NCBI GenBank assembly: GCA_038087875.1
Contig: CM075989.1
Coordinates: forward strand, 9,426,001 to 9,490,000
Source of the DNA: Malacoraja senta
Taxonomy: Eukaryota
DNA: 64,000 bases
Direction of reading: 5' to 3'
The stretch's first letter is position 1. Every line of letters starts with the position of its first letter. Position numbers and translations under genes: made by a program. Below the pieces are notes generated by a model. That model saw only the letters and a program-made list of their open reading frames with translations. It made no database searches and was not told the DNA's origin. This document shows, piece after piece, positions 1 through 64,000 of this stretch.

Positions 1-498
1 ACATTGAAAAAACATTTTATGAAATCGCAAAATCTTTACATTTTGGCTAGTTGCATTAGAATTCTGTACGTATAAATAATGGACAAATGGAAAATTACCT
101 AATGTGACCTTTACATGTCTTTTGTTGCATTTTACAAAATAGACAATATTTAAGATATCAAGCTGGTTTATATCGGCAGGTCAGGCAACATCCCTGGAAA
201 ACTTGTATTGGGTCGAGACTCATCGACAGAATAAGGGCCCGACTCAGTTATGCTGCCTGACTAACTGAGTTATTCCAGCACTTTGTCCTTTTTTGAAAAC
301 CAGCATCTGCAGTTCCTTGTTTCTACTAGGCAATATTAAAGTTGTTTTTTATTCATTCATTATTATAACCTGCATAAAATGTTTATTTCACTGGGCTTCA
401 TGAAATTGAAAGCTAGCTTTTGTTAATAGAAGTGTGACGAGTGATAGTACTGGTGATCTGGATTAGTTGATCATGAATGCATACATTTATTTTTACAG

Positions 499-659
499 CT
501 GGGCAAAATGCGATTGACGATCCCATGTCGTGCTATAACCTGCTCGCATCTCCAGTGCTTTGATGCAACTCTTTACATTCAGATGAACGAGAAAAAACCT
601 ACGTGGGTTTGTCCAGTGTGTGATAAAAAGGGCCCTTATGAACATCTAATTATTGATGG
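499..659 (+). CDS. PIAS1: PIAS1 internal coding exon (SP-RING/Miz zinc finger)
   Basis: ttttacag|CTG...GATGG|gtgag; 161 nt. Translates [54 protein letters not shown], nearly identical to the PIAS1 SP-RING as recalled. Confidence 0.97.
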
Positions 660-2309
660 GTGAGCAAATGATCCTACGTTCAAATAAAAATTCATGTTTT
701 GCTTAACCACTTTCTTGGATTTAGATGAACTTGATCCCTTGAGTGATTTTTGAGCAGCATTTATACTAAATACACCATTATGTGAATGTATTTACCATTT
801 AAATTGAGTGCCTTGGTATGGAGAAAGTTTAGAGACTATAACCTCGTTAGGTGGTACATTTAGCAACTTCTCTACATTTTCAAATATTGTAGATTGCACC
901 TTGATTAAACAGACTCTTGGTATATTTTCTAACCTTGATCAAGAAAGGTCAAAATATTATTTACAAGAGAAAGCCTGTTTCCTTTGTAGGTTTGAGTGAC
1001 AGCAAAAAAAATATTTCATGTGGCAAAGTTAGCATTGAGGATGAATACTAAGGCTGCTTACTAGCCCAGTGGTAAATGTACTGCATGAGTGAGGTGAAGA
1101 AATGAGACCAGAATCTGTGATTGTTCTTCTGTTTTTAGTTGATCTTGACCAGTTGTGAAATGGCATACCTTCTGCTCCTATGTGAGGAAGAGAGAAGAAT
1201 AATTTAGGATCCCCATGCCAATAAGTCCTCTTGGAAAGCAGCTTTTCTGACATTGAAATAGTCATATTTGGCTGCAATGCAACCCACGCTTCCTGTGTGT
1301 CTGCCACATAGTCTTGAACAATGACAAGAGTTGCATCTTCTTTCAGGGGAGACAAATTAGAAACTGATTGAAAATTGTGCTGGTGGAGATTTTTTTTTAT
1401 ATTTTGAGGTGGAATCTTAAGCAGTTCATCAGATTGAGTGGTGTCCGTCTGTTTATCCATCCCAGGTCCATTTACTTTAAATGTTCTGTTTTTGTATGAG
1501 CTCTATTTGGGCCTTCTGCACTCTTCCTTACCTTCAACACTATCTCAAGCTTTTTTTATGTTGCTTCAAGCACAATTGACTCATATTTAAAATCCTGGTG
1601 ACATCTGGTGTTAGACAAATTATTTTTGCAAAATATTTTTCCATTGCCCTTTCTCTACGCCTGCGGTGGTGGGTCTGATGTTTTGATTAAATCAATTTTC
1701 TAACGGTCCCACTATAGATTTTGTTTATTCAGAGGCATGCTTGGGATGTAGTTATTGGCTGCATCTTGATGTGTGACTTTGGTGAAAGTTACAATTGGCA
1801 TATGCTTGAAGCTCTTTGTGCCTATTTAGTTATCATCCTTTTAAATATAAAGTGTGGTCAGAATGAGCTTTGAAGAGGCAAGATAATTGGGGCGAGGGTA
1901 AAGATTGTGTGGGGTACAGGTTGAAAAGATTCAAAAATAAAATCATTTGTCAGTATTTGATAGATTAGAAAGACCTGATGTTTGCTATACCTGATATTTT
2001 GACAAACCTTGGTACTAAGGGCTGAATCGTCCATAACTTGCTTTTGTCATTGGATGTTAGCACACAGAAATGGAATGTTTTCTATCTTTACACTAATAAA
2101 GTTAGGATGCTGTAAAATTTTCACTGCTTAAAGGTGGGTTTGATAAAAGTCACAGATGTATTCCTGTAGCAAAATGCTGAGGTTCTCTAATGTCTTCCGA
2201 GTTTTGATAGTATTCAATCCCAAGGTGAAATGATGAAGACTTTTTTTTAAATCGGAAATGAGTGAGATTTTTTAAAGCGATTATGTTGGGCTTGGAAGTT
2301 TTTAAAAAA

Positions 2310-2760
2310 AGGGAGTGCTGGAGTAACCCAGTGGATCAGGCAGCATCTCTGGAGAACATGGATAGGTGACATTTCGAGTCGGGACCCTTCTTCCGACTGT
2401 TTGTGGTTGAGGGGAGAGTGAGGTAGAAACCTGGACGAGAGGGGGATCAGGTCAAAGCAACTCTACCGCAGCGCCACCTACCGTGCCGCCCTAAGTGCTG
2501 GGTGGATATGGGTGAGGGGGCTTTTATATAGTCAGATGGTTGGGAAAAGGCCAGACATAAAAAGCCTAAAGGTGTGAGAGGATAGAAGAGTGTGAATCGT
2601 CAAGCCAGAGGAAGGAATGTAGATGGTGGGGGAAGGGAGAAATGGGTGCGTTCAGCTGTGGCACAGCGAAGGGGGGTAGGGGGTTTGGTAACATACCTAA
2701 AATTGGAGAATTCAAAGTTCATTCTGCGGTGTTATAAGCTACTCAAGCAAAATATAAGGC
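2310..2760 (-). mobile_element. Penelope-like element 3' fragment (degenerate)
   Basis: Same terminal motif (tgctggagtaac...ggtgacatttcg...cccttcttc) and GIY-YIG C-terminus remnant as 55730-56395. Confidence 0.65.
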
Positions 2761-4486
2761 ACTTAGTCTTGGAAGTGTTGGAAATGGGTATATTTTGTAA
2801 TTAAGTGGGAAAAAAAGCTTATTGGGAAAGAGGCTTTGTGATGTTTGTAACAAATGTATATCTGAAGCATTATATAACTAAAACTAAACATTAAATTTCC
2901 AGACTGTTCATGTGGTCTACATTAACCAAATTAACTGCCTGCAGCCAAAGTATTTTACATTCTATGAGATCAGTAGAATCCCAGTGCAATGTTTTTCTGA
3001 TTTGTGTATAATTTAGATGACTTCTGCATTTCAGCTTTCAAATCTATATTACACAGCATGAAGATCATTATGTGTAACACAATTAAATCAGAAAAAATAA
3101 GTTTTGCAATTAATTTGGTGGTTAGTATACAGTACTAATTCTATTCAGTGCACTGTTTTGTCATTTGTGCACGTTTTTAAGTGTTGGTTGCTAGAGATTG
3201 CCTTGAGGTTTGCTTCACTTCTCAAGCTGGCTATGAATTGGGAGAGTGAGCCCCATTTAGCTTATTGCCACATTTGAGTTTTTATGTCCAGCAGGTTGAA
3301 ACCTTTTTTTGCTTTGTATCTTGCTCTTAAATTCAACCATTATCTAGGCTATGAGCAGAATTCATTCGGGGACAATGGACAGAGCAGCAAAAACTGTTGC
3401 TTTTGGATTTGTCTCACTTAACGGCATTGGTGTCTGCTTATTCTATGGAGTAATTTGTTGCCGTTTATAATGGCTTTATAACGGTCTTCATCTATTGAAC
3501 ATAGCGGGAGTCCAAGGTGACTGGAAAATGCCTTACTGCTACATTACTGAGTGATGAAAGTGGAAAGTAAAATGTGCATGAGGGAGGGGGAGGGGATCAG
3601 GATGATGGGTGGTGTGGGGGGGGGGGGGGGGGAGAGATGTAACTTGACATTTGGAGAATTCTTGCCATTGTGTTGCAGCCTCCCCAAGTGGAATATGATG
3701 TGTTGTTCTTCCAGTCTGTGCGTGGCCCAACTCTGGCAGTGTAGGAGGCCAAGGTCAGACTGTCGGTATGGGAAAGTGAAGAGAAATTAAAATAGTGAGG
3801 AACCAGGATCTACAGCTGTCCTTGGCAGATAGAGAGCAAGTGTTGCTGGTCAATAAAATTGAAAACAAATTAGATATAATCCAATTCAATGGACAAAACA
3901 AGTTCGAAAGACCTTTCTACCCCAATGCTTGAAATCTTGTGGTTTACAACTGGATTCAGAGATGATACATGCTTTGCGAAGCATGCTTTCAAGGACCATT
4001 ATATTTGCAAAGAAAAACTATTTTGGTTCTGTAGATGAAGATGCAGTTCAGATACACTTCCATGAGCTGTTGCCACATTGCATCTTTAAGATAAATTTCA
4101 CAAATTTGCAGATGATACAAAACTTGGAAGCATTTGAGGTGGTTAGTATAAAGACTTCGCCAATTAGGTGAAAATCAGGCTGATTCCAGAAAACGCAATG
4201 GAAGTAAAAATAAATGAGGCAGAGATATGGCCATTAGATGAATGATTAAGTTTCAGCTTGTCAAAACAAGCATGGTTTGCATGAGTTACTGCATCCTCAC
4301 AGAGGAGATTAATCAGCTTCTGACTATTTTTATCATCATTAGCAACTGATATTCTGCACCAAAGTTGAGGAAAGTCATAGAATCTCTTGCTTTACAAATT
4401 TTGCAAATGAAAAGATAAAATAGTTTTAATATAATTTGTGTTTTAACAAACACAGAACATCTTGGACTCCTTCAAATGCAATAGTA

Positions 4487-5185
4487 CAAGACATTAGCCT
4501 CACGTGGAGTATTGTGTTCAGTTTTGAGTGATACTTTATTATCACATGTGAGGTTGCCACGACTTGAGGTCCTATGCTATAAGGAGAGTTTGGGCAGGTT
4601 AGGTCTTTATTCCTTGGTGCACAGTTCGCTGAGGGGTGATCTTATAGAGGTGTATAAAACCATGAGGGAAATCGACAGAGTAAATGCACAGTCATTTTCT
4701 CAGGCTCGGGGGAATTAAGGACTAGGGGGCATATGTACAAGGTGAGACGGGAAAGGGTCAACACTAACCTGAGAGGCATCCTTTTCACACAGAGGGTGGT
4801 GGGCATGTGGAACAAGCTGCCCAAGGAAGGATTTTGGAAAGAACTGCAGATGCTGATATAAATCGAAGGTAGACACAAAATGCTGGAGTAACTCAGCGGG
4901 ACAGCATCTCTGGAGAGAAGGAATCAGTCTGAAGGAGGGTCTCGACCCGAAACTTCACCCATTCCTTCTCTCCAGAGATGCTGCCTGTCCCGCAGAGTTA
5001 CTCCGGAATTTTGTGTCTGCCCAAGGAAGTAGTTGAGGCAGGCACAATAACATTCAAAACATTTGGACAGGTTGGACAGGAAGTGTTTTGAGGGATATGA
5101 CCCATACATGTTCGAATGAGATGAGCTTAGATAGGGCATCTTGGTCGGCAAGAAGGCCTTGTTACTGTATTCTGACTCTATGGCA
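4487..5185 (+). mobile_element. CR1-clade LINE 3' fragment interrupted by a Penelope-derived insert
   Basis: LGRLGLYSL...LRGDLIEVYK RT C-terminus and CR1 3' end. Confidence 0.85.
4830..5016. mobile_element. Penelope-derived short inverted-repeat element with 13-bp TSD
   Basis: CTGCCCAAGGAAG at 4817-4829 and 5017-5029; arms acacaaaatgctggagtaactcagcgggacag and ctgtcccgcagagttactccggaattttgtgt. Confidence 0.85.
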
Positions 5186-7899
5186 CGAAGACTCGATGAT
5201 ATTAAGACAGATGAGTCTTCCACTTTTACTCCTGGTCTGTGAAAACCCATCATAATGTTTTAAAATGTGAAGTGAGCTTTGTAAACCGCAATATAACATA
5301 TAATTCAATCAATATTGGTGGGCATCCTATTTTTTTTTAGTATTGCAAATGAGCCATCTGCTGACAATGTGGAATGCTTTGTTAAATCCACTGCCGATAT
5401 ACAGCAGAGAGATTTGATCTCTACATGATGCAGGAGATATATCACATTTCATTGATCTAGCAGACCTACATGCACACTAATTCAGGGGCGATACTACTCA
5501 CTCGCTGATGTGTATGTGCCAGATTGATTCTTCGGTCATGCCTGGCTTGTAGTAGCTCATCCTCAATCTAGTATTTAAGTGGGAGGTGAGGGCATTATGG
5601 TAGTAGATGTCCTTTGCCACATTTGAGGATTTCCATTATATTCCATTTGATGCAGTAATTTTGCCACTTGCATTGAGCCAGTCTCTTTTGCTTATCTTTC
5701 CCACAGTAGGGTTGATAACTCTGGCGTGACTCACAGAGTTGATAATTAGTTCAGTGATTAGCTGGTGGTGATTCTTTTTGAGTTTAGCCTTTTGATTGCA
5801 CTTTCTGGCTTTCATCACCAATGGCATCAAAACCATTCAATGAACTAGTTTGTAGAAAACGTAGAACTATTATCTCCCCTCGGGAACATGGTCTACCTGG
5901 TGCATTAAAAAAGGAAGCTAGCTGAGAGGATGAAAGCAATGCCTTAATTAACAAAAGCAAATGCTGCACCAATCAGTTTTCGATCAGTCATTGTGATGTG
6001 CTAACACAAACCGCCTCGGGCCCCACTCAGAAGCTTACACCTCTCAAATGGAGCATTGGTGAAGTCATCACAGCAGATTAATTTGTAAAAAAAAATTCTA
6101 TTATATAGGCAAATGGATTTATTGTTCAGCAATGACCAATTTGATTGTTTTACTACTGCAGGCTCTGCAGCAACCATTGGAGAAAGCTGAGAGAAGGTAG
6201 ACAGGTTGCCAACGAATGTGCTTAATGTTTTGAAAAGAAGCACACCAGAACACAAGTCCTGTAATTCCATCATCACTATCATTCTAATTATGGCAGGAAC
6301 ATGCACCATTTTCCATTTGAGCTATCTCCACAAATCTGTTCACTTCAACCACGAAGGTTGGCATGAAATGTGAACATCTGGCCCATTCCACCAGGTGCCA
6401 CAATTCAGGAATTATGCAGTTGCAAGATTTACATGAGCAAATTTAATTTTTAACTTATTATTTGAAAGATATTTAATTCTTCCAGAAAATTCTTAGAGGC
6501 CAGTGATGATGTGAATTCTGCTTTTTACAACCAAATCCCAAAATGCCAGCGGTTTGTTTGAGTAACCTGGCAGGTATTTATTTGCTGGAGGCACGAGGGA
6601 ATATCTCTTCCCAAAGGTGGCCTTTCTAATCAATTGTTTATGCTAACGCCTGTGCCATAACGCAATGGACTTGATGAATAATCTACAAGGTGACTCAATT
6701 TACAAAATTATGCCAAAATATTTTTCAATCTATTTTGAATTTTCCTTAATGATAGGATTGATTCAATGATTTTAATTGGAGAGGCTGAGTATTCCAGTGG
6801 GATAAAGAAATCAATGCACTTAAGTCCACTTAGTTGCAGAAGTAAATTTTTATCCTTTTTCTTCTGCCAGTTTGTCGGCCGGTTTATTGGCTTGCTAAAA
6901 ATCAGTTCACAGTGTACTTGGAACATGCAGAAAAGTGAATATTACCAAATAGTAGCAGCATTAACTAATTTTGCAAGGCAGGGGGAGAAGTATTTTGAAG
7001 CATTTAATATGTAACATTGAAACTGATAAAATGTGAAGAAGGTAATGGAGTATACTGTTGATGTGAGGAGAGTTGACTATGATTCATTGACAAATGTAAG
7101 GCAGTAGACAGGCAGTGGTTAGCACTTAAAGAAAAAGCATATGAATTGTAAAAGAAATATGTTACTTCAAGGGCCAAAAACCCATAAGGGAAAGTGGTTC
7201 TTCCATACCTCATGGGATATATTAGAGTACTAAATCAAAAGAGACTTATGAAGTCACCTGAAATTTCAGTACATCTGAGATTGGGAGCATTTTAGAACTT
7301 GGTAAAAGAAATAAAGGCATATAGAATGCAAGATAGATTAGTGAGAAGCATAATAACACTCAATGAGGTTTTATAGGTACGTAAAAAAAAAACAATAGAC
7401 TAGCAAGAGCCCGAAACGTTGCCTATTTCCTTCGCTCCATAGATGCTGCCGCACCCGCTGAGTTTCTCCAGCAATTTTGTCTACCCATTATGTAAGTAGG
7501 CTTTGGAGGAAATGGTCAAACTGGGTAGGTGGGTGCACACAAGGAAGATGGTATATAATGCGGGAAAAAAAGTGAGCACAGCCAGATTGAACAACTTCAA
7601 ACAGTATTTGTCAATGCTGAGAGATTGTGTGGGACTGTTTCAAAGCCATTGAAGGCTAAACGTAGGTACAGTAGGAGATTGGAAAGACAAACGGCATATT
7701 AACTTTTATAGCAGGAGGATTTAGTTATAGGAGTAAGGAAATACTACTGTAGTTGCACAGGGCCTTGGTGAGACTGCGATGAGAATATTGCCTGTTTTTT
7801 GTATTCTTCCCTTTGAAAGGATTGAATGGAATGAAACTGTGCACTTAAGGTCAATAGACCAAAGGAATTGAGGGATGTGAATTCAGACTCTCCCAGTTG

Positions 7900-8362
7900 G
7901 ATTGGTCGTGGAGCTTGTGTGTCTCAGTGACCCCTAGAGCTATGCCAGCGGGAGATTCGTCTCCTGTTAGGTGGACAGGTCGAAGGGTAGAGGCGAGACG
8001 AAGAGCGATCCACTGGTCCTCCAGTTTGGAGTTTGAGCACACGGCTAACAACCCTGTCACGTAAAACAAATGTGTAACGGAAACAGCAACTGAAGGAATC
8101 AACACTACTGGGCGTGGTGGACTTCCAGGGCTATCGATAGATACTAAGATGAATGTCAATGGAAGAGAACCAGACCGCATCCTAAGAAAAGCCCTGCACT
8201 GGACACCAGAAGGGAAAAGGAAAAGAGGGAGACCCAAAACCACCTGGCGTCGAACTGTAGAGGAGGAAATGAAAACAATGGACCTGACCTGGGGTAGTGT
8301 CCAAGACCTCCGTTGCTGCCCTACATGCCAGGAGGCATAATAGGCAGTAAGAAAAGTAAGAA
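7900..8362 (+). mobile_element. RTE-clade non-LTR element, internally deleted (5' region joined to 3' end)
   Basis: KALHWTPEGKRKRGRPKTTWRRTVEEE RTE C-terminal motif; (GTAAG)-like tail; RTE-like 5' sequence gtcgtggagcttgtgtgtctcagtgacccctagagctatgcc. Confidence 0.75.
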
Positions 8363-8369
8363 TAAGAAT

Positions 8370-8465
8370 TCAGACTGAAGAAGGGTCCCGACCCGAAACG
8401 TCACCCATTCCTTCTCTCCAGAGATGCTGTCTGTCCCGCTGAGTTACTCCAGCACTTTGAGTCCA
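8370..8465 (+). mobile_element. Penelope-derived terminal fragment with hammerhead-like core
   Basis: CTGAAGA-A-GGGT-CCCG-ACCC-GAAACGTC at 8375-8402. Confidence 0.75.
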
Positions 8466-8474
8466 ACTTCGAAC

Positions 8475-8680
8475 CAAGCATACCAAATGTCTATCTACTC
8501 GTGTTGCCACTTTCAAGGAGTTATGGACTTGGACTAAAAGATCCCTCTGTATGTCAATGCTTTTAAGGGTCTTGCCATTAATTATGTATTTTCCCTTTAC
8601 ATTTGACCTCCCAAAGTGCAACACCTCACACCTATTTGGATAAAACTCCATCTGCCCATTCTCAGTCCATTTGTCTGCTC
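8475..8680 (-). mobile_element. CR1 LINE RT fragment
   Basis: WTENGQMEFYPNRCEVLHFGRSN...QRDLLVQVHNSLK. Confidence 0.85.
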
Positions 8681-10455
8681 CAACTTTTATTAAAAAAGTA
8701 ATTTGAACTAAAATGTTAACTCCTCTCTTCACAGATGCTGCCTGACATGCTGAGTATCTCCAGTATTTTCTGATTTTGAGTTCCAGCATCTGCAGCTTTT
8801 TTACTTTCAGTACAATATAATGATGTCCTCTTTATTCAATGCTGATGTGTGGCGTACCTTGAAGTATCTTTTGTTAGATTGAATCAATGCAGTTCACACT
8901 TAAACTTTAGAACCACTCTTGAGTATAGGAGAACAGAAGGCAAAATTACACATCACTATTCAAGCAATAATAAGAAAGAACGTTATTGAAAATTCTAATG
9001 TAAAAATAAAATTGTGGAATTGGTATGTGGCAGATAGTTGGCTTACCTAGTTATAGAATTTATAGCTGAACACTGACCTGTTTCAGTTTCCTATCTGTAT
9101 GGAACTGTTAAGTGTGAGGCTATTTTTAAATCTATGGTTCCTGCTGCACTACAGTTAAAAGAATGGTATTCAAGTTGGAAATGCCATTGTAATTTTAATC
9201 TTGCCCTTTGCACCTTTCTCACAAACGTCTGTTCTTGGTTACTTGCCAGTTTGGTTTGGGATTTGATTCATGAAGTGACTGCAACTCTTGTACGCTGCAA
9301 CAGTGAAGACTGCCATTGGGATGTTTAATGTTGCAGCAAGGGTATTGCAGTGACGTGTTCCTTTGATTATCTTGAATTTCCATTGATATTCAGCAAATAT
9401 CAATCATAAGAGGCCATTATTGATTGTCCCTTTCTTCATTATCGTTTGGCTGATTTCATTGTCCTAAAACCACCAAAGTAATATAGCATATTAGACTGGG
9501 GTTGAGTCTAATGCATTTTTTCTAAAGAAAGATGCTTGATTGTTGTAAATGAAAACTAAATTGGCAGGCATGCTGACTACTTTAGTTTTGAGGTTTACAT
9601 TGGAGGTTGGGGATTATTGAGGAAACTTAGAAATGAAACAGACTTTTCTCAACTGTGTGATTTATTTCTGTACCATATGCGATGATTGGCTGCAACTAGA
9701 CCGTTGTTTTTTATATATGTAACCATTAGAAGTACAAGATCAAGTACAGAAAGTGCTTCACAATTTGCAGTTGGCAGAATTAGAGACATGATAGTTTGTA
9801 GTTATAAATACTGAAGTAGTAATCTAGAAAACTGAATTCATGATACAGCAGTGTGTCACATCCAACCATGGCAGCTGTGAAGATTATATTTCATGCATCT
9901 GGAATGAGCTAGTTTCAGTAATATCGACCTTTATCATACATGGTTGTGTTGGACAATTGTAAGTTCAGCTTAATAGTAAGTAACCAGTATATCCTGCAAT
10001 AACCGGATTGTCATAAAACATGTCTGATAATTTCCTGTTCTCAACTATCCCGTAATAGCTCTCTGAGGCACTCTCTTTAAGGACAATTTAAGTGGAGAGC
10101 AAATGTTAGCTTCAGCAATGTCTTGTAAATGAATAATTAATTATTGGGGTGTGTATGGCAATATTAAGCTTGTTGGGTGTTTTTTAATTAAAATGTATAA
10201 TTCTGCTTATTAAATTCTTCACATAGCTCATTGTATAAATGTAGAGGTGAGTGATATCAAGACCAAAGGTGGCCCAGCTTGCATTGAACGATCCTTCATT
10301 ACAGGTTAAAGTTTAGAAATGGCCATGATCTGGCAAATTCCTAGAAATTCAAATATTCCTAACAGTTGAATAGCTTCTAGATAGTTCCAAACGGTTTAGT
10401 AATGATAGTTGGAGGGAATAACTTCATTGATCTGTGAATTATTTTCATAAAACAG

Positions 10456-10586
10456 ATTATTCATGGAAATCCTCAGTTGTTGCACGGACTGTGATGAGAT
10501 TCAGTTTAAGGAAGATGGGGCGTGGTCACCGATGAGAACGAAGAAAGAAGTTCAGGAAGTGAATTCTTCTTATAATGGAGTGGATG
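10456..10586 (+). CDS. PIAS1: PIAS1 internal coding exon (SP-CTD region)
   Basis: aaacag|A TTA TTC...GAT G|gtatgt; 131 nt, phase matches previous exon. LFMEILSCCTDCDEIQFKEDGAWSPMRTKKEVQEVNSSYNGVD. Confidence 0.96.
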
Positions 10587-10624
10587 GTATGTACTTTAGT
10601 TGAACAAAAATGCAGAAGTAAATG

Positions 10625-10831
10625 CAAAGAACAAAGGAGGAGCCGGTGGGGGGGGGGCGCCGTGGGGAGGGGGGGTAGAGGACAAATTAGGACCTTGCAC
10701 GGGATACTTTGTAACATTTGTCAACACCCTTTATGTGGCGGCTATTTGCATACCTTGGGTATGCAAACATAGAATTTCACTGACTTGTCACGTGACAATA
10801 AAGGAAATAAAGTATTCATTCATTCATTCAT
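10625..10831 (+). mobile_element. Non-LTR 3'-end fragment with (TTCA)n tail; related copy near 28665-28858
   Basis: G-run head, tactttgtaac...gctatttgcatac...gaatttcactg...gtgacaataaa, (ttca)n. Confidence 0.6.
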
Positions 10832-11471
10832 CTCAAGGAGTGAAGGTAAATTATAAAATAATAATTACATTAAATCTTATGCTGGAGAAGGATTCTGTTG
10901 TCTAAATCACGTGGGATGATAACTAAAGTGAAAGGCACCCCATCTTACATTCCTGCAGATGAACAAAAACTGCTATAATAATCCACCCAGGAAACAAGCT
11001 AAATGTCAAGCCAGCCTTGGATTGAAATGAGACAAAAATGCAAGGAATATTAAAGTGCAGAAGATGGAGACAAATTATAGTGAAGCCAGCTATGGCTGAT
11101 ATATAGTGCACTTCACTAGTTTACAGCAATATTTGTGAAACTGCACCCCAGAATTAAATGTAATTACCTGATAAAGATTGTGTTCCTCAATCTCTGATTT
11201 TCATTGCAGTTTCAAATCCTAGAAGAGTTTGTTATTATTACATGAAATTCAAATAACAATCATATTGTGTTTTGGAAGTCCATTAAATTTTGTTTGAGAG
11301 CCAGATTTGTTGTTGGAGAAAGCCCACAACGGGAATGAACCTGCCCAGAGATGAAAATGGCATATATACCAGGAAAAGTGAATATTTATCAAAATCATCA
11401 GCGCCTATTTGCCGACAATTAAATATCTTTGTTTCAACATAAAATATGGACTGTTTTCATTTATTTGTTAG

Positions 11472-11634
11472 GTGCATGTCCAAGCTTATCCGACCAGAGA
11501 CATTCGTCACAAAACAGTAGGAAAGTTGAAGTGATTGATCTGACACTCGACAGTTCATCAGAAGAAGAAGATGATGAGCCACCGGCAAAGAGATACCCAG
11601 CAATTTCTTCTCCGTCACCGCCCATTAACAAAGG
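11472..11634 (+). CDS. PIAS1: PIAS1 internal coding exon carrying the SUMO-interacting motif and acidic/Ser tract
   Basis: ttgttag|GT...AAAGG|gtaag; 163 nt. Contains KVEVIDLTLDSSSEEEDDEPPAKR. Confidence 0.95.
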
Positions 11635-12989
11635 GTAAGCTTTGGGAGGGATCTCAGTCTTGCGATGCTTTTTATATATTTGAAATGAGTTTGTACTGTG
11701 GGAAAAAAACTCCATGGCAATTTGAAAGCTGGAAATGCATGCAAAAAAAATATTTTTTCCCTTTTCAAATACGGATTGCTGCTACATGCAGTGTTCATTA
11801 TCCCCCTCCACACAGGGATTCTCTTCCACTTGGTTTTATTAGTCTATCCAAAGCTTAAGGACTTTGTTCTTGTATGCATTTGTCATTCCTATTTAGAGCA
11901 TCTTGAAACGCTTTACTGTATATATGTCAATTGCAGTCTGCTGTTTCTGTAATTAAAGTGATTGCAGCAAAATTATCGGTGTGTTAAGCTTAACTGCTGA
12001 TAATTAGGGGTTTTCTTTCTCCACTCAAACTCCAAGGCACTGACATTTGGTGTTAACCATTACTAACTTGATTTTCCTAAAATGGGTCCTTAATTTTCCC
12101 TCGTCTCCTCCCAGAGTACTTTGCTGTGACATAACTCCATGCTATCTGTTCAAATGAGTTGTGTAAATCCAGGCAATAATTGCATGACGTATATAAAAGA
12201 AGGATCTTTGATATTTTTAAATCTAACTGCAGTGAAAATCTTTAAACATATGCATATATGTAATGCTGTTTAAATTAAAGATGATCAAACAATCCGGCTG
12301 CATCTTTAGTCATCTAATTTAACCTTTGCTGAAAGCACTTGAAAAAGATCAAAAGCTTTCCAAAAGAAGGCTCTAATCAGTTGCATCAGCCATAAAGATT
12401 ATACTTGTAGGACAACTTCATAGCCACAACTGAAGCACACACAGTAACAATGGTTTTATTTGCTCCTGGTTTTCAGAAAATAGAATTACACAGCAATACA
12501 GCACAGAAATAAGTCCCTCAGCCCATCTTATATGTGCCAACCAAGTTGCTTACTAGTCTAGTCTTATTTGTCTGCTTTCGACCCATATCCCTCAGAACCG
12601 TTTCTATCAGTATGCCCGTTCAAGCGTATTTATCCATTGTAAAACGATTGTACACATCTTTACTACTTCCTCTGGCAGTTCATCCCACATACTCACCACC
12701 CTCTGTGTTGGGATGAAGGTTTTGCCTCGGGTCCCCTTAACTCTCTCTCCCTCCACCACCCCCCCACCTTCACCTTCAATCTATGTGGTCTTCACCACCG
12801 TACTGGCACCTTCTCTGCTAGAACTACCACCCTATTGGTGTTCAGAGGCCCTTTGACACCATGATCAAGTGACCTCTCGTACACTGACTGGATAGTTGTG
12901 TTTATGGTCAGACTAACTTTCAAGTTTATACAGTTGAACAGAGATCACTAATAGACTACAGAAAACCAAAGTGCTGATATTAGTATGAT

Positions 12990-13885
12990 ATTCGCTGGTA
13001 TTATATAAATGACTTGGATATAAATGTAAATGAACTGCTGAGTAAATTTGCTGACCACGTCAAAATTGGAGGAGTTGCAGACAGTGAGGAAGTCTGTCAG
13101 AAGATAGAGTGATATAGATCAGCTGCAGAAGTGGACAGAGAAGCGGTAAATGGAGTTTAACCCAAACAAGGGCAAGGTGGCGCGCTTTGAGGTTGAATGT
13201 AAGGGGAAATTACACAGTCAATGGCAAGATGCTTAACACCCTTGATGTGCAGAGGGATCTTGGAGTTCCAAGTTCATAACTCACAGCACAAGGAGATAGG
13301 GTGATATAGAAGGCAATTGGTATGTTTGCCTTCATTGCTAGGGGGATTGAATATAAGAGTAAGGAAGTTATGATGCAGTCTATAGGACTTTGGTTTGGCT
13401 GCATTTGGAGTATTGCATACAGTTCTGGTATCCCATTGGATGTGGAGATTTGGTGAGGCTGCAGAGGTGCTTTACCAGAATGCTGCCTGGATTAGATGGT
13501 TTCATCTGCAGTTTTGGATTGTTTTCTCTGGAGATTGAGGGTAGACGATGGAAGTATATAAAATTATGAGGCCAGAACCCTTTCCCCCATGATGGAAATG
13601 TCCAACACTGGAGGTTGTAGCTATCAGGTGAGAGGGGGAAAGTTTAATGGAGATGTGCAGAGCAGGGTTGTTTTTTTACATCGTGGGGCCTGGAACACAT
13701 TGCCTGGGGTGGTTGTGGAGGCAGATATGAGAGTGGCGTTTGAGAAGCTTTTCGCTAGGCACATGGAAGTGCAGTGAATAGTGGGATTTGGATCGTGTAC
13801 AGGCAGATGAGATCAGTTTAACATGGAATCATATTCGCAACAAACATTGTGGGCTAAAGGGCCCGTTCCTGTACTGTTTAGTGTT
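12990..13885 (+). mobile_element. CR1 LINE RT and 3' end, degenerate
   Basis: taaatgacttggat...aaatttgctgac...tggagtattgcatacagttctgg...ggaacacattgcc...gggcccgttcctgtactgt. Confidence 0.85.
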
Positions 13886-13965
13886 TGTTCTTTAACCTAT
13901 TTCATCAGTGTTGTTTCTGGTCTTTTGTATAAATTGACCCTGATTTTCGGCTTTCTTTCATGTAG

Positions 13966-14105
13966 GGTTTTAAATCTGCACCATCAGACATCACCAGTCA
14001 CGAGAACTCCCAGCATACCTACTCTGGACACAAACTTTATTTCTGCTCCTTTTCAAGACTACCGTCATTCTTACCATTTACCAACGCTGCCGTATGAATT
14101 GCAAG
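13966..14105 (+). CDS. PIAS1: PIAS1 internal coding exon (Ser/Thr/Pro-rich C-terminal region)
   Basis: tcatgtag|G GTT...CAA G|gtaag; 140 nt. VLNLHHQTSPVTRTPSIPTLDTNFISAPFQDYRHSYHLPTLPYELQ; phases fit both neighbours. Confidence 0.93.
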
Positions 14106-14561
14106 GTAAGCTGCTTGTAGCAAGGTGTGATTGTTGTTGAACAAATTAACACCATTTAATGAAAAATCAATAATGGAATGAATGTCTGCTCAGAACGTGC
14201 TCCATTTTATTGACGTCTCTGTGCAACTTAAATTTTTATTTTCATTGAAGCCAACAAAGGAACAAAATCATTTTTGTTTGAATGTTGGTGTGATTCTTTG
14301 AAATATTTTGTTTGAAGTCATAAAATGTCGGTTATCATTTCTCCCTCCCCTAAAGCCATTAACAATTTAGCTCACTTAAGTAGTTCTCAGTGGCTGCCTT
14401 ACCTTACTCTCAGTGCATCATTAGGTGTTGGCAAACTATTTGACTTCTTCATAAGCTTGGCACAATGATTAGTCATATGGACATTCATCTATGACTATGG
14501 CCTGCACCCCAAAAATGACCCAATCCCTTTCCCATATGCTGTATTGTTAACCAACACCATA

Positions 14562-14850
14562 TTTAGTTTAGTTTAGAGTTACAGCACGGAAACAGGCCCT
14601 TCGACCCACCAAGTCCGCACCAACCAGTGATCCCCGGACACCAACGCCATCCTACAATTTTACAATTATATCAAGCCAATTAACCTCAAACCTGTACGTC
14701 TTTGGAGTGTGGGAGGAAACCGGAGCTTCCCGGAGAAAACCCACGCAGGTCATGGGGAGAAGGTACAAACTCTACAGATAAGCAACCATAGTCAGGATCA
14801 AACCCGGGTCTCTGGCGCTGTAAGTTAGCAACTCTACCGCTGTGCTGCCC
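14562..14850 (-). mobile_element. tRNA-derived V-SINE (HE1-like)
   Basis: V-domain GGTTTCCTCCCACACTCCAAAGAC on minus, CR1-like 3' tail, (TAAAC)n. Confidence 0.9.
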
Positions 14851-14884
14851 ATGCCAACAATATATTGTGTATAGTATTACTGAT

Positions 14885-15905
14885 ACATAGAACAGTACAG
14901 CACAAGAGCAGGCCGTTCGACCCAGTAATGTCTGCTGAACATGATGCATCTCTTATCTACCTACACATAACCCATATCCCTCTATTCCCTGCATATCCAT
15001 CGTCCTATCCAAAAGTCTTTTAAATGCCCAAACAACATATCTGCCTCAACCACACTCCTAGCAGCGTAACCAGGTACTCGACACCCTCTGTAAAAAAAAC
15101 TTGCCTCACACATCATCTTTAAACCTAGCTCCTCTCACCTTAAAGCTATGCCCAGGAGCGGAAAAGACTACAAAAAGTAGTAAACAATGCCCAGTCCATC
15201 ATCGGCTCTGACCTCCCTACCATCGAGGGGATCTATCGCAGTCGCTGCCTCAAAGGCTAGCAGCATCATCAAGGACCCACACCATCCTGGCCACACACTC
15301 ATCTCCCCGCTACCTTCAGGTAGAAGGTACAGGAGCCTGAAGACTGCAACGTCCAGGTTCAGGAATAGCTACTTCCCCACAGCTATCAGGCTATTAAACT
15401 CAACTCAAACAAAACTCTGAACATTAATAGACCATTATCTGTTTATTTGCACTTTATCTGTTTATTTATTCATGTGTGTATATATTTATATAATGGTATA
15501 TGGACACACTGATCTGTTCTGTATTCATGCCTACTATATTCTGTTGTGCTGAAGCAAAGCAAGAATTTCATTGTCCTATCTGGGACACATGACAATAAAC
15601 TCTCTTGAATCTTGAATCGTGCCCTCCAGTATATATTTTTTCCATCCTGGGAAAAAGGTTCTAATTGTCTACCCTATCTATGCCTCGCATAAAGGTATAT
15701 ACCTCTATCAGGTCTCCCTGCAAACTGGCATACCAGAGAAAACAGTCCACATCTATGCAACCTCTCCCTGTAGTTAATACCCCATAATCCAGATATCATT
15801 ATGGTAAATATCCAAAGACTTTGCATCCTTCCTGTAATGGAGTGACCAGAACCTCACGCAATACTCCAAATGTGGCCTAGCCAAAGTCCTATCAATCTGC
15901 ATCAA
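14885..15905 (-). mobile_element. CR1 LINE 3' fragment interrupted by a Rex1/Babar fragment
   Basis: Reverse-complement CR1 motifs flank 15156-15618 on both sides. Confidence 0.8.
15156..15618 (+). mobile_element. Rex1/Babar-type LINE 3' end
   Basis: SIIKDPHHPGHTLISPLPSGRRYRSLKTATSRFRNSYFPTAIRLLN; AATAAA and (CTTGAAT)n tail. Confidence 0.85.
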
Positions 15906-16401
15906 GTTACATAAATGCTAAACCTTGTAATTTTCAAACTACTTAGTAAATAACTTTTTTTTATTTTCCAATATGGTTTTTGTTCTGTCACTTCAATTGA
16001 AATTGTTAACCTGCTCCAAAATTGCGTTGCCAAAAACCATCTCGTAATCTCCGATCACTAACCAGTCTGAAGGGTCTCGACCCGAAACATCACCTATTCC
16101 TTCTCTCCAGAGGTGCTGCCTGTCCCACTGAGTTACTCCTGCTTTTTGTGTCTATCTTTGGTTTAAACCAGCATCTGTAGTTCCTTCCTACTCATAATCC
16201 CAGTAACAAGAGCACAGTAAACATGTGGCTGTGTTTTGTGGGTTGCTCTCTAGCAATTGGACCTGAACAGCGTAGTTACTTGATCATATTCCCTGATTAA
16301 TGGTGATGGCGTTTGAATACCAATGAAACCTGGTGTCCACGTTTATTCGAGTTTGTGCACATTTAACTTGTTTTTTCTAATATTTTACTTTCTTTGAACA
16401 G

Positions 16402-16439
16402 GTTTAGATCTATTTCCCTTCCTGCAAGGGGACAATCAG
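16402..16439 (+). CDS. PIAS1: PIAS1 38-nt coding exon
   Basis: ttgaacag|GT TTA GAT CTA TTT CCC TTC CTG CAA GGG GAC AAT CAG|gtatgt = (G)LDLFPFLQGDNQ; phase-compatible on both sides. Confidence 0.92.
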
Positions 16440-16927
16440 GTATGTAACATGCCAATAAGCACTTTTGCCATTGAAACCTTATTTTAATCATAAATGTATC
16501 AATGATTTCTAAGAGGCTTCAGCAGATTTTGATTTGTTTAAGTTTATCGTAGACATTTTATTAATGAGATATTTTATAAGGACATCTCAGTATAAATCTA
16601 GGCACTTCCATATGCAGCCCAACATTTCAAAACAATAATATTGCACTATGTTTGAAGTAAGTAGAAACAAAAGTTGATTAGGAGACCTGACTAACCTGGA
16701 GAACATGGGTAGGTGGCGTTTCGGGTCGGGAGACTGATGAAGGGTCTTGGCCTGAAATGTCACCTATCCATGTTCTACAGATGCTGCCTGACCTGCTGAG
16801 TTACTCATGCATTTTGTGTCTCTTTTTGAGAAGGTGTTGGGCTGGCAACTCTTCTGGGGGAGGTTCTCCCCTAATGCTGTTAGAGAGGGAGTTGATTATG
16901 TAGACCCTCTGGTAGAGGATGAAAAAT

Positions 16928-17178
16928 TAGTTTAGTTTAGAGATACAGCGTGGAAACGGGCCATTCTGTCCACCGAGTGACCGGTGATTACTCGTTCTAT
17001 CCGACACAAAAGGGACAATTCACAGAAACCAATTAACTTACAAACGTCCGCGTCTTTGGAGTGTGGGAGGAAACCAGACCCACGGGGAGAACCTACAAAC
17101 TTTGTACAGACCATTGTCAGGATCGAATCTGGGTCTCTGGCGCTGTTAGGCTGCAACTCCATTGCTGCGCCACCGTGC
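16928..17178 (-). mobile_element. V-SINE (HE1-like)
   Basis: Same consensus as other copies. Confidence 0.85.
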
Positions 17179-17489
17179 TGGGGCTTGGGAATTACTTTTG
17201 GCATATGGTTGTTGAGTGATGGGAATGCATTTTGTAGATTGTACCACATATGGATGGTAGAAAGACCTTGAAGTGTCAGGAATCTGTGGCTACAACCTGC
17301 ACTTGGCCACAGTATGAAGCTATCGAACCCTAGGTTATAGGTAATGATAATGTCGTTGAACATTGAGGTTAGATGACAGTCCTTGGAGATGGTTATTTCT
17401 GGCTCTTACGTCACAGTTATTATTTGCCTCTTCTCAGAGCATGCCTACATGTTGCCTGGGGTCATGCGTGCAGGCATGGATGTTTTATT

Positions 17490-17835
17490 TTAGTTTAGTT
17501 CATTGTCACGTCTACTGAGGTATAGTGAAAAACTTTTTTGTTGTGTGTTATCCAGTCAGTGCAAAGACTATACATGGTTACAATCAAGATGTCCACAGTG
17601 TACTGCCACAGGATAAAGATAATCACGTTTAGTGCAAGATAAAGTCCAATTAAAGATAGTCCGATGGTCTCCAATGAGGTAGATGGTAGGTCAGGACCGC
17701 TGTCTTGTTGTTTATGGGATGGTTCAGTTGCCTGATCACAGCTGGGACAAACTGTCCCTGCATCTGGAGGTGTGTGTTTTCACACTTCTGTACCTCTTGC
17801 ATGATGGGGGAGGGGAGAAGAGGGAATGACCGGGG
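17490..17835 (-). mobile_element. Rex1/Babar-type 3' fragment
   Basis: ...FVPAVIRQLN motif and gtgacaatgaactaaac tail on minus. Confidence 0.7.
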
Positions 17836-18673
17836 CTTCATTGCTGAGGATTTGTGTATAGAATCTAACGTGGTCTCATGACCAATTGTGAATTGATGTA
17901 TAGAGGGTTTATTGATTAGGGGCTGATGATGGTCAGCCCTGTGAGGCATCTCTGAGAAACTCCTTCAGCAGTCTCCAGGGCTGTAATGGTTGGTCTCCAG
18001 TGACCATAACCATCTTCCTTTTCTTTCACTGATCAGATCCCCTTCAAAATCTCTCTGTGGGTCACTCAGGTGAGTGACCACTGTCCTAAATCTGGCTGGC
18101 ATGGACACTCAATTGAAACGGGATCTCCCTTGGTATCTGTGGCTCAGTACATAGTGTACTGAAAGAACCCGTTATAGACTAGTGCATGGAGCTAGGGTGG
18201 TGCACCACCCTAAGGCAAACCAATGCTGATTCACAGTAATGGTGTCCAAATATTGAATTCCGGGTTCAGCCTACATCACTAAAAACCACCTCCAGCGATA
18301 TTAAGAAAATGATGATAGCCGACATCACTTATCCTGAGAGGTCAATGAGGTTTGAAGAACACTTGTAAATCCACAGTGAAATATTCGTAAACAGTTGCAG
18401 AGCAAAATTGAAAGCCAATCTGCAACAGATGCGAGTTTCGTTTTAAGTTAAATAACTGGTTCATTAATCTTTTGGATGCGTTAAAGATATTTAATCAGCT
18501 TCATTTAACAAAGCTGCCTTTTTATGCAGATGTCAAAATTATGTCAATATTTTGAATAGTTTTGCATGTTAATTAATTTGGGCGAGTCAGATGACCGAGT
18601 AAATTAATCAACCGATTGTCTGACTTTAAATTGACGTTAATGTTCCACCCTTGTGTTCTTGCCTCCGCTGCAG

Positions 18674-18979
18674 CATTACAGCACCTCTCTCCTTGCCGCT
18701 GCAGCCGCAGCAGCGAGCGCTTCAGAGGATCAGGACCTCATTCACTCCTCGCTCAATCGATTCTTTCCGTACAGCTCTTCGCAAATGTTCCTGGAACAAC
18801 CAAACTCGGCGCCTGCCAACACGCTGGCGGTGACCAACGGCAGCAGCAGCGGGAGCAACAGCAGCCTCGTCTCCTCCAGCAGCTTGCAGGAAAATCTCGG
18901 ACATCCCGGGGCGACCCGGAGCAGTGTGGAAAATGGCACCATTTTTGGCACTATACCAGATGTTATTTCATTGGACTGA
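18674..18979 (+). CDS. PIAS1: PIAS1 terminal coding exon
   Basis: ccgctgcag|CAT TAC; HYSTSLLAAAAAAASASEDQDLIHSS...FFPYSSSQMFLEQ...GSSSGSNSSLVSS...IFGTIPDVISLD*; ends in the PIAS C-terminal SIM-like VISLD. Confidence 0.96.
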   Translation, partial: HYSTSLLAAAAAAASASEDQDLIHSSLNRFFPYSSSQMFLEQPNSAPANTLAVTNGSSSGSNSSLVSSSSLQENLGHPGATRSSVENGTIFGTIPDVISLD

Positions 18980-21830
18980 CATTTGAAATAATGGCTAACT
19001 TTTTTTGTGGTGGGTCTGGGAGGGGAAATAAAGAAGGAAAAAGTCTGGTTTGTTTCACCTTTTAAAATAAATTTAGAAGTGTAGAGACCCTTTTTTAAAT
19101 AAACAAAAAAAAAATTTTAAAAAAAGACACCATGTACAGAGAACAAAATACTATATTTTCAGTTAACTTTTGTATATAAATTCAAGACTGTCTGTCTTTT
19201 AAGGTTATTTCAGTTTACTTTGTGAAAGCAGAGTTTTTACGATGTATTTGTCTGTTTCGTGATATTCCTTTTTGTATTGTTCGATGGCATTACTTCCACA
19301 GATGACATTATTTGACTTAGACATTTTTCATTGTACTTCACTGTAGAATATTCCTTTTGGAAAGAACTGAAATGTCAATGATTGACAACGATATTTTCCT
19401 TTTTTGTGCAAATAATTTTATTATTCTTTTAAGTTATGTAAAGTATCTTGACTGTTCCTCATATCATTCCCTCTGCATTTGCAGGAAGTAGCTTTGGGGA
19501 ATGCTCAGTACCGTACAGTTTTTCACCTTTGGGGAGGGTGGCGGTGAAGTTTGTGGACGACCCCTTCACAAATTCCACATCTTCCGTTTTATAAAGTAGC
19601 ATTTTTCATGCATTAAGGAATTGTAATAAGGGAGAAAATGTATCCTTTTGTTGAACCTCTTATTTTTCTGTTTCCCTGAAAAGCTCTAACTGTAGAATGC
19701 ATCCAGTTTGCATACCTGTTATTTTTCTCTTTTAAAAAAAAAAAACTCATTTCATACACGTGCACTGTTTGCTCACTGGGCATTGTCATATTACAGCCAG
19801 CTTGCTAAGAACATGCCAGATTGGGTGTGGAATTTATCCCTGTATTTCAAGTGCCCTGTTTGGCAAAGCACCAGTTTCCACTGCATGCTCCCAGTTGAAA
19901 CGGGGATGAAACAGTTGAAATTTGGGTACTTTTGGTGTACTGATACATCGCCCCAACTAACCACACTGCCACTCATGTGACCCTCAGTTTTGTTTTCATT
20001 CACGTTTCTTTAGTCTGTTGCTTGGTCAGTGCATTATGATCTTTGCCAAGCGTGGAAGCAACCAACCAAATTGGGTTCCCCCCCCCCCCCCTCAATGAAT
20101 GGTCCACATTCTCTGTTTGGAGTGTGACTCTCTAAGATCCTTGAATCAAACAGAAGTCTCAAACAAATAGTTGGTGTGTGCACAGTTTAGTGTACTAAAG
20201 AAAGTAAATATTTTTCACAGCCTTCACCTGTTTTGCTGTTATATGTTGGTCCACAAGTTCAATTCCAAGTGCACTGGGAGGTTTTATGCAGTTGTTCCAC
20301 TAGTTTGAAAGTAATGTTTGCAAGATGGTGAAAACTACCCAGTGCTAATTTGACCCATGAACTTCGAAAATATCACATTCTGAATTTCCTGTCTGCCCTA
20401 TCAACTGATCTCAACCTGGCGTTGTGGGCAGTTATAATTGGACAGAGCATCTCATGAAGTCTTCTTCTTTCGTGTTCATCTTCCATGTTTCAAACGTTGA
20501 CATCGCTGTCATCGTCCGGCCTGAAAAGGACACAAGCTTCCGGCGACAATCAGTGGAAGCCATCACTTGTTGCAATAGATGATGGTGGTAGCAGAATTAG
20601 CTCAGGATACTTCCAGTTTTCAGCCCCGCGACATGGATGCTTCTGCTATGGGTCCATTTCATGATGTGAACGGGACACTATTGTTGGTGTTGCTCGTCCT
20701 GATAAAAGTCCATTGACCTGTATGTGAAGTGGACAAGTCAGGATTACGTTCATTTACAACATCTTACTTCCGCTCACCCCCTATATCCAACAACCTGTAG
20801 CCTATTCAAAAGATCTAGGAAAGACTGGTGGCCACTGGAAGGTGATGAGCTTTGTGCAATCATATAACAGCAAGTGGGAGAGCAAGGATGGTATAGAACA
20901 AGCTATAACCAAAAGGAGCAAATGTTGGGTAATGAAAGAGTTCTAGAAAACTTTGCAGAGAACAGCAGCAATTGGCCTATCTCAGCTGGTTTTTTGCAAA
21001 ATCTTTAGATTATAAAATTGCAAATCTTCAGGTTTTCAGCATCTGCTCCCTTGTCCTCTGACTACTTGTTTTACAACTCATTGAAAATTATAGTTGGGGG
21101 GGGGGGGGAGGAGGAGGAATTAACTGGTTTATTGAAAGTAGGTCACTAAATGGCATGGGGCTCACAGGCTGTTTAGCCGCTGGGAAGATGTTTCATGCTT
21201 TCATCGGGATTTTGTCTGCCGTATTTTCCATGTTTTGTGAACTCTGTTTTCAAATAGGGTTGAATTGAGCATTCATTGGAAATCAATACTTGGATTTGAG
21301 TGGTGCTCGTGTCAATGGCAGAGGTATCTATGTCTGAACACAGCTGGATCTTTCAGACTATTGGTTGCATTTTGACAAGTGAAGAGAATTTTAAAGAGTA
21401 AGCCAACTTGTACACATTGCTCACCTACTGTTTGGTATAGTAGGTTGTTCTAGAATTTGCAGTATTGAGAGTCTATTTCATTTGCACAAAGTGTCATTGT
21501 AAACCAGATTCTCCAAGCATGGAAACTCCCCTCTTCTGCAAATTTGTAAATTCTGTTCATCACTTCTTTGAGGGTGTCAAAGATAATTCTGATACTTTTA
21601 CTGCCTTAAATCTTTCAGAGTGCTGGCTTCTGCGACCGCATGCCAAACCAGAGAAATGGCTTTTAAAAAAAATAATTGAGTATAGTAGACCAGTGTCAGT
21701 TTGTATAAAGTACCACGTGAAAATATTTATTTCATGCATTGGAAAAGAATTGTTTACTTAATGAATGTTACCTGTTAATGTAGAGATCTTTTAGATGTAA
21801 TAAAGCAGCAGAAAGTTCCCAGTAGTGGAG
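18980..21830 (+). other. PIAS1: Putative PIAS1 3'UTR (3' end uncertain)
   Basis: Follows the stop codon. AU-rich and free of the SINE/LINE relics common elsewhere. Pumilio-type TGTATATA at 19171-19178; AATAAA at 21799-21804 (earlier AATAAA hexamers also exist near 19030-19100). Confidence 0.55.
20460..20662 (+). repeat. Unidentified ~200-bp structured element, copy 1 (in putative PIAS1 3'UTR)
   Basis: Manual alignment to the reverse complement of 50619-50820: 11 substitutions and no indels over the ~176-nt core. Confidence 0.9.
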
Positions 21831-24800
21831 TTGGCTCGTTTCCTTTCCAACCTCCTTGTTTTGCTCTTATTTTCAAGCTCCATCAAAAACATCTTGAACC
21901 AGTTAATGATTCCTGGAATCTTATGCCGAGCAAGAAGACCACTAGGAGAAAAGAGGTGATTTAAGGTTATCTTATCCTTTGCTATCTGGCCTTAAGGATT
22001 TAAGAACAAACCTAGTGATGTCACTTGTAGTGTTGATAGGCCCCAGCTAACACGCTTTGCAGAAACTGGAAAGGAAGTTGACTCATCTTGGCTTGATACC
22101 AGTGAGGTTTATTAACATGTGGTTTTCTTTGCATGAAGTGAGCCGAAACACTCATGTTTTGGATTTCTGATTGGCCTTAAATGAAGCTGTAAAATGGAAA
22201 GCATCAACAATTAGTAGAATTATCTGTGTGGCTTAGTCACTGGGGAAATGCATTGACGTGATTCCTTGTGCCTTCTGTTGCTATCGTGCACAATTATAGT
22301 TATATCCAGCCTTGTTGTACTGTTCATGTATTGTTTCTCCAATCATATGATGCATATTTTACTTGACTAGATTTCATTTTAAATCATACTAAGCTTCCCA
22401 CTTTATTCGAGTTGGAAAGCCTGGTTATTTCTTCAGTGTGATCAAGGTTTTGATCAGGGTATTAAGGTGTAATCCTTGTGCACTAATCTTCAAGACTTGG
22501 AAATTGCCTCTTTTATTGATGACGGATTGATGAAATGAGAGGCATCCAAGAGGCACATAGATATGCAAGCAATGGAGGGATATGGATTACATGCAAGCAG
22601 AGGAGATTGGTTGAACGTGGCAGCATGTTCACACAAACATTGTGGGCTGAAGAGCCTGTTGTGCTGATCGATGTTCTATGAGTCTTTGTCAATCGCACCT
22701 TGTAATTAAGTAAACCAAAGGAAGTGTAAGTTCATGGACTCAAGGAAGAGAAAGATTGGTCTTCTAACCTTTACTGGGTTGTGTGGTTTGCTTTAAATTT
22801 GTTTTGCCTGGTATGGGATTAGAGGAATCTCCAACCAATTCAATAATTTGTTTAAAGTTGTGATAATACTTTGAGGAATTGGTCATCCCAAGATACCATG
22901 GTGTCTAGGGCGTAGAGGAATTGTTCGACAGAGCCAGGCCTTTCAGAGATAGCTGGGGAAAACACTTGCTCACAGTGGGAGGAATTTGGACACAGTTTCA
23001 CAAATGTTTTCTTGCTGGATCAGTTGTTAATTTGACGTGCAATTGATTTTTGGGTGGGGAAGGGGGTTATTGAGGGGTTTGACACAAAGGGTCGATAGCC
23101 TTACAGGTAAAAGCAGCTAAAAGCATGTTCTTGAACGTGGTTTGTAATGTTTTGACTGCAGTTAGACTTGCATGCAAATGTGATGCACACTCAGAGGCAA
23201 GAGTTCCAAGCCATTATTGAATAGAGTAAATGCTCACTGTTTTCCCCAGAGTTGATTCTAAAACAAGATGGCATTAGCTTAAGATGAGAACTTTACAAGG
23301 AGCCTCAGGCAACCTTTTCACTTGGAGGGTAGTCCATATCTGGAATGAGTTGCCAGATTCAATTACGATTTTTAAAAGATAACAAGGGTTTGGAGGGCTG
23401 TGGGCAAAATGCACACAAATGGGACTAGCCCAGTATGACAGCTTGGTTGACATGGACAAGGTGGACCTAAGGGCTTGGTTCTGTGCTGTATAGATATGTG
23501 ACTCTAAAATCTAACCTTCCAGGCTAGCTTGCCATTGTGAACTTTGCCAAAGCCTTTCTAAAGGCTATGTTGACTTGGTCTACCTTCTTGCCCATGTCAA
23601 TTGTGTTTGTCACCTGTTCAAAAATTCGAGGTAAGATTATCTCTTGCAGAAAATATTTGAATACTGGAAACTAGCAAGATAAACCTCAGATTCATCAACA
23701 ACCCAACGTCTACATGGCATGATCCCGTTTGCAGGAAATGGTTATCGGTCATAGTATTCTTCAGGAGGAATGTTGGTTGAAACAATATACAGCATAAAGC
23801 CTGGCAATTCAGCCCAATTGACCCAATACCGATGTTCATGCTTCATGTGAGCCTTCTGTCAACGTGTCAGTCTTCATGTCCTTCAAATTCCTGGCTCCCT
23901 GTGTTTATCCAGCTTTCTGGATATCATGGTCATCCTCCCAACCATTCCCATTACTTTCTGTCTGAGGGCGTTTCTCCTGAATTCCATGCTGCTGGATTTA
24001 ATTGTGATTGTTTAATTACATAATAGCAAGAGTTGCTTAAAAGTTCAGATGCGTGTTGTTCAACCTTTTAACTAAATTGCAGCTTTGCGTACAGTTTACC
24101 ATGATACCTTACCTAAAAGGTGGTGGCTTTGAGAATTCGGTACACTCTCAGTGGTGCCCAGGTGCTGCTGTCAGCCATGGTTTTGCACTAGCAATGCGGT
24201 TACTTTGAGATGGGATCAGGAGTAACTCTACATTCCAGGCAATGGTCTCATCGACCACCTCAAACCCCATTAAACCAACCGTGAGGGGCTGTCTCAAGAA
24301 GAAGTGATTGCCCAACCCTTTTGAGAACATATCTCTGTACGATCAGAAGAAAGGTCAAAGTGATCAGTCTGAGTTGCAACTGCTGTCGTTCAGCAAGGTT
24401 CCTGGCAGGAGGTGAGACTGGCATTAATAGCAAGGGAAGAGGAGCCTCTGATGGTTCTGTGCAACACAGCTGGTACATCTCACAGCAGTCTATTGCAGAG
24501 GCCCCAGCGCTGTGTGCATGCAAACATTCAGTGCTTAAAATAGCTGACTCTTGCCTTCTGGTCCCTCGTCTATTTTTAGAGCAGGAGAAAGAACATCTCA
24601 TCCTTTGCTCCACCCAATGGCCTGCTTCTTATGCAGGATGTTGGGACAAAGACAGGACTGCCACCTTTTGCCATCTCACGGAAGCACATAGAATAGGAGT
24701 GGTCAAATTCTCCAGTCTTTTGCTGATGATTTTTTGATTTAATTCGCATTGGGGTGAATTAATTTTGGCTCACAACTGGGAAAACGTGAAAGCAAGTTAG

Positions 24801-25089
24801 TTTTTAATTGCAGTGGGTGGAAGCAACTGAGTAGGACAAAGTGGATCTCTGATAGGGAGAGGCCAAGATTGCCATGGTGATAAGCTGTCGATGACATTAA
24901 ACTGAAGAAGTTAGCTGGTTTCTCAACCTGATAACGTCATCAATAGTTCATCACCACAGCAACCTTGTCCTACCTCCATCGGGGATGCCCTTTATCCTAT
25001 TCAACCTCCCTCGCCCGCTGTCATTGAAAGCTAACTTGTTTTCTCTCCCAGTTCTGGCCAAGGACCTGCAGCCTGAAACATTCCCACAT

Positions 25090-25435
25090 GTGTACAAAAC
25101 AACGAGAGAGGAATCGATCGGGTGGACGCACAGAATCTCTTGCCCCCAGTCGTGGAATCGAGAACCAGAGGGCATAGGTTTAAGGTGAAGGGGGAAAGAT
25201 TTTATAGGAATCTGAGGGGTAACCTTTTCCACACAAAGGGTAGTGGACGTGTGGAACGAGCTGCCGGAGGAGGTAGTTGAGGCTGGTGCTGTCGCAAGGC
25301 TTCAGAAGCTATTAGACAGGTACATGGTTTGGGGGGGATATGGGCCAAAAGCAGGCATGTGGGACTAGTGTAGATGGGACATGTTGGTCGGTGTTGGCAA
25401 GTTGAGCCGAAAGGCCTGTTTGCACAGTATGACTA
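25090..25435 (+). mobile_element. CR1 LINE 3' end
   Basis: agagggcataggtttaaggtg...ggaacgagctgccggaggagg...gccgaaaggcctgttt. Confidence 0.85.
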
Positions 25436-26579
25436 ACCCTGCGATAATGAAACATTACCGGCATCTGCAATTTTAGTTTTTGATTTACGAACATAATCTC
25501 AGTGCCTTGGTAATTTATATGCACCCATAACAAATTCAAAGCAACTTCCTTGCCAACGTGCCCATGACATCTTAAAGGAAGTTGTGCTTTTGCCAATAAT
25601 TATGAAGGCGTTGGCTTTAAAATACAGAAGATGCTGGAAATGTTTTGGGGTCTGGAGTCTTTAAAACTAAGTAACAACTCTCGGTTGCTAAGCATCTCAT
25701 TTGTCCTCTACAAGCAAAGTACGTGGGCAACAAGCGGACGGCAAACTGACTAACATTCCCATAACCCCATCGTGACTTCTCCATACGTTATGACTCCCAG
25801 AGGAATATTCTGCACTGTATATAGGGCTACAATGTTAGATCGTTAGAGAGAGCTCTCATGAAAATCAATGTGATATCACTGGATCATTAGTAATTGGTTG
25901 AAGAATAAATGTTGGAAAGATATAAAGGATACGTCCCCCCATTTTTCAAATTAGATCAGTGTTTTTCCATTCAAGCTGAGAGCCCCGAGGCATTCTCAAG
26001 ACTGCACGGGGGGGCGTTAGACTTTCAGCTCAAGTGAGGCTTAATTCAGAAGTGAATGAATCTCCCATTGAGCCAACATCAACTTCCTGACTTGCTCTGT
26101 TTTCCTCTGGAGGTTGGATGCAGATGAGTCGAGCACATTGCTCTGGCAGAGCTGGCTGACTGACTGTGGAGCAAATCCAGGCGGAGGAATCTGATGTGCG
26201 ACTCGAGCCATTGTTTGCCTTGGGCGGGACTGTGCAGGGTTGGCCTGTTGGCACGGGGACCGGTTGGGGCCCTCGGCTGTCAGGCAGACGCGACTGGTTC
26301 TTCAGGATGTGAACTCAGACCGTGGGAGAGATCAAACGCATTTCTTAGAGAGAAAACCGCAACCCTGTGGCTGGGATGTTGCCCAGTTTGCCTTGGCTCT
26401 GCAGGTGAATGGATCTGTCAATTAATTACATTGAGCATTGAAACCTATTGCAGGAGAATGGCTGCTGCCCTCTTGCCTCCCTCCTCCACAAAGCAGCTGG
26501 TGCTAGCGTCAGGCCTCAAAGCTAAATGACCATGCTGGAGAGGTACTGAACATCTGGTGGAACTGTGTCTGTACAGTTG

Positions 26580-27066
26580 AGCTCAGTTCAGAGATACAGC
26601 GTGGGGTCACTGAGCCGACTCCATTGAGTGATCACCCATACACTAGTTCTATCCTGCACACGAGAAACAACTTGCAGAAGCCAATTAACCTACAAATCTG
26701 CACATCACGGAATGTAGGTGGAAACCGGAGCACCCGAAGAAAACCCTCGCAGTCACGGGGAGAATGTGCAAACTCCGTACAGACAGCACCTGTAGTCAGA
26801 AACGAACCCGGGTCTCTGGCACTGTAAAGGGCCTGTCCCACTTTCACGACCTAATTCACGACCTTTTTTACTCGTGGACATTTTTCATCAGGCTAGAAAA
26901 ACGCCCCGACCTACTTGATGCCACGAGTACCTACGACTAGCATCACGACCTACCTACAATCTCCTACGACCATGCTACGAGTATGAGTCGAGGGCAAACT
27001 CGGCAGAGGTCGTGAATTAGGTTGTGAAAGTGGGACAGGCCCTTAAGAGGCTGCACTGTGCCGCCC
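26580..27066 (-). mobile_element. V-SINE interrupted by a MITE
   Basis: SINE body 26580-26827; head resumes after 27046 (ctgcactgtgccgccc). Confidence 0.85.
26828..27043. mobile_element. MITE, probably PIF/Harbinger
   Basis: TIRs AGGGCCTGTCCCACTTTCACGACCTAATTCACGACC and GGTCGTGAATTAGGTTGTGAAAGTGGGACAGGCCCT; TAA on both flanks. Confidence 0.9.
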
Positions 27067-28139
27067 ATCCTGCAAGTGTAGAGTGGCAGAGACCCAGCAC
27101 AGTTTATGCTCTTGGGTGGTGCTACAAATATCAACAATGCCTTCAGCTGCTTGGTCCCTCCTGACAATTCCCCTCCCTCCCCTACAACCCTCTACCTCTC
27201 CCCCTTTATAGCTCAACTTAAAACTCGTATCAAAGTAGAAGCAAGGAACTGCAGATGCTGGTTTACAAAAAAAAAGGCACAAATTGCTGGAGTAACTCAG
27301 CGGGTCAGGCAGCAACTCTGGAGAACAAGGATGGATGACATTTCGGATCGGGATCCTCCTTCAGGTACTGAAACCACCTATCCATATTCTCCAAAGATGC
27401 TGTCTGAACTGCTAAGTTATTCCAACAGATAGACACAAAGTGCTGGAGCAACTGAGTGGTTCAGGCAGCATCTCCGAACCTGGAAGGTCGGAACCCTTCT
27501 TCAGACGTTATTCTGACTGTTTTTGGAACTGGGTATCTTTGGCTAAGATTTTGGTTCCATCTTTGTGCCTTTGTAGCCCAGTCCATAGATGCTCCATGTA
27601 GCATCCCAGAGATATTGTACAGCATACACAGTATCGACATCAGGATCTGATGGAAGGTTTCCCATGTGAAACTCTAACTCGGTTTCTCACGCCACAGATG
27701 TTGCCCGACCTGCTGAGTGTTTCGAGCATTCTCAGTTCTAATCCAAACTTGGGTTCAATTACGTTCAGGAGGCTTCATTGCATGGCCCTCTCGCGCACCC
27801 TCTCCATTGAATTCCTGCCACAACCCTCACGCTGCTAATTATAAAGCAAACTGAGCCACAATCAACCTGCTGGAGGAATTGAGCAGGTCCAAGCATTGAG
27901 CTTGGGGAGGGGAAAGCAACAGTCGATGCTTCCGGTCAAGATCCAATACTGCAGGGGTTTGATCTGAGACAGTGACAGTTCCTCCCCACAGATGGTACTC
28001 AGCTCACTGAATTCCTCCAGCAGATTGTTGGTTGCTGCAGATTTAAACACCTGTAATCTCTTGTCTTTAAAAAGCAAACAGACCTATCCAACTGGTTGGT
28101 TAAACTAAAAAAAAATCTATCCAATTTACCGTTTCAGTA

Positions 28140-29105
28140 CGAGCTTAACCCGAGCAAGTGTGAGGTGTTACACTTTGGGCAGTTGAATGTAGAGGGTGTA
28201 TTGTTAATGACAAGTCCATTAACAGCATTGATGTGCAGAGGGATATGCAGTTTAAGTTCATAGCTCACTGAAGGTGGCAGCATAAGTAGATAGTGTGGAT
28301 ATCAAAGAAATATGGTAAGTTTGCCTTCATTGCTAGGGGCATTGAATACATCAGGAAGTCATGGTGCCACTTTGGTGTCACCGAGTCAGGACTTTGGTTA
28401 GGCCACATTTGGAATATTGCATGCAGTTCTGGTCTCCCCATTACAGGAAAGATGTGGAGGCTTTGGAGATGAAGTGGTTTTTACGAGAAGGCTGCCTGGA
28501 TTATGGGTTTCAGATACAGGAAGAAGTTGTATAGACTTGGATTTTTTTTCCTGGAACGTCGGAGCTTGTCGGGAGACTTGATAGAAGTATATAAAATTAT
28601 GAAAAGCATGGATACAGTAAGCAGCCTCATTCCCAGAGTGGAAATGTCAATACTAGAGGGCATAGCATGGGGGGGGGGGGGGCGCCATGAGGGGAAGAAC
28701 AATGGAGGACCCGGCGTGGGGGGACTGCTGTGAGGGGGGGTGGGGTTAGAACAAAAGGAGGAGCCGGCGTGCTTTGTAACGTTGTCAGCGCTGTAGGTGC
28801 CCGCTATTTGTATACATTGAGCATGTAAGCACAGAATCTCACTGCCTATTCCATTCATCCATAAGGTGAGAGGGGGAAAGTTTAATAGATTTTTTTTTTA
28901 ACATATTGTGGTGGGGGCCTGGAACGCATTGCCAGGGACGGTGGTGGAGGCAGATACGATAGGGGTGTTTGAAGGGATTTTGGATAGACTCATGAAAGTT
29001 CAAGGAACTGAGGGATAAGGATCATGCACAGGCAGATGAGATCAGTTTAACTTGTCATCATGTTCACAGATGGGCCGTTCCTGCGCTGTACTGTTCTATG
29101 TACTA
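28140..29105 (+). mobile_element. CR1 LINE RT and 3' end with nested short insert
   Basis: [26 protein letters not shown]. Confidence 0.85.
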
Positions 29106-29326
29106 ACTCTGGGTCAGGCTGCATCTGCTGCTTGACCCGGAGTTAGCACCTAGAACAGTACAGTACAGGTTTGATTACTTTTCAAGTCCATGCCCTTCAG
29201 TCAGAGTGTGAAGAAGGGCCCTGATCCGGAATGTCTTCAGTCCATTCCCTGCACAAACACTGCCTGACCCATTGAGTTCCTCCAGCATTTTCATTTTTGC
29301 TGAAGATTCCACCATCTTGGCATGAG

Positions 29327-29632
29327 TGTGCCACAGGGACACAGCAGTAGGGTTGCTGCCTTACAGCGCCAGAGACCCGGTTTCGATACTGACTATGGGT
29401 GCTGTCGTTATGGAGTTTGTACGTTCTCCCCGTGACCATGTAGGTTTTCCCCGAATTCTCCGGTTTCCTCCAACACTGCAAAGACGTACGTACAGGTTTG
29501 TAGGTTAATTGGTTTCAGTTTAAAAAAATTGGAAGTTGTCCCTAGTGTGTAGGATAGGGCTAGTGTAGGGGGATCGTTGGTCGGTGGGTGGAAGGGCCTG
29601 TTTCTGTGCTGTATCTCTAAACTAAACTAAAT
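29327..29632 (+). mobile_element. V-SINE (HE1-like)
   Basis: tRNA-like head, V-domain, (TAAAC)n tail. Confidence 0.9.
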
Positions 29633-29769
29633 CTTCAGGTCCTTGTGCCTACCATATCTTTAACCATAGACCTGTGGAATGTATGTCCCTGCTGTGATTT
29701 ATTTTAACCCTGTTTGTGCCTCCAATTCCCAGTGGCTAATCATCATTCTTGGAGACTGCAAGATGATTC

Positions 29770-30120
29770 GATAGTGAAAGGCTTGCATAGAGTGGATGTG
29801 GAAAGGATATTTCCACTAGTGGGAGAGTCTAGGACTAGAGGTCATAGCCGCAGAATTAAAGAATGTTCTTTTTGGAAGATGAGGAGGAATTTATTTCGTC
29901 AGAGGGTGGTGAATCTGTGGAATTCTTTTCCACAGACGGCTGTGTAGACCAAGTTAGTGGATATATTTAAGGCAGAGATAGATAGATTCTTGATTAGTAC
30001 CAGTGTCAGGGGAGAAGGCAGGAGAAAGGGTTTAGGAGGGAGAGATAGATCAGCTGTGATTGAATGGCAGAATAGACTTGATGGGCCAAATGGCCTAATT
30101 CTGCTCCTATCACATGACCA
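29770..30120 (+). mobile_element. CR1 LINE 3' end (second family)
   Basis: KGLHRVDVERIFPLVGESRTRGHS...RVVNLWNS. Confidence 0.85.
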
Positions 30121-31412
30121 TATGATCGTTGATGTTTGGAAAATGCTGAGGATATTACTCTCCCCACAGCTGCAGCCCGACCTGCTGAGCACTTTCCAGC
30201 AGACATTTTGTTCTAAAGCTTTAGCTGAGATGGATTTTTTTTTGTAAACCAGCATCTGCAGTTCCTTATTTCTACAGCTCTCCTGCTTACCTTGTGTTGG
30301 ATGCCACAGCTGGGTGAGTATGTTGTGGGGGAGGGGGGGGATGTTGGTGCTGAGGATGCTTATAAGCGGTCCAACAACTGGCAGAAGAGAGACACAAAAT
30401 GCTGGAGGAAATAAGTCGGCAACTCTGGAAAAGGAATGGCTGATGTTTTGGGATTTCTTCAGACTGAGAGTCAGGGGAATGGAAAACTAGAGGTATGAAA
30501 AGATACAAAGAACAAATGAATAAAAGATATGAAAATATCAAATCAAAACTGCAACAATGATCAAGGAAAGGTGAAGACACAATGGGGAACGTTACCTATC
30601 GTTTTTTCTAGAGATACACCTGACCCGCTGAGTTACTCCAGTATTTTGGTATAAACCAGCATCTGCAGTTCCTTCCCACAAAAACGACTAGCAGGCCATG
30701 CACCCCTTCCTGCCTCCTGTTTTCAATCTTGTGCTTGCTCATATTTCCCCATCCCCCCCTCTCTCCACACTGACTATAATAATCCCTGCTGCATCATATC
30801 CTTACCATTAATAATAAATGACAAGAGATGGGTCAGCGGTTGCTCAGTATCTGCTGGCAGTGAAATGCAATCAGATGGCCGGATCTAAACCCGGACCCAG
30901 AGCAGAGTGTGAAGCACTCACCATTAATTGGGCCGCATCTCACTGTGAGCATCAAGGTGGGGCAGCTTTTCTCATCTGATCTTTGTCCTCAGTAGAATCA
31001 GCTCCTCACAGCCCTTTCAATACAGTTTGTGAAAACGCAGAGCAATAGGAAAAGGAAATTAAATCTGAGTGAACAAAGCAACAGGGCAGCCCCCTCGCCT
31101 GGTCCATACCCCTCTCCCTCTCGTTCTGCTCCCTCCGATGTTGCCTCTGTCACTCTGTGAGAGGTCAATGATCCACTGATCACTTTCTGTCCTTTAATAT
31201 TGTCCAGCAGCAGTTTCTGTTCAGTTTCTGTTCAGCACCAACCCCCCCCCCCCCCCCCCCGCCCCCTCCCCCCACAACATACTCACCCAGCTGTGGCATC
31301 CAACACAAGGCAAGCAGGAGAAATAAGGAACTGCAGATGCTGGTTTACAAAAAAAAAATAATCTGTTCAATTTAATTCAATCTAAGGACAGAAATTACTT
31401 TGAGAATGCAGT

Positions 31413-31723
31413 GGCGGTTCAGTGGCGCAGCAGTAGAGTTGCTGCCTGCCTCACAGCGCCAGAGTCCCGGGTTTGATCCTGACTACAGGTGTTGTCTGTA
31501 CGGATTCCAAACATTCTCCCCTTGACTGCCTGGGTTTTCTCCGGGTGCTCCGGTTTCCACCCACACTCCAAAGACGTGCGGGTTTGGAGGCTAATTGGCT
31601 TAAGTACAAATTGTAAATTGTCCCTATTGTGTAGGATAGTGTTAGCGTACGGCGTGATCGCTGGGCGGTGTTGACTCGCAGGGCCAAAGGGCCAGTTTCC
31701 ACGCTGTATCTCTAAACTAAACT
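31413..31723 (+). mobile_element. V-SINE (HE1-like), full length
   Basis: gtggcgcagcagtagagttgctgcct...ccactccaaagac...ctgtatctctaaactaaac. Confidence 0.9.
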
Positions 31724-34279
31724 GAGGTGGTTGTAAGTCAGTGTGTACGCAGTGGGGAGAGGGGCTGGAACCTGAGGCTGGTGGCTCTGCCAGAGTGTGG
31801 CTTCCGCTTGGCAAGGGTCCTCTCTGCTCCCAAGCCACGTGTCGCTGGCACCTCCCAGATTGCAGATATTTCTCCATGCGGGTTACACCGACCGCAGGTA
31901 GAAGTCCCTCATGACTGGCAGTTTCTCTCCATGGTGCATCAGCTGCACAACATCTCAGGTCAAAGTGTAGCTCAGGCCTAAAGGTGAAACCGCAGGATTC
32001 TGCTGCAGCTGTCTGGGCCCAGGTGCCCTGCACCAGGTGTGCTCAGCATTTCAAACTGGAAATTTAAAATCCATTCCTCAGGCGGTCCTTGCAGAATAGT
32101 CATTGGTGCTTTATTTGTCACTTATGCAACGGCACAGTGAAATTACTTTTGCATATATTACACATGCGGGTGCTGCAATTATTGCCGCATTATTCAAAGT
32201 TCAAAGTACGGTCGGCCCCCGTGCGTTCGAAGTTGTGGAGCAGTTCCCACGAACCAATATCCTTCTCCTCTCCCCCTCATCCAGCCACCTTTGTGTCCCG
32301 GTGGGGGCGAGGGTGAATCCTGGATCCGACCTTGAAGGCGCTTGAGGCATTAGCCTGGTTCACCCTCCTACTGGTCCTTGCTTCTCGTGTTGGACGTCTC
32401 CTGCTCCCTCCCGGTTACGCCGTCTGCTGAGCCTTTGGGCGGGTTCCTGGTCCCATCGACTGCCAAGGTCCACGTGATGGGGAGCTGGTAACATGTGCAA
32501 CAGGACTTGGCTTTACGGTTGCAACTCATTGTCTGATGCATTACAAGGTCATGTCTTTCATCCCACTTCTATCCTCGAAATCATATTTTGTCCAATCGTT
32601 TTAACATGTTCAATACAGTTATTTTCTTTCACTTTAACATGATGGGCATTGATTGTGCTTATTTTGTAGGCAAACGCAGAAGCCAATCTATGCACAGATT
32701 CCCTATAAAGGGATGGCATGCAGGACCAGCAACGTACGTTTTGGTGACACCAACAAGGTTTGTGTTGCTTGGGGCTCTTCTTCTAAAAATGGGCTGCCAT
32801 GTGCAATGTTTACCTGGCTCTGACGGCTGGCTTTCATTAATGCCCGATGCCCCTTGGTGATGCCAACAGAGACTCTGGCTGCCACCACCGCCCCCCCCCC
32901 ACCCCCACCCACCCGCTACTCCTCCAGGTTCAAGTCCAGGCCCGAAGGACCTGTTTCCATGCTGTATCTTTCGATGATTCAAAGACAAGCCCCAAGTTCC
33001 AAATTGCTCCGAGTGTGCAGGGAAGGGATGAGAAAGTGGGACAACATGGGACCAGTGTGTGAATGGGTGATCAATCGGTGGGCCGAAGGGCCTGTTTCCA
33101 TGTTGTATCTCCAAACTAAAATTAATCCTGACGTTCCATACAGTGATTAAAAAACACTCACTCTTAGTCCCAGTCTAAAGGCACTTTAAGGTCTCCCTAG
33201 TCCTCACCTTTCACCCCATCAGCCATCGCATACAGCTCCCTCTCACATACACAGACACTCTCTCGCACACAGACACAGACAGAATCTTGTCGCCTTCTCG
33301 GAAAGCATTCAGCCCTTGTCTATTGGTAGTTCACCGAAAGTCTATTTTTTCCAATTGCCCTGAAACTGAAGCCCGACTAGCACCTTTGATTTTTACAATC
33401 ATTGTTTTCCTTTCATGGAAAATCAAAACAAAAGCCAGAGGCAGGAGGTGAAGGGAGAGAGGGAGCGAGTGAGAGAGGCTGGACATCTCACACGACTAGA
33501 CTACTCATCCTCTGAGCCTAAGTAGGTCTGCCACCCAGTGGTCATTTGTATTACCTACACTCCCAAGAACCCAGTCTCTGGGCACTGTGCAGCAACAACG
33601 ATGCCAGCTGCACCACTGAAGCCATGGGTCCGTTAGAATAATATAATTTTGCAAATAGTTCATTCTATATATTCTGCACTCCTTATTCCCTAGCCTTGTA
33701 TCCTATCACTTACACCATAGTCTACCCCTTGGAGACACAAAAGACTACAGATGCTGGGATCTTGAGCAAACCGCAAAGGGCTGGCAGCATCTGTGGAAGG
33801 AATGGAAGACGATGTCGGGGGCTTTCTTCAAACTGGCTGTGGATGGAGTGGGAGCGTAAAGTCTGGCAAGCTATGGGTGGGTACAGGTGAGGGGACGTTG
33901 ATTGGCAGATGGGTGGAGTGTGGGCCCCCTTGCTGGGGTCTCCCTTCATTACGTCAGTTCGGCAGCAAACTCCAGACTCTATCTGTTTGTGAGGGCACCT
34001 CAAGGAAGGGGACTTCCTCTCTGACCACGGCGCTCCACGTGTGCTGGAGGTCAAATAGGGGATGGGAGGATGACTGGAGGAGCGTTTGAACGGAACTGTT
34101 AAATTTAGAATGAAGCTTGTATCAGTAATGACAACTGCAAAACTCCCAGATTGTCGTTTCAAAAGCCACCCAGTTCAATCATGTCTTTAGGGAAGGATAT
34201 TGTCCAGTTTGGTTTATATGTGACCCTGGACCCATCCTACCATGGTTGGCTCTAAAATGCCCTCAGAATGTGTTTAAAT

Positions 34280-34560
34280 TTTAGACTTTAGACATACAGT
34301 GTGGAAACAGGCCCTTCTGCCCATCGAGCCCAGTGATCACTCCCGTACACGAGCTCTATTCTACGCACTAGGGACAATTTTACAATTTTTTATTGAAGCC
34401 AATTAACTTACAAGCCTGCACATCTTTGGAATGTGGGAGGAAACCGGAGCACCAGGAGAAAACACACGTGGTGGCAGGGAGAACGTACAGACAGCACCCA
34501 TGGTCAGGATCGAACCCGGGTCTTAGGAGCTGCAAGGCAGCAACTCTACTGTTGTGCAAC
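34280..34560 (-). mobile_element. V-SINE (HE1-like)
   Basis: Consensus match. Confidence 0.85.
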
Positions 34561-35414
34561 GAAGGGCAACAAATGCAGGCTTTACCTGTGATTCCCGCTT
34601 TCCTGAGAAAATAAACGGTGCTATTGAGGCCTAGCATAGGTACGATGGGCCGAATGGCCCCTCTCTGTGCTGCATTGTTCATTGGAGGAGATTCATTTGT
34701 GGCAGTGATTTTGCCGATTGTACCAGGGCACAGATGAGGAGGAAGGTGGCAGGAATGTGGTCCAATCCGCCCCCTCCCCCACATCCTTTGAACCACACTG
34801 CTGAATCCCTGGAAGGCCAAAAGCTTGGCCCCAGAACCCTGGGAAATGTTGGGAAGCTGAGGAGAACAAAGAGCTGTTGTGCAGTCGGGGTCTGTGCGTG
34901 CAGTCGGTCAAGGCCTGTGTGAAAGACTGCCTTGTGTGAATGGCCTTTGACCTGACACGACAGCTCTGACTTTGCAGCCAGTATCTTGTGAGTTACCCAG
35001 CGGAGTTTCTCGACATGTTTCTGTTAGGGAACACGGGCCATCCCGAGTCCGTGAATCCCGACTGCAGATAGTGAAAAGATGGGAAAAGCTCATTATTCCT
35101 TGCAATCAAATATAAAAAAGCTTGCTGAGGCCAAATGTCAGAAACACAAATTGTGACGGTGAATCGGTGGAGTGATTAAACTTTGGGGAAGTGAGCGCAA
35201 ATAACTTCTCAGGAATATGAGGGAACCAAATGTGTAATCAAATAAAATAATTCGAGGGATTAATCTTAAAAAGCAGGGCTGGAGACATTAATGGGGGTGA
35301 AGTCCTCGTATCCCCAGGTCTTGATAACTTTAATTCCAGAGGATATAAAGTAGTAGTCGCAGGGATACTGGATGCATTGGTTGTTATCTAACTAAATTCT
35401 TTAGATTACGGTAA

Positions 35415-35629
35415 AGGGCCTGCCCCACTTTCACGACCTAATTCACGACCTCTGCCGAGTTTGCCCTTGACTCATGCTCGCAGCATGGTCGTCACGAGGT
35501 CGTAGGTAGGTCGTAGCAGGTCGTGATGCTAGTCGTAGGTACTCGTGGCATCAAGTGGGTCGGGGCGTTTTTCTAGCCTGATGAAAAATGTCCACGTGTA
35601 AAAAAGGTCGTGAAAGTGGGACAGGCCCT
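35415..35629. mobile_element. MITE, same family as 26828-27043 in opposite orientation, inside an old CR1 fragment
   Basis: Internal sequence is the reverse complement of the 26.8-kb copy; flanks TAA and TTA; right TIR lacks one 12-nt subrepeat. Confidence 0.9.
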
Positions 35630-35923
35630 TTAGGTGTCTGTGCATTGGAGAGTGGTGAATGTGACTTCGCTATAAAAGGAGGGAGAGAGAGAGAACAGTG
35701 AATTATGGCCAAGTTAACTGCACATTAGCAAAAGCTGCAATTTGTCTTAAACCATGTGGTTACTGGGTCAATGGGATGGGACAAAATCAGCATGAATTTA
35801 TGGAAAGGCAATGATGTTTGACAAACCTACTGGAGTGTTTTGTATTGGTTTATTATTGTCACATGTATTGAGACACAGTCAAATCTTACTAAACCTGAAT
35901 ACATTCAAGCCCTGACACAAGTA

Positions 35924-36315
35924 GTAGATAGACACAAAATGCTGGAGTAACTCAGCGGGGCGAGCAGCATCTCTGGACAAAAGGAATGGGTGACGTTTCG
36001 GGTCGAGACCCATCAGGCTGAGAATCGGGGGAGAGGGAGTCTAGAGATATGAAGGGTAAAGTGTGAAGACGACAGATCAAAGCAGACGATGTTCAGAAAA
36101 TGTAGAATGGTTCATTGTTAGCTGAGGGGAAGGTGACAAGGAGGCATACAGTCAGTAAAATTAATCAGTAGGACAGTGAAACTAGTCATGTAGGGAGGAA
36201 CAGCTGATGCTGGTTTACATCAAAGGATCTCGACCCGAAACGTCACCCATTCCTTCTCTCCAGGGATGCCGCCTGTCCCGCTGAGTTCCTCCAGCATTTT
36301 GTGCCTATCTTCCTT
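35924..36315. mobile_element. Penelope-derived inverted-repeat element with 9-bp TSD
   Basis: ACACAAGTA at 35915-35923 and 36316-36324; inverted arms ~80 nt. Confidence 0.8.
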
Positions 36316-37611
36316 ACACAAGTACAACGGGTAGTGTAAAGAGAAATACACCAGGGTGCAGAATATAGTGTTATAGTGTTACAGTTCCAGAGAAAGTACA
36401 GATAAAAAAAGTGAAAAAATAAGTTTTGCTGATGTAACTGATAGAATGGATGAAGGGGAAATGTATGGAGTATTACAAGGATCAACGTTGGGCCTCAACT
36501 ATCCACAGTTTCTAGCAATGTCTATATGAGGGAACAGAATGTCATATTTGTAAACTTGCTGACAACACAACATTGGGTGGGGTTGTGAGTTATGAGAATG
36601 CAAACAAAAAACTCATGGCAGTTTAGATTCAACAAAATTCCCATTCTTGCTTTTACATCCACCCCTGGGCTCAGTCTCCTCCTGCACAGCACAGAAACAG
36701 GCCATTCGGCCCGCAATGTCCATGCCAAACATGTTGATTTAAACTAATCTCTGCCTGCACATGATCCCACAGGGGTCTGTTGGGTTGAATTGACAGTTTC
36801 TGTGTGTTAACATTCTATGTGGGAGCTGTGCCTTCAGCTGCCAAGGTCCTTAGCTTTGAACTCCCTCCCCAACCCCTTAGTTGGATATGGGCCAATTGCA
36901 GGCAAATGGGACGAGCATCTCATTGGCGTGGACAAGTTGGGCTGGAGGGCCTGTTTCCGTGCTGTATGACTCTGACTCCATCATCCTTTCAACCTCTCTC
37001 TTTAAGACATTGTTTGAAACCTCCTTCTCCTAACTTATGTCGCGTAACATCAACAGCAACTTGGAGGAAGACTTTGTTTGAGAATGTTTCTTTGAGGTGA
37101 CTCGGGGTGTTTTACCATTGATGGCGGTGCATAGATAGAAAATGGCAGTAAACATTTAAACTTATGCGCCTTGTAATCATGTCTTGTCTTTCGGCTGACT
37201 GGTTAGAGTGCAACAAAAGCTTTTCACTGTACCTCGGTACACGTGACAATAAACTCAACTCAAACCCAATGGTGGAAATCAAGAGTGCCAGAGGTATTTA
37301 CAGCGAGATAAAGTAATGTCTGGAGCCGTGACTTTACACTAAACCCTGCCTAGAGGAGAAGTTCAATTGGTGAGGTTAGACTGAGGATTAACGCAAGGAA
37401 GGTCATCACATGAAACATGGGCGTTACTTGTGTGGGTCAGGGAACAGCGAGACGTGATGTTCACCAGAGAGTTGGGCACTGTGATGGGGCATTCTTCTCA
37501 GGTGGTCCTCATAGGATGTTCTCATCTTGTAGAAGAAGCCGATCTCCAACCAGGCAGCAGATGGACCCACAGGTGAGATGGTGAGGAGCTGGAGTTGGAT
37601 TCTGAGGAAGC

Positions 37612-37709
37612 TCAGTAGTCCGCTGGTGGCAGAAGGATAGTCCGGATGAAGTCCTCGTATTTCACGATTCCATTCGGGGAGATATTGGCTTGTCGTAGCA
37701 GTTCATCCA
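37612..37709 (-). CDS. CALML4: CALML4 terminal coding exon (EF-hand 4)
   Basis: cttacag|TG GAT GAA; (V)DELLRQANISPNGIVKYEDFIRTILLPPADY-TGA. Confidence 0.94.
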
Positions 37710-38269
37710 CTGTAAGAACGAGGTGCAAAGTTTAGTTCAACACAAATATTTCTCTGCTGTTATAACTGTATCTAGGACATAGAACAAAGAACAGTGCGGT
37801 TCTATGTAGGCCTTCACACTACAATGTCTGTGCAGAACATGCTGCCAAGATAAACTAACCTCATCTGCCTGCACTTGATCCATTCTCTGCTTATCCATGT
37901 GCCTTTCTAAAAACCTCTTAAAAAACCCTCTTAAACCCACCGCCTCATCCCCACCTCCGTCTTAACTGTTGTCGAGGAGCTTGATCGGAAATGTCACCTA
38001 TTCCTTTTCCCCAGAGATGCTTCCTGACCTGTTGAGTTACTCCAGCCTTTTGTGTCTGCCCGTCCTAACGTCCACCTGCTCCTCCTTCTTGGGATGTATC
38101 CGATGTGGCCCCTTGTTGGCCCTGCCCTTCACCCAAGTCGTCATGGTTCCAGCATGAGGTGGGACATGGGGCCTGGTGGCTCCTGGCTCTGTGGAACCAA
38201 CATTGGAGAGCTCGAGAGCGGGGAGGCCTTCAGCCATGGCCCTGTGGTTGCATTCTGGCCTGGATCACC

Positions 38270-38522
38270 GGGGATTCATTCCCACTCCAGAGACCTGAGT
38301 GTGCAATCCAATCTGTAGCCCGAGCACAGCACTGAAGGAGGACGTGCCATGATTCTGATGATAAATTCAAACCTGGAGACTCCTTCTGGTGAGAGAAGAA
38401 AAGCCAACAAGCTCTCTCTGTGTCCTGACATTAACCAATATTTACATGTAATAATCTTGTAGCCAATAATAGCAGCCTATAATCTCACCATCCACTTCAT
38501 TGCTGTTTGTGGGATCTTGTGG
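38270..38522 (+). mobile_element. Old degenerate SINE, possibly DeuSINE (SacSINE1-like)
   Basis: cccactccagagacctgag...cagcactgaagga...gtcctg...ccaatattt...cattgctgtttgtgggatcttg resembles the recalled consensus. Confidence 0.45.
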
Positions 38523-38694
38523 GATTTGCCCCATTCCCTACACTCCAACAATGATCATGTCATTTCTACACTGGACGAGCTGCTGGTCATGTTGGTGATA
38601 AAAGACTTTGGAACAACTTGAGCTTGTGGAAGATGATATATAAATGCAAACCTCCCCTTTCGGAGCTCGGGGGTGATTTGTCTTGTTTCCTCAC

Positions 38695-38883
38695 CTTCCC
38701 TGTTGGTCAGCTTCTCTCCCATCTGGGTCAGCTTGGTCCTCAGCTCAGTGGCTGTTATGAAGCCTCTTTTCTCTTTGTCAGCCATCAACATGGCTTCCCG
38801 GATCTCTCTCTCGGGATCCTCCTGCTGTTGCTGCCGGTGGATGATGGTCAGGAAGGTTGAGAAATCCAGCTCGCCGTTTCTAT
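38695..38883 (-). CDS. CALML4: CALML4 exon 4 (EF-hands 2-3)
   Basis: gcaccag|AT AGA AAC GGC...GAA G|gtgag; 189 nt. (D)RNGELDFSTFLTIIHRQQQQEDPEREIREAMLMADKEKRGFITATELRTKLTQMGEKLTNRE. Confidence 0.95.
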
Positions 38884-39273
38884 CTGGTGCGGAAAGGCAA
38901 GGGATCGCAGGTTTCCACCAGCTCTGCCACTCCCTCGCCTCTCCCCCCGAGCCCCATGCGGCTTCCATTACAATTCCCCTTCTCCTCACCACTTGAACGT
39001 GCACACACATCCCCAGAGGGCGTGCGTTACTGTTGTGCAGTGGAATCCCAGCCGGTTGTTCACCTCCCTCCCGGGGATCAGAGGCAGCTGTACTCCACCA
39101 CTTTACTCACCACTAATCAGCAGTAGCACTTTAGCATCTGTTTTACAATCTCTCCATTCATAGTCATGGAGAGATACAGCACAGGAACAGGCCCTTCGGC
39201 CCACTGTGTCCATGCTGACCACCAACCACCCATTTGTTCCAATATTCCTATATAAACAGATTTTATTCACCCC

Positions 39274-39626
39274 ACGACAGATGGCGCAATGGGCTAAGTG
39301 TTCGGCTGGCAACCGGAAGGTAGCCGGTTCGAATCCCGCTTGGAGTGCATACTGTCGTTGTTGTCCTTGGGCAAGACACTTCACCCACCTTTGCCTGCGT
39401 GTGAATGTGTGTGTGAATGTGTGTGAGTGATTGGTGGTGGTCGGAGGGGCCGTAGGCGCAGATTAGCAGCCACGCTTCCGTCAGTCTGCCCCAGGGCAGC
39501 TGTGGCTACAGAAGTAGCTCACCACCACCGAGTGTGACTGAGGAGTGAATGAATAATGCGATGTAAAGCGCCTTGAGTATTAGAAAGGCGCTATATAAAT
39601 CCCATCCATTATTATTATTATTATTA
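39274..39626 (+). mobile_element. Young tRNA-derived CORE-SINE (AFC-like) with L2-type tail, nested in a minus-strand V-SINE (~39150-39835)
   Basis: A box TGGCGCAATGG 39282-39292, B box GGTTCGAATCC 39326-39336, CORE-like tgtccttgggcaagacacttcaccc, tail gtaaagcgccttgag...aaggcgctatataaat, (ATT)n. Confidence 0.85.
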
Positions 39627-40242
39627 ACTCCTCCCAGATTCTACCACTTGCCTACACACTAGGGGTAATTTACAGTGATTGATGAACTTACCAACTCGCA
39701 TGTCATTGGGATGTGGGAGGAAACCCATGTGGTCACGGGGAGAACATGGGAACTCCACACAGACAGCACCCGAGGTCGGGATTTAACCCTCGTTTCTGGC
39801 CCTGTGAGGCAGTGGCTCCACCAGCTGAGCCACTGTTCTATCCATATGCAAAGTCCTAAACTAATTCTCATTTGCCCATATCTCTCGCTCCTGGTTAAGC
39901 CAGACTTCTATTCTAATACTGTCTCCCTTCTTCCTTGCCCTTCCCTTTCTCTGTCATCTCTCAAGCTCCGTACCTTTGCACTTTCCTGCTCCTGATCATT
40001 CACTCTTCCCCGAGTTGTGTCACAGAAATGACCATTCCTCTCCCTTCAGCTGCCAGGAACTCAGGTCTGGGGTAACCTCCCCAAAACCTCTCGACGTGAC
40101 CAGAATCCTGGATCACATCTAGGTCACTAATCTATACAGAGATGCACAGGCCATTCGGAAAGTGCAAAATAAGGCATGAAAATCATGCAAAGATTAAACA
40201 GTTGGGCTGAGTGGCCACTTTCCACACTGTAACTTGTGAGAA

Positions 40243-40553
40243 GGGCTGCGCAGTGGTGCAGCGGTAGAGTTGCTGCCTTACAGCACCATAGACCCGGGGT
40301 TCGATCCCAACTACAGGTGCTGTCTGTACAGAGTTTGTATGTTCTCCCTATGACCTCGTGGGTTTTCTCCGAGATCTTTGGTTTCCTCCCACACTCCAAA
40401 GACGTACAGGTTTGTAGGTCAATTGGCTTGGTATAAATGTAAGTTGTCTGTAGTGTGTGTGGGATAGAGTTAATGTGCGGGGATCGCTGGTGGGTGCGGA
40501 CTCGGTGGACCAAAGGGCCTGTTTCCTCGCCGTATCTCTAAACTAAACTAAAC
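40243..40553 (+). mobile_element. V-SINE (HE1-like), full length
   Basis: Consensus match; ends 28 nt from the CALML4 exon 3 donor. Confidence 0.92.
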
Positions 40554-40580
40554 GTCCCCTTGTGAGGAAGTTGCTGATAC

Positions 40581-40720
40581 CTATTTTATGATGCAGCATG
40601 TGTCCTCCACCTCTCCAGGAGTGGGCTTGGTTCCCAAGCATCGCATCACTGTGATCAGGTCCCCAGTAGATATCTTGCCTTTCCGAGTCTTGTCATACAG
40701 GGAGAAGCACTCTCTGAATT
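40581..40720 (-). CDS. CALML4: CALML4 exon 3 (EF-hand 1); 140 nt, one base short, frameshifted near 40604
   Basis: ctcctcag|AA TTC AGA GAG TGC...; FRECFSLYDKTRKGKISTGDLITVMRCLGTKPTPGEVE, then HMLHHKI in a shifted frame, then ATAG|gtatc donor. Confidence 0.9.
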
Positions 40721-40930
40721 CTGAGGAGACAAGATGTGGTGAGTCACAACACAAACCATCACATCAGAGTGGGCTGCTTTGTACCACCTTCATCCCGTGA
40801 AGCTGTATGGGTGGAGCTCAGAAATAAAAAGAGGATGATTATCTTGCTGGGAGTGTACTATGAGCTCCCAAATAGTCAACGGGAATTAGCAGCTCAAATA
40901 TGCCAGGGATATAGAACATAGACCATAGTT

Positions 40931-41240
40931 GGGCGGCACAGTGGCACAGCGGTAGAGTTGCTGCCTCACAGCACAGCCGGAGATCCCGGGTACGATCACG
41001 ACCCCGGGGGCTGTCTGTACGAAGTTTGTACGTTCTCCCAGTGACAGCATGTTTTTTTTTTCCGAGATCTTCAGTTTCTTCCCACACTCCAAAGATGTAC
41101 ATGTATGTAGGTTAATTGGCTTGTTGTATGTGTAAATTGTCCCTAGTGTGTGTAGGATAGTGTTAATGTGTGCGAGGATCGCTGGTTGGGATGGACTCGG
41201 TGGGGCAAAGGGGTATTTCCGCCCTGTATCTCTAAATTAA
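40931..41240 (+). mobile_element. V-SINE (HE1-like), full length
   Basis: gggcggcacagtggcacagcggtagagttgctgcc head, V-domain, tail. Confidence 0.92.
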
Positions 41241-42190
41241 GCTGTACAGCACAAAAACAGGCCTTTCGGCCCACAATGTCTGTGCTGAACCTAATACCAG
41301 GACCATCTCTTATCTATCTGTGCATAATCCATATCCCTCCCATTCCCTACATATCCATATGCCTTTCCAAATGCCTCTTAAATGCTACTATCATATATGC
41401 CTCATCTACCAACCTCATACCAAATACTCACTGTTCTCCCTGTAAATTTATCCTGCAATCTTCTTTAAACTTTGCCCCTCTCACTTTAAAGCTATGCCCT
41501 TCCAATATTTGATTTTCCTATCCTGGGTAAAAGATTCTGAGTGCCTACGTTATCCATGTCTCTCAATTTTACCTCTCTCAAGTCTCCCTGCAACCTCTGG
41601 CATTCCCAGAGAAAACAATCTAAGTCCATCCATATAACCATATAACCATAACAGCACGGAAACAGACCATCTCGGCCCTTCAAGTCCGTGCCGAACATTT
41701 TTTTTCATTTTTTTTTCTCTTTTTTTTTCCCAACCTCGCCCTGTAGGTTGGACGACAAAAGCCACTAATCCAGGTATCATTCTGGTAATCTTCCTCTGCA
41801 CCCTTTCCAAAGCCTCCACATTCTCCCTGTAATGAGGTGACCAGAACTGCCCACAATGCTCCAAATGTGGCCTAACACAAAGTCCAATAAAGCTCTATCA
41901 TGATATCCGGACCCTCAATGCCCTGATCTACTTTACCACTATGCCTACTTGCATTAGCACTTCAGGGAGCCATGGACTTGGATCCCAAGATCCCTTTGTG
42001 CATCAATGCTGTTGAGGGTCATGCCATTTATTGCATATCTTCCCTCCCAAAGTGCAGCACCTCACACTTGCTTGAACTAAACTCCATCTGCCATTTCTCC
42101 ACCCATTTCTGTAGCTGATTTACATCCCGCTGTATACCTCGACAGCCTTCCTCCCAATCTTGGTGTCATTCGTAAATATACTAACCAATC
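41241..42190 (-). mobile_element. CR1 LINE RT and 3' end
   Basis: [32 protein letters not shown]. Confidence 0.88.
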
Positions 42191-44136
42191 TTCTTCACAC
42201 AGAGGGTGGTGTGTACATGGAACGAGCTGCCTGGGGAAGTGTAGGGATGGCTGCAATTATGACATTTAAAAGACACTTGGACAGGTAGGTGGGAGAGGAA
42301 AGGTTTAGAGGGATATGGGCCAGACGCGGATGTGGGATTAGCACAGACAACATGGTTGGCGTGGACGAGTTGGATTGAAGGGCCTGTTTATGTGCTGTGC
42401 AGCTTCATAAATGTATGGACCACCCCTGATGTTCACCAGTGTCGGGCTCTGTGCAATTGTTGCCAAGGACTAGGATTCTTCACATCTCATCCAGGCCCAA
42501 GGCGCCAGATAACTGTAGTCCCCGCTGCCCTGAGGCCCCCTTGTCCACTGACCCCAGGATCAAACGGAGACCCATTTTGAGGTGATGAAAGATTCATTTT
42601 TAAGATGAAAAAGTGAAAGATTTCAATCTTCAACCATGACCTCTGTTTCTGAGTTCAAAGCTGTGGTCGGCTGGTAGGATCAGGTGTCCTGAATTAAATA
42701 ATAAATCATCTCTGACAGTTACCAGAGAGTAGAACAAAGCCCAGCCTGAAGCAACCTGATAGGAACCAATCTACCAAACTGTATCTATTCACCTGATTAA
42801 ATGTCTCTATTAAATTGTTTATCGGTCTCTGGATGTGAATGAAAGGAATACCGTGCATTATGTTTAATTAATTTATGGCAGTTTTTCTCCCCTCCACCTT
42901 CTGCTCATTCTAGACCATCACAGAATAATTTTCCGAATAACCGATGGTTCAGAGGAGAGACACAAAATGCTGGAGTAACTCAGCGAGTCTGGCAGCATCT
43001 CTGGAGAAAAGGAATAGGTGACGCTATGGGTCAAGACCCTTCTTCAGACTGAGTCAGGGGAGAGGGAAACTAGAGCTTTAGAGTTTGGTACGGAGCAATC
43101 CTGGCTCCACAGGGTTTGAATCCCACTCCGGGCAACCTCAGCCCATGTAGATGGGAAACCAAGCTCTTATTTCCTGGTCTGCTTCCTGTGGGTTAATGTG
43201 TGGTGGATAGGGAAGCCCACCGAATAGGTATTGGGAGGACCATCAGTCAATGGCTGCAGCCTCAGAGGGCTGGATGGGGCAGCTGTTGCGTTTATAAGGC
43301 CATGAATCCTCCCTCACACCATGGGAAGAATGGAAGTGGGAGGAAGGTGGAGCACATTGTTCATTTGAAGCTGATGTTCCTTTGCGGGTCATATATTTAT
43401 GAAGCTGTACATATGGGGAGAGGAGCTATCTAGGTTGCTTTAAATAGAGCTGGCATGGACTCGATGGGCTGAATAATCTCCTTCGGTGCTGTAAACATTC
43501 TGGGACTCTCTGATTGGGTGTCTTGTCCATTTAAGAGCGAGGTGGAAAAATGTTGTTTTCTCTCAGTGCCGAACATCTTGGGGATTCTCTACCCCAGACC
43601 CCTGTAAAGGCCAAATCACTAAATATATTGGAAACACAATTGAACTGCAGATGCTGTTTTGTGCCAAAGATAGACACAAAGTGCTGGAGTAACTCAGCGT
43701 GTCAGACAGCATCTCTGGAGGACATTACTCTGGAGTGTTTTACTCAACAAATATATACCAGGCCAAGAGAAGAGGGATTTTTCAGCTAAAATGGAATCTA
43801 GGGTTATAGGGGTCGGGGCAGGAAATGGAGATGAGGCCAAGGAGAGATCAGCCCTGATCTTATTGCCCAGAGCAATTTGCAACAAGGAGGAATGAAGGGA
43901 TAAGAAGAGAGCCTGACAGCACAGTGAGAGGAGGTTTGTTCAGGTGGCAGTGAAGGGGAGTGCCCAGTGGCGGAGTTAGAGGAGTGTTCCAGAGAGTGGC
44001 GGCCTTGCAGACTGACACCTGACTACAGGTGAAGAGTGGAGAGTAAACGGCTGCCCTGGAATTGGAGCCAATCCCAATAAACTTCAACAAATTAGTCAAC
44101 AAAAATACTTAACATAATATTAATGGTTATACTCAC

Positions 44137-44167
44137 CTTGGATTTGATCTTGGGTAAGAAACTTAGC
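44137..44167 (-). CDS. CALML4: CALML4 exon 2
   Basis: ttttaacag|GCT AAG TTT CTT ACC CAA GAT CAA ATC CAA G|gtgagt = AKFLTQDQIQ(E); 31 nt. Confidence 0.92.
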
Positions 44168-44250
44168 CTGTTAAAAAGAAGATACAATTATTGCCAAGTG
44201 TGTCCACGCCAGCAACTATCTCCAAACCACAGAGGTTCTGGTTTTTTTAC

Positions 44251-44253
44251 CAT
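44251..44253 (-). CDS. CALML4: CALML4 exon 1 coding part (initiator ATG only)
   Basis: Minus strand aaaaaacATG|gtaaaa; an 83-nt intron to the next exon gives M-AKFL in phase 0. Confidence 0.75.
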
Positions 44254-44339
44254 GTTTTTTTTCACTTTCCTTCCTCCTTTCTTCTTTTACTTTTTCGCAG
44301 TATATTTGTTGCACTTGGTGTGATCCTGGACTGCTCGAC

Positions 44340-44390
44340 TTAAACTCTGTCTATCTGATTATAGTGTAAAGTCCACCAATCGCCAGTCAA
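44340..44390 (-). promoter_or_regulatory. Candidate CALML4 proximal promoter
   Basis: About 100-130 nt upstream of the ATG: TATAA on minus (44359-44363), HNF4-like TAAAGTCCA (44367-44375), CCAAT (44376-44380), AGATAG on minus (44351-44356). Motif-only evidence. Confidence 0.3.
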
Positions 44391-44491
44391 CAATGCTTAC
44401 TGGATGCAATAAATACTCTGGTCACTGTGGTTACAGGATCAGGCTTCCCACACGGTCAAATTCCAGCAACCATCTGTCAGTTCATCCGACA

Positions 44492-45126
44492 TGTACACTC
44501 ACGCTCACACACTCACACTCTCTCACACACTCGCACACTCTCTCACACACTCACTCACTCGCACACTCTCTCATACACTCACTCACTCGCTCACACACTC
44601 GCACACTCTCATACACTCACTCACTCGCACACTCATACACTCACTCGCTAGCTCACACACTCACACTCTCTCATACACTCACTCGCTCACTCACACTCGC
44701 ACACTCTCTCATACACTCACGCTCACACACTCACTCACTCGCTCACACACTCGCACACTCTCTCACACACTCACTCACTCGCTCACACACCCACTCTCTC
44801 TCATACACTCATGCTCACACTCACACTCTCATACACTCACGCACATCTCTCATATGCTCCCACACTAACACTCACGCTCTCCCACTCAGTCTCTCTCTCA
44901 CACTCACTCATGCTCTGTATCATACACTCATGCTCTCACACTCTCTCCTATACACTCACACACTCACGCTCTCTCGCATACACTCACTCATGCTCTCACT
45001 GTCTCTCATACACTCACTCACGCTCACTCTTTCATACACTCACGCACACACTCAGTCTCATACATTCACACTCATGCTCACACTCGCATTCTCATACACT
45101 CATACACGTTCACGCTCATGCTCACA

Positions 45127-45195
<69 letters not shown>

Positions 45196-45213
45196 ACTCA
45201 CACTCACTCACAC
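44492..45213. repeat. Compound (CA/CT/CACT) microsatellite upstream of CALML4
   Basis: Direct inspection; pure (CA)n near 45129-45189. Confidence 0.97.
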
Positions 45214-45319
45214 AAGAGTCTAGACATAAGCACAGACAGAAGGGGGGTCCCCAGTGGAATCCTCTCTACAAGGAAGCAGTGGCATGTAATAGATATTTAT
45301 TTACGTAGTTTCACAGACT

Positions 45320-45790
45320 TGCCACCTGTTCACTTCAGCGGCCTGGAAGAGCCTGTGTACCATGTGTACGTAGACTGCAAGGTGTTGCAGCCCCTGTTTG
45401 AGTATCTAACGGAGCTGCTCCTCAGGTTGTGGCTGCATTTCACCCGACGCTCCTGATCTTTGGTCACCGACCCTGTGGGGGGAATCTCCCTGTCAGTTGT
45501 TTCTGGGCCTGGCCAAGATGGCCATTCACGGGTCCAGGCAGCGAGGATTGTACCCGAGTCGACAGCCTGGCCTTCTTCGGGGCCTACGTCCATCCTCGTG
45601 TCCCTGGAGAGGGAGCATGCCTTGTTCACAGGGACTTTGGAGGCCTTCTGTGAATGCTGGTCGCCGCGGAGGGGTTAGGTACGTTGTGGAGACGGCTGAC
45701 AATGTTGTAATCTGATGGTCGATGTTTGCAAATTGCACAAATAACTGTTTGTTACTGCAGTATATTGTAAACTGTGAATTTGTGAGAAAA
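45320..45790 (+). mobile_element. Tx1/L1-clade LINE ORF2 C-terminal fragment
   Basis: EEPVYHVYVDC zinc-knuckle remnant, LIFGH, LGLAKMAIHGSR and SLEREHA motifs across shifted frames. Confidence 0.75.
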
Positions 45791-46326
45791 GGCTAGCTCT
45801 TTGTTAAGGGAAAAAATGTATGCCAATATATTAAAAAGATGTATGCCAATATATATGCACAAGAGCATCTGCTAACACACGCCTGCTGTGGCACAATGGT
45901 TGAATTCTGAGACCAGGGCTCACCAGGAGACTTCCATTTAAGGCAGAAATGGAGGGCTTTTATTTTCTCTCTGCATTTAATTTTTTTGGAGCTTGGTTCG
46001 GAATTAGGTAGGTTCTTGAGATGAAAGAGGATGAAGTGTTAGTTCAGTATAGTTTAGTTTAGTATAGAGATAAAGCACGGCCCACTGAGTCTTTGAAGTG
46101 TGGGATGAAACTGGAGCATCCGAGGAGAAAACACGGTCACAGGGGGAACGTTCAAACTCCATACAGCCAAAACCTGTAGTCTGGATCGATCCTGGGTCTC
46201 TGGTTCTGTAAGGCAGCAACTCTACTGCTGCGCCACCATGCCGCACATTACCGAGGATGGTGGGGAATGCATTTAACAAGGTCAACAGTTACCTTGTTAA
46301 ATGGCAGAAGTTACCTTGTTAAAACA

Positions 46327-46934
46327 GGGCGGCACGGTGACGCAGCGGTAGAGTTGCTGCCTCTGGAGACCCGGGTTCGATCCTGACTACGGGTGCTGTC
46401 TGTACGGAGTGTGTACGTTCTCCCTGTGACCACGTGGGTATTCTCCGAGATCTTCGGTTTCCTCCCACACTCCAAAGACGTACAGGTTTGGAGGTTAATT
46501 GGCTTGGTATAAGTGTAATTTGTCCCTAGTGTGTGTAGGGTAGCATTAATATAACCATATAATAATTACAGCACGGAAACAGGCCATCTCGGCCCTTCTA
46601 GTCCGTGCCGAACACTTACTCTCACCTAGTGCCATCTACCTGCACTCAGACCATAACCCTCCATTCCTTTCCCGTCCATATACCTATCCAATTTATTTTT
46701 AAATGATAAAATCGAACCTGCCTCCACCACTTCCACTGGAAGCTCATTCCACACAGCTACCACTCTGAGTAAAGAAGTTCCCCCTCATGTTACCCCTAAA
46801 CTTTTGTCCCTTAATTCTCAAATCATGTTTGTCCTTTAATTCTCAAATCAATTCTCATAATGTGCGGGGATCGCTGGTCGGCGTGGACTCGGTGGGCCGA
46901 AGGGCCTGTTTCGGTGCTGTATCTCTAAAACTAA
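46327..46934 (+). mobile_element. V-SINE with a nested minus-strand CR1 3' fragment (~46550-46856); another V-SINE fragment at ~46050-46245 (-)
   Basis: SINE body stops at ...gcattaat and resumes at taatgtgcggggatcgctgg. Confidence 0.88.
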
Positions 46935-49900
46935 GCAAGATTGGGGGATTTAGTCCTGCTGCTGATTTTCATGTCTCTTTGTCAGAACCAGCCCCCTCAG
47001 ACAGACCTTCCATCCTTTCCTCTCGGTTCTCTGCTACTATGTTATTCTGGTGCAATGCCACATACACCCATTCCCCACACGGCCAACTCTCCAGACACTG
47101 AAATCAGTGCTTGAGTTGAGCGGGCACTGGGTGCGTTATTGGGGGGAAAACATGGCACCAATTATTATTTACAATAATATAAAATGGCCGATGCACTCAG
47201 CAGGTCAGGCTGTAATAAAGAGCAGAAACAGTCAGTGTTTTGGGTTGAAGCACTTCTGTCAGAACCAGGAAAGAGGGCTGGGTAGACACAACGTGCTCTG
47301 CCTTCTACAACTGGCTGGTGGGTTTTGTAAATTTAAGAAAATACTTCACTCTCTGTAATGAAATACCGGAACTGTAGGAATGCATTTCTTTCTTTAATAA
47401 CATTCAGTTCATTACACAGGTCTCTTTGTCAGAACCACCCCCTTGTTGCTTGCCCAGAGTCTCCTCGATGATGACTGGGCCCATCTCGCTTCCTCACCCC
47501 TTCCACCACATGTGATGACTTCCAACCATCACCGAGGAGGAACTGGATAAAGTGCCCTGGAGATACTCCAGCTATTGTCGTTGTTGGAGCCCTTTGCCCC
47601 ATCACCATGCTGTGCCGTATTGCTGTTAAATCCTATTTAACACATGCAAACTTCAGTGGATTTTTGACCAAAATGCTTAAAACAGGAAACAATTTTAATG
47701 AAATGAATGGTAAAGGAACTGCTCAATCGTTAGCGTAAATCCAAGAGACTTGAATTAAATTTCAGCAGTGTGTCGTTCAACTGTATATGGAGATTTATAG
47801 CTGAGATTATGAAAGAGTATGAAGATTGCAGATGTGGTCTCAGCGTCCTGTAATATACTAGAGATTAGTGAAAATAGGTCATGTTTTGTTTTAATACATG
47901 AATGAGGCTGGATGCAAAGCAATATTTATTTGTATTTTCTGTAATCTATTTAAGAGTTTATTCCAAGCAAATAACAAAGTTAATCCACCAAATGGCTGAT
48001 TGTCGCAGTGAGTGCTGAGATGTGTTCGCAATGCTTTCTATGGATCAGGCCATAATGAAATAGTCTGCAGGTTGTGATTTTGTTTTAAATTAAATCCCCA
48101 TTTTAATCTAATGTACGTTCGAGGAACCGAGGTTCATGCTTCATCTGGGCACCTCGCAACCCTTGAGATTATGGAGTTCTGAGTTCAACCACTTCAGATA
48201 ACCAACCTCTTTGATTTGTGTCCGTACTGACCAGTTCCCATGTTGGGATTTCCACCTGCAACAATAACTCAATTTTATCCCCATCTCCATTGACGCTGTC
48301 CAGTCTGGTGGGTAGTTTCAGCATTCTCCTTTGTTTCAGATTTCCAACAATTGTTTTACTGTTCCTGTATGTTCTTTTGTTTTCTTCTCCTCCCTCTCCC
48401 TCTAACTGCCTGTTCATCTATAAACTAAATGGTACCAACAGCATTATGCCTCCTGGACAACCTTGATCTCCACCTTATTTCAGGTCAGGTCGGGGGGAGT
48501 TCCCCCCGCCACGGGTACCATGTAATCCCATGCTACCTGTTCCATAGTTGGATAGTCGGCAACTAAACCGTCTTCCCCCACCTGCTTTGCCAGGTGAGGA
48601 GGGGTCTGTGGACCCCCAGCAGTACCATAAACAAGACCTGTCAAAGAGAGGATGAGCTTCTAGTGAGCCAACGGCCATCCACACTTCAGTAGAAGTTGCG
48701 ATCACTGCCGCACATAGCATTGTAAGGAATGATGATAAAACGCACACACCAAAATCCGATACTTCCAGCGGCGGAAGTCCGCAGGAACTGGAGGACAGAG
48801 ATGTGTGGTGCGTCGGCCCACAGCCAACATTTACAGAACAAGTTATCTCATCGTTGTCTGCTTGCTGTTTGTGCAAGCTCGCAGTATACAAAATGCTGCA
48901 ATTATAACAGCAACATAGTTTTGTGGCTGTAAAGCATTCTGAGATGTAAATGGCGCTACAGAAATGTCTTCCATTCTTCACTAGAGACATCTGCTCCCAA
49001 CACATTCACCGTGTGTAACCCCCGTCATACATCCCACACGTCCCTCGACTCTCTCCACCTCTAGCCTATTCCTAGAGCATGGAACCAAGATGCCTCATCT
49101 ACACTAGTCCCACCTGCCAATGTTTGTACCTGCCCAAATGTCTTTTAAATATTGTTACAGTATTGTGATTTCCCAAACCCTCCAACCCAACATTGAGGCT
49201 TGGCACCTTTAACCGAACAGGCTGGTGTGGGTCCAGAGTACTGTCTTTTGCTTCAAGAGCTTCTTACAAAGGATAAGCTGAGAGGGGAAAGTGAAGGGAT
49301 GCTGAACTCAGGGAGCGTGGCCATGGTCAAGCCAATGGTGAGGGTCATCATCAAGTGCCATTCATGTGACATCATCACAAAGAGACAAGGTGCTTCGGCC
49401 ATCTTCCCCTGGTGATGGATGGCTTCCATCGCTAACAGAACCATCTTGGGATTTGCTCATCAGTGCAGGAGAATGACAAGGATGAATTGACGCCACGAAA
49501 CCGGATGCCTGAGGTTTGTTCTGGAGATTAATTGGAAACACTTGTGTCAAATCTCGTGGCAGCTCCTCTATCATCAGGGTCAAGCATGAATATTAACATG
49601 TAATCGTATCCCAAGTTTGTAATGAAGGCATAGCTGATTGAACTGAGGACAGCTGTATTTCACGTCGGGTGGAGGTATGGTCAGAGTTTGCAAAGGAACT
49701 CTGGGTTAGACATTAAACGAATGTTAGACATTGAAAAAAGTAGGGGGGATCAGGAAGACATTGCCAGGGGTGGTGGTGGAGGAAGGTAGAATAATGGTGT
49801 TTAAGAGGCATTCAGATAAGCTCATAGAAGTGCAGGTAATAGAGGGATATGTACATGCTCCATATCCTTCTTTCCTGCACTATCCACAAGCCTCTTAAAC

Positions 49901-50413
49901 ACCACTACCGTATCTTCTTCCACCACTGCCCCTGGCAATGTGTGCAGGCAGATGAGATCAGTTTAATGGTATCATTATTAGTACAAACATTGTGGGCTGC
50001 ACTGTTCTATGAATGTTACTCGAATCCAGAACTGTGAACAATGCAAAGAGACAACTAACAGTTATAGCATCCAGGGCAATCTCCAGATGTCACTGTAATG
50101 CTGAAAAGAGTTTGACAATGTAAAGCAGGAATCATAGCCACTGCAAAATCATAGCCGTCAGTTTTGAGCAGCCACCTCTCAAAGGTAGCAATTGTTCAAT
50201 AATAAGATAATCTGCGTTAGTTAATCTGCTTGGCCTGTATACCAGTGAATGGATGGGGTGGATCGGGGTTGGGGAGTTGGGGATGGGGCTGGCAGTGGGA
50301 AGGAATAATGGTGGTGGAGGCGTTAGAGGGATGTGGAATGGGATTGGGAGTGTTGGATGGAATCTGGATCAATTGTCTAGCACTTTTGTGGTCGAAATAT
50401 TATCATGTATGAA

Positions 50414-50536
50414 GAAGGGTCTCGACCCGAAACGTCACCCATTCCTTCTCCAGAGATGCTGCTTGTCCCGCTGAGTTCCTCCAACATTTTGTGTCTACCT
50501 TCGATTTAAACCAACATCTGTAGTTCTTTCCTACAC
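50414..50536 (+). mobile_element. Penelope-derived terminal insert with 12-bp TSD
   Basis: ATCATGTATGAA at 50402-50413 and 50537-50548. Confidence 0.85.
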
Positions 50537-50618
50537 ATCATGTATGAAACCATGACTAAGTATTGTCCAAGCTCCACCGCTATAGATATGGTCCCTTATT
50601 TGAGAGGTTGTGAAGGGA

Positions 50619-50820
50619 ATGGAAGGCCCCATAGCAGAAGTGTCCACGTCGCGGGGCTGGGAACTGGAAATATCCCGAGCTAATTCTGCTACAACCATCA
50701 TCTATTGCAACAAGTGATGGCTCCCACTGATTGTCGCCGGAAGCTTGTGTCCTTTTCAGGACGGACGATGACAGCGATGTCAACATTTGAAACATGGAAG
50801 ATGGGCAAGAAAGAGGAAGA
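50619..50820 (-). repeat. Unidentified ~200-bp structured element, copy 2 (downstream of CLN6 stop)
   Basis: Reverse complement of 20460-20662. Confidence 0.9.
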
Positions 50821-53271
50821 ATGGAATGGAACATTGTTCAATTATCAGCAAATATCCTGACTTTTGATATGACCTGAAGCTGTATTCAGCATTTTGTGTC
50901 TATCTTCAGTGTAAACCAGCATCTGCAGTTCCTTCCAATTCATACACACACATGTGTAGCACTATACGTCTCGTTGTGGGCTAATCAATGCCCCCTGACT
51001 GTAGAATAATGAGACACAGAAACATTCACGATGGCATTGTTCCTTTATCTACTCTTTAAAAAAAGTGGAAAATAACACAATTCAGCTGAAAGCAAATAAT
51101 TATCTACAAGATAAGTATATAAAACAGCAAGACCGAGTAAAGAGTAAAACACACAAATGACAATATTTTTAAAAAGTAATGTGGGGATTTAATTTTTGTC
51201 TTTAGGAGGTGATTACTGGCAATGTTTGATAACTGAATTGGTGCTCTGTAAGATGGCTGGTCTCTGGCTTGGCTGTACATGTCCAAGTGTGACACAATAC
51301 GAGTGATGCTGTTCAAGCCTTCAGATCCTTCACAGTTTCTGCATCTCCAAAAATAGGCTGCTCTTGCCAAGAAAGGACACTTTACAAAAGTTCATTTGAG
51401 TGATCACACACTCACCAACATTTTGTAGCCCCCATGCATACTCCATTTAGAAGTTCTATAGTAGTCCACTCCTGACCAATCTGTATTTTTGTCCCCTGGA
51501 TTGTTGGAATTGCATGCTTCATTTCTAAGATGAGGATTAAAATATAGGGTTCTAACTCATTATTCTGGAAATGTTCCACATTTAACACAGGATAAAAACA
51601 GTGCTTTTATTTTATAAGAAGGCAGACAAACACATCATGGCCCAATTAGCCATGGTCATAATTCCATCTGGGCCCAGCCCCAATGACTGAAACCTCCTCT
51701 ATCCTCATGTTTAAAGATGATCAACAAACAGCATCCCGGCCTGTGCCCAAAGTTGCAATTGAATAAGATTCACAGATGCATGAAAATGTAAGATTTTAAG
51801 ATTATTTTGCCAATTCCCAAAGTTTAAATTTTAATTCTACGTTACGCACCAACGCAAAAATATACAACACACAGATCGGAAGAATAAGTTCTGCCTCGAG
51901 GCAAATAAATAATTCATGTTATCTTCCAAACAAACTCAAATACATAGAAATCACATTCAATCAGTCTTCACAAGGGTAAATCTTGACGAAGTTTGATGGT
52001 AGATCTTGACTAAGTTCGAGGTTGAGAGCCCACTCTAGTTGTTTTTCCCCATTTTACACCGGGATGCAATGTTAACATCTATATGTCAACTTATTTCTCT
52101 CTGTCCTTTATAACAGAGACCAAAATTATGCTAAAATAATTTAAACGAGTTATTCCATCTCTGACACTGACAGCACCCATTCACCACTTGATTGGTCAGC
52201 TAGTTTTTATTTAAATATTGTGTCACTTCTGACACTGAATTCTTTTTTTACTTGTTCATTTATGGCGTCTAGGAATCACTTTCTTAGCCAACTCTTATTG
52301 CCCCTCAATGGCGATGAGCAGGCACCTTGGATTGTGGTCCTTCTTGTGAAGGTGATGTTGGGGAGAGAGTTCCAGGTTGTAGACCCATTAGGTGATTTTC
52401 AAGTCAGGATGGAGTGCAACTTGGAGGGGGAGACCTGTGGGTGGTGTTATTCCTGCTAACCTTGTCCTTCTTTGTAGTAGAGATAGTGGGTTTGAACGTT
52501 GCCTTTCGAGTCACCTGGGCGGTGGGCACTCTGGGTAAGTCTTGGAGACTACCTGTGGTCATCCTGTGGCAGAGAGAATGAAAGCTTAAGGTATTCGATG
52601 GGATTCCAATCAACGTGCTGCTTTGATCACAATGTATTTTAGCTTCTTCATTGTTATTGGAGTTGCATTCATCCAGGCAAGTGCAGTGTATTCCATCTTG
52701 CTCTGGATTAGTTTCTTGTCGATGCTGAAAAGGCCAGGAGGTGAGTCACTGACACCAGATCGCCAGCTTCTGCCCTGCTCTTGTAACCACAGTATTTGTC
52801 GCTGGTTCAGTTGAATGGGGATCCATGGTGAACCCAGGCCGCTAATGCTGAGGGAAGTCGGCAGGGATTACGCCAATGTTGCAACGTCTCATCTTTTCCT
52901 CATGGGTAAACTGAGCGGGTGAGCAGAAGGAGCCGGTTGTCAGGAGAGAATCAACAGTCCGTCCTTCCTCATGTGGTGGCGTCAGTGTTGGATACGGATC
53001 GGCTGCAGGAATCCCCCTCTCCATTCCCCCACCACCCCCATGACACCATCCCATCCCACCAGCTGTACCAACTCACCACCCACCCTTAATAATCTCACCC
53101 CATCACCACCCGCTTAACCTCGCCCCATCCCACCACCCCTACCAACCCCAGACCGCTGCCATCAACCTAACCCCAGCCCACCCCCACCAATCCTACCAAC
53201 TCCATTCCACCACCAACCCTCCCACTAAGCTCATATTACTCCTTAAACCAGAGGTTTGCACGAAAGGATAG

Positions 53272-54035
53272 CTACAATACAATACAATTCAATAATACTT
53301 TATTAGCCAAATATGTTTTGCAACGTACGAGGAATTTCATTTGCCAAGTCAGTCATACAAATTAAAAGCACCAGAACACACAAAATATTTTAACATAAAC
53401 ACCCACCACAGTGACTCCTCCACATTCCTCACTGTGATGGAAGGCGAAAAAAAAAGAGCTCAATCTCTTCCCTTCTTTGTTCTCCTGCGGTCGGGGGCCT
53501 CGAGCCGTCCGTTGATGGGGCGATCTCACTCCCGCAGCCGGCGGTCGAGCTCTCCTCGTTGGGGCGATCGAGCTCCTGCATCGGGGGGGATCTCAGCTCC
53601 CCCCGCGTCAGCGATCGGACCCCGGGTCGGGGCTGGTCAAAACCTTCTGCGTCGTTGGAGCTCCCGACATCTACGGTCTCTACCCGAGTCTGCGAGCTCT
53701 CGATGGTAAAATCCGCAGGCCGCGGTTGGAGCGTCGATCCCAGGAAAGGGATCAGCTCCGATGGTAAGTCCACGTCCCCGCGGTGGGGCTCAAAGTCAGT
53801 CTCGAGCGAGGCCTCCAGCTCCGCGATGTTAGGCCGCAGAACGACCGGAGATATGACTCGGAAAACAATCGCATCTCCGGCAGGGTAAGAGATTGAAAAA
53901 AAAGTTTCCCCCGACCCCACATAAAACAAACCAGAGAACATTTACACAAACTTTTAAAACACACTAAAAATAACAAAAAAGAGGAGAGAAAAAAACTGTT
54001 GGCGAGGCTGCCAATCGCGAGGAGCCTCTGGTGGT
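53272..54035 (-). mobile_element. CpG-rich non-autonomous non-LTR element with AATAAA and (ATTGT)n tail
   Basis: Abrupt GC/CpG-rich block 53480-53890; minus-strand tail ggctaataaagtattattgaattgtattgtattg; family not identified. Confidence 0.65.
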
Positions 54036-54199
54036 AAACAGTTCTGTATGCTTCGCTGGGAGATACCTGGTAGACCACCAAAAGACCCTACAGCTGATTT
54101 TGTGCTGTCTTTTACGATCACCATGGTCTGGGAGTGGAACCCTTTACCCACCAGGATCCGGAGTCTTCACCTCCAGAACATCACCCCCTAATAGACCAG

Positions 54200-54420
54200 G
54201 GAGGCACAGTGGTAGAGAAGGGCGCTGTCTGTACGGAGTTTGAACATTCTCCCTGTGACCGTGTGGGTTTTTTCCAGTGCTCCAGTTTCCTCCCACACTC
54301 CAGTGATGTCAGTTAATTGGCTTCTGTAAATGATCCTTTGTGTGCAGGATAGAACTAGTGTATGGGGTGGTTGTTGGTCAATGTGGACTCGGTGGGCCTG
54401 TTTCCATGCTGTATCATGGA
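54200..54420 (+). mobile_element. V-SINE, internally deleted
   Basis: V-domain and tail present. Confidence 0.8.
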
Positions 54421-55161
54421 ACTATACATTTAATATTCATTAAAATATATTTTGTGACCTTTGGGGTCCAAATGACCACATGGCTGATTCAACTCCAACA
54501 GGTAGCAGAAAAATGTTTTCATCCTAATCGACTGAATCTGAACCAAACACAGAAATCTAAAGATGGGATCCCAACCAAATGCAACATTCATTTTTTAATA
54601 TTTCATTCAGGACTGCATTTATATTGACGGCATTATCACCAAATGTAACATACCTTATAGGTCTATCTAATAAGTCTATCTAATGGGAGAAGGACCTAAA
54701 GCTGAATAAGAATGCCAATGCCACAAAGGCCCCTGCAGACCAAAGGCGCGCGGATATGTGATCGCTTTTCACATCCAGATTTGCTCTACCCTGGTGGGAA
54801 GTGAAGTATTGTGCTGGGGGTTAGTGGGGGATGAGATCTAGTGTATGGCCTGCATCTCTTTAGTTTAGTTACGTTCATTGTCATGCGTGTCGAGGTACAG
54901 TGAAAAGCTTTTTTGTCGCGTGCTAACCAGTCAGCGGAATGACTGTACACGATCACGATCGAGCCACCGTGACTGGACTTGCACTGCATTCCCCATGGGT
55001 TTGAAGGAGCAAGGAGCCATCTCCTGTTGTGAGGTGGGGTTTGTTGCATATGGTATTGCTACACCCTGGGTCAACTTTTCTTTCGGAAGTTTTGCCTACC
55101 TGTTCGAGCAGCAGCTGAGGCCTCAGCTAAACCCACCTGAGAAAGGGGAGGGGGCAAAAAC

Positions 55162-55432
55162 CTATGGTGTCTTCTTGATGTGGAGGGTGTAATATGCCCA
55201 GGGTTCCGGCACATACATCACTCCCGGGTACTTTCGCCGGAGAATTTTGTCATTCCAAAGGAAGGCCACCCATACGGAGATCAGGACCAGCGTGATACAG
55301 AAGGAGTAAAAGAGGAAAAGGCCGTTGCTGTCCATGACCAGCCCTTTGCGTTTCTTGTGCATCACTGTAGCCATCATGGCAAAGGTGGTGAAGATATAGA
55401 GGACGAAGATCTGACCCTCTGTCACCAGGTAC
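55162..55432 (-). CDS. CLN6: CLN6 terminal coding exon
   Basis: ctttccag|[27 protein letters not shown]...DSNGLFLF...[39 protein letters not shown]. Confidence 0.96.
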
Positions 55433-55729
55433 CTGGAAAGACACAGGGGGGGGGGGGGGGGGGAAACAACCTTCAGCTCTTCAGAGGTAAAACACAGAGT
55501 GTTGGAGTAACTCAGCAGGTCAGCCAGCATCTGTGGAGAACATGATAGGCGACGGTTTGGGTCAGGACCCCTCTTCGTCTCGACCCAAAATGTCATCTAT
55601 CCATTCCTTCCACAGCTTGTTGTCTGAACTGCCGACTTATTCCAACATTTTATGTTTTGCTTAAGATTCCAAAATCTGCAGTTCATTGTGTGTCTCCTCA
55701 GGGGTTACTCAGAGTCTCCACCAAGGATG

Positions 55730-56395
55730 GTAGACAAAAAGCTGGAGAAACTCAGCGGGTGAGGCAGCATCTATGGAGCGAAGGAATGGGTGACGTTTCG
55801 GGTCGAGACACTGATGTGGGGGTGGGGGTCGGGAAGAAGAAAGGAAGAGGCGGAGACAGTGGGCTGTAGGAGAGCTGGGAAGGGGAGGGGAACCAGGGAG
55901 AAAGCAAGGACTACCAGAAATTGGAGAAGTCAATGTTCATACCGCTGCGGTGTAGACTACCCAAGCGAAATATGAGGTACTGCTCCTCCAATTTGCGCTG
56001 GGCCTCACTCTGGCCATGGAGGAGGCCCAGGACAGAAAGGTCAGATTCAGAATGGGAGGGGGAGTTGAAGTGCTGAGCCACCGGGAGATCAGGTATGTTA
56101 TTGCGAACTGAGCGGAGGTGTTGGGCGAAGCGATCGTCAAGCCTGCGCTTGGTCTCACCGATGTAGAGCAGTTGACACTTAGAACAGCGGATGCAATAGA
56201 TGAGGTTGGATGAAGTGCAGGTGAACCTCTGCCACACCTGGAAAGACTGCTTGGGTCCATGGATGGAGTCGAGGGGGGAGGTAAAGCGACAAGTGTAGCA
56301 TTTCCTGCGGTTGCAAGGGAAAGTACCAGGGTGGTTTGGGTGGGAAGGGACGAATTGACCAAGGAGCTATGGAGGGAGCGGTCTTTGCAGAAAGT
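55730..56395 (-). mobile_element. Penelope-like retroelement 3' fragment (GIY-YIG endonuclease)
   Basis: FTCTSSNLIYCIRCSKCQLLYIGETKRRLDDRFAQH...PVAQHFN...RKLEEQYLIFRLGSL...GMN. Confidence 0.92.
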
Positions 56396-57094
56396 CAAAA
56401 GCCAAGGATGTTAACTCTCTCTGCTGTTTGAGGTAACTGCTCAGAGGAGGAACATTTAAATTTAGAAAATTCTTCCTTTTCCCCAAAAGAGGACATGTAA
56501 CTAACTGAGAGCTGTTTTGAATCCCTTCCCACAACCTTAATGAGGAAATAAGGATTGACATTTAAAGAGGGATCACAGAGACTTGGAGGTAAAAAGCCCA
56601 GTCACTTATGGGGTAATTGACTGCTGAGATCAAAGATCCCTCAACCAGATAAAGCCCTTCCTCATGTGTAATTACTTGGGGCTGGCTGGCAACTCTCCAG
56701 TGTCCAGCCAGGTGGCTGTCTTTGAGCTGGGCCTTGATTACAAACAGCCCATTTTGCTGATCGATCCACTACACATTGTCCAACCCGACCTGTAGTCACA
56801 GTGCAATGTGTGGCAATTGTGGCTGATTTTCTCCTGAACTTTCTCTGCCAGGATGTGGTTGCCTTGGGCAAGGGTCAGGCTGAGGGGCCCGGAGAAGGTG
56901 GTGGAAGGTGACTGGGGCATGGGATGGTACAAGCGAAGGATTTGCTAAGTTCTTTCATTGAGTCACAAATAGACTAATTGTACAAGGGCAGAGCCTTTTA
57001 CTTGGGTTGAGCCAAGTATGTTTTTTGTCACTTCCATCTGATACTAACTCTAATTTTTAGATATATCTATTTTTGGTTAAAATGTGTTTGATCC

Positions 57095-57490
57095 ACCAAG
57101 ACTACAGGGCATAGGTTTAAGGTGAGAGGGAAAAAGTTTAATGGGTCTGAAGAAGGGTTTCGGCCCGAAACGTTGCCTATTTCCTTCGCTCCATGGATGC
57201 TGCTGTACCCGCTGAGTTTCTCCAGCATTTTTGTGTACCTTAAAGTTTAATGGAGATGTGTGGAGAAAGATTTCTTACACAGTGCGTGGTGGGTGCCTCG
57301 AACACATTGCCATGGGTGGTGGTGGTGGAGGCTTGTACAACAGTGGCATTTAAGAGACGTTTATAGATATATAGATATGTCAGGAATGGAGGGATACGGA
57401 TCATGTACAGGCAGATGAGATTAGTTTAACTTGGCATCATGTTCAGCACAGACATTGTGGGCCTGTTCCTGTGCTGGTCTATGTTCTGCG
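57095..57490 (+). mobile_element. CR1 3' end with a nested ~97-nt Penelope terminus (57145-57241)
   Basis: AAAGTTTAATGG duplicated at 57133-57144 and 57242-57253. Confidence 0.85.
57140..57181 (+). ncRNA. Minimal type-I hammerhead ribozyme-like motif (Penelope-associated)
   Basis: AATGGGT-CTGAAGA-A-GGGT(TTCG)GCCC-GAAACGTT-GCCTATT: core, helix II, palindromic helix III, 7-bp helix I with G-U pairs. Activity unknown. Confidence 0.55.
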
Positions 57491-57895
57491 TAAAGGAGGC
57501 TGTGCATTTAATTTCTTTCTTCAAGGGATGTGGACATTGCTAGCAAGGAGAGCACTTACTGCCCATCCCCAATTACCCTTGAGAAGGTGGTGATGAGCCA
57601 CCTTGGCCGAACCATGGCAATCCTTCTGCTGAAGGTGGTCCTGTAGTGTCGTCTAGTGGGATGTTTGGATCCAGCGATGAAGAAGATATGCCAATATATT
57701 TGCAACATGTGACTGGGAAAGGAAGCAGCAGATAGTGGTATCTCTATGCTCCTGCTGCCCTTGCTAATGATAACAGCTATCCCGTGCCTCAAGATTACTA
57801 GCCAGCACTATAGCCACAGGTCCCTGGATCCAATAACGTTATTAGGAAAGGGAAATGTACAGTTATACTTTGCAAATAACTTGCTTGTCTCTTAC

Positions 57896-58018
57896 CAGTA
57901 GTAGAGGCTGCTCGGACCGAGGAGTAGCCATGCGGACATGGGCATTCTGCTGTCCTTGCTACACAGAGTGAAGCAACCAGTAAAATACAGGCAGAAAATT
58001 ATGAAGAGGGGAATGTAC
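57896..58018 (-). CDS. CLN6: CLN6 penultimate coding exon
   Basis: gccacag|G TAC ATT...TAC TG|gtaag; 123 nt. YIPLFIIFCLYFTGCFTLCSKDSRMPMSAWLLLGPSSLYYW; split Trp codon joins the terminal exon. Confidence 0.95.
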
Positions 58019-58122
58019 CTGTGGCAGAGAATCAACACAACAATGTCAAAGCCCACCAACACCTCAAACAGCTGTAACATTAATGGGTAATGTCATACTT
58101 GATGAGCATCTCTTCAAGATCT

Positions 58123-58408
58123 TTAGTTTAGTTTAGAGATACAGCACGGAAACAGGCCCTTCGGCCCACCGAGTCTGTGCCGACTAGCAATCACTAGCTG
58201 CACACGAGTGACAATTTACGATTTTTACCGAAGCCAAATTAACTTACAAACCTGTATGTCTTTGAAACGTGGGAGGAAACCAGAGCACCCGGAGAAAACA
58301 CATGCAGTCACGGGGAGAACGTACAAACTCTGTACGGACAGCGCCCGTGGTCAGGATCACACCTGGATCTGTGGCGCTGTAAGCAGCAACTGCTGCGCCA
58401 CCGTGCCG
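58123..58408 (-). mobile_element. V-SINE (HE1-like)
   Basis: Consensus match. Confidence 0.88.
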
Positions 58409-58857
58409 CTCATGACAGCTGGTGACCACCTACGTGTCAATGTAGAAGTGGACCGAACCAGCTGGCCAGGCAGCAGCTCTGGAGAAAAGGTGTGGGTGAC
58501 ATTTCGGGTCGGAACCTTTCTTCAGACCAAGGAATTGGAGGGATATGGATCATGTGCAGGCAGATGAGATTATTTATTAATTATTATTGCCATCATGTTC
58601 AGCACAGACATTGCGGGCAAGTTCCCAAGGGTTCCGACCCTAAATGTCACCTGTTCCTTTTCTCCAGAGATGCTGCCTGATCCGCTGAGTTACTCCAGCA
58701 TTTTGCGTCCATCTTCGGTATAAAGCAGCATCTGCAGTTCCTATCTACACAGTGGACAGAAGCAGCTTCCCTGTGTGGAAGTCATCGTGTAGTAGAAAGG
58801 CAACTCCCCGCAACATTAGCTCTTTCAACTATTTTATGAATTAATGTGTCAGAGATC

Positions 58858-59030
58858 CGGTAGAGTTGCTGCCTTACAGTGCCAGAGACCCGGGTTTGAT
58901 CCCGACTACAGGTGCTGTCTGTACGGAGTTTGTATGTTCTCCTGTGTGGGTTTTCTCTGGGAGCTCCAGTTTTCTCTCGCACTAAAGATGTGAAGGTTTG
59001 TAGGTTAATTGGCTTGGTAAAATTGTAAAT
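58858..59030 (+). mobile_element. V-SINE truncated by assembly gap
   Basis: Head and V-domain run into Ns. Confidence 0.85.
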
Positions 59031-59230
59031 NNNNNNNNNNNNNNNNNNNNNNNNNNNNNNNNNNNNNNNNNNNNNNNNNNNNNNNNNNNNNNNNNNNNNN
59101 NNNNNNNNNNNNNNNNNNNNNNNNNNNNNNNNNNNNNNNNNNNNNNNNNNNNNNNNNNNNNNNNNNNNNNNNNNNNNNNNNNNNNNNNNNNNNNNNNNNN
59201 NNNNNNNNNNNNNNNNNNNNNNNNNNNNNN
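59031..59230. other. Assembly gap (200 N)
   Basis: Run of N. Confidence 1.
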
Positions 59231-59249
59231 TACCATGGAGTGGGGGGGA

Positions 59250-60198
<949 letters not shown>

Positions 60199-61259
60199 AT
60201 GCTAGACTGAAATAGAGGGAGGGCAAGTTAAGGAAATGAGCAAAGTTTGCTGTAGAGGAAAGTATTTGAGCAAATGTGAGTGATGTGAAGACAAGACATT
60301 GATCGACTGAAAGAACAATAGAAACAAAAACAGAAGAAGCTAGAGTAGGAGAGAGGGGCGGTGCGTGGGGAGTGACAGGGACTATGGGATGGTGTGTGGT
60401 AGAGGGGGCGGGGGAGGGAGGGATATCTGCCTTGTGTCATCACTGATGTTGCTGCGAATCTTGGGCTGAGCCACAGTGACATGTCTATGCTGGTAAATGC
60501 TGGGAGCTGCCAGCACACCTGGCAACATCTGTGGCAGGCAGGCAGGACAGACGGGCGATGGCTGGGACCTGGAACCTTGGGCAGTGGTGGGTTCAGCAGA
60601 TCAAGGACAGGATGTCAATGAGGAACGGTTTCCCACGCGGTGCTGGCTGACCCGTTGGCCTGTTGGACAGGGTAGAGCCGCCTCTGACTGCTTCAAACCA
60701 GTTCCTCCCAGGATTCAGGGACAATGGAAGTTAGGCAACACCCCGTGAATGTGAAACCCATCAAGGACTCTGGTTAACCCTTCCCTGCACCAGGTTTGCA
60801 AACCCATCAGAGGGACAAGCTGAAGATGCAGCGCTGAGGAAATGGATTGGGAGAGATTCTAAAACCAAAACACAAAGTGCTGGATTTACTCAGCGGGTCA
60901 GGCAGCATCTGTGGAGGGAATAGACGGACAACGTTTGCTTCGGGACCCTTCAGACTCTGAAGAAGGGTCCCAACGTGAAGCATTACTGACCCGTTCCCTC
61001 CACAGATGCTGCCTGACCTGTTGAGTTACTCCAGCACTTTGTGCTTTGGTCTAATTTCCAGCATTTGCAGTCTCAAGATTCAAAAGCTGTCGTCTGGACA
61101 ATGAGGAGCCAGCCTGTAATTGGTGGATGGATGGGTGGGGGGGGGGGGGGAGAGGGGGGAGAGGGGGGGGAGAGAGAGTGGTGGTAGTTTGTCAGTGGGG
61201 GGTGCAATGGCCATTGATAAAGCCAAATATTGGCAATGGCGAATTGAAGGGCTGTTTTA

Positions 61260-61606
61260 AGGGCCTGTCCCACTGTACGAGGTAATTCAAGATTTCTCCC
61301 GAGTTTTCCCCCTGATTCGAACTCGGAGAATGTCCGTAGTGGGTCCGTAGGAGTTCGTGGATGTCTCGTAGCGGCTCGTACGAGTAAAAAGTTACAATTT
61401 TTTCATCACGAGTATTTTTTTTATTGGTGGACATTTTTCACAGTGTTGAAAAAACGTCACGTGTTTACCGGATTTCCCGAGTACCTACCGTTACTCGTAC
61501 GAGCCGCTACGAGATATCCACGAACTCCTACGGACATTCTCCAAGTTCGAATCAGGGGAAAACTCGGGACAACTCTTGAATTACCTCGTACAGTGGGACA
61601 GGCCCG
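61260..61606. mobile_element. MITE with ~120-bp TIRs, related to the Harbinger-type MITEs above
   Basis: GGGCCTGTCCCACTGTACGAGGTAATTCAAGA and TCTTGAATTACCTCGTACAGTGGGACAGGCCC ends; TTA/TAA flanks. Confidence 0.9.
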
Positions 61607-62521
61607 TAACACATCAACATCAATAAGAATGTCTTCCCTTAGGAAAGGGAGGCCATTCAGCCCTAACCCCAACCCAAAACATTGAGAATGTGCAAACACC
61701 CCACAGACAGCAGCCGAGGTCAGGATCGAACCTGGGTTCCTACAGCAGCAGCATGAGCTGTTGTGCCCACACTCTGTCAGCAGAAGGTGACAGGGGTCTT
61801 AATGTAGTCAAACATCCCAAAGAGGTTCACAGGAGTGTTAGGGAACAGGAGGAAATGAGATTGATGTTTTCAGGAAGACCCACGAGGAAGACAGTGAGGT
61901 GGGGAAATGGCAAAGTGCTGCTCAGCTAATGAAGTGCCTGCAAAATAAAAGAAACAAAGAACTGCTGATGCACGTTTACAAAAACAAGCTTTTTGTGTCC
62001 ACCTCTCACACTATCATCGACTTGTACTCTAATTGTGTTTTTGCACTGATGTCTTGTTTTTTCCAGTCTTTTTCTATTCATTGTCTTGTAGAATTTATAT
62101 CTGATTTATGTTTTTGGGTATTGCCTGTGCCTTTGATGCTGCTGCAAGCAAGGTTTTCAATGCATCTGTAGCTCAACTGTACTTGCGCATGTTACAATAT
62201 ACTGGATCGACTGTGAGTCCAGGCCCTGGGGAGGGGCACTGGTTGTGGGCTGAACAACCTTTTGATGATGGACCCTACTGTGGTGTCTTTCTTTACATGA
62301 GCGCCACCTGGTGGGATGTCATCAGTTCCTCCGACTCTGCTCATTACCAGCACAAGTCTGCAGTTATTACAGATCTTGTTAAATCAAAATGTTGTTGGAT
62401 TTTCCCCAGGCACCGCTCATTATTAGATTTGTTATTGGTTTCCCCCTGAGACCTACCCATATGTCTGCCTGTGTGTCTGTCTCTCTCCCTCTCTCTTTCT
62501 CTCTCTCTCTCTCTTTCTCTC

Positions 62522-63078
62522 CTTATCGCTTTACCTCCCCCCTTGACTCCATTCAAGGACCCAAGCTGTCTTTCCAGGTGCGGCAGAGGTTCCCCTGCAC
62601 CTCCTCCAACCTCATCTATTGCATCCCCTGCTCTAGATGTCAGCTGCTCTACATCGGTGAGACCAAGCGCAGGCTTGGCGATCGCTTCGCCCAACACCTC
62701 CGCTCAGTTCGCACTAACCAACCTGATCTCCCAGTGGCTCAGCACTTCAACTCCCCCTCCCATTCCGAATCCGACCTGGGCCTCCTCCATGGCCAGAGTG
62801 AGGACCACTGTAAAGTGGAGGAGCAGCATCTCATATTTCGCTTGGGCAGTTTGCACCCCAGCGGTATGAACATTGACTTCTCCAATTTCAGGTAGTCTTT
62901 ACTTTCTCCTCCCTTCTCAGCTCTCCCTGAGCCCACTGTCTCCACCTCTTCCTTTCTTCTTCCCGCCCGCCCCCACCCTCACATCAGTCTGAAGATGGGT
63001 CTCGACCCGAACTTTGCTATTTCCTTCGCTCCATAGACGCTGCCTCACCTGCTGATTTCTCCAGCATTTTGTCTACCT
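62522..63078 (+). mobile_element. Penelope-like retroelement 3' fragment (GIY-YIG) abutting a (CT)n tract
   Basis: FPCTSSNLIYCIPCSRCQLLYIGETKRRLGDRFAQH...GMNIDFSNFR*, followed by the cagtctgaagatgggtctcgacccg terminus. Confidence 0.92.
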
Positions 63079-64000
63079 TTGTCTGTCTTGGTGAGGTTAG
63101 AGGCAGCATGTGCTGAGTCACGCAGATGCCAGCTCCAATTCCCAGTCTGTGCAGAGTGAGCTGGTCACTATAGACCAAAACTAAACTGCAATCCCCATCA
63201 ACTAGCGGCAGGGGAAAAGAAAATAATAGAATGCCAATAAAAACTGCTGATAATATTCAAGACTATTTGAAATCCAAAGGTCAACATTTTCTAAACAATA
63301 TCCTGGGCCTCTTCCCGCCCCTCCCCGCAATCTGTCTGTGGGGTCGCAACCCGAAACATCACCTTTCCATGTTCTCCAGGGATGCTGCCTGACCCGTTGA
63401 GTTACTCCAGCATTTTGAGTCTCCTTTTGAAAACCAGCATCTGCAGTTCCGCGTCTCTGCATTCTGTAAACGATACTTTCTGAAATCTGAAAGAAAATTT
63501 GGTTTGCAGTAAATTACTGGGTGAAATATGTAACAGGGGAAATTTCCAGTCCACATGCAGGTATCTCTGGGTACAGAATGATACATTACCATAGTCGTGG
63601 ATTAGCAAGCCATTAAAACTCGCGGTTCATGCAACAAAGTCTCATATTTGGAGGGTATTTTACAGCAAGCAGAACATCTGAAATTCTCATCAGTTTCCTG
63701 ACTTTCCAGGATACATTGCTGAAGCTGAGAATCCACAGAGGATCTGGGAAACACAGCAACATCTGGATCTCCATGTGTAATTGCACATCTGTGTACTCAG
63801 AGGTTTGCTGTCAGTTCCATGGTGTGATGAGAGTTTCACCACCATTACAACCACAGATTCAAGGCCATTAAACTACCAATAAGCCCACAAAAATGTTGAT
63901 GAAAGAATCGGGCCTTATCCCCAGAGAGTGAGTATTGAAAAACAACGTTCCTTGTAAAGAATTTTGGGTTAGACCACACTTTAGGTACTACGAATAGTTT

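What the first reader, a model, noticed from the sequence alone, without database searches (positions are those of the whole stretch)
50619..50820. The duplicated element folds into serial hairpins, and several differences between copies preserve pairing
By eye, on the sense strand: TGACA-TCGC-TGTCA; GTCCT-GAAA-AGGAC (GNRA tetraloop, with one G.A mismatch in copy 1); GCTTCC...GGAAGC (copy 1) versus GGGAGC (copy 2, U-A to U.G); CCATCA...TGATGG; and GTAGCAGAA...TTCTGCTAT. The last encloses GCT-C-GGGA...TTCC-C-AGC (copy 2) versus GCT-C-AGGA...TTTT-C-AGC (copy 1), one G-C/A-U double change and one G-C/G.U change. This suggests selection on RNA structure, such as a cis-regulatory element or an undescribed ncRNA/ribozyme. 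Two copies cannot establish covariation, and CpG decay could explain some changes.
Basis: partly seen in the sequence, partly recalled or inferred. Interest (0 to 1): 0.72.

Follow-up and report, generated by a model that had tools for sequence, protein, structure and literature searches.

The report
Jumping element capped by CPEB3-type ribozyme
This is a 195-base mobile element, scattered in many copies, whose first 66 bases are predicted to fold into a self-cutting RNA closely resembling the one in the mammalian memory gene CPEB3, and the same sequence heads full-length Vingi-type retrotransposons, so the mammalian ribozyme likely began as the front end of such a retrotransposon.

Summary
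On the + strand, 50625-50690 fits an HDV-like double pseudoknot with no mismatch (Rfam CPEB3_ribozyme, 38.6 bits, cut-off 35). It is the 5' end of a 195-nt dispersed retroposon. Both window copies are 195 nt with 12-nt target-site duplications. In four sequencing runs, 237 contigs switch to unrelated flanks exactly at the predicted cleavage site, G50625. The same ribozyme, with two compensatory P1 pairs, heads a 3.2-kb single-ORF APE-RT LINE without RNase H, found in metagenome contigs. It also matches the 5' ends of Repbase Vingi elements printed in a published supplement. The element is most likely a non-autonomous Vingi derivative: ribozyme, 5' UTR, probable ORF start, then the LINE 3' end. 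The serial hairpins fold no better than shuffles, and the claimed double change is not a family trait. The interesting part is that these LINE ribozymes match the mammalian CPEB3 consensus at 46 of 49 positions outside P4. CPEB3's ribozyme, reported as not found outside mammals, is therefore likely a domesticated Vingi 5' end. I did not find that link in the searchable literature, but key papers were not available. Cleavage is untested.

The parts
50625..50819 (+). Copy A of the 195-nt non-autonomous retroposon
   Evidence: Alignment with copy B; 5' and 3' loose ends in four runs; TSDs
50625..50690 (+). HDV-like, CPEB3-type ribozyme; predicted cleavage just 5' of G50625
   Evidence: Rfam RF00622 38.6 bits, cut-off 35, E 8.9e-7; zero-mismatch descriptor fit
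50625..50658 (+). P1 (50625-30 with 50653-58, 6 bp, G.U at +1), J1/2 (50631-32), P2 5' strand (50633-39), P3 (50640-42 with 50650-52), L3 (50643-49)
50659..50690 (+). P1.1 partners GG (50659-60, pairing C50644-45), weak P4 (about 3-5 bp), J4/2 with predicted catalytic C50680, P2 3' strand (50684-90)
50695..50720 (+). 7-bp hairpin of the 5' UTR whose 3' strand holds ATG 50717-19; role not shown
   Evidence: Pair table; sequence
50717..50782 (+).
   Evidence: PSSM rank 1-2 of 127,930 with columns chosen after seeing the match; rank 247-248 with four more columns; not detected by HMM
50783..50819 (+). LINE-derived 3' terminus: GACACGA-type motif (decayed in copy A) and (GAA)n tail
   Evidence: Loose-end consensus in runs X1, X4, X17; same motif ends the L006 LINE and SINE2-1_AMi
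50613..50624 (+). Left target-site duplication, abutting G+1
   Evidence: 11 of 12 identical to 50820-31; 11 of 20000 random 12-mers match as well
50820..50831 (+). Right target-site duplication
20461..20655 (-). Copy B, 195 nt; ribozyme with one mismatch each in P1, P3 and P1.1, probably decayed
   Evidence: Rfam 28.6 bits, below cut-off
20449..20667 (-). Copy B with its TSDs (20667-20656 and 20460-20449)
   Evidence: 10 of 12 identical; 29 of 20000 random 12-mers match as well

Best explanation
This is a 195-nt non-coding retroposon, likely an internal-deletion derivative of a Vingi-clade LINE, whose first 66 nt are predicted to form an HDV-like ribozyme that would cut the RNA free exactly at the element's first base. 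Shown: a dispersed multi-copy family, a 5' boundary at G+1, 12-nt TSDs, a (GAA)n tail, a complete pseudoknot fit, and the same ribozyme at the 5' end of a full-length APE-RT LINE. Inferred, step by step: (1) copies are transcribed by read-through from host promoters, or from an internal promoter as in L1Tc; (2) self-cleavage removes the upstream host RNA and leaves a 5'-OH end; (3) the ORF protein of an autonomous Vingi binds the GACACGA-(GAA)n 3' end in trans; (4) target-primed reverse transcription inserts a full copy, ribozyme included, with a 12-nt TSD; (5) inserted copies then decay, as copy B has. The 3'-half hairpins are inherited 5' UTR and ORF-start sequence, not a separate RNA gene.
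For: Rfam CPEB3 hit on +. Zero-mismatch descriptor fit only at 50625(+) in both strands of the window; 0 of 25 shuffles gave one. 79, 144, 12 and 2 contigs in runs X1, X4, X17, X19 turn into unrelated flanks at 50625 (agreement 0.37-0.60), with 15 at 50624 and 23 at 50626; 3' ends lie at 50814-22. Both copies are 195 nt plus a 12-nt TSD. Six metagenome loci, representing 2 insertions, carry the ribozyme. L006 holds a ~3.17-kb element with a 14-nt TSD, ribozyme at its 5' end, APE and RT pieces, no RNase H hit, and a GACACGA-(ATC)n end. Its RT piece is 62% identical to a 939-aa Anolis APE-RT protein, and none of the 120 listed homologues shows an RNase H Pfam domain. Copy A and the LINE ribozyme agree at 38 of 40 positions outside P1 and P4, and P1 differs by two double-sided changes. 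Vingi-2_Gav, Vingi-4_Crp, Vingi-1_BF and Vingi-2_SPur segments printed in PMC5786205's supplement carry the same ribozyme sequence (compared by eye).
Against: No cleavage was measured. RNA evidence is contigs from runs only guessed to be RNA, with no strand or end information, and 12 and 2 of those contigs run through G+1 into flank. P4 is weak (-1.2 to -1.6 kcal/mol). J4/2 is CUAA, outside the CRRA descriptor of PMC6326823, and my descriptor was written after seeing the sequence. Bases 75-195 show no significant DNA match to the L006 LINE (best 11 of 200 shuffles). The ORF-start remnant was missed by an HMM. No autonomous partner was found in the window and the host genome was not available. 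The L006 LINE was assigned to Vingi by anatomy and by-eye similarity, not by a tree with named references. The P1 covariation rests on 4 sequences from 2 lineages (194 of 500 shuffles reach 2 double-changed pairs).
Confidence: 0.86

Rival explanations
1. Same element, but the ribozyme is a dead relic in this family; the 5' end is set by an internal Pol II promoter that starts at +1, as Pr77 does in L1Tc.
For: 6-bp P1 and weak P4; copy B has three broken pairs; RNA-type contigs read through G+1; L1Tc's first 77 nt are both promoter and ribozyme (PMC3383444 passages).
Against: P1 was rebuilt by two double-sided changes relative to the LINE, which a promoter would not require. 6- or 7-bp P1 is normal and P4 is dispensable. 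Copy A keeps every core pair.
Confidence: 0.1
2. The element derives from another ribozyme-bearing LINE clade (RTE or Ingi) rather than Vingi.
For: RTE and Ingi also make bipartite derivatives and carry 5' ribozymes (PMC5786205). BovB's 3' region also contains GGACACGA (supplement passage). Ingi-clade L1Tc makes 11-12-nt TSDs.
Against: In the supplement, the passages returned for the ribozyme motifs were Vingi elements and the Vingi-derived SINE2-1_AMi. The LINE carrying this ribozyme is about 3.2 kb with no RNase H, which fits Vingi and not Ingi.
Confidence: 0.05
3. One reading: a serial-hairpin cis-regulatory element or new ncRNA on the minus strand, kept by selection on the host.
For: The hairpins exist. 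The minus strand of copy A folds slightly better (z -1.38 to -1.81). The common 50723 allele pairs only on that strand. The neighbouring host genes are on the minus strand.
Against: No z-score is significant. The double change is not a family trait. The boundaries, TSDs and tail all define a + strand retroposon with thousands of contigs laid on it.
Confidence: 0.03
4. A retrozyme-like or viroid-like circular RNA replicon whose monomers were reverse-transcribed into the genome.
For: It is small, non-coding, carries a ribozyme and has many copies.
Against: It has one ribozyme per copy, and the copies are dispersed monomers with TSDs. No joint going back from the 3' end to the 5' end appeared in 4 runs; only 3 skip joints were listed (contigs can drop rare forms). 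No match in viral contigs.
Confidence: 0.02

Closest known systems
NARTc / RIME (non-autonomous derivatives of L1Tc / ingi in trypanosomes)
   Same: Short non-coding element made of a LINE's 5' end, with an HDV-like ribozyme cutting at +1, and its last ~30 nt; TSDs of about 12 nt (PMC3383444 passages).
   Different: Vertebrate host; sister clade Vingi; ribozyme sequence is CPEB3-type; microsatellite tail rather than poly(A).
Vingi non-autonomous derivatives (Vingi-1_EE deletion products; SINE2-1_ACar, SINE2-1_AMi)
   Same: Vingi 5' segment plus GACACGA-type 3' end.
   Different: No tRNA head, so the ribozyme is terminal. P1 is remodelled (6 bp, two swapped pairs). The passages read describe these Vingi segments without noting a ribozyme, and list six ribozyme-bearing clades that exclude Vingi.
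Mammalian CPEB3 ribozyme (Rfam RF00622)
   Same: Copy A matches the printed consensus at 30 of 35 positions outside P1 and P4, including all 14 of P2. The L003 LINE ribozyme matches at 46 of 49 outside P4, with 63.2 bits.
   Different: Multi-copy and mobile rather than single-copy in CPEB3 intron 2; different P1 and P4 in the window element; 2-bp P1.1.
R2 and RTE 5' HDV-like ribozymes
   Same: Same fold and the same proposed job of 5' processing.
   Different: Different LINE clades; R2 is rDNA-specific and often uses host sequence for P1.

Membership tests
HDV-like ribozyme | Nested double pseudoknot P1, P2, P3, P1.1 with G+1 paired to Y at the end of P1 | tested here: met
   Copy A: 6/6, 7/7, 3/3, 2/2 pairs; G.U at +1. 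Copy B: 5/6, 7/7, 2/3, 1/2.
HDV-like ribozyme | L3 U..C-G signature and catalytic C first in J4/2 | tested here: met
   L3 UCCACGU; C50680, compared with the descriptor in PMC6326823
HDV-like ribozyme | J4/2 = CRRA and a P4 stem | tested here: inconclusive
   J4/2 is CUAA (also in the LINE); P4 only 3-5 bp. P4 is dispensable. That antigenomic HDV has CUAA is recalled, not from a call.
HDV-like ribozyme | Site-specific self-cleavage | not testable with these tools
   Only contigs were available
CPEB3 ribozyme (RF00622) | Score above Rfam gathering threshold | tested here: met
   Copy A 38.6 vs 35; copy B 28.6, below; L002 55.6, L003 63.2
CPEB3 ribozyme (RF00622) | Single copy in intron 2 of mammalian CPEB3 | tested here: not met
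   Multi-copy; lies between a CLN6 exon and an EF-hand exon. A relative, not an orthologue.
Bipartite non-autonomous LINE (Vingi-derived) | 5' end homologous to the LINE's 5' end | tested here: met
   Score 57-58, 0 of 200 shuffles, against the L006 LINE; Vingi 5' ends by eye
Bipartite non-autonomous LINE (Vingi-derived) | 3' end from the LINE with a microsatellite or poly(A) tail | tested here: inconclusive
   Shared GACACGA motif and tail position, but no significant alignment of the last 60 nt to the L006 3' end (14-18 of 200 shuffles)
Bipartite non-autonomous LINE (Vingi-derived) | TSDs and dispersed copies, no coding capacity | tested here: met
   195 nt long
Bipartite non-autonomous LINE (Vingi-derived) | Autonomous Vingi partner in the same genome | not testable with these tools
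   No genome held; none in the window
Vingi clade (for the L006 LINE) | Compact single ORF, APE plus RT, no RNase H | tested here: met
   definition from PMC13708176 passage. The ORF is broken into pieces by stops and frameshifts.
Vingi clade (for the L006 LINE) | RT phylogeny groups with named Vingi elements | not tested
   No named reference sequences were available as data
Classical SINE | tRNA, 7SL or 5S head | tested here: not met
   No tRNA call and no other Rfam hit at the element; it starts at G+1
Retrozyme / circular RNA | Tandem ribozyme-bounded repeats or a circular junction | tested here: not met
   Monomers with TSDs; no go-back joints in 4 runs (contigs can lose rare forms)

The most novel reading that the evidence does not exclude
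Vingi LINEs as a clade carry one ancient, sequence-conserved HDV-like ribozyme at their 5' end, from invertebrates to fishes and crocodilians. The mammalian CPEB3 intronic ribozyme is a domesticated relic of one Vingi, or Vingi-derived, insertion. These elements would supply the missing outgroup for CPEB3 ribozyme evolution, and this family would scatter thousands of CPEB3-like cleavage sites through a vertebrate genome.
Probability: 0.75. Interest if true: 0.8.

Novelty: new variant of a known kind. Interest (0 to 1): 0.67.

Why it matters
The element works like NARTc, so its logic is known. What matters is the identity of its ribozyme. [quoted passage not shown] Here, LINE 5' ends match the CPEB3 consensus at 46 of 49 positions outside P4; 20 of the 22 positions that my search pattern did not fix also match. 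By eye, Vingi-2_Gav matches 46 of 48 and SINE2-1_AMi shares the whole 7-bp P4 stem. Traces of Vingi activity are recorded in the human genome (X12_LINE). That gives a concrete, testable origin for one of the few mammalian ribozymes with a reported phenotype (memory). It would add Vingi to the ribozyme-bearing LINE clades. It may also bear on Vingi-based gene-insertion tools that keep the native 5' UTR, although I did not see the Vingi-1_Acar 5' sequence.

Tried and rejected
Minimum-energy folding on both strands, whole and in parts: not significant. HIV_GSL3 Rfam hit at 50763-50839, E 0.82, far below cut-off: chance. nhmmer similarity of the 3' half to the hammerhead-bearing repeat at 4957-5084 (E 0.006): not pursued, probably compositional. 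Hammerhead core inside the element: the pattern scan found none. Ungapped patterns in viral and metagenome contigs, and the gapped pattern in viral and prokaryote genome contigs: 0 hits. tblastn of LINE ORF pieces and four full-length homologues against the window: none. HMM of 16 of 120 homologue N-termini against 2777 window peptides: missed the element. My first guess, RTE origin, was dropped. Earlier scan notes: nothing by sequence, place or words. The bacterial promoter/terminator scan is irrelevant to this host and found nothing. Summed contig depth (about 41,000 in the element against 5.8 in the flank, run X1) is not used as a copy number.

Full report
OBSERVATION. The window holds two copies of the element in opposite orientation, 50625-50820 (+) and 20655-20460 (-), 92% identical over 196 nt with unrelated flanks. 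Whole-region folding gives z = +0.24 and -1.38. None of 16 tests over two copies, four regions and two strands reached -2; the lowest was -1.81. Of the 16 differences between the copies, none is a double change within a ribozyme helix. One goes against them: 50778 G, at 15-45% of depth.

THE RIBOZYME. Rfam gives one hit in the whole window at the gathering threshold: CPEB3_ribozyme, 50613-50690 (+), 38.6 bits. Copy B scores 28.6, below the cut-off of 35. A pseudoknot descriptor fits copy A with no mismatch: P1 6 bp with G.U at +1, P2 7 bp, P3 3 bp, L3 UCCACGU, P1.1 2 bp, J4/2 CUAA with C50680. No other zero-mismatch site occurs on either strand, and 0 of 25 shuffles gave one. At two mismatches, where copy B fits, shuffles average 0.56 hits. 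I wrote the descriptor after seeing the sequence, so the Rfam score is the more independent test. A 6- or 7-bp P1 is normal and P4 is dispensable (passages of PMC4908430; PMC3774820). P4 here is weak.

THE ELEMENT. Twenty of 24 listed runs hold part of the stretch; they come from 11 studies and include seven coded organisms. I laid 4 of the 24. They gave 1568, 3259, 137 and 8 contigs. Loose ends with low agreement (0.37-0.60), meaning different flanks, start at 50625 in 79, 144, 12 and 2 contigs, with 15 at 50624 and 23 at 50626; 269 weaker loose-end rows were not shown. The 3' ends lie at 50814-22, and the commoner 3' form ends in GGACACGA followed by (GAA)n. The 5' boundary of the repeat is therefore the predicted cleavage site. 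Both window copies are 195 nt followed by a 12-nt duplication of the bases abutting G+1 (11 of 12 and 10 of 12; 11 and 29 of 20000 random 12-mers match as well). No tandem or circular joint was listed. The table of variants starts at 50649, so the family state of the 5' strands of P1, P2 and P3 was not seen. A G inserted behind 50652 in some X17 and X19 contigs suggests relatives with a 7-nt P1 strand. The host is a vertebrate (CLN6 and EF-hand exons). That it is a cartilaginous fish is my recollection of its SINE and Penelope-type repeats, not a call result.

THE PARENT. A gapped P2-L3-P2 pattern found 6 metagenome loci, which are 2 insertions assembled three times each. L006 holds a whole element of about 3.17 kb. 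It has a perfect 14-nt TSD, the ribozyme at its 5' end (one extra G before G+1), and an ATG 196 nt downstream. It encodes pieces of APE (E 0.0055 and 1.6e-5, both below Pfam's cut-offs) and RT (E 8e-14, 2e-17) and a C-terminal CCHC motif, gives no RNase H hit, and ends in GACACGA-(ATC)n. The ORF is broken by stops and frameshifts. Its RT piece is 62% identical to a 939-aa Anolis APE-RT protein that aligns along the whole element; none of the 120 listed homologues (of 470 found) shows an RNase H domain. This matches the description of Vingi as compact, single-ORF and RNase H-less (PMC13708176 passage). Copy A agrees with the L002 ribozyme at 38 of 40 positions outside P1 and P4, of which 28 were fixed by my pattern. 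P1 was not fixed by the pattern; it differs by two G-C to C-G swaps and one pair in length. With 4 sequences from 2 lineages this is suggestive, not statistically strong (194 of 500 shuffles for pair count, 14 of 500 for the covariation score). Independently, the supplement of PMC5786205 prints segments of Vingi-2_Gav, Vingi-4_Crp, Vingi-1_BF (all at their 5' ends) and Vingi-2_SPur (positions 395-451) that carry the same sequence. It also prints alligator SINE2-1_AMi, which combines it with a GGACACGA-type 3' end (by eye). The middle of our element does not align to the L006 LINE as DNA. However, the frame from ATG 50717 gives SFSGRTMTAMS, which ranks first and second of 127,930 six-frame positions against an 11-column profile of 16 homologous ORF starts. 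The columns were chosen after seeing the match; with four more columns the rank falls to 247-248, and an HMM missed it. I take it as a moderate hint that the deletion junction lies near 50783.

MECHANISM. Shown: anatomy, boundaries, TSDs, fold compatibility and homology to a LINE 5' end. Inferred by analogy with L1Tc/NARTc (PMC3383444 passages) and with R2 and RTE: transcription, self-cleavage at G+1, trans-mobilisation by a Vingi protein, and target-primed reverse transcription. Copy A lies antisense to the neighbouring CLN6 and EF-hand exons, so it would not cut their transcripts. Copy B has lost a pair in each of P1, P3 and P1.1.

THE CPEB3 LINK. The L003 ribozyme scores 63.2 bits and matches the printed Rfam consensus at 46 of 49 positions outside P4, including 20 of 22 that my pattern left free and all 14 of P1. 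By eye, Vingi-2_Gav matches 46 of 48 and shares the P4 base, and SINE2-1_AMi shares the full 7-bp P4 stem. Only about six positions are invariant in this fold (PMC8256844 passage), so convergence is unlikely. The ribozyme occurs at LINE ends in lancelet, crocodilians and the unnamed metagenome host, while the intronic copy is confined to mammals (PMC8233481). Vingi traces exist in the human genome (PMC5753468). The simplest direction is therefore LINE to intron. This is inference; I did not examine any mammalian locus.

IS IT IN PRINT? 'Vingi' with 'CPEB3' returned 1 paper, a false match on 'Tvingi'. 'Vingi' with 'ribozyme' returned 6; in the passages I read of the 3 relevant ones none assigns a ribozyme to Vingi, and the other 3 I saw only as listings. 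'CPEB3 ribozyme' with 'retrotransposon' returned 21 papers, 19 listed; I read passages of 8 and none proposed this origin. Adding 'shark' returned 0. The 15 top listings for Vingi or chondrichthyan terms held no 'Vingi'. Broader searches supplied the papers above. All papers were seen as passages only, plus supplement passages of PMC5786205 and a negative supplement search of PMC4908430; PMC3747384 and PMC6765202 were also seen as passages. Not available: Ruminski 2011, Kojima 2011, Webb and Luptak 2011. Webb 2009, Repbase/Dfam records and patents were not seen. Webb 2009 reported HDV-like ribozymes in sea urchin, lancelet and lamprey, and some of these may be Vingi ends under other names, so part of this may be known.

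VERDICT. It is a real feature, misread as to strand and fold. It works like NARTc. It is an HDV-like ribozyme by every structural feature tested except the J4/2 and P4 details, and a relative rather than an orthologue of CPEB3. It is probably a Vingi-derived non-autonomous LINE. Interest 0.67, mainly because it makes the origin of the CPEB3 ribozyme directly testable.

Noticed in passing
window 8375-8402 (+), 57147 (+), 58525 (-), and a degenerate copy at about 50411-50437 (+): A second, more abundant short repeat carries a minimal hammerhead-like motif (CTGAAGA, short stem, GAAAC), as recalled for Penelope-like elements; 8 pattern hits in the window, 3 of them clean.
   Followed up: partly
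window 55914-56366 (-) and 62383-62892 (+): GIY-YIG endonuclease remnants (Pfam E 6e-6 and 0.0016) in the largest inverted repeat pair, probably Penelope-like elements.
   Followed up: no
window 55165-55596 (-) and 38558-39106 (-): CLN6 C-terminal coding exon (E 1e-47) and an EF-hand exon, possibly CALML4 by recalled synteny.
   Followed up: no
window 39274-39348 (+): ARAGORN tRNA-Ala(GGC) call, an unusual anticodon for a vertebrate; probably a tRNA-derived SINE head.
   Followed up: no
window 50695-50720 (+): The hairpin right after the ribozyme buries the probable ancestral start codon (ATG 50717-19) in its 3' strand; it might have controlled translation in the parent LINE.
   Followed up: no
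runs X17 and X19 laid on window 50645-50735: Divergent subfamilies with an extra G behind 50652, 50650 C>G, 50657 C>G and 50690 T>C/G; possibly further compensatory P1, P2 or P3 variants, but the partner positions were not reported.
   Followed up: no
L006 minus strand, element 3' junction: The (ATC)n tail runs directly into a TSD that begins with ATC, suggesting priming by microhomology.
   Followed up: no
L003 about 1381-2347: A ~960-nt insertion interrupts the second LINE copy.
   Followed up: no
window 44400-45500 and 59240-60230: Long imperfect tandem arrays of about 8-nt units with strong strand skew.
   Followed up: no
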